Origin: Octopus bimaculoides
Lineage: Eukaryota
Reading direction: 5' to 3'
Length of the DNA stretch: 44,255 nucleotides
NCBI RefSeq assembly: GCF_001194135.2
Contig: NC_068982.1
Span: 84,435,860-84,480,114 of the forward strand
Below the pieces are notes generated by a model. That model made no database searches, was not told the origin of the DNA, and saw nothing but the letters and a program-made list of their open reading frames with translations. The position numbers and the translations under genes are program-made. Below, piece by piece: positions 1 through 44,255 of this stretch (position 1 is the stretch's first letter; each line of letters opens with the position of its first letter).

Positions 1-119
1 GGGTGTGGTGGGATGAGCTTATGAGGGGGTGTTGACGAGGAGGGAGAAGGGGAAGGTGGATGTAAGAGAGGGGGAAGATGGGTATGGGAGGGGAGAGGAA
101 GAGAGGAGAGAGGGTGGGT

Positions 120-2610
120 ATCATCATCATCATCGTCGTTTAATGTCCGCCTTCCATGCTAGCATGGGTTGGACGATTTGACTGAGGACTGGCGAACCAG
201 ATGGCTGCACAGGAACCAGTCAAGCGGCACTGGCAACGGTCTCGCTCTAATGCCTTTACATGTGCCAGTAAGATGACGCTGGTGATGATCACGCTCAAAT
301 GGTGCTATTTACGTGCTACTGGTACAGAAGCTAGACAGCTGCTCTGGCAACGATCACGCTCGGACGGTGCGTCTACCTCTTCCACTGGTGCAGGTGCCAT
401 TACGATTTCACTTTCACTTGCCCCAACAGGTCTTCACAAGCAGAGTTTAGTGTCCAATGAAGGAGAGGTTAGCATGGGTGCCAGTCATCGAATTTGGTTT
501 GATTTCGATTTCACTTGCCTCAACAGGTCTTCTCAAGCGGAGTTTAGTGTCCAATGAAGGAAAGGTACGCATAAGTGGGCTGGTTAAACCCCTGGCATAG
601 GTCACAGGTTATGGTCTCACTTGGCCTGCCGGGTCTTTTCACGCACAGCATATTTTCAAAGGTCATGGTCACAAGTCATTGCCTTGGTGTGGCCTAATGT
701 TCGGAGGTCATGCTTCACCACCTCATCCCAGGTCTTCCTAGGCCTGCCTCTTCCACGGTTTCCCTCAGTCGCTAGGGTGTGGCACTTTTTCACACAGCTA
801 TCCTCATCCATTCTCACGTGTCCATACCAGTGCAATCGTCTTTCTTGCACACCACAACTGATGCTTCTTATGTTCAACTTTTCTCTCAAGATACTTACGC
901 TCTGTCGAGTATGCACACTGACATTACACATCCATCGGAGCATACTGGCTTCATTCCTTGCGAGCTTATGCATATCCTCAACAGTCACGGCCCATGTTTC
1001 ACTACCATGTAGCATGGCTGTTTGTACACATGCGTCATACAGTCTGCCTTTTACTCTGAGTGAGAGGCCCTTTGTCACCAGCAGAGGTAAGAGTTCTCTG
1101 AACTTTGCCCAGGTTATTCTTATTCTAGCNNNNNNNNNNNNNNNNNNNNNNNNNNNNNNNNNNNNNNNNNNNNNNNNNNNNNNNNNNNNNNNNNNNNNNN
1201 NNNNNNNNNNNNNNNNNNNNNNNNNNNNNNNNNNNNNNNNNNNNNNNNNNNNNNNNNNNNNNNNNNNNNNNNNNNNNNNNNNNNNNNNNNNNNNNNNNNN
1301 NNNNNNNNNNNNNNNNNNNNNNNNNNNNNNNNNNNNNNNNNNNNNNNNNNNNNNNNNNNNNNNNNNNNNNNNNNNNNNNNNNNNNNNNNNNNNNNNNNNN
1401 NNNNNNNNNNNNNNNNNNNNNNNNNNNNNNNNNNNNNNNNNNNNNNNNNNNNNNNNNNNNNNNNNNNNNNNNNNNNNNNNNNNNNNNNNNNNNNNNNNNN
1501 NNNNNNNNNNNNNNNNNNNNNNNNNNNNNNNNNNNNNNNNNNNNNNNNNNNNNNNNNNNNNNNNNNNNNNNNNNNNNNNNNNNNNNNNNNNNNNNNNNNN
1601 NNNNNNNNNNNNNNNNNNNNNNNNNNNNNNNNNNNNNNNNNNNNNNNNNNNNNNNNNNNNNNNNNNNNNNNNNNNNNNNNNNNNNNNNNNNNNNNNNNNN
1701 NNNNNNNNNNNNNNNNNNNNNNNNNNNNNNNNNNNNNNNNNNNNNNNNNNNNNNNNNNNNNNNNNNNNNNNNNNNNNNNNNNNNNNNNNNNNNNNNNNNN
1801 NNNNNNNNNNNNNNNNNNNNNNNNNNNNNNNNNNNNNNNNNNNNNNNNNNNNNNNNNNNNNNNNNNNNNNNNNNNNNNNNNNNNNNNNNNNNNNNNNNNN
1901 NNNNNNNNNNNNNNNNNNNNNNNNNNNNNNNNNNNNNNNNNNNNNNNNNNNNNNNNNNNNNNNNNNNNNNNNNNNNNNNNNNNNNNNNNNNNNNNNNNNN
2001 NNNNNNNNNNNNNNNNNNNNNNNNNNNNNNNNNNNNNNNNNNNNNNNNNNNNNNNNNNNNNNNNNNNNGACCCTCTCTGTGACTTTCATTACCTGATCAT
2101 ACAACTTGATACCTCTGTAATTATTTGTACATAAAGTGTCACCTTTACCTTTACCTTTACCTTTGTAGCAGTTGACTATGGTGCTGCTACACCAGTCATT
2201 GGGTATGACTCCTTCGTGTATCACCTGGTTAACAATACAGGTGACTAGGCTATAGCCGACACTACCTGATATTTTGAGCATCTCTGCAGAGATTCCTGAT
2301 GGGCTGGGGGCTTTCCCTGTCTTCATACTCTTAATTGCTTTATCTACCATGGTGCTGTCAATTTGGATAGCTGGTCGCTCTGTTGGGACGACATTCAGCA
2401 GACTCTCTTTCTCCCATTCATTCTCTTTATTGAGCAATCTTTCATAGTGGCATCTCCAAACCCCTCTCTTTGCAGCCTCGTTTAGTGCAGGTGTACCATC
2501 ATCCATGCGAACACATTTCTCTCCCATGATACTCTCTCACACACTGTCTTGCAACACAAAAAACTTCAAGTCTTTGGTCCTCACGGCGCAGAACATTGGC
2601 AAATTTTCCA
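120..2610 (-). mobile_element. RTE-clade LINE, 5'-truncated, fairly young; gap at 1130-2068
   Basis: The minus ORF 656-2527 has RT N-terminal motifs (KAPSPSGISAEM, NYRGIKL) and the C-terminus (LHGSETWA, RRLHWYGHV, RGRPRKTW). A 3' UTR follows, ending in a (GAT)n tail at about 120-135. Confidence 0.92.
1130..2068. other. Assembly gap (others: 12112-12121, 17721-17772, 27837-28522, 37843-38135, 38751-39503, 40274-40794)
   Basis: N runs; the long X-containing ORFs in the track are artefacts of these gaps. Confidence 0.99.
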
Positions 2611-3020
2611 TGTTTTTGTTAAATTTTCTGGTTATGATTTTTTTAAAAGTCCTTGATATATATACATATATATATATACCATCTTTTACTTGTTTCACTC
2701 TTTGGACAGTGGTCATGTTGGGGCACCATCACAAAGGCTTTAGTCTATATTCTTTCTATGTTTTATCTATATATGTATATAGTTGCTGTTTTATTATTTA
2801 CATATGTATATATTGAGTATATTTTTTTGTTTTTCAAATGGTTTTATATACAAACACCATTCTTATCTATGTTTAAGAACTCACAGCATTTGTAAATTTG
2901 ACTTTATAAGTACATTTATCTTAGCAATCATGCCTAATTTCATATTCTTTGTTTTATTCTTTATCTTTACTCTTGCCACCCTGGCACTTCACTATCTTGT
3001 ATTGATAACTTTCATCCCCC

Positions 3021-4847
3021 GGTGTTAGGACAATTTATTCCTGGTTATTTCATCATCGGTTAATTTGTTGTTGATCAATTCATCCCCAGGTCAATTCATC
3101 ACTGGCCAATTCATCCCAAAATACTCTCAAATGTGATTTTCGAGTTTAGAACAATCATTTTAGAATTAAAATTGTCAGACAGTTTTAGATATTTTTTACT
3201 TTCTTTAACCCACCACCTCTTTCTCTCTTAAGTATCCGTGCTGAACAGTTTGTGAACAAAGATTTTCAAGCAAATCGAATTAAATTCATTCAATACGCCT
3301 GCCCATCAACATGACTACCTGCAAGATCATAACTTTAGAGAAGAGAAAGGAAAAATTAAAGGGGTCGATCAAGAAAATTATATATTCACAAAAAATAAGC
3401 AGAATGCAGATGGATTGAAGATATACTGGAGGTGCAAAAATCAAGTGTGCAAGGTGAGACTTCATACAGATGAAAGAGCTTAAGAAGATTGGGAACCATA
3501 ATCATGCTTCAACTGCTGCAGAGGTAAATGCAAGGATAACAGTTTCAAATATCAAAGGAAAGTCTATTTCATCTTGCAATGTCCCTTGCTCAATTATCAC
3601 TAGTGAAGACCAGAATTTAAATGACTATACATTGTCACAAATACCTCCGTTTGTACAGCTTAATAGGAATATTAGATGTTGGAGGTAGGCTGATTCCAAC
3701 TATCCTGCCACCCCTCTTACAAATGTTGGGTTTTCCATTCCAAGTGAATATTCCTACCTTGACAATGATGCAACATTTTTACAATATGACAACAGGATGA
3801 AAGATTCAAAACGAATACTAATATTTGCCATTGACGAAGTACTTCAACAGTTAAAACAGTACAAGAACTGGGCAGCAGATGGAACATTTAAGTGCTGCTC
3901 TAGTATATTTTTTCAGTTATATATATTTCACATTCAAATTGATAGTTTTAATGTCCCATGATTGTTTGCATTGCTCTCTGACAAAAGTCAAGACACATAT
4001 AGTAGACGTTTTGCCAAAATAAATGAATTACTGCAGAATGAGGGACCTGATAATATAATTATGGATTTCGAAAAAGCAGCCCATAACGGATATCTGGAAT
4101 CATTTCCTGGGTCAAATTTGGCATGTTGCTTGTTTCATTTAGGACAAAATGTGTACAAGCATGTTTTTGCAAGAAGGACTAAAATGCAGATATCATGACA
4201 ATGACAGTTTTAGTCTCAAAATTTGGTGTTTTGTTGCCCTTGCCTTCCTGCCATATGATGTTGTAGATGGATATGAACAACTTGTAGATGATAATACTCC
4301 ACAGTCAATTGTATCCTATTTTGAAAATAATTATGTAGGATCATCGAGAGGAAGAGGACAGAGGAGCCGACACTTTGAACCTACATTTTCATTACCTATA
4401 TGTATGATGGAGGTTGCTCGTACTACAAATAGTTCAGAAGCCTACTACAGCATGCTGAAAAACACAGTGAATATTAGTCATCCAAATATTTGGAAACTTA
4501 TTGATGTGATTAAATGTGAGGAAAGGTTTGCTAGTATCAAATTGCACAAGTTTATGTAAGAAGAACTAAGCTAAAAGAAAAAATACAGAGATATGAACCT
4601 ACATATAAAAAATGCCATGAAAAAATATGAACCAAACCAAAAAATTATTTTTCTAAAAGTGATTGTACACAATCTTAAAATTTAAGAAAAAATAAATATG
4701 TAATACAGCAAACATTAAAATAACATATTTTAATTCAGATATTTGTTCTTCCATTTTTCTTACGATCTCGACGAATTGACCTGGGGACAAAGTGACCAAC
4801 AACGAATTGACTGGGGACAAATTGCCGTGACAAATTAACCTGACACC
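3021..4847 (+). mobile_element. Mutator/MULE DNA transposon (Phantom-like), decayed
   Basis: FLYWCH-like IYWRCKNQVCKVR...HNH (~3440-3510); MULE core WAADGTF (~3870), IIMDFEKAA and CCLFHLGQ. Imperfect TIRs built from ~15-bp GGNCAATTYRTCCCC repeats lie at 3021-3118 and 4770-4847. Confidence 0.85.
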
Positions 4848-4866
4848 CTCTCCCCTAATACCTACA

Positions 4867-6101
4867 CAGGGTGTGCTGTAAAGAAATCCCAATTATTTAA
4901 ATAAGTTTATTTTATTAAATTTAGTTTAAAATTGCACAAAAATAATTGAAATGCACTGCTCAACATTCAATTGTTCATGTACACTCCACTGTTTCTTTAC
5001 ATGATGAGCAAAATGTTTCAATATGACTGATAAAGGCAAAGTGAGATTGTAGCTCAGAAAAAAAGTAGGATGTAGCATCAAAGACATGGCTTCAAGGGTT
5101 AGTGTTCATCCCAAAACTGTCTATAATATCATGAAACATTACAGTGAGACAGCTTCAATCAACAGCAAGCTAATTCTTGGTCAAAAATGATTCGTAAGGA
5201 TGAAACGAGTGGTGGATGTTGTTCGAAGGAAAGTGTCACAAAATTCACGGCAGAGCAAGGGGCAAATGGCTAAAAGTCTTGATACCTCCCAAACAACCAT
5301 GACTTAAGTTGTAAGTCATTAAAATTGCAATGTTGACACCTAATTTCAGCCATTTACAAAGCAAAACAATTGGACAGGTGCAAGAAAATGACAGATCCAG
5401 AGCACTGCTAATGTCCTCATCTGGTTGGACAAAAAGATATTCATTGTAGAGGGTGTAGCAAACACTCAGAATGACAGGATTTTGGTCATGAGGTCAGATA
5501 CTGTTCCCAAAGGTGCCCATAAGGTGTTTCACCAAATGAAACCCATCGGAGAGATGGTTTGGGCAGCAGTGTCATCTGATGGTGGAAAATCACCACTGGA
5601 ATTCATTTGGCAATTCACATGAAAATGTGGTAGGATAATATTTTGCCACGGGTGACCAGAGCATTTGGATATAAGTACGTGTACATGCAAGATGGCGCTC
5701 CTTCTCATATGTTCAATGTGACACAGCAGTGGTGCAGGAGTCATTTCAGTGGGTTCTGGGACAAGAATGTGTGGCCCCCCACCCCCACCTCTGACTTCAA
5801 CCTTGTAGGGGGCTTCACTATTTGGTCTATTCTAGTGATGTTTCAAGAGTTTCCTACAAAAATATCACCACTCTGCATCATGGGATTGTTTAAGTGAAGA
5901 ATCTGTCTGGCATTTGCGTGACCCTGTTCTTGGCCATCTTTGGGTCATTGTGAAGGCTAAAAGCTGACATATTGAATGAAACATATCTTAATATGTTACA
6001 TGACCACATTTAATTAAATCCAAAAGTACTCATGTCTTTTTATGCCCATTTCTAAAAATTATGACTAAAAATCAATTAGGAATTCTTTACAGTGCACACT
6101 G
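4867..6101 (+). mobile_element. Tc1/mariner, DD37D (maT)-type, decayed but with both TIRs
   Basis: 28-bp TIRs CAGGGTGTGCTGTAAAGAAATCCCAATT and CAGTGTGCACTGTAAAGAATTCCTAATT (23/28), with TA on the right flank. Peptides DKKIFIVE..NTQNDR and MQDGAPSH...WPP, with WP spacing as in DD37D elements. Confidence 0.85.
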
Positions 6102-6516
6102 TATTTTTTCTTTTAAGTAACTGATCTCTTTAAAACACACCCCTTTCTTCTCAAATGTAACTTGCTTGCTGATAATGAATTTCATTGGTCACTTTAACTA
6201 AGTTTTGTTTCTGCACTCTGCTGTGGCTGAAGTTAGTAAATTCGTCACTTTTCTCCTTGTAACAATGAACTTGTAAACTACAGGTAAAGGTACCTGAAGA
6301 AAAGTCAAGCTGAATATATTCTACTTCTTTAAATTACGTAACGTAGGTTTAAATTTTCTTGAAAAGATATGTAGTATGGATTTAGATTCTTCATTCTCTA
6401 CACCTATCAATTTATAATCAAATAATTAGCAATTACCATTGCTAAAATGGGAGTTGTACTGTTGCAGTCATCAAAATCTCCATCAAATTTGATATGGCCT
6501 GAAGTGTATAACATAT

Positions 6517-7582
6517 ACTACAGCTGGAAGCCCTTCCGAACGCCAACCACTCCGAGAGTGTAGTGGGTGCTTTTTATGTGTCAGCGGCACGAGGGCCAGT
6601 CAGGTGGTACTGGCATCGACCACACTTGAATAGTACTTTTTACCTGCCACCGGCACGGGAGCCAGTCAGGCAGCACTGGCAACGACCATGCTCAACTGGT
6701 GCTTTTTATGAGCCACTGGCATGGGAGCCAATTAAGCAGCACTGACAATGACCATACTCGAATGGTGCTTTTTATGTGCCACTGGCATAGTACCAGTCAG
6801 ACAGCACTAGCATCAATCATGCTCAAATGGTGCTTTTTACGTGTCATCGGTATGGGTACCAGTCAGGTGGTACTGGCATCAGCCATGACAATGACTTCAT
6901 TTGACTCAACAGGTCTTCGCAAGCACAGTTTATTACCCAATGTTTGAAGGGTACTCTTAAATGAGCTGGTTGTGCTGCACTGACATAGGCCACGGTTACA
7001 GTCTCACTTGGCTTGCTGGGTCTTTTCAAGCACAGAATATCTCCAAAGGTTTCGGTCACTCATCATCACCTCCACGAGGCCCAACATTTGATGGTTGTGC
7101 TTCAACACCTCATCCCAGGTCTTCCTGGGTCTACCTCTTGCACTGCTAGGATATGACACTTTTTTTACACAGCTGTCCTCATCCATATGCAACACATGAC
7201 CATACCAGCACAACCGTCTCTCTTGCACACCACAACTGATGCTTCTTTTGTCCAACTTTTCTCTCAAGATGCTTACACTCTGTTATGTATGCACACTGAC
7301 ATTACACATCCAGCAGAACGTACTAGCTTCATTTCTTGCAAGCTTACACATGTCCTCAGTAGTCATGGCCCATGTTTCACTGCCATGTAGCATGGCTGTT
7401 CGCACACATGCATCATACAATATACTTTTTACTCTGAGCAAGAGGCCCTTTGTCACCAGCAGAGGCAGGAGCTCTCTGAACTTTGCCCAGGCTATTCTTA
7501 TTCTAGTAGCTATACTCTCAGAGCATTCACCCTCACTACTGACTTGGTCGCCTAGGTAACGGAAGCTGTCAACTACTTCTAG
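6517..7582 (-). mobile_element. RTE LINE 3' fragment lacking the terminal tail
   Basis: Minus peptides RRLCWYGHV and RGRPRKTWDEV; colinear with copies at 121-1129 and 9403-10600. Confidence 0.85.
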
Positions 7583-7829
7583 TTGTATGGGCCAGATGGA
7601 ACTAAGACAGATTTTCTACCCTTTGTACCACCAACTCACACCTGTTTTTATAGGAAAATGGAAATAAAGGACACAATTTTATGATGGAAACACAAACAAG
7701 TACAAGGAGACACTTCCACATACACTCACAAGAAACTTATTTCAGTTTCTACCTGCCAAATCAACTCACAAGGCTTTAGTCAAGCCAGGACTTCAACAGC
7801 AGAAACTTGCATGGAATCTGTGTGTGTAT

Positions 7830-8687
7830 ATATAAATATGCATAAATGAACACTTTACTCAATCTTTTCCTTATTTCATCCCCACTCCACACATCATACC
7901 TTTCACTGAAGCTTTCCCTTGATACCACTTATTTTTTTGCTACTTGGAAGCATTTCACTTGTTAGCCATTCTTCATCCATTAATATAATACTTAACACTA
8001 ACCATTGCATTGATAATCCCTGCTCCATTGAAGCACCAAATTACCTCTCCTTAAGAAATAGGCCCACCTTTCCTGCAGCCAACCCAATCACATCATCTCT
8101 TTCATCCTTGCACTATTAACCATGTTGTCATTACTGTTCTCTTCCTACTCTCTTCTCATGCATCATCACTACTTATCCACCTCACCCTACATCTACCTTC
8201 AACCCTACTTAATCATTATAGTTGTTGCCTGCCTCCCTTTTTCTATTCCCCCCCATCTCTTGCTCCCTCATACCCTCTTGCAAATCTTCACTCACTTGTC
8301 CTCACTCGTTTCTACTTACCTCCTACCTTGATGGGCTACCAGGTCACCTTATTAATATTACTTATCTCTTTGCAGCTCCATTTGATCATTTTCATTCGCT
8401 CCTCTAAATGTGAGTCCATATAGCTCCCCTACACAAGAACTTGTTCTGTCCCCTCATCTTATACTTTAAACTCTCATCTCCTATGATAAAACATAGTCTG
8501 GCAAGAAACATGGTGATCTCACTAGTGCTGGTGGCAAAAAAAAAAAAAGCACTTAGTACACTCTATAAAGTGCAGAAACTTACCAAAGTAGGCACCAGAG
8601 AATGATGCAATCCTTGGACCCATCAGATCCTGTTAAATTATCCAATCTGTGCTAACATGGAACATGGATGTTAAATGATGATGATGA
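7830..8687 (+). mobile_element. Old RTE-family 3' UTR (pyrimidine-rich) with (GAT)n tail
   Basis: Ends catggaacatggatgttaaatgatgatgatg; same layout as 26380-27385 and 30800-31552. Confidence 0.6.
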
Positions 8688-8696
8688 ATATATACA

Positions 8697-9052
8697 TTTA
8701 TCTTTTATCTTTTACTTGTTTCAATCATTAGAATGTGGCCATGCTGGGGCACTGTCTTGATGAATTTTAATCAAATGAATCAACCCCAGTAATTTTTTAA
8801 GCCTGGTACTTATTCTGTAGGTCCCTTTTGTCGAACTGCTAAATTATAGGGGCATAAACAAATCAACATTGGTTGTCAACTGATGGTGGGGAGAAACACA
8901 GATTCAAACACATACACGACAGTTCCTGTTTACTAAATCCACTCACAAGGCTTTGGTCGAATACGCTTACCCAAGGTACTACACAGTGGGACTGAGCCTG
9001 AAACCATGTAGTTGGGAAGCAAACATCTTACCACACAGCCACACAGGCACCT
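8697..9052 (-). mobile_element. tRNA-derived SINE
   Basis: Minus-strand head has A-box-like TGGCTGTGTGG and B-box-like GGCTCAGTCCC, with a (TAAAAGA)n tail; homologous to 16181-16530. Confidence 0.8.
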
Positions 9053-9120
9053 ATATACTTTGTTTTTGTATTTGGTTTGCAAGACTCTTCATGGGAATTC
9101 ATGAGGTGTGACAAACTTTG

Positions 9121-9304
9121 TTTGTTTGTCAAACTCCTTTTGCCACTATTTGCAATCTCATAAATGACATGCTCTCTCACTTCTAGGTCTGTCTAAGAAT
9201 TACCCACAGGTATAAGACTAATTCTCAGACAGACTCAAGACAGACAATGAAGAGAGAGGGCATGTCATTGGTGAGGTTGCGTATGAAGTCTTTGACAAAC
9301 GAAC
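9121..9304. repeat. Palindromic MITE-like foldback
   Basis: Arm 9121-9202 is an imperfect reverse complement of 9219-9304, around a 16-nt loop. Confidence 0.75.
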
Positions 9305-9402
9305 AACTGATCAATTCTTTAACCAGTATATTAAACAAAGAAGTGATATTGAACAAGTGTAATAACCCTCCAAAACACAACTATATATATATATATATAT
9401 AT

Positions 9403-11881
9403 ATCATCATAATCATTGTTTAACATCCACTTTCCATGCTAGCATGGGCTGAACGATTTAACTAAGGACTGGCGAATCATATGGCTGTACCAGGCTCCAA
9501 TCTGATCCGGCAGAGTTTCTACAGCTGGATGCCCTTCATTAACACCAACCACTCCGAGAGTGTAGTGAGTGCTTTTATGTGCTACCGGCACGAGGGCCAG
9601 TCTGGCGGTACTGGCAACAGCCATGCTCAAATGGTGTTTTTACGTGCCACCTGCACACGAGTCAGTCGAGCGTTGCTGGCAATGACTTTGATAGAATGTT
9701 TTGTTCACATGCCACCGGCACAGAAGCAAGACTGCTGCTCTGGCAGTGATCCCACTCGGATGGTGCTGTCAGCGCTGCACTGGCACGGGTGCCAATCATC
9801 GAATTTGGTTCAGTTTCGATTTCATTTGCCCTAATAGGTCTTCGCAAGCAGAGTTTAGTGTCCAATGAAGGAAGGTTGGCATGGGTGCCAGTCGTCGAAT
9901 TTGGTTCGATTTCGATTTCAGTCACCTCAACAGGTCTTCGCAAGCAGGGTTTTGTGTCCAATGAAGGAAAGGTACGCATAAGTGGGCTGGCTACACCCCT
10001 GGTAAAGGCCATGGTTCTCACTTGTCTAGCCGGGTCTTCTCAAGCACTGCATATTTCCAAAGGTCTCGGTCACTAGTCATTGCCTCGGTGAGGCCTACCG
10101 TTTGAAGATCGTGCTTCACCACCTCATCCCAGGTCTTCCTGGGTCTACCTCTCCCACAAGTACCCTCAACCGCTAAGCTGTGGCACTTTTTTACACAGCT
10201 ATCCTCATCCATTCTCACCAAATGACCATACCAGCACAACCGTCTCTCTTGCACACCACAACTGATGCTTCCTAGGTTCAACTTTTCTCTCAAGGTACCT
10301 ACACTCTGTTGAGCATGCACACTGACATTACACATCCAGCGGAGTATACTGGCTTCATTCCTTGCGAGCTTACGCATGTCCTCAGCAGTCACGGCCCATG
10401 TTTCACTGCCATGTAGCATGGCTGTTCGTACACATGCGTCATACATCTGCCTTTTAATCTTGACGAGAGGCTCTTTGTCACCAGCAGAGGTAAGAGCTTT
10501 CTGAACTTTGCCCAGGCTATTCTTATTCAAGCAGCTACACTTTCAGCGCACCCTCCCCCGCTACTGACTTGGTCACCTAGGTAATGGAAGCTATCAACTA
10601 ATTCTAGTTTTTCTCCCTGGAATGTGGCAGAAGTTGTTCTCTGCACATTTTCAGTGTTTATTGCTCCTGAGCATCTGCCACATACAAAAACTATCTTCCT
10701 AGTTAGCCTTCCTTCGATATTGCTGCACCTCTTATGTGTCCATAGCTTACACTGGGTACATCTTATAGAGTTTCTACCTACACCTTTTCTACAGTTCGAG
10801 CAGGGCCATCTATCTGAAGGGGTTTGTGGTTTCTCTACTTTCCTACTTATTAGGACTTTGGTTTTAGCTAGGTTGACTCTAAGCCCTTCAATTCTAGTCC
10901 CTGCTTCCACAGCTGAAACTTCTCCTTTAGTTCTGATAGTGACTCAGCAATTAGAGCAAGGTCATCAGCATAGAGGAGCTCCCAGGGGCATCCTGTCTTG
11001 AATTCCTCTGTTATTGCCTGGAGGACTATGATAAATAGAAGGGGGCTGAGGACTGAACCTTGGTGGACCCCTACCTCTACTCGGAATTCTTCACTGTAGT
11101 CGTTGCCAACCCTCACCTTACTGACGGCATACTGTACATGGCTCGCACAGCTCTCACTAACCATTCATCTATTCCTAGTTTCCTCATTGACCACCAGATA
11201 AGGGATCGGGGGACCCTGTCAAAGGCTTTCTCCATATCAATGAAAGCCAGGTACAGAGGTTTATCCCTGGCCAGGTATTTCTCCTGCAGCTGTTTTACCA
11301 GAAATATAACATCAGTGATGCTTTTCCCTGGCACGAATCCAAACTGCATCTCATCTAAACTGACTCGCTCCCTAATTAGTTGGGCTATGACCCTCTTAGT
11401 GACCTTCATTACCTGATCTAACAACTTGATACCTTTGTAATTATTTGTGTCTAAAGTGTCACCTTTACCTTTGTAGCAGATGACTATGGTGCTGCTACAC
11501 CAGTCATTGGGTATGACTCCTTTGTGTATTACCTGGTTAACTATACAGGTGACTAGGCTATAGCCGACACTGCCAGATATTTTGAGCATCTCTGCAGTGA
11601 TTCCTGATGGGCTGGGGGCTTCCCGTGTCTTCATACTCTTGATTGCTTTATCTACCAAGGTACTGTCAATTAGGATAGCTGGTCCCTCTGTTGGGTCGAC
11701 ATTCAGCAGACTCTCTTTCTCCCATTCATTCTCTTTAAGCAACCTTTCATAGTGGCATCTCCAAACCCCTCTCTTTGTAGCCTCATTTAGTGCAAGTGAA
11801 CCATCATCCATGTGGACACATTTCTCTCCTACAACATCACGATTCTCTCTCACACACTGTCTTGCAACACAAAATACTTCA
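9403..11881 (-). mobile_element. RTE LINE, 5'-truncated, RT nearly complete but frameshifted
   Basis: MQFGFVPGKS, FIDMEKAFDRVPR, GVHQGSVLSPLLF, LLYADDLAL, NLAKTK, PHD-like insert, FHYLG, RGRPRKTW; the (GAT)n tail abuts (TA)n at 9382-9402. Confidence 0.95.
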
Positions 11882-12111
11882 GAAAGAAATGAGATTAAAA
11901 ATCCAAGTAAACAATTTATAAGCACTCTGTAGGGATCAAATTTAATTAAGTAAATTGTCCAGTAAAAGCCAATGTTATCCATGTATGCCATAAAATTACT
12001 TTCTGCTGCTACTTGTCCAATTTCTAAATCCAAAGTTCAAATACCAAATAAATTTAGTATAAATTCACAGAGTGAACAATTATACGTTCTTTAATCAGCT
12101 TATGCATGTTT
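11882..12111 (+). repeat. 230-bp segment duplicated at 12382-12611
   Basis: Near-identical sequence (aagaaatgagattaaaaatcc...tatgcatgttt); the first copy ends at a 10-N gap. Confidence 0.9.
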
Positions 12112-12121
12112 NNNNNNNNNN

Positions 12122-12333
12122 CAGTATCATGATCGTAAGATTGTGGTTTTGATTGCTTGACTGGGCGATGCGTTGTGTTCTTGAACAAAACACTTCATTT
12201 CACGTTGTTCCAGTCCACTCAGCTGGCAAAAATGAGTAACACTGTGATGGACTGGCGTCCCGTCCAGCTGGGGAGCACATGCGCTATTGAAACCAGGAAA
12301 CCATGAGCTTGGCTAGACTTTACAGGGCGCATT

Positions 12334-12335
<2 letters not shown>
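12122..12335 (+). mobile_element. SINE body with V-domain-like core
   Basis: Contains GTCCACTCAGCTG and GATGGACTGGCGTCCCGTCCAG, motifs I recall from V-SINE-type cores; followed by (TA)n. The head is cut by a gap. Confidence 0.55.
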
Positions 12336-12383
<48 letters not shown>

Positions 12384-12829
12384 GAAGAAATGAGATTAAA
12401 AATCCAAGTAAACAATTTATAAGCACTCTGTAGGGATCAAATTTAATTAAGTAAATTGTCCAGTAAAAGCCAATGTTATCCATGTATGCCATAAAATTAC
12501 TTTCTGCTGCTACTTGTCCAATTTCTAAATCCAAAGTTCAAATACCAAATAAATTTAGTATAAATTCACAGAGTGAACAATTATACGTTCTTTAATCAGC
12601 TTATGCATGTTTTAAATTTACTGGCAAATTCCAAAATTCTTTGATGCAGTAATCATGCATATTAATCAATCCTATATTTGATTGACAAAGATTCTACAGA
12701 GATACAGAAATTTAACATCATCCTATCTTTATCAACACAGTAAATTTAGAGAGTTTGTTGAAATGGATTTAACCAATCCACTTAATAATAGTAATAAAGA
12801 TGGCAGTAACTATAATAATGCAAATGATA

Positions 12830-13335
12830 CTAATAACAACAATGATTTCAAATTGTGGCACAAGGCCAGCAATTCTGGAGGTGGGGTAAGTTGATTACAT
12901 CAACCATAGTACTTAACTGGTGCTTATTTTATCAAGCCTGAAAAGATGAAAGGCTAAGTCAGTCTCAGTGGAATTTGAACTCAGAACACAAGGACAGATG
13001 AAATGCTGTTAAGCATTTTTTACCCAGCATGCTAATGATTCTGCCAGCTTACTGCCTCTTATGGTCTTGAATTTTAGCACAATGTCAGCAAGTTTGGGGG
13101 AAGGGATAAGTCAATTAAATTGACTCCAGTGATCAACTGGTATTTATTTTATTGACCCCAAAAGATAAAAAGCAAAGTTGACCTCAGCAGAATTTAAACT
13201 TCGAACATAAAGACACAAAATGCTGCTAAGCATTTTTTCCAGTGTGCTAACAATTCTGCCTACTTGCTGCCTAAACAATAATAATAATCCTTTCTGTTAT
13301 TGGCATAAAGCCTGAAGTTTTGGGGGAGGAGACTT
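12830..13335 (-). mobile_element. Tandem Deu/Nin-domain tRNA-SINEs (two copies plus a fragment)
   Basis: Minus strand gives GAGTTCAAAT (B box) followed by GCCTTTCATC(T/C)TT..GGG.T.ATAAAAT..(G)TACCAG, a Deu/Nin-like core; (AAT)n tails. Confidence 0.75.
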
Positions 13336-13379
13336 TTTAAGTAAATTTGTCTCAAGCATCAAAGAGAGGAATGTCTGTA

Positions 13380-13800
13380 ATGCACTACTGTATCAGGTCA
13401 GGTCAAGTGTGGAGATATGTGCCTTTGCAGTGTGTTGCTGCATTCACCAGTTGTTGGTATATTCCCAGCTCCTCCTGGTCAAACCATCAAGTAGTGTTCC
13501 AGTCAATCCATGTCTCCACAAGAAACCAGCGCATCTTCAATGACCATATGGCATGTTGTCAACCAACACAAGCCATCAACTCAGCTGGGTCCTTAGTGAA
13601 AAGAACATGGCAAGCAGCATCTAACTTAGAAAATCAAGCAACATGGCCAAACAGTCTTCACTGGTGCTCCTAAATCATACAAGTGACAGGACATGTCTCA
13701 GTTTCTGAGAAGAGTTGTTGGTTGGATATGAAATCTAACCAATGATAATCCATAATCCTGAACTCCTTCAGTAGCAGGACTACTGTATTTTTGAGGAAAA
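13380..13800 (-). mobile_element. 3' fragment of a second LINE family with (TGACC)n tail
   Basis: Minus peptide ...DYHWLDFISNQQLF...EHQ*RLFGHVA...DAACHVLFTKDP...AATHCKGTYLHT* followed by tgacctgacctga; differs from the main RTE C-terminus. Confidence 0.7.
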
Positions 13801-14299
13801 CTAAAATGCAACTTATGTCTCGAGGAGACAATGTATATCCTTGCATCCAAATCTATCATATTAAATAAAAGAAATGAATTAATGTTAAGATGCACACATT
13901 TACTTAAAAGAACCTTTTAAATCTTCTCAAATAAATGTAGTATTGATTAGTGTACTCTAATATAATAGGTTAGGTCTGCCTTTCTTGGTCAGCTAGTAGA
14001 GACACTAATATAATAAAAGAAATTATCATCATTATTATTGTAGTTGTTACTGATATTATCATTGCTTTAATTTTTAAAAAATTCCATGAGTTGTTTAATT
14101 ATAATTTTTAAAACTTATATTTTTAACTTTATTTTTTATCTGAATTTATTTTAATCTTATTACAAGTATTTTCATTTTTAATATTTATTATTTTAAGGAA
14201 AATAATTATTTTGGTTATTTTCCTTTAGAATTCTCATTAACTCAACAAGTTTTCTTCTACTCATAGTTTATATTTAGAATTAGTACTGATCAAATGATA

Positions 14300-14660
14300 T
14301 TTCCATTATGACCCACTGAATAGCATGGTTCCGCATAACTCTGTTGTGTATTTGAATTGGTCAGTAATAGGTCAAAACGGTTAGGAATTTTGCCATAAAC
14401 ATTCTTCAAGATGAGGGATAGGACTGTAAAAACTAAGTATATTAGAATTCTGGCATGATCTGATAAATACTATTCTTAAGTAGGTTTGCTGAAGCACCAC
14501 CCTACCCCTTATACTGGTCAAATATTGTTAGTTTTACAACTATCTCCCTTAAAATGTTCTCTGTTGCAAGCAGTGTGGTACAGCTTTGATAAAGGTAAAA
14601 TGGTGTTGAATTTCTCTCTCAGTAGAATTTGGGTCGATCAAATATGGGATTGATTAAAAT
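14300..14660 (-). mobile_element. Possible very old Penelope GIY-YIG fragment
   Basis: Across frames on the minus strand: SCQNSNIL...KNVYGKIPNRF...ITDQFKIHN, loosely resembling a PLE endonuclease; many stops. Confidence 0.25.
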
Positions 14661-14775
14661 GCATAATTACAGCATCAAGTAATTTTGGTATTTGTCAGTC
14701 TACTTGAAATGTGCATAAGCTGATTAAAGAATGTATATTTCTCTATTCTTTTGGGTTCTTATATATGTATGTGTT

Positions 14776-14818
<43 letters not shown>

Positions 14819-14859
14819 CCAAACCATAACAATATCCTAAATAAGGAAGAATACATTGA

Positions 14860-14892
<33 letters not shown>

Positions 14893-14997
14893 TAAAGACT
14901 GTTCATGGCTGGAACACCTTTGATCAGGGCTACATTGGGATTAAATGCACAACACACCCAATCTACAAGACTGCATCAAAAACAATTAATCACTATA

Positions 14998-15128
14998 TGG
15001 CGTTAGGAAGGGCATCCAGCTGTAGAAACTCTGCCAAATTTAGATTGGAGCCTGGTGTTGCCATCCTGTTTCACCAGTCCTCAGTCAAGTCGTCCAACCC
15101 ATGCTAGCATGGAAAGCGGACGTTAAAC

Positions 15129-15159
<31 letters not shown>
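14998..15159 (+). mobile_element. Young RTE 3' tail-only insertion
   Basis: About 97% identical by eye to 28600-28755; long (GAT)n tail. Confidence 0.9.
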
Positions 15160-15285
15160 TCAAAATGTGCAGCATGGTACTCAACTAGAGGAATGATTAA
15201 CTATCTACATACCAAAGATTTGCTCATTCAGAGCTACACAACACACATACAGATTGAAAAGGACAACAGAAATAATTTCTCTTAC

Positions 15286-15343
15286 TTTGCTTGCTTTATA
15301 ATAAATTTGAGATCCCCAGGATCTCCATCTATGTGTGGTTCAC
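15286..15343 (-). CDS. DNAJB11: DNAJB11 exon 7 equivalent, 58 nt
   Basis: ctttcag|GT+EPHIDGDPGDLKFIIKQA+AA|gtaaga; matches EPHVDGEPGDLRFRIK. Confidence 0.95.
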
Positions 15344-15371
15344 CTGAAAGAAAAATAATAAGTTAAATGTC

Positions 15372-15375
<4 letters not shown>

Positions 15376-15422
<47 letters not shown>
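15376..15422. repeat. (TA)n microsatellite just upstream of the exon 7 acceptor region
   Basis: Directly visible; one of many (TA)n, (CA)n and (GA)n tracts, for example 12339-12377, 23013-23046 and 39504-39538. Confidence 0.9.
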
Positions 15423-15426
<4 letters not shown>

Positions 15427-15519
15427 TTGGTTCTAATGCCCAAACTAAAATGTTTTTTATATGTACTTTAATAGGGTAGTGTATTACTTTTATTAGGTTG
15501 TGTATGATTGACTAACAGA

Positions 15520-15890
15520 AATGGTGTGTAAGAGCACAAGTGACATAGACTCTCTTAATTGCCCAGGGAGCTCTCTTAAGGTAGTAGATAGTTTCTGCTA
15601 CTTAGATGACCAAATTAGTAATAGTTGTGGATGCTCTAAAAGTATTGTTTCTAGAATAAGAATAGGATGGAGGAAGTTCAGAGAGCTAGTACTTCTACTG
15701 GCAACAAAAGGACTCTCTCTTAAAGTGAAAGGTAGATTAAATGATGTTTGTGTACAAATAGCTATATTCCATGATATGAAGGCTGTATGCTCCATTGGAT
15801 TTGCACCATCAGTGTGCATGAAGAACAAAGCTCAACTGTGCTGAGAGAAAAGTTAGGTATAAGAGGGATTAAATGTGGCATGCAATTCCT
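15520..15890 (+). mobile_element. Old RTE internal fragment
   Basis: LKVVDSFCYL...RIRIGWRKFRELVLLLATKGLSLKVKGRL in ORF 15521-15844. Confidence 0.8.
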
Positions 15891-16180
15891 CACTCAAAAT
15901 TTGGAGGCAGGAACTCCAGGACACACCAGTTATATCAGTACTGCAGTCAACATAATCGACTAGCACCCTCCCCTAAAATTTCAAGGTTTGTGCCTATAAC
16001 AGAAAGAATTATTATTACCAGCAAAATACCATCCTCTGGGAAGTTTTCTGTTAGTTATTAATAACTCCCTTCTTCATTATTTGATTTGAGCATAATAGAT
16101 AGGTTAGTTTAATAATTGTCAATTTTAGATCAAATCACATGTCAAGAGTGTGTGTGTGCGCGTATCTATCTGTCATGTAC

Positions 16181-16530
16181 AGCTTTTATCTCGTTTGTTT
16201 CAGTCATTAGACTATAGCACTACCTTCAAGAATTTAAATCAAACAAATTGATCCCAGCGCTTTTGTTTATTTTTTGGACTGGTACTTTTCTATCGGTCTC
16301 TTTTGCTGAACCACTAAGTTATGAGGATATAAACACACCAACACCAGTTGTCAGGCGGCGGTGGGAAACAGACAGACAGACACACATATGAAGGGTTTCT
16401 TTCAGTTTCCATCTATTAAATCCACTCATGAGGGTATAGCAGAAGACACTTTCCCAAGGTGACACACAGTGGGACTGAACCTGGAACCATGTGGTTGGGA
16501 AACAAATTTCTTACCACACAGCTGCACCTG
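16181..16530 (-). mobile_element. tRNA-derived SINE (same family as 8697-9052)
   Basis: Head GCTGTGTGGTAAG...GGTTCAGTCCCACTG on the minus strand. Confidence 0.8.
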
Positions 16531-17069
16531 TATATACATACAGATATACAATCCATACATATGGGTGATAGTGAAAGTAATGCAGAAGTGGGAATAACTT
16601 TTTTATTAGATGACATTCAAACTGCACATGTTGGTAGAGTAACTCTCCTATACAAAGGTACCTCACAACATAGACTCTGGCACAAGTAATGCATTTGTGC
16701 TATTGTTGAACCTGACTCTTGAATCTTCTCTGAAAAAAGATTCAGGTGGCACTTTCACAATGTAAGATGTAATTTGAAGGAGATTTGGTTTCCTTAACAG
16801 CTCAAACACTGGTGTGGTTTCCAACTATACATCAACTTTCCAATTTAATTTCATGCAAGTGATGATTATTAAAATTAAACTTAAAAACCTAAATGGAATT
16901 TCATAAAGCTACCAAGAGAAAGCCTTCCCTATGCCTGAAAAAAAAAGACAAAAAAAACACAGCCGCCACCGCCACCATGAACAACTAGGTGAAACTATCT
17001 CACTCCAACAAAATTCTTACTCCTGTTTATTATATTAATGAGGGTGATGATGAACTGTAATAATAATAA

Positions 17070-17521
17070 TAATAAATGCCCTAATGCAGTATCAAGCAGT
17101 GGATCTCATGGCCTCTGATCTTAACTGATTGTAAATGCTATCTTGTACATTGTTTTGTCTTGGTATAAAAGATGGGCTACAACAAATATTCAAGTATCAT
17201 AGCTATGTGTTGAAAGGAATTCTTTGTGGTTTGAATAATTCATCTCTGAAAACATAGGTGTTTCATTCAACATCCTTAAATGATCCTTATTCAGAGAACT
17301 TTTGAGTGGGATGGGCTACTCGACCTGAAGAAAATTCTAGCTGGGCCCCACCTGCAAGGTCATGCACTATTTACCTTGATATGAGATCACCATGTCATGC
17401 ACATATGGTTGTGATGCATGTGCCTGGTGTACCATTATCAGACAGGTAGTCATGACAGGTATACTGGGCTTTGTATATTTTACCCCAGTGTCACTTTGAT
17501 GGTATGCACTTCTTTCTCACT
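17070..17521. repeat. Unclassified dispersed repeat; 17298-17720 is repeated at 17773-18185 across a gap
   Basis: Identical sequence on both sides of the N gap 17721-17772, differing mainly in (AAT)n length. A probable relative lies inverted at 22440-22600. Confidence 0.55.
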
Positions 17522-17522
17522 C

Positions 17523-17557
<35 letters not shown>

Positions 17558-18439
17558 TAATAATAATAATAATAATAATAATAATCCTTTCTACTAAAGA
17601 CACAAGGTCTGAAATTTGGGAGAAAGGGAATAGTTGATTACATTGACCCCAGTGTTTCACGGGTACTTAATTTATTGACCCCGAAAGGATGAAAGGCAAA
17701 GTTGATCTTGGCAGAATTTTNNNNNNNNNNNNNNNNNNNNNNNNNNNNNNNNNNNNNNNNNNNNNNNNNNNNACTTTTGAGTGGGATGGGCTACTCGACC
17801 TGAAGAAAATTCTAGCTGGGCCCCACCTGCAAGGTCATGCACTATTTACCTTGATATGAGATCACCATGTCATGCACATATGGTTGTGATGCATGTGCCT
17901 GGTGTACCATTATCAGACAGGTAGTCATGACAGGTATACTGGGCTTTGTATATTTTACCCCAGTGTCACTTTGATGGTATGCACTTCTTTCTCACTCAAT
18001 AATAATAATAATAATAATAATGATAATAATAATAATAATAATAATAATAATCCTTTCTACTAAAGACACAAGGTCTGAAATTTGGGAGAAAGGGAATAGT
18101 TGATTACATTGACCCCAGTGTTTCACGGGTACTTAATTTATTGACCCCGAAAGGATGAAAGGCAAAGTTGATCTTGGCAGAATTTTAATTCAGAACATAA
18201 GGACAACATGCTAACGATTCTGCCAGTTCTCTGCATTAATGATAATAATAATCCTTTCTACTGAAGGCACAAGGCTTGAAATTTTGGGGGAAGGGAGTAG
18301 TCAATCATGTCAACCCCAGGGAAACATTGGTACTTAATTTACTGATCTCGAGAGAATGAAAGGCAAAGTTGACCTTGGAATTTTGAACTCAGAACGTAAA
18401 GACAGACAAAATGTCACTAAGCATGCTAACAGTTATACC

Positions 18440-18440
<1 letters not shown>
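17522..18440 (-). mobile_element. Cluster of Deu/Nin-domain SINE copies with (AAT)n tails
   Basis: Copies at ~17522-17720, ~17997-18238 and ~18240-18440 share ttgaccccgaaaggatgaaaggcaaagt. Confidence 0.75.
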
Positions 18441-20777
<2,337 letters not shown>

Positions 20778-20782
20778 TGCAC

Positions 20783-20865
20783 CTTCAGCGATAAAAGGAT
20801 GTTCTTGACCATCACGCATACCAGGTTCAATTTCAACTTCTAACAATTTTTCTTCTGGAACAAAT
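20783..20865 (-). CDS. DNAJB11: DNAJB11 exon 6 equivalent, 83 nt
   Basis: tttttatgtag|A+[27 protein letters not shown]+G|gtgcaa; matches [21 protein letters not shown]. The donor is weak. Confidence 0.95.
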
Positions 20866-22039
20866 CTACATAAAAAGATAAAATTAAAAGATTCAAATGT
20901 ATAGCAAGTTATAAAACTTGACAAAAAATAAAAAATGAATACAATAGATATGCATTTAAAAGCAAAATTTTATTAGCAATCAATAAGATTCAGGAGAAAT
21001 TTGAGTGTTAGGGAATTTATATAAATATCTTATTGCTTCTATCAAGGAGACAGTTTGTATTCTAAAGGTCCAACATTTCTAGTGATAATACCAGACTTGT
21101 TAGCAACTATTGCTATGAAAACATGTTTTTCACATAAGAAGATTGAAACAAGGAAAGTAAATTTTTACCAAAGGTACAATACAGTGTTATAAGAGGATTG
21201 AATTTAATATTCCTACATATTAATTATTTAAGTACACTTTCTCAATAGATAACAAAACTAGACAGGCATTTGTTTGACAAACGTAAAGTTTGGTCTCATT
21301 CCACAGTACTTTAGTTAAATGTGTTCTACTCTAGTCCCAGCCTGATCAACTGAATTAGGTAGACATAAACTGCAGGAAGCCCACTGTGTATATATGTATG
21401 TACATTATTGGGTGCATGCCCATGTGTGTGTGCATAAACACCAATATTTTTCTCTTCGGTGAAACATTGATGATGTTTGTATTTCTTGTGGACATTATGA
21501 TTGGTCATTCTGCAATCTACAATAAAATGATCTTTCACTCAAAAAACAGGTAATGGTTGGCAACAAGAAGACCATCTGGTCGTAAGATCTTGCCTTAAAT
21601 AATTATCTCGTCTAACCATTGTTAGCATGGAAAATGGATCTTGAACAACTGAACAAACCAACAAACCAGTACTATATTATTACTGCATGGACTAGACACT
21701 AAATTTAATGAGCTCTATTATGGAGAGAAAGAAAAACAGAAGACATTGACAGAGAGGTTAGTTAGATTTTTAAAATCCCAAAAGTTTTTGATAATCAAGG
21801 CCTCATCATTCATACCAAATTAATCAGTTAACTGTCTAGCATTCACTGCTAGATACTTTTTCAGATTACTTGCACTTAACATTTTATGATTACTTGCACA
21901 TTATTTTATCAGATATTACTTCAGCCACCATCACCACCACCAACAACAATTAACACTGCACAAAGGAGTACTACTCCACACATTTAGGATGCTGCTACAT
22001 AAACAGACATTCAAGAAAGACCATTCAAGAAAGTCACTC

Positions 22040-22330
22040 ACAGATATGTCACAGCCTCTAGCCTACAATCATGCAGTCTCCTCTTACTATCAATTCCTAC
22101 AGTACTCCAATGGCCTCTGATCCTGAGTGCTAGCCACTCTTGTGCTATCTCCACTCAGGTATTTTTGACTTATTCTTTCCTAATCTCATAACCCATGTTG
22201 TGTCCAATCTCCCAGGCTCCAAATCAATATTTCCAGTCCTTCCTCACTCAAATGTCATCCTTCTGGAATTTCTTTCCTACACATGACTTTCTTGCAGTCA
22301 TCAATTTGTTAACAGTATCCCTATTACACT
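22040..22330 (+). mobile_element. CR1/L2/Jockey-group LINE 3' fragment, old
   Basis: Degenerate QPLAYNHAVSS..LQYSNGL*S*VLA...SHNP...QSFLTQMSSFWN resembles the LQPLAHRR.VSSL...YYNG.CSSELA...SF.PRTS.LWN C-terminus. Confidence 0.55.
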
Positions 22331-23009
22331 GTGTAACATAATTTTTGTCCTTGGGTAACAACTGTTATTTCCTATTTGCTTACCCTTAGAAAGTATGAAA
22401 AATGGTTGACAGTTCCTTTAAATTTTGTTTTAACTATATTTACCCAAACCCCAAAGAATCCTTGGCTATGATACTCCCCCACTACTCATGCTCATGATCA
22501 GAGATTGTCAGCCACTAAGAAGGGACATGCTCAAGTGGTTATGGCCAAGCAACTGACAAGCAAATTTGTGATATTGAGCAGAATATTTGCTCAAATATTT
22601 CTGCTTCAGTAACTCAGCACTGAATCTGTCTGTTATGTAATGGAGAACAGGTCAGTTTCAAAACATTGATATCCAGGTCACAAAAGCAAAGTTTGAAGGA
22701 AATAATAGTCATTTCCTTTGATTTCTAGACAGAAGCAAATAGAAAATAACACTTACTGAACAAAGACAAAAATAGAATTTTAATTTTGTTATGAGGTGTT
22801 ATTTGTTTAGGAGAGCCTGTAGGGGCTGTGGGTACTGCCCACTCTCCAGACCTATATAATAAAAATAAAATTACACTTAAGTTTTCATACCTCTTAATGA
22901 TGTATATCTAATCACATTATACTCAACTCATTGCTTTCCAGTTTCAACAAATTTACATTGAAGGTTATATCAAATTAACTACGTCTTCTTATACGTTATT
23001 CAGTCTACT

Positions 23010-23048
<39 letters not shown>

Positions 23049-23452
23049 CTTTGATGTTAGTTAATCTATTTGTTTTTATGAACCAAGCTGATACTGGTTT
23101 CCTAAAATCACTACAAGTATTAAGTTGCCTGGGTAACAAATTACCAACTACTGTTTGTAAATTGTCTCTATATGACACATCTGATTCTATGGCTGCAGTC
23201 TAATGACCGAAATAAGTAAAAAGTAAAGGATAAAAATAGCAATTATAAGTCTACACACAGTTGCTTTAATCTGGTATAAATAGCAGCTAAATCTCTGACC
23301 CATACTCAACTATCTTCAAAAATAAAGAAGGAAGGCAAAATATAATATGCCTGAAAAAACCAAAACAAAAGATAATCAAAGCTGGAACACATTTGATTGT
23401 GAATCTGTCGGATGAGGAATGACCTAGAGATTAAACAAGAAAAACTTCTTAC

Positions 23453-23595
23453 TTGATATTGGGGCATTCATCACACACATGTTGCTGTACCATTTGGAAG
23501 CGACCAGGTCCTAATTGTGTTGTAACCATTTCCATTCGACAGTTGCACTGACGCTTTCCTTTAGCAGGTTTAGCAACTGGTTTGTACCTGATTAC
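23453..23595 (-). CDS. DNAJB11: DNAJB11 exon 5 equivalent (Cys-rich domain), 143 nt
   Basis: ttcag|[47 protein letters not shown]+AA|gtaaga. The CNC...QLGPGRFQM...CDECPN signature is diagnostic of ERdj3. Confidence 0.98.
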
Positions 23596-23749
23596 CTGAA
23601 ATATACCAGGAGAAAAAAATTATGAAAGAGCTCAGATGGATATATATTCTCATAATTTTAATTTTTAATTGCCCATATTACAATAACATTTTTGGAAAAT
23701 TATTTTCATGCTAGTTGTCTACTCAGTCTCAGTCATTCTAACAAGTAGC

Positions 23750-24610
23750 TCATCGTCATCATCATTTCATGTATGCTCTCCATGCTGGTACAGACTAGAT
23801 AGTTTAATAGGATCTAATGGGTCAGAGGACCACATCACACTCCAGTATCTTAGCTTTGGTATGGCTTCTACAACTGAATGACAATCTTAGCACCAAGTAC
23901 TTTACAGAATGTACTGGGCATGGTCACATGGTACCGGCACATGTGACGTTGCCATATAACTTGCAAGACTAAAGAGCCATTCAAATGAGTAGGAGTATAG
24001 TAGAGATTGAAGTCAATTTATGCCAGGTGTTGATAGTTTAAAGCATAGAAGCAGAGATGATGTCGAGGAGATACATAGCTACTCTGCATTATATAAGGGT
24101 GTATCGGAATAATTGGAGTGCAGCTGGAAAGAAAGCTAAATATGGTAATGACAAAGCATCAAAGTATGGAACAAGAAGGTGAAGAAAATGTGGGGACAGA
24201 AGATTAGGAAGGGTGGGTGGATAAAGGTTGCAAGAATGTGAGGGGAGACTGAGAGATGTTTACAGATGGGTGTAGAAGTGAATATAGTGAATGGTGAACA
24301 AGAGTGGATGAGTAGTTTCTGATAAATATGAGTTGCAGAGAAGATAAAAAGAATAAGGAATGCATGTCAATAAGAAAGACTTAGAAGAGAAGAAGTGACA
24401 GCTGAGAGTACAGAAAAAGTGAAGAGCAGCAGAGTGATACAGTGCATAGGAGAAAAATGAGAGATAAGAAATAATGGATGGTGTAAGTAAGTAAAGGTTA
24501 CAAGAGTGTGACTGAGATATATATAGTGATTGAGAAGGAGGTAGTTAGAAGTATAACAGTGTGAATGTGACCCTCGTAACATCTCTATTCTCATTTTCAT
24601 CAGATGCTTC
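23750..24610 (-). mobile_element. Old RTE-family 3' UTR
   Basis: Degenerate (CAT)n tail at ~23750 and a purine-rich plus strand mirroring the pyrimidine-rich UTRs. Confidence 0.55.
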
Positions 24611-25519
24611 AGCTAGTTCTCACCTAAATTTCTGATTGTTCAATGGATTTTTAAGTTTCAGTATCTTTTTTTTTTTCAAACTGGTCTGTGTTTCTGAGTC
24701 CTTCTAGCTCTAAATCTGAAATCACTAATCATTAACCTATGTTGGGTTGTACATCAGGAAAGGACTTCATATTTGCAAGCATCTGTCTTAGCTACATCAG
24801 TTTTCCTTGCATATGAGTAAGTTATCCAATGAGGAGAAACACTAAAGTGAATACATCACTTACAGAATAGAGACAGCTCTGTCAATGAATTGACAGAAAG
24901 AAGCAAACCCATACATCATACCTATACATAAAAGCAGAGATAACTGCCAGGGGAGCATATTATTTATTAAGGAACAGAGGTGGTGAAAATGGGTTGGTTT
25001 GAGAAAGGGGTAGTAAGATACAGATTGTACTCTTTTCTTTTATGAAACTATTACTTAAAATTATTTGAAAATGTCAATATTTCTATATTTGAAAGACTTA
25101 CACTTAATGCCTCGAAGAGCAAAATTTTACAGAGATTTAAGATTAATGGAAAATACATACTGGATAATTATTTAATATCAATGAGAAATACATACTGGAA
25201 TTATTATTATATTTTAAATTATACTTTCATGAATAAGCTAGATACTTGCCCACAGAGAAAGGAAGGAGCATTTATATTACATACTTAAAGAATAGAAGTT
25301 TAGAAACTTATCTATCTTTCTTACTTGAATATAATGGGCTATCCAATGAGCAAAAACTTTAGAATGAATATATTGCTTTCAGAATAATAAAAAGAAACAG
25401 ATCAGGCTCCTTTTCCTAATAAAACTATTACTTAAAATTGCTTAAAAACTTGAATATTTCTATGTTTAAAAAGGCTTATGCTAATTTCTCTAAAACTTTT
25501 TATTTATATATAATTTGTT

Positions 25520-27385
25520 GTGAAAGCAAAACATGGAGTCAAAGGGTCTTAAAGTTAACTTAGCAAAGACCTAAGAAGAGGACAGACAGGAAGCTACAAC
25601 CATCAGGAAAATGGCTCTGCTTGATATGTAGAAAAAGAGTAGGAAGAAATTCCATTCACTGTACACAGCGCAAACTATGGATACATAAAAGGTGCAGTGG
25701 TATCACAGGAAAGTAAATGGAAAGAGAGAGTGGACTTTATCTAAGACATGCACAGGAACAATAAACACAGAACACATGGGACAGATTTTCTTAAATGCCG
25801 AAGAGGTTCACTAGAAATAGTAGATACTTTCTGTTATGCAGGTGAACTAATTATCAGTGGATGAGGATGTTCTGAAAACATAGGATGTAGAATATTCAGA
25901 GAGCTATTGTTTCTGTTGGTAACAAATGGCTTCTCACACAGTGAATGGCAGATTGTACAGTACTTGCATATGAACATTGATGATACATGGTAGTGAAATG
26001 TGGGCCCTAAATGCAGTAGATATGCAAAGGTTAGAAAGGAATGAAGTTAATATGCTCTGCTGGATGTCCTATGCCAGTGTGCATACACAACAAAATGCAA
26101 ATGCATTGAGAGAAAAAAACTAGGCTTAAGGGGTATCAGGTGTATGGTGCAAGAGAGATGACTGCACTGGCATAGTTATGTGATGCATAGAAATGAAGAC
26201 AGCTGCATATAGAAATGCTAATCACTAAATGTGGATAGGACCTTTGAAAGAGGGAGATCCAAGACATCATATGATGATGTAATGAAAAACCTCAAGATGT
26301 TGAGCCTGAAGGAAGAAATGACAAAGGACTAGGGTGACTGGTGATTTGTTATGCCTGAGAAGACCTGATTATCCAGGTAAAAATGAGATCCTAAAAGCCT
26401 ATCACTTTCTGTATGCCCTTGCATTCGAGTTGGCCCCACAACCCATCTTACCAACACCCATCCTTCCATCCTTCTTCTAACTACAACACTAGCTTACCAG
26501 TAGAGATGCACATATTTCATTTACCATACTAGTTTCCCTTTCTCTGGGAGCTACCTTCTCATGTTACTCACCTTGCATTCTCAATATTATGCTATACTAC
26601 TATCGAATACCATCTTATATCAGCCATCACCTCACTCCTCACCCAATAACTCTCTTGCATTACATTCACTCCTACATACCTTAGATCTCTGCCCTTGTCA
26701 CTGAGCACCCTTCCCTCTCTCCCCACTCCTCACACTGCTCATCCCTCTCACCTTTCTGTACTGTCACTTATTCCTCCTCCCTGTCCCACTCCTATTTCCT
26801 TCACTTCCGCCAAACTGATATTCCCATTGACCATGTTCTATTCCCTGCTTGTCATTCATTGCATTATCTATATCCCAATATTCCCTATCTCTAACTGCTT
26901 GTCACTTACCTCATACTCTTGCAAACTTACCCAATCTTCTGTCCCTATACCCCTCACCTGTTGTTCTTTCTTCATCCCTCACATTCACCCTCTTGTACCT
27001 TGAGGGTACTTCATACCACCACCACCACCACTTCTCTTCTTTTCCAGTTGGGGTAGGTATGTATCTTCTCTACAACAAAACACCTGTTCCTATCCCTCAA
27101 TCATACTTTTGCTTCTCAACACCTAACATAAGTCACCTCCCTAAATACTATACATTGATCAGTTAAGGAAGTCATATCTTGCAAGTTACTTGGTGACCTT
27201 ACCAGTTCCAGTACAATGTAAACAGCACCAAGTACACTCTGTAAAGTGTTGGCATTAGGAAGGACATCCAACCATAGAAACCATGCCATAACAGACAATG
27301 GAGCTCGACGCTATCCTCTATCCTGTTGGATTCTCTCAAATCATTCATTCCATGCCAGTATGGAATATGGATGCTAAATGATGAA
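25520..27385 (+). mobile_element. Old RTE LINE (RT end, PHD-like insert, long UTR)
   Basis: MESKGLKVNLAKT, CRKRVGRNSIHCTQRKLWIHKRC, and tail gctaaatgatgaag. Confidence 0.8.
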
Positions 27386-27554
27386 GAATTAGTATTTAAT
27401 CTTTCACTTCTAGGTATAAGATACCTGATGACAATCAGAAAATGAACTGAATGAAACATAGTGTAGATGTAAGCATTAAAAATAAAATATTTCATCTCTA
27501 AAGATAAACCAAAATAAAATCAGACCAAGTCACTGAATATTATCAAATTGTTAT

Positions 27555-28755
27555 ATGCCCTGCTCAGTATGTAGAAAAGGAGTAGGTAGTAACTCTATAA
27601 GATGTACCCGGTGCAAGCTATGGACACATAAGAGGTGCAGCAACATCAAAGGCAGGTTAACTAGCAAGTTAGTTTTTGTTTGTGGCAGATGTTCAGGTGC
27701 AATAAAGACTGCAAACAAACAGGAAACAACTTCTATCTCATTCCAGGGTGAAAAACTAGAGGTAGTCGATAGCTTCCGCTATCTGGGCGACCAAGTTAGT
27801 AGTGGGGGTGGGTGCGCTGAAAGTGTAGCTGCTAGANNNNNNNNNNNNNNNNNNNNNNNNNNNNNNNNNNNNNNNNNNNNNNNNNNNNNNNNNNNNNNNN
27901 NNNNNNNNNNNNNNNNNNNNNNNNNNNNNNNNNNNNNNNNNNNNNNNNNNNNNNNNNNNNNNNNNNNNNNNNNNNNNNNNNNNNNNNNNNNNNNNNNNNN
28001 NNNNNNNNNNNNNNNNNNNNNNNNNNNNNNNNNNNNNNNNNNNNNNNNNNNNNNNNNNNNNNNNNNNNNNNNNNNNNNNNNNNNNNNNNNNNNNNNNNNN
28101 NNNNNNNNNNNNNNNNNNNNNNNNNNNNNNNNNNNNNNNNNNNNNNNNNNNNNNNNNNNNNNNNNNNNNNNNNNNNNNNNNNNNNNNNNNNNNNNNNNNN
28201 NNNNNNNNNNNNNNNNNNNNNNNNNNNNNNNNNNNNNNNNNNNNNNNNNNNNNNNNNNNNNNNNNNNNNNNNNNNNNNNNNNNNNNNNNNNNNNNNNNNN
28301 NNNNNNNNNNNNNNNNNNNNNNNNNNNNNNNNNNNNNNNNNNNNNNNNNNNNNNNNNNNNNNNNNNNNNNNNNNNNNNNNNNNNNNNNNNNNNNNNNNNN
28401 NNNNNNNNNNNNNNNNNNNNNNNNNNNNNNNNNNNNNNNNNNNNNNNNNNNNNNNNNNNNNNNNNNNNNNNNNNNNNNNNNNNNNNNNNNNNNNNNNNNN
28501 NNNNNNNNNNNNNNNNNNNNNNGGCACATAAAAGACACCATTTCGAGCGTGGCCGTTTTCGTGCGGGTGACACGTAAAAGCACCCACTACACTCTCTGAG
28601 TGGTTGGCGTTAGGAAGGGCATCCAGCTGTAGAAACTCTGCCAAATCAGACTGGAGCCTGGTGTTGCCATCCGGTTTCACCAGTCCTCAGTCAAATCGTC
28701 CAACCCATGCTAGCATGGAAAGCGGACGTTAAACGATGATGATGATGATGATGAT
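27555..28755 (+). mobile_element. Young RTE LINE starting at the PHD-like insert; gap at 27837-28522
   Basis: PCSVCRKGVGSNSIRCTRCKLWTHKRC...CGRC, LEVVDSFRYLGD; CpG-rich UTR and (GAT)n tail. Confidence 0.92.
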
Positions 28756-28809
28756 TAAATACTAATCGCAATTTCATTTTTCTGAAGGTGGAATCATATT
28801 TAATACTCA

Positions 28810-29034
28810 TAAGATTTAAAGCAGTCATATCCAGCCAAAATGATTTACCTATAGTATTTTCAAACCAGCCAGATCTGGCCTCTCACACTTATCTTACAAT
28901 ATTACTCTAAAAATAAACAACCATGTCATTGAAATCTCAAAGCTAAAAGGTAATTAATGCATAACTAATTCAAATTAATGTGAATGAATATGCATAACAT
29001 TTTGACAGAAATTTTTTTTATGTTAAAGGGTTAA
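28810..29034. mobile_element. Probable TTAA-ended MITE
   Basis: Ends aaagggTTAA (piggyBac-like terminus); the left end is degenerate. Confidence 0.4.
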
Positions 29035-29191
29035 ACATATTTACTGAAAAATGTTATACATATTAAATATAATTCTACATTTAAATTTTATTTATGCTGA
29101 TGCAACATGACATCTCCTCTAATTTTGTTTTATCAAATATTTTATAAATTTTAGTCAAGTGTAAAAATAACTAACAAAGTTTGAAAATTAC

Positions 29192-29309
29192 CTCTACAAA
29201 ATTGCCTGAATAAAGTTCTTCTAAAGAGACTTCTAAATCCATAATGACATCTCCACCACGGACTACATCAGGTGTAGGATCTTTGCCAAAATGAAAATTT
29301 CCAAAAAAA
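29192..29309 (-). CDS. DNAJB11: DNAJB11 exon 4 equivalent (G/F region, start of CTD-I), 118 nt
   Basis: ttattacag|T+FFGNFHFGKDPTPDVVRGGDVIMDLEVSLEELYSGNFVE|gtaatt; matches DNAJB11 [23 protein letters not shown]. Confidence 0.95.
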
Positions 29310-30148
29310 CTGTAATAAAGATTATAGAAAGAAAATCAAGGAAGGAAAAGAAAAATACATTTATGAAAGACTACAATATATAATGATAAATGTTGCTGCA
29401 TTATATAGCACTCTTCCCACCATTCAGTTTAGCTAATTAGGGTTGAAACACAGATAATGATGAAATGAATCAAAATATCAGTTAGCTGGTATAAACTACT
29501 TTAAAATCTAACTAGAATTTGAATATTGAGCATTCAGATCTTCTATACTTAGTAACTTTCAGAATTTTACAGACTGACTGACATGGCAGATTAGTATAGT
29601 CCAAAGATCCTTAATAAGTCTACCTGGTTAATTTTATGTCTTCTATTTTAATTGTATTTAACAACGATTGTGAGGTAACTAGACACCAGCCTCTTTTTCT
29701 TTATATGTTCTCCACTGAACTATTTGTATAAAGGAAATTGTAACTGCCCTAGTAATAATACAATCTAATGACTGAAACCAGTAAAAGAACATAAACTCAG
29801 TTAACTTGTATTTTGCTGATGCTTAACCTTGATTCTTTTACTCTCTCAGTGTTATAACATTTTCTCACTCGAAAATATTTATATGTAAATTGATCATGTC
29901 ACAATGAACTAATATTGGTTGCTCGTACAGGCAGAAAAGGCTTTAAGAGATAATGGAAAGTCTTTATGTTCACCATACTGTTTTAATGAGAATTAGAATA
30001 TTTATAAAATGTAATATAGCCAGGAACTGAAGCCAAAATGACAAACTTGGTTTTGCAGGAACTTAAGGCAACAGTTTCAAGTTGAACTGAATTTTGAAAG
30101 ATTCACAAGTTATAATTCTCATATACAAATATATAAATTAAAAAATAC

Positions 30149-30240
30149 CTTGAGAAAGGATCACCACTCATATCCCCTTGTTTTAAACCTTCCTCACCAC
30201 GACGATCATAAATTTTTCTCTTCTCAGGATCTGAGAGTAT
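30149..30240 (-). CDS. DNAJB11: DNAJB11 exon 3 equivalent, 92 nt
   Basis: ttcacag|[30 protein letters not shown]+AG|gtattt; J-domain end, with phase continuing from exon 2. Confidence 0.95.
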
Positions 30241-30384
30241 CTGTGAACAAAATATAGAATTAAACAGTCAAGCCTCATTTTAAGTATAATTTTTTCTAAA
30301 CAAATAAATAAAAATTCTTAATATAAGGTACCAAATAATTAACAGAAGCTTTATTTGAAATAGAAATAGTTATCATTGTATGGT

Positions 30385-31552
30385 TGTGCATGCATTTGTG
30401 GGCACTGAATGCAGGGGATATGTGAGGATTAGAGAAGAATGGCACTGGTATGCGCCAATGAATGTACAATATCAGTGTACATGTATGACAAAATGCAAAT
30501 ATGTTAAAAGAAAAGTTAGGTATAAGAAGAAACAGATGTAGCATGCCAAAGAGAAAACTATGATGGTTTGGTCATATGATGCATATGGATGAGGACAGCT
30601 GAATAAAGAAGTGCCAATCCCTTAAAGAAGATCAAGCTTGTGGAACAGAGAGACCCAGTAAGACAAGGGTTGAAGTGGCAAGGGCAGACCTCAAGATGTT
30701 GAGCTTCATGGAGGAAATGACAAAGGACTGGGACATCTGGTGATATGAGGTTCTTGAGAAGACCTGTCCACCTCAGCAAAACTGAGTTCTGGAAGTGCTG
30801 TGTATATTTTGCTTTCCACTCACGTTACATTGATTCACTTGCACATCCACTCTCACAAACCAAAATTATCTCTCACATGCCCAATGCCTACCTCTTCTCC
30901 TACTCCTGCAGCTGACCTAAACTTGTCATGTCCTCCTCCTGCTGACTGCAACATTACTATCCTGCCACTCTCCCTTCACCCATTGCCTCCTTCACCCCCC
31001 TATCCTTCACCAACTCATGATTCATTGGTCATCACTCTTCAACCCTACCCAACTTATTTACAGTTGCAGGCTGTCCTACCATCCCTTCATCTGCTGCTCC
31101 CCACAGAAGTTTCCAACTCCCTCACACCCATCAACTTCTACCCACTCATGGCCTTGAGGAGGCCACCAAGACACCTCATATCTAATATCTATCTCTTCAC
31201 AATTCCTACTGATCATTCTCACCCTCTTAAACTAAATATGTGTAACCATACGGCTTTACTACAAGAACCTACTATGCTCCTCCATCATACTGTATCCCCT
31301 CAATCCCCAGCATTAAGTTGACTCCCCACTTTTCTCAGGGCTTGTAGTCTTGCAAGCAGCATGATGATCTCATGAGTGCTGGTAGCATGAAAGAAGCACC
31401 CAAAACACTGTAAAGTTGCTGGCATTAGCAAGGGTATCCAGTTGTAGAAAATATGCCAAAGCAAACATTGGAGCATGATGCTATCCTTGGAATTGTCAAC
31501 TCATCCAACCCATACCAGCATGGAACATGAACATAAAATGATGATGATCATC
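30385..31552 (+). mobile_element. Old RTE 3' part
   Basis: ctatgatggtttggtcatatgatgcatatggatgag (R.LRWFGHV equivalent), pyrimidine-rich UTR and (GAT)n tail. Confidence 0.75.
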
Positions 31553-31997
31553 ATCAAATACAATTAAAGAAAATGAAAACATGAGAATTATGACACTGAA
31601 ATAATCCTATCAAAACAAACAGGTAATGGAAAGGATTGTAAGATAAAGGATGAAACCAGGAATGTCTAATGAGATAAACTACAAGTAGATAAATATTATT
31701 CAGAAAATAATGTATGGATTTGTGAAGAATTTGTATATTTTTATAATTTTCAATATATCATTTTTCATCAGGCAAAATAAAAGCTGATAATTAAATTTTG
31801 ACTAGTGGTTTATACCTTAAAATTTTTGTTCCTTAAATTGTGTTACAATAGACATACAAAAGAAATATACTTGAAAAAGAATAAAGGAAAGAAAATCAGA
31901 AGCATTTTGATTATCATGCAGACCAGTTTTCATTTTGGTTAACTCTATTTATTATTATAAACATTTTAGATTAAAGTTACATTACTAAATATTATAC

Positions 31998-32154
31998 CTC
32001 ATATGCAGCCCCCAAATCCTGAAATTGATCTGCAGCTTTGGGATTATCTGGATTCTTGTCAGGATGCATCTCTTTAGCCTTCTTTCTATAAGCCTTCTTT
32101 ATGTCATTTAGTGATGCTGATTTTGAAACACCAAGTATTTTATAGAAATCTCGT
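31998..32154 (-). CDS. DNAJB11: DNAJB11/ERdj3 exon 2 equivalent (J domain), 157 nt
   Basis: ttttcag|A CGA GAT... encodes [52 protein letters not shown]|gtataa. It has the HPD motif and closely matches vertebrate DNAJB11 [10 protein letters not shown]...LGAAYE. Confidence 0.97.
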
Positions 32155-32350
32155 CTGAAAATCATATTGATAAGAAATCAAATATTCAGGAATAACTTAT
32201 TAATAAACAAAAACACATTGCAGAATCCTAAAATAAAACCAAATGATTAGAAAATAGCTATGCATGTGATATAAGTTTTTCTGAAGGAAAATAAAGGAGA
32301 AAGTACATTAAACGACAAGCCTTGATGGTATCATCATCAACATCATTTAA

Positions 32351-33175
32351 CCCCTTCACTTCTAATGGGATATATGTATCCTAAGAAAAAATTTTTTAAT
32401 AGTAAAGTGAATTTTCTTCATTTAAAATGGCTTGGGCTGGCACAAATCAGAGTTACAGCATAAGGAGTAGGATGGAAAAAGAAAGAGTTCATTTGTCCAG
32501 AAGCAATTATCTTTTATAACAAATATATGAGTAGAGTAAATCGCTCTGATCAAATGGCAACATTGTATGAACCTGATCAAAAATGTAGAAAATGGTGGAC
32601 TTCAGGTTTCTGATGACAGCTGTATACAACAGCTATGTTATTCACTCTGAAATTCATCATACGAAACCACCGTTTATAAATTTCTTGGTAAATGAAGCTG
32701 AATATTTGATGAAGGCAAGAAGGTCGAATTTTTCACAAAAGAAAATGAGATCTTTTGGATGGCCTTCTAAGACTTCAAAGTTGATTTCGAATGTAAGTAA
32801 AACAAAAGAGTCGTAGAAGATGTACTAGTTGTATTTTGAGGAACAAAGAAAGGAGTATTATTTGGAAGGGGTCATTATATATATATATATATCATTTTAT
32901 AAGTGTTATTTGAAAAAATAATTGTAATTTATAATAAATATATGAGAAAGCAATTATAGCTTCATTTTGTGTTTGAAATAAACTGTAGGATTTATTTCAT
33001 TTTTATTTCCGTAATTTTCCGAACTTGCTAACATGCATGCAAAATACTGTCGAGGATAGGATAGTCCCAAGTATTTGTTCGTTAGAGAACTATTGAGACA
33101 TTTTTGTCCCACATTCAAAAACCATATGTAGTGATAAAAAAAAATAAAATTTTAATTATGGTAGGCAATGAAGGT
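32351..33175 (+). mobile_element. piggyBac internal-deletion remnant
   Basis: TTAA at 32347-32350 and 33176-33179 with a CCTTCA terminal match; peptide CPEAIIFYNKYMSRVNRSDQMATLYEPDQKCRKWW (transposase C-terminal core). Confidence 0.8.
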
Positions 33176-33239
33176 TTAAAGAAGTGGAAAATGCGAAAAA
33201 ATAAAATAAAAACTGATTGTACAAAAGTCAGAGTGAAAG

Positions 33240-34137
33240 AGTTAACATCCATCTTCCATGCATGCATGAGAAAGATGGTTGACAGGAGCTAGCCAGGTAG
33301 AAAAACTACCCTAGGTTACTGTGTCTGTTTTGGCAGGGTTTTTACAGTTGAATGCCCTTCCTAACACCAACCACTTTGCAGAGTGCTTTTTAGTGCTTTT
33401 TATATGGCACTAGCATAGGTGAGGTTAGTTTTGGTATGATTTTTACAGCTGGATGCCCTTCCAAATGCTAACCACTTTACAGTGTGGACTAGATGCATTT
33501 TACATGGCACCAGCACTGTAAGGTCACCAAGTAACTCGCAAGACAAGGAATTATGAGAGGGGCAGAGGCATTTGAGACAGGGAACTTGTGTCAGTGGATG
33601 AAAGGTTAGAGTGTGACAAAGAGATAGCAGCAGCAGAAACAGGTGGCTAGCTATAGAGGAGACACATGGTTACCAATGAGAGAGAAAGAGCGCAGTTAGG
33701 TGTTGCCAAGAAGGTGTAAGTAGGGAGTGGGGATTGCAGTAACTGGAAAAAACCTGGGTAGAAAAATAGGGCGGGGGTAGCAATGCAATGAGGGCAGGAA
33801 AGAGGTTTCGAAGACAATCATAGTTTAGAAGAGGAGATGTAGTTCAGTTTCTTGGGGTAGAGTGTGTGAAAAGTTTGTTGTTACATGTGGGTGGGACACA
33901 ATGCTTCACGCACTCAGTTTTGCTGACATGGTTGGGTCTTCTCTAGAACCTCATATTGCCAAACATCTTGGTCCATTGTTGTTTCCTCTGTGAGCCCCAA
34001 CATCCTAAGATTGGTCCTCAGCACTTCATCCATGTTTTCCTGGGTCACCCTCTTCCACAGGTACCATCCACTTTCAGTGACTGGCACTTCTGTATACAGC
34101 TGTTTTCACTCATACACATCACATGTGTGAAATACCT
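33240..34137 (-). mobile_element. Old RTE 3' part
   Basis: Minus strand carries the RG.PRKTW equivalent at ~34030-34060 and a UTR ending at ~33240. Confidence 0.7.
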
Positions 34138-36122
34138 AGTGATCAATCTATAGCACATTGCAGATATTATAGATGTAATATGTTGGCAAAATATTCTCTT
34201 TTAGTAAGCCACTGTGAAGCAAAGAAACATAAGGCATCAACTCCACAGCAAATGATTCCTCTTACCAATTTTATTAAAACCGAAAACGATAAGACATCTA
34301 TACCCGAAACAAATTTAGCAATGTTTATTTGTTGTCACTCATCATTTAATAGCTGTGATCACTTAATAGAGTTATGTAAGAATTATATGTCTGATAGTGA
34401 TATTATGTCCAAAGTGAAGTTGCATCGTACAAAATGCGTAAATATTGTGAGAAATGTTCTAGCTCCATATTTTGATGGAGATTTGATTTCTGATATAGGA
34501 GATAGAAAATTTAGACTGCTATTAGATGAATCCAATGATATATCGATAAACAAGTTGTTAGGAATTGTTATCACATATTATAGTGACACTCACAAAAAAG
34601 TGGTACACACATATCTCAGTATGGTATCTTTAGAAACATGTGATGCAGATGGCATTGTAGATGCCTTAAAAATTGAATTAGAAAAAAATGAATTAGATAT
34701 AAAAAAATTACTGGCTATAGGAACCGACAATGCTAGAGTAATGATAGGAGTCAACAATGGTGTTTTCCAGAAATTAAAAGAAGTTCCATCGTTACTTCTA
34801 TTTAGATGTGTATGTCATTCTTTACAGTTGGCAGTATCCCACACATGTGCTGAATGCTTGCCCATAAATTTAGAATTTTTAGTATCTGAAACCTATAAAT
34901 GGTCCTCTCATTCTTCAACAAGACAAAGTGCCTACAAACAACTTTACCTTGCTATCAATGATAAAGAGCCTTTGAAGATCGTGAATTCTTGTACAACTAG
35001 GTGGCTGTCAATAGAACCAGTGGTAAATAGAATTTTAAGCCAATGGTTTGAATTGCAAACTCATTTCCAAACTACAACTACAAAACAAAAATGCTTTACA
35101 GCACAAATATTACACGAAATGTTTTGTGATTCTAGGAATGGACTTTATCTTTTATTTTTGCATCCAATTTTAAAACATGTTCAGGAAGTGAATAAACTGT
35201 TTTAATCAAACACTTGTCAACAAAACAAAATTGATTGAAGATCTTTCAAATTTGATCAAATCTGTTGCTAATGTGATAGTGTAGCCAACATGTAGAATTG
35301 ATCCTCTTGATCTGGATACTTCTATTGAAAAATTTCTGGATCCTAAACCAAATTTAGGCTACAGGTTCGAGAGAAAGATAGCAGAAATGATTATCAAGAA
35401 GACTGTAACAGCCACCGAAGAAAATAATATTCGCAAAAGAGCACAACAATTTTTACTCTGCCTTTATAAAGAGCTCAAGTACCGTTTGCCAGGAATTATT
35501 AATATACTGAGGAATATCAAATATTTTTCAGTAGAGAATATTTCGCAGCATTTCAAAGAGCCAATTTTTCCTGTCTCAGAAGCAATGCATTTTAATGAAG
35601 AAAAAATTGCTTCATTTGAAATTCAGTTTAATAGCATTCATTTAGTTAATTGGACAAATACGTCTAATACTGAGGCATTCTGGCTGGAAGTCCTGGAATA
35701 TAAAGATGCTACTGGAGGAAATCCTTTTAGAGATTTTGCAAATTTTGCCATTAATCTATTGACATTACCAAACTCAAATGCAGAAGTTGAACAGTTGTTC
35801 AAAATTGAAAAACAAAATGCATCTTCCTATGCTTAGATCAATAATGTCTATAAAATAAGGCCTGAAAAGATATGACAAATGTTGCAAAAACTTTGATATT
35901 CCAAAACACATAACAAGATAGGAACCTTGAATGTATACAGAAGTCAAGACCTAGGCACTGCAGCTGAAAGTGATCAAATCAGTGAAATTCAAGAAATTAT
36001 TTCTCAATGATGAATATAATTAAAGAAAGTAAATAAAAATTAAACTTTTTGATATAATTAGTCTTTAGCATTTTTTGTACTGAAATTTAGCATAAAATTC
36101 TGATTTTGAGTTGGCAACACTG
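34138..36122 (+). mobile_element. hAT transposon, 5'-truncated, decayed transposase
   Basis: HCEAKKH, LLLDESNDIS, IGTDNARVMIG, CVCHSLQL, TRWLS, LLTLPNSNAEVEQLF (hATC); right TIR GTTGGCAACACTG at 36110-36122; no left TIR found. Confidence 0.9.
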
Positions 36123-37593
36123 TTACATACACATGTGTATACATACGTACATAAGCATAGGTACATTTATGCTGATAAATATATAGTCTCCTACTCGCAT
36201 ACATATGTGCACATACATGTGTGGTGGGAACTTACTGAATTATTATTAGTTATTACTCATAATATTATTTGACAGTGATGTGTCATGAGATTACGTAAAA
36301 ATACATGTTTATATAGAGAGAGGGGTATAGCTGGATAACTATATGTATATAAAGAGAGAGAGATGCACTGCTACGAACAGACACTTAGGTGGGGTGGAAA
36401 AGAGTGGAGGGGAAAAAAACTCCCTGAATTATTATTATTTCACAGTGTCTAATCTTGAAAATGCATATTTGGCATAGTGGGAACATCTTGGAATTTTCTC
36501 CACATGCTTGTTTGCCAAGTTCTCATTACTTCGCAAAAAAAGAATTAACAAAAAAGAATACAACACCAAGAACACTTCAGACACTAACAATCAAACAGAA
36601 CACTGCAAAAACAAAAAGTCAAAAGATAAATACAAAAATATTAATAGTACAATTAAACTGCACCTGCCACAAGAAATCCTCATGGCCGTTCATGAACCAA
36701 TGTGTCCAAAACAACATAAAATATAAAAGCACAATCACCGCACCACAACAAAAATACGCATACATAAATGCCTTAGAAAACTAATTTAAGGTTCAGTACC
36801 GAAACCATATCTTATCATTTCAAAAGATAAAGAGACAACATGCAACTTCAACAGCGAATCTAATATGGAGATTGAAGGAAGGAAAAATTAAATACCAAAT
36901 GGAATGGTCAATAATAAAAAATGCACACATATCTGGCACATGTGACCTTTGTCTCGAGGAAGCATTGTGCATCCTGCTAAGTAATGAGAACCTAGTAAAC
37001 AAGCATGTGGAGAAAATTCCAAGATGTTCCCACTGCACCAGATATGCATTTTCAAGATTAGACACTGTGCAATAACAATAATTCAGTGAGTTTTTTCTCC
37101 TCTCCCCTCTTTTCCACCCCACCTAAGTGTCCGTCCATAGCGGTGCATCTCTCTCTCTTTATATACATGTGGTTGTCTGGCTGTATCCCTGTCTCTATAT
37201 AAATGTGTATCATCATCATCATCATCATCGTTTAACGTCCGCTTTCCATGCTAGCATGGGTTGGATGATTTGACTGAGGACTGGTGAAACCGGATGGCAA
37301 CACCAGGCTCCAATCTAATTTGGCAGAGTTTCTACAGCTGGATGCCCTTCCTAACGCCAACCACTCAGAGAGTGTATGTTTACGTAATCTCATGACCCAT
37401 CACTGTCAAATAATATTACTATGAGTAATAACTAATAATAATTTGGTAAGCTCCCAGTGCATGTGTGCGTGCATATGTTTGTGAGTAGGAGACTATGGGT
37501 GCATATATATTAACATACGTGTATATGTGTGCATATATACTTATCAGCATGAATGTATCTACGCTTATGTGCATATGTATACATGTGTATGTA
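36123..37593 (+). mobile_element. Penelope-like element: GIY-YIG 3' part with inverted copy of its own 3' end
   Basis: Centre encodes CTCHKK..P..NQC.QNNIKYK...AYI...RNH...IWRLK...WSII...CDLCLEE...NK; arm 36123-36534 is the reverse complement of 36976-37593. Confidence 0.85.
37211..37376 (-). mobile_element. Young RTE tail inserted in the PLE right arm
   Basis: Three mismatches versus 28590-28755; GTGTAT at 37205-37210 and 37372-37377 as TSD/5' microhomology; absent from the left arm. Confidence 0.92.
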
Positions 37594-37744
37594 TGTAGAG
37601 AAATGTACATGTGTACGTATATATATGTAGATATTTGTGCGAATTTATTATGTACATACAAGTGTCCATGTATGAACGTGTATATATATATGTGTGAATA
37701 TGTATATATATATATATATATATATATTTACACATACATACACA

Positions 37745-38700
37745 TTCATACATGGACTCGCTCCTTTGTGCTACATGGGCTCAACTCCCCTCCCCTCTTC
37801 ATCTAACCCTCCTCCTCTCTCCTCTCACACCTATTTCCTCCCNNNNNNNNNNNNNNNNNNNNNNNNNNNNNNNNNNNNNNNNNNNNNNNNNNNNNNNNNN
37901 NNNNNNNNNNNNNNNNNNNNNNNNNNNNNNNNNNNNNNNNNNNNNNNNNNNNNNNNNNNNNNNNNNNNNNNNNNNNNNNNNNNNNNNNNNNNNNNNNNNN
38001 NNNNNNNNNNNNNNNNNNNNNNNNNNNNNNNNNNNNNNNNNNNNNNNNNNNNNNNNNNNNNNNNNNNNNNNNNNNNNNNNNNNNNNNNNNNNNNNNNNNN
38101 NNNNNNNNNNNNNNNNNNNNNNNNNNNNNNNNNNNCCGCCCCTTGCTTCCCCCACACCCCAACACTACACACCACCATACCACACCACACATCACACCAC
38201 CCTGCACACACTAGCACTGACCACTTCCCAGCACCCACACCAGCGCGCACACTAGCAATGACCACTTCCCAACACTTACACCATCATCCACACACCTACA
38301 CATGCACACACACACATCAAGGTCACCAGCCCCCTTCCACACACACACATACACGCTCTCACATATGCACACACACCTTTGTTTTTGGGATCACCACTGC
38401 TTTATTATCTCCCCTTCTTCCTAGCTCTCCTGTGTGACCCCTCTGTCCGGCATTTGCCATGATAGATCACTAGCCACTAAACCTTTCCTATTTTCGTTCC
38501 GTTTTTTTCTGCGTTCCTTTCTGTCAAAGAGTGTAGGCTCAAAACATAAAAGACTTTCTCACTTCCCGAGCGTTAAACTAATACATCTGTTTGTTGTTTA
38601 CACACCCGTCTTCGACTCTGTTTTTTTTTTTGTAAATTCTCACTATATATTTACCCATATAGGAGTGATAGTTTTAGAGTCTGCACACAAAGCTTAAGGT
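37745..38700 (+). mobile_element. Penelope pLTR-like segment (EN C-terminus plus 3' UTR); gap at 37843-38135
   Basis: WTRSFVLHGLN resembles the PLE endonuclease end (W...GLN); a hammerhead-like fold lies downstream. Confidence 0.55.
38517..38552 (+). ncRNA. Degenerate minimal type I hammerhead ribozyme-like motif
   Basis: CTTT-CTGTCAAA-GAGT(GTAG)GCTC-AAA-ACAT-A-AAAG. Restoring four CpGs gives stem I CTTT/AAAG, a CUGnnGA core, stem II GAGC/GCTC, GAA and a palindromic ACGT stem III. Confidence 0.5.
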
Positions 38701-38702
38701 AA

Positions 38703-38737
<35 letters not shown>

Positions 38738-39503
38738 TAGGTTGGTATGANNNNNNNNNNNNNNNNNNNNNNNNNNNNNNNNNNNNNNNNNNNNNNNNNN
38801 NNNNNNNNNNNNNNNNNNNNNNNNNNNNNNNNNNNNNNNNNNNNNNNNNNNNNNNNNNNNNNNNNNNNNNNNNNNNNNNNNNNNNNNNNNNNNNNNNNNN
38901 NNNNNNNNNNNNNNNNNNNNNNNNNNNNNNNNNNNNNNNNNNNNNNNNNNNNNNNNNNNNNNNNNNNNNNNNNNNNNNNNNNNNNNNNNNNNNNNNNNNN
39001 NNNNNNNNNNNNNNNNNNNNNNNNNNNNNNNNNNNNNNNNNNNNNNNNNNNNNNNNNNNNNNNNNNNNNNNNNNNNNNNNNNNNNNNNNNNNNNNNNNNN
39101 NNNNNNNNNNNNNNNNNNNNNNNNNNNNNNNNNNNNNNNNNNNNNNNNNNNNNNNNNNNNNNNNNNNNNNNNNNNNNNNNNNNNNNNNNNNNNNNNNNNN
39201 NNNNNNNNNNNNNNNNNNNNNNNNNNNNNNNNNNNNNNNNNNNNNNNNNNNNNNNNNNNNNNNNNNNNNNNNNNNNNNNNNNNNNNNNNNNNNNNNNNNN
39301 NNNNNNNNNNNNNNNNNNNNNNNNNNNNNNNNNNNNNNNNNNNNNNNNNNNNNNNNNNNNNNNNNNNNNNNNNNNNNNNNNNNNNNNNNNNNNNNNNNNN
39401 NNNNNNNNNNNNNNNNNNNNNNNNNNNNNNNNNNNNNNNNNNNNNNNNNNNNNNNNNNNNNNNNNNNNNNNNNNNNNNNNNNNNNNNNNNNNNNNNNNNN
39501 NNN

Positions 39504-39540
<37 letters not shown>

Positions 39541-44255: not shown

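What the first reader, a model, noticed from the sequence alone, without database searches (positions are those of the whole stretch)
10671..10802. PHD-type C4HC3 zinc finger inserted inside the RTE reverse transcriptase
Seen: C-x2-C-x10-C-x2-C-x4-H-x2-C-x14-C-x2-C (CSNC...CTQC KLWTH KRC...FVCGRC), with the W-x-H and F-x-C aromatics typical of PHD fingers. It sits between the YADD/NLAKTK motifs and the LE.VDSF.YLG motif. The same module is present in copies of different ages at ~19265-19410, ~25625-25770 and 27561-27692, so it is a family trait under constraint. Known: PHD fingers read histone H3 tails and are described in ORF1 of CR1/L2 LINEs. I do not know a description of one spliced into the ORF2 RT palm/thumb, though I cannot exclude one. 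Inference: a chromatin-reading module coupled to the polymerase could steer integration, for example into gene bodies like this one, or bind RNA/primer.
Basis: partly seen in the sequence, partly recalled or inferred. Interest (0 to 1): 0.8.

Follow-up and report, generated by a model that had tools for sequence, protein, structure and literature searches.

The report
PHD zinc finger inside RTE reverse transcriptase
A large, single-origin branch of RTE-type jumping genes (LINEs), including the decayed copies in this octopus-like window, carries a strictly conserved PHD zinc finger inside its reverse transcriptase, at the loop that contacts target DNA in the related R2 element, and I found no paper describing it.

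Summary
A C4HC3 motif (C-x2-C-x10-C-x2-C-x4-H-x2-C-x14-C-x2-C) is encoded at 10671-10802 (-). It lies in one open frame between RT motif 6 (NLAKTK) and motif 7 (FHYLG) of a 5'-truncated, frameshifted RTE-like LINE. A second intact copy lies at 27561-27692 (+), and two decayed copies lie near 19269-19402 and 25618-25750.

It is a real PHD finger:
- Pfam PHD matches 35 of 36 homologues.
- AlphaFold models the module at pLDDT 89-96.
- 48 of the top 50 Foldseek hits are PHD fingers.

All eight zinc ligands are invariant in 110 non-redundant homologues, including named proteins from a mollusc, a cnidarian and a fish. Compared with BovB and other PHD-less RTE relatives, it is a roughly 65-residue insertion. 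PHD carriers form one clan in an RT tree.

The function is inferred, not shown. The insertion site matches the R2 "6a" loop, which wedges into target DNA. The module keeps Pygopus/TAF3-like H3K4me pocket residues, but it is strongly basic (mean net charge +5.6). I favour a target-site (DNA or nucleosome) engagement role. Pure H3K4me reading is a close rival.

Ten full-text searches found no published description. I class it as a new variant of a known kind, of moderate to high interest.

The parts
10671..10802 (-). PHD-type C4HC3 zinc finger (CSNC...CTQC KLWTH KRC...FVCGRC), 44 codons, intact
   Evidence: Regex on the six-frame translation. Pfam PHD covers residues 37-80 of the ORF against profile positions 1-47 of 47, E=1.2e-4. 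AlphaFold pLDDT is 89-96 over these residues. 48 of the top 50 Foldseek PDB hits are PHD fingers.
10527..10910 (-). Single open frame holding RT motif 6 (RVNLAKTK), the linker, the PHD finger, the linker and RT motif 7 (LELVDSFHYLG)
   Evidence: ORF list. Alignment with homologues and with BovB.
10868..11164 (-). RT motifs 4-5 (GVHQGSVLSPLLF ... LLYADD), in a different frame from its neighbours because of frameshifts
   Evidence: Pfam RVT_1, E=3e-10, profile positions 107-182. Frame inspection.
11113..11880 (-). RT N-terminal half (fingers and palm motifs 0-3). The element is 5'-truncated at about 11880, so there is no endonuclease domain.
   Evidence: Pfam RVT_1, E=5e-10. Frames. Homologues have an APE domain upstream.
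10018..10530 (-). Post-RT thumb and C-terminal region, with one in-frame stop and one frameshift; ORF end at 10018
   Evidence: Frames. Collinear with homologues and BovB. No Cys/His motif in this region.
9382..10017 (-). Probable 3' UTR of the copy, with a 96-bp x2 tandem repeat (9781-9969) and a terminal (TA)n microsatellite (9382-9404)
   Evidence: Tandem Repeats Finder. The boundary is inferred, not mapped.
27561..27692 (+). Second intact PHD module, in a copy 5'-truncated just before Cys1 and cut at its 3' end by an assembly gap (27837-28522)
19269..19402 (+). PHD module of a third copy (element about 18688-20040). All eight ligand codons are recognisable but the module is split by two frameshifts.
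   Evidence: tblastn. Frames.
25618..25750 (+). Decayed PHD module of a fourth, older copy (element about 25542-26380): ligand 4 Cys to Arg, a stop codon, ligands 7 and 8 lost
   Evidence: tblastn. Frames.

Best explanation
Shown: the motif is a genuine PHD-fold, two-zinc module. It is an integral and obligatory part of the reverse transcriptase of one monophyletic branch of RTE-type LINEs, whose full-length ORF of about 1040-1070 aa runs AP-endonuclease, RT with embedded PHD, then thumb/C-terminal region. It is a roughly 65-residue insertion in the palm loop between RT motifs 6 and 7. Inferred: this is the same site as the '6a' insertion of R2 elements, which wedges into upstream target DNA and is needed for nicking. 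RTE proteins also lack the C-terminal zinc knuckle that L1 and R2 use to pry open target DNA. I therefore think the strongly basic PHD most likely acts during target-primed reverse transcription as a target-site engagement module. It would contact target DNA, possibly nucleosomal DNA, through its basic surface and its exposed, conserved aromatic pair, and so position or stabilise the nick at the RT active site. The copies in this window are dead relics of such elements.
For: Identity as a PHD finger:
- Pfam PHD matches 35 of 36 homologues; P0006 scores 29.8 bits against a cut-off of 24.
- The window copy scores E=1.2e-4 over the full profile length.
- AlphaFold gives pLDDT 89-96 for the module. 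The top Foldseek hits are PHD fingers, for example TAF3 with TM 0.61 and rmsd 2.1 A.

Constraint:
- The motif is present in 117 of the 120 best homologues.
- All eight ligands plus Pro(0) and Trp21 are invariant in 110 non-redundant modules. The eight ligands are also invariant in the 36-sequence alignment, at the same level as YADD.
- Mean column identity is 0.61 for the PHD, 0.69 for the RT core and 0.54 for the APE domain.

Insertion and single origin:
- BovB aligns up to KTKIMASGP and resumes about 20 residues before motif 7, leaving a gap of about 67 residues.
- The YADD-to-YLG distance is 125-140 aa in carriers and 63-68 aa in PHD-less relatives.
- Carriers form one clan, SH-aLRT 97, one change, on a tree built without the trait columns.

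Site and mechanism:
- The R2 6a loop lies between motifs 6 and 7, reads target DNA, and its deletion inhibits nicking (PMC10499050). It wedges into target DNA in two further R2 structures (PMC12180492).
- The C-terminal zinc fingers of L1 and R2 unzip target DNA (PMC7617806). RTE carriers have no such motif.
- Mean net charge of the module is +5.6, and +10 for the window copy. The first 28 residues hold about 4 Lys/Arg and 0.3 Asp/Glu on average.
- In the full-length model the linkers are confident (pLDDT 85-91 across 771-860), which suggests a fixed rather than tethered position.
Against: - No binding data of any kind exist.
- I could not read model coordinates, so the orientation of the PHD relative to the nucleic-acid cleft is unknown.
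- Equivalence with R2 6a is topological (same loop). It is not shown for APE-type LINEs.
- BovB and other RTEs transpose without any such module, so it is not needed for the basic reaction.
- The nearest sequence and structure relatives are almost all histone H3K4me readers, not DNA binders.
Confidence: 0.4

Rival explanations
1. Histone reader. The PHD binds the methylated H3K4 tail (me2 or me3) and tethers the RT and endonuclease to active chromatin, biasing where new copies land. This would resemble chromodomain integrases of chromoviruses or LEDGF-tethered lentiviral integrases.
For: - A profile of the module hits Pygopus PHD best (E=3e-7), then KDM5B, PHF23, PHF13, PHF2, TAF3 and BPTF, which are H3K4me readers as named in the PDB entries and to my knowledge.
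- Many Foldseek top hits are H3K4me3-peptide complexes.
- The HMM alignment places module positions aromatic(-1), V8, S12 and W21 on hPYGO1 Y341, V350, A356 and W366. These are the walls and base of the K4me2 cavity, and W366E abolishes binding (PMC2726290).
- Those positions are Y/F/W in 97 of 110, V in 101 of 110, S in 106 of 110 and W in 110 of 110.
- TAF3 has the same W-x-C start, from my memory of its sequence.
Against: - The Asp lip of the Pygopus pocket (D352) falls in a two-residue stretch that the module lacks.
- The position matching Pygopus E360, which binds H3R2, is S/T/Q/N.
- The module is strongly basic, net +5.6 against -6 for the aligned Pygopus segment. The H3 tail is itself basic.
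- Trp at this position is also the generic PHD consensus, so its presence is weak evidence.
- No insertion-site data are available.
Confidence: 0.3
2. Internal structural or partner-binding module. The zinc domain stabilises the palm/thumb, or binds the element's own RNA 3' end or a host protein, with no direct role in choosing or holding the target.
For: - Confident, continuous linkers in the full-length model suggest tight integration into the RT.
- Several invariant non-ligand residues (G7, G9, N11, G31, L33) could be packing contacts.
- RTE elements need to recognise their own 3' tail, which has a microsatellite or stem-loop (general knowledge; PMC9115989).
Against: - The two conserved aromatics occupy positions that are surface-exposed ligand-pocket residues in solved PHD fingers.
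- PHD-less RTEs fold and function without the module.
- In R2 the template RNA is recognised by other RT extensions, not by 6a.
Confidence: 0.2
3. Artefact: a chance Cys/His pattern, an assembly chimera, or a host PHD exon captured by one copy.
For: The window has seven assembly gaps and a duplicated segment beside one of them.
Against: - No pattern appeared in any of 300 simulated windows.
- The same module sits at the same position in four copies here and in 117 of the 120 best homologues.
- 1719 clusters at 50% identity match the fragment.
- The module shares a frame with both flanking RT motifs.
Confidence: 0.01

Closest known systems
RTE-clade non-LTR retrotransposons without the module (BovB of ruminants; PHD-less relatives P0509-P0522)
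   Same: Single long ORF with an N-terminal AP-endonuclease and an RT, and no C-terminal Cys/His knuckle. The RT is collinear: 31% identity over 254 aa, E=1e-35, with the alignment ending at KTKIM(A/I)SGP. The post-RT region also aligns.
   Different: BovB and the other relatives have about 20 residues between motifs 6 and 7 where carriers have about 85. The YADD-to-YLG distance is 63-68 aa against 125-140 aa.
PHD domains of CR1/L2 LINEs (Kapitonov & Jurka 2003; Metcalfe & Casane 2014, PMC4120745)
   Same: A PHD finger encoded by a LINE, proposed but never tested to help general targeting of chromatin.
   Different: There the PHD lies in ORF1 or at the N-terminus of the ORF, as a separate shuffled domain. 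Here it is embedded inside the catalytic RT domain of the RTE group. That paper describes ORF2 structure as highly constrained.
R2 retrotransposon RT '6a' insertion
   Same: An insertion in the same loop, between RT motifs 6 and 7. In R2 it contacts upstream target DNA and is needed for nicking.
   Different: R2 6a is a short basic loop (DGHRKK) in an RLE-type, site-specific element, and was reported as unique to R2. Here the insertion is a 44-residue two-zinc domain in an APE-type element.
Pygopus and TAF3 PHD fingers (H3K4me2/3 readers)
   Same: C4HC3 cross-brace fold. A [Y/W]-x-C start. Trp two residues before the His ligand. Val and small-residue pocket floor. Best PDB profile hit E=3e-7 (Pygopus) and best fold match TM 0.61 (TAF3).
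   Different: Those cellular fingers are acidic and use Asp/Glu for K4 and R2 contacts. The RTE module lacks these residues and is strongly basic.
C-terminal CCHC zinc finger of L1 ORF2p and the zinc knuckle of R2
   Same: A zinc module in a LINE protein that handles target DNA during TPRT.
   Different: Different fold, different position (C-terminal domain), one zinc rather than two. No homology is implied.

Membership tests
PHD finger (Pfam PF00628) | C4HC3 ligand set with PHD spacing (C-x2-C-x(n)-C-x2-C-x4-H-x2-C-x(n)-C-x2-C) | tested here: met
   Window copies at 10671-10802 and 27561-27692. 108 of 120 homologues have the exact 10/4/14 spacing. A small subgroup has H-x4-C.
PHD finger (Pfam PF00628) | Profile match at or above Pfam's gathering score | tested here: met
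   The window ORF scores 22.5 bits, just under the 24-bit cut-off. Intact homologue P0006 scores 29.8 bits. 35 of 36 homologues match at E<=0.01, best 6.5e-8. No FYVE or RINGv match; weak zf-RING_16 in 3 and C1 in 6 of 36.
PHD finger (Pfam PF00628) | Cross-brace two-zinc fold | tested here: met
   Prediction only. AlphaFold pLDDT 89-96. 48 of the top 50 Foldseek PDB hits are PHD fingers, with one FYVE and one C1. Zinc itself is not modelled.
PHD finger (Pfam PF00628) | Conserved aromatic two residues before ligand 7 | tested here: met
   Phe or Tyr in 110 of 110 modules.
PHD finger (Pfam PF00628) | Binds two zinc ions | not testable with these tools
   Needs metal analysis of purified protein.
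H3K4me-reading PHD subclass | Aromatic or semi-aromatic cage for methyl-lysine | tested here: inconclusive
   Equivalents of hPYGO1 Y341, V350, A356 and W366 are conserved. The D352 lip and the E360 contact are absent, and the surface is basic.
H3K4me-reading PHD subclass | Measured binding to H3 tail peptides | not testable with these tools
   Needs ITC or a peptide array.
RTE group of non-LTR retrotransposons | Single ORF with an N-terminal AP-endonuclease followed by the RT | tested here: met
   Met for full-length homologues, which have PF03372 plus PF00078 in 1040-1070 aa. The fold matches L1 ORF2p EN plus RT. The window copies are 5'-truncated and lack the endonuclease.
RTE group of non-LTR retrotransposons | RT closer to RTE/BovB than to other LINE clades | tested here: met
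   31% identity to BovB, E=1e-35. Only 16-17% identity to L1 ORF2p in the structural alignment. Phylogeny was limited to RTE-like sequences; no Repbase or Dfam reference set was available, so the sub-clade name (RTE, RTEX or other) is undetermined.
RTE group of non-LTR retrotransposons | No C-terminal Cys/His zinc knuckle | tested here: met
   No invariant Cys or His and no CCHC-like pattern after motif 7.
R2-type '6a' insertion | Insertion located between RT motifs 6 and 7 | tested here: met
   Definition from PMC10499050.
R2-type '6a' insertion | Contacts upstream target DNA and is needed for nicking | not testable with these tools
   Needs a structure or biochemistry of an RTE protein.

The most novel reading that the evidence does not exclude
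A whole metazoan-wide branch of LINEs has built a chromatin reader directly into the catalytic palm of its reverse transcriptase. The finger would read H3K4 methylation, alone or together with nucleosomal DNA, at the moment of target-primed reverse transcription. It would thereby direct insertions to a particular chromatin state. This would be the first chromatin-mark-guided integration mechanism in a non-LTR retrotransposon.
Probability: 0.25. Interest if true: 0.85.

Novelty: new variant of a known kind. Interest (0 to 1): 0.6.

Why it matters
LINE reverse transcriptases are usually treated as structurally constrained, with accessory domains added at the ends or in ORF1. Here a complete two-zinc reader domain sits inside the palm, is as conserved as the catalytic core, and defines a large clade found in molluscs, cnidarians and fish.

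It occupies the loop that R2 uses to grip its target, in a LINE group that lacks the zinc knuckle L1 and R2 use to open DNA. This makes a long-standing question directly testable: how APE-type LINEs other than L1 engage chromatin, and whether insertion-site bias can be encoded in the polymerase itself.

It also matters for annotation, because gene models that fuse RT and PHD domains in invertebrate genomes are transposon relics. And it is relevant to the current interest in LINE proteins as RNA-templated gene-insertion tools.

Tried and rejected
1. Chance motif: rejected. None of 300 simulated windows contained the pattern.
2. RING, RING-CH, FYVE or C1 identity: rejected. Pfam gave no FYVE or RINGv match and only weak C1 or RING_16 matches in a minority. 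Foldseek gave one FYVE and one C1 among the top 50.
3. Finding PHD-less copies inside the window: failed. The other RTE fragments (617-1124, 2069-2530, 7004-7585, 15515-15885, 30399-30764, 33932-34134) either stop short of the module at their 5' end (five 3' fragments) or, for 2069-2530, cover only the RT N-terminal half next to an assembly gap.
4. Literature: ten full-text searches, combining RTE, PHD, plant homeodomain, RTEX, motif 6a and ORF2, found no description. One search (RTEX + PHD) returned only irrelevant hits. Kapitonov & Jurka 2003 is not held. Repbase Reports and Dfam are not searchable here, so a database-level note cannot be excluded.
5. The octopus RTE-2_OV paper lists EN, RT and a "C2H2 Znf". 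I could not tell from the text whether that is this module under another label.
6. Taxon names for the metagenome-derived homologues: the cluster look-up gave none.
7. Reading the 3D position of the PHD relative to the RT cleft: not possible, because model coordinates are not exposed.
8. dN/dS: not run. Invariance of all ligands across sequences only 40-55% identical made it unnecessary.
Full report
**1. What is in the window**

On the minus strand between about 9.4 kb and 11.88 kb lies a 5'-truncated, frameshifted copy of an RTE-like LINE.
- Pfam RVT_1 matches two of its reading-frame fragments.
- The fragment 10527-10910 (-) is one uninterrupted frame. In order, it contains RT motif 6 (RVNLAKTK), a 17-residue linker, the string CSNC-x10-CTQC-KLWT-H-KR-C-x14-CGRC, a 27-residue linker and RT motif 7 (LELVDSFHYLG).
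- The Cys/His pattern maps exactly to 10671-10802.
- A relaxed C4HC3 expression finds only one other match in all six frames, at 27561-27692 (+). That match sits at the homologous position of another copy. 300 order-2 Markov simulations of the window gave none.
- tblastn with the element's fragments finds at least ten RTE pieces in the 44 kb. Four of them reach the module:
  - two intact (10671, 27561);
  - one with all ligand codons but two frameshifts (about 19269-19402);
  - one decayed, with Cys4 to Arg, a stop, and the last two ligands lost (about 25618-25750).

Persistence in dead copies shows only that their source elements carried the module.

**2. It is a PHD finger**

- The window ORF matches Pfam PHD over the full profile (positions 1-47 of 47) at E=1.2e-4 and 22.5 bits, just under the 24-bit cut-off.
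- Among 36 mostly full-length homologues, 35 match PHD. The best is 6.5e-8, and P0006 scores 29.8 bits. None match FYVE or RINGv, and only a few give weak C1 or RING_16 hits.
- AlphaFold2 on the window ORF with a 52-sequence alignment gives pLDDT 89-96 across the finger.
- Foldseek against the PDB returns PHD fingers for 48 of the top 50. Examples are ARID5, TAF3 (TM 0.61 on the target, rmsd 2.1 A, 30% identity), BPTF, ING4/5, BHC80 and MOZ. E-values are modest (0.03-0.3), as expected for a 45-residue domain, and Foldseek probabilities for the best hits are close to 1.
- The aromatic two residues before ligand 7 is Phe or Tyr in 110 of 110 modules.

**3. It is a conserved, clade-defining insertion**

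Breadth and conservation:
- A word-indexed search with the RT-PHD region found 1345 proteins. The best is an Octopus bimaculoides protein at 84% identity, so the window is probably cephalopod.
- Many hits are 1040-1070 aa with Exo_endo_phos, RVT_1 and PHD domains. Named hits come from Octopus, the cnidarian Hydractinia and the catfish Neoarius.
- An exhaustive phmmer search of the 127-aa fragment against 1.84 billion cluster representatives gave 1719 hits at E<=1e-3 and 398 at E<=1e-10.
- Of the 120 best hits, 117 carry the motif, and 108 have the exact 10/4/14 spacing. The three exceptions comprise two copies with a single ligand mutated and one member of the H-x4-C subgroup described below.
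- In the 36-sequence alignment the eight ligands, the preceding Pro and the Trp two residues before His are invariant, on a par with YADD.
- Mean column identity is 0.61 for the finger (0.52 without the ligands), 0.69 for the RT core, 0.54 for the endonuclease and 0.45 for the C-terminal region. The two linkers are the least conserved, at about 0.35.

Comparison with relatives that lack the module:
They were about 90% identical to it and carry RVT_1 only.
- These align collinearly with the carriers on both sides of the finger but have a gap of about 67 residues exactly there.
- BLASTP of P0006 against a BovB protein gives 31% identity and E=1e-35, and the alignment ends at KTKIM(I/A)SGP.
- A profile search brought in more distant full-length relatives at 32-38% identity. 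They lack the finger and have a YADD-to-YLG distance of 63-68 aa. Every carrier has 125-140 aa.
- A subgroup has H-x4-C instead of H-x2-C.
- On a maximum-likelihood tree built with the trait columns removed, the 28 carriers form one side of a branch (SH-aLRT 97). The trait needs a single change. This was a quick search with a limited outgroup.

**4. Where it sits and what that suggests**

- Both flanking motifs belong to the palm. The site is the motif 6-7 loop.
- In Bombyx R2 an "R2-specific insertion 6a between motifs 6 and 7" reads the upstream target DNA, and its deletion inhibits nicking (PMC10499050).
- In two vertebrate R2 structures the same loop wedges into a distortion of target DNA (PMC12180492).
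- In L1 ORF2p and in R2 a C-terminal zinc finger unzips the target duplex (PMC7617806). RTE proteins, carriers included, have no Cys/His motif after the RT.
- The full-length AlphaFold model (pLDDT 78) resembles L1 ORF2p and R2 overall. It has no low-confidence linker around the finger (pLDDT 85-91 over 771-860), which suggests a fixed position. I could not read the coordinates to see which way the finger faces.

**5. Reader or clamp?**

For histone reading:
- A profile of the module hits Pygopus PHD best (3e-7), followed by KDM5B, PHF23, PHF13, PHF2, TAF3 and BPTF.
- The alignment places the module's aromatic(-1), Val8, Ser12 and Trp21 on hPYGO1 Y341, V350, A356 and W366. These form the walls and floor of the K4me2 cavity, and W366E abolishes binding (PMC2726290).
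- Those four positions are nearly invariant in the RTE module.

Against histone reading:
- The Asp lip (D352) falls in a two-residue stretch that the module lacks.
- The E360-equivalent position is neutral.
- The first 28 residues average four Lys/Arg and 0.3 Asp/Glu.
- Mean net charge is +5.6, and +10 in the window copy. The aligned Pygopus segment is -6.

A basic finger in a DNA-facing loop of a polymerase fits nucleic-acid or nucleosome contact at least as well as tail reading. I therefore rank the explanations as follows:
- target-site engagement by DNA contact, about 0.4;
- H3K4me reading, about 0.3;
- an internal structural, RNA-binding or partner-binding role, about 0.2.

The first two could coexist.

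**6. Novelty**

- PHD domains are documented in ORF1, or at the N-terminus, of CR1/L2 LINEs. As of 2014 there were no functional studies, and ORF2 was described as highly constrained (PMC4120745).
- The 6a insertion was reported as unique to R2.
- The paper on the octopus RTE-2_OV element lists only EN, RT and a "C2H2 Znf".
- Ten full-text searches found no description of a PHD inside a LINE RT.
- The architecture is visible in precomputed Pfam annotations of public proteins, so it is unreported rather than hidden. Repbase and Dfam notes could not be checked.
- I class it as a new variant of a known kind.

LINEs are not viruses, and no toxin or pathogen sequence was involved.

Noticed in passing
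window 11885-12033 and 12385-12534, flanking the N run at 12112-12121: A stretch of about 150 bp, encoding MDLEIGQVAAESNFMAYMDNIGFYWTIYLIKFDPYRVLINCLLGFLISFL, occurs twice at 100% identity, about 500 bp apart, with an assembly gap between the copies. It is probably an assembly duplication rather than biology.
   Followed up: partly
window 9781-9969 and 9382-9404: The presumed 3' UTR of the RTE copy contains a 96-bp unit repeated twice (86% match) and ends at a (TA)11 microsatellite. This fits the microsatellite tails reported for RTE elements.
   Followed up: partly
whole window: At least ten RTE-like fragments lie in 44 kb, on both strands and mostly 5'-truncated 3' ends, together with seven N runs totalling 3254 bases. 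The region is LINE-saturated and gapped.
   Followed up: partly
homologues P0447, P0465, P0467, P0469, P0106: A subgroup of carriers has a two-residue insertion after the His ligand (W-V-H-G-x-x-K-C, that is H-x4-C). Some also have a longer loop before ligands 7 and 8. This is a variant ligand geometry within the clade.
   Followed up: no
homologues P0003, P0470, P0145, P0224: Animal LINE proteins are deposited under bacterial or protist names (Herbaspirillum MAG, Terriglobia MAG, Mycolicibacterium, Babesia bigemina). These are likely host-DNA contamination of those assemblies.
   Followed up: no
homologues P0001, P0025, P0134, P0521: Gene models fuse LINE ORFs to host genes: an Octopus protein with a LETM1 domain, catfish 'slc22a21 isoform X2', Bos 'IST1 homolog isoform X2', and a catfish protein with immunoglobulin domains. 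These are annotation chimeras that could mislead domain-architecture surveys.
   Followed up: no
PMC9115989 (octopus RTE-2_OV): The brain-expressed octopus RTE is described with EN, RT and a 'C2H2 zinc finger' that is 'rare in RTE'. The text also swaps the N- and C-terminal labels. That zinc finger may be this PHD module under another name, but I could not verify it.
   Followed up: partly
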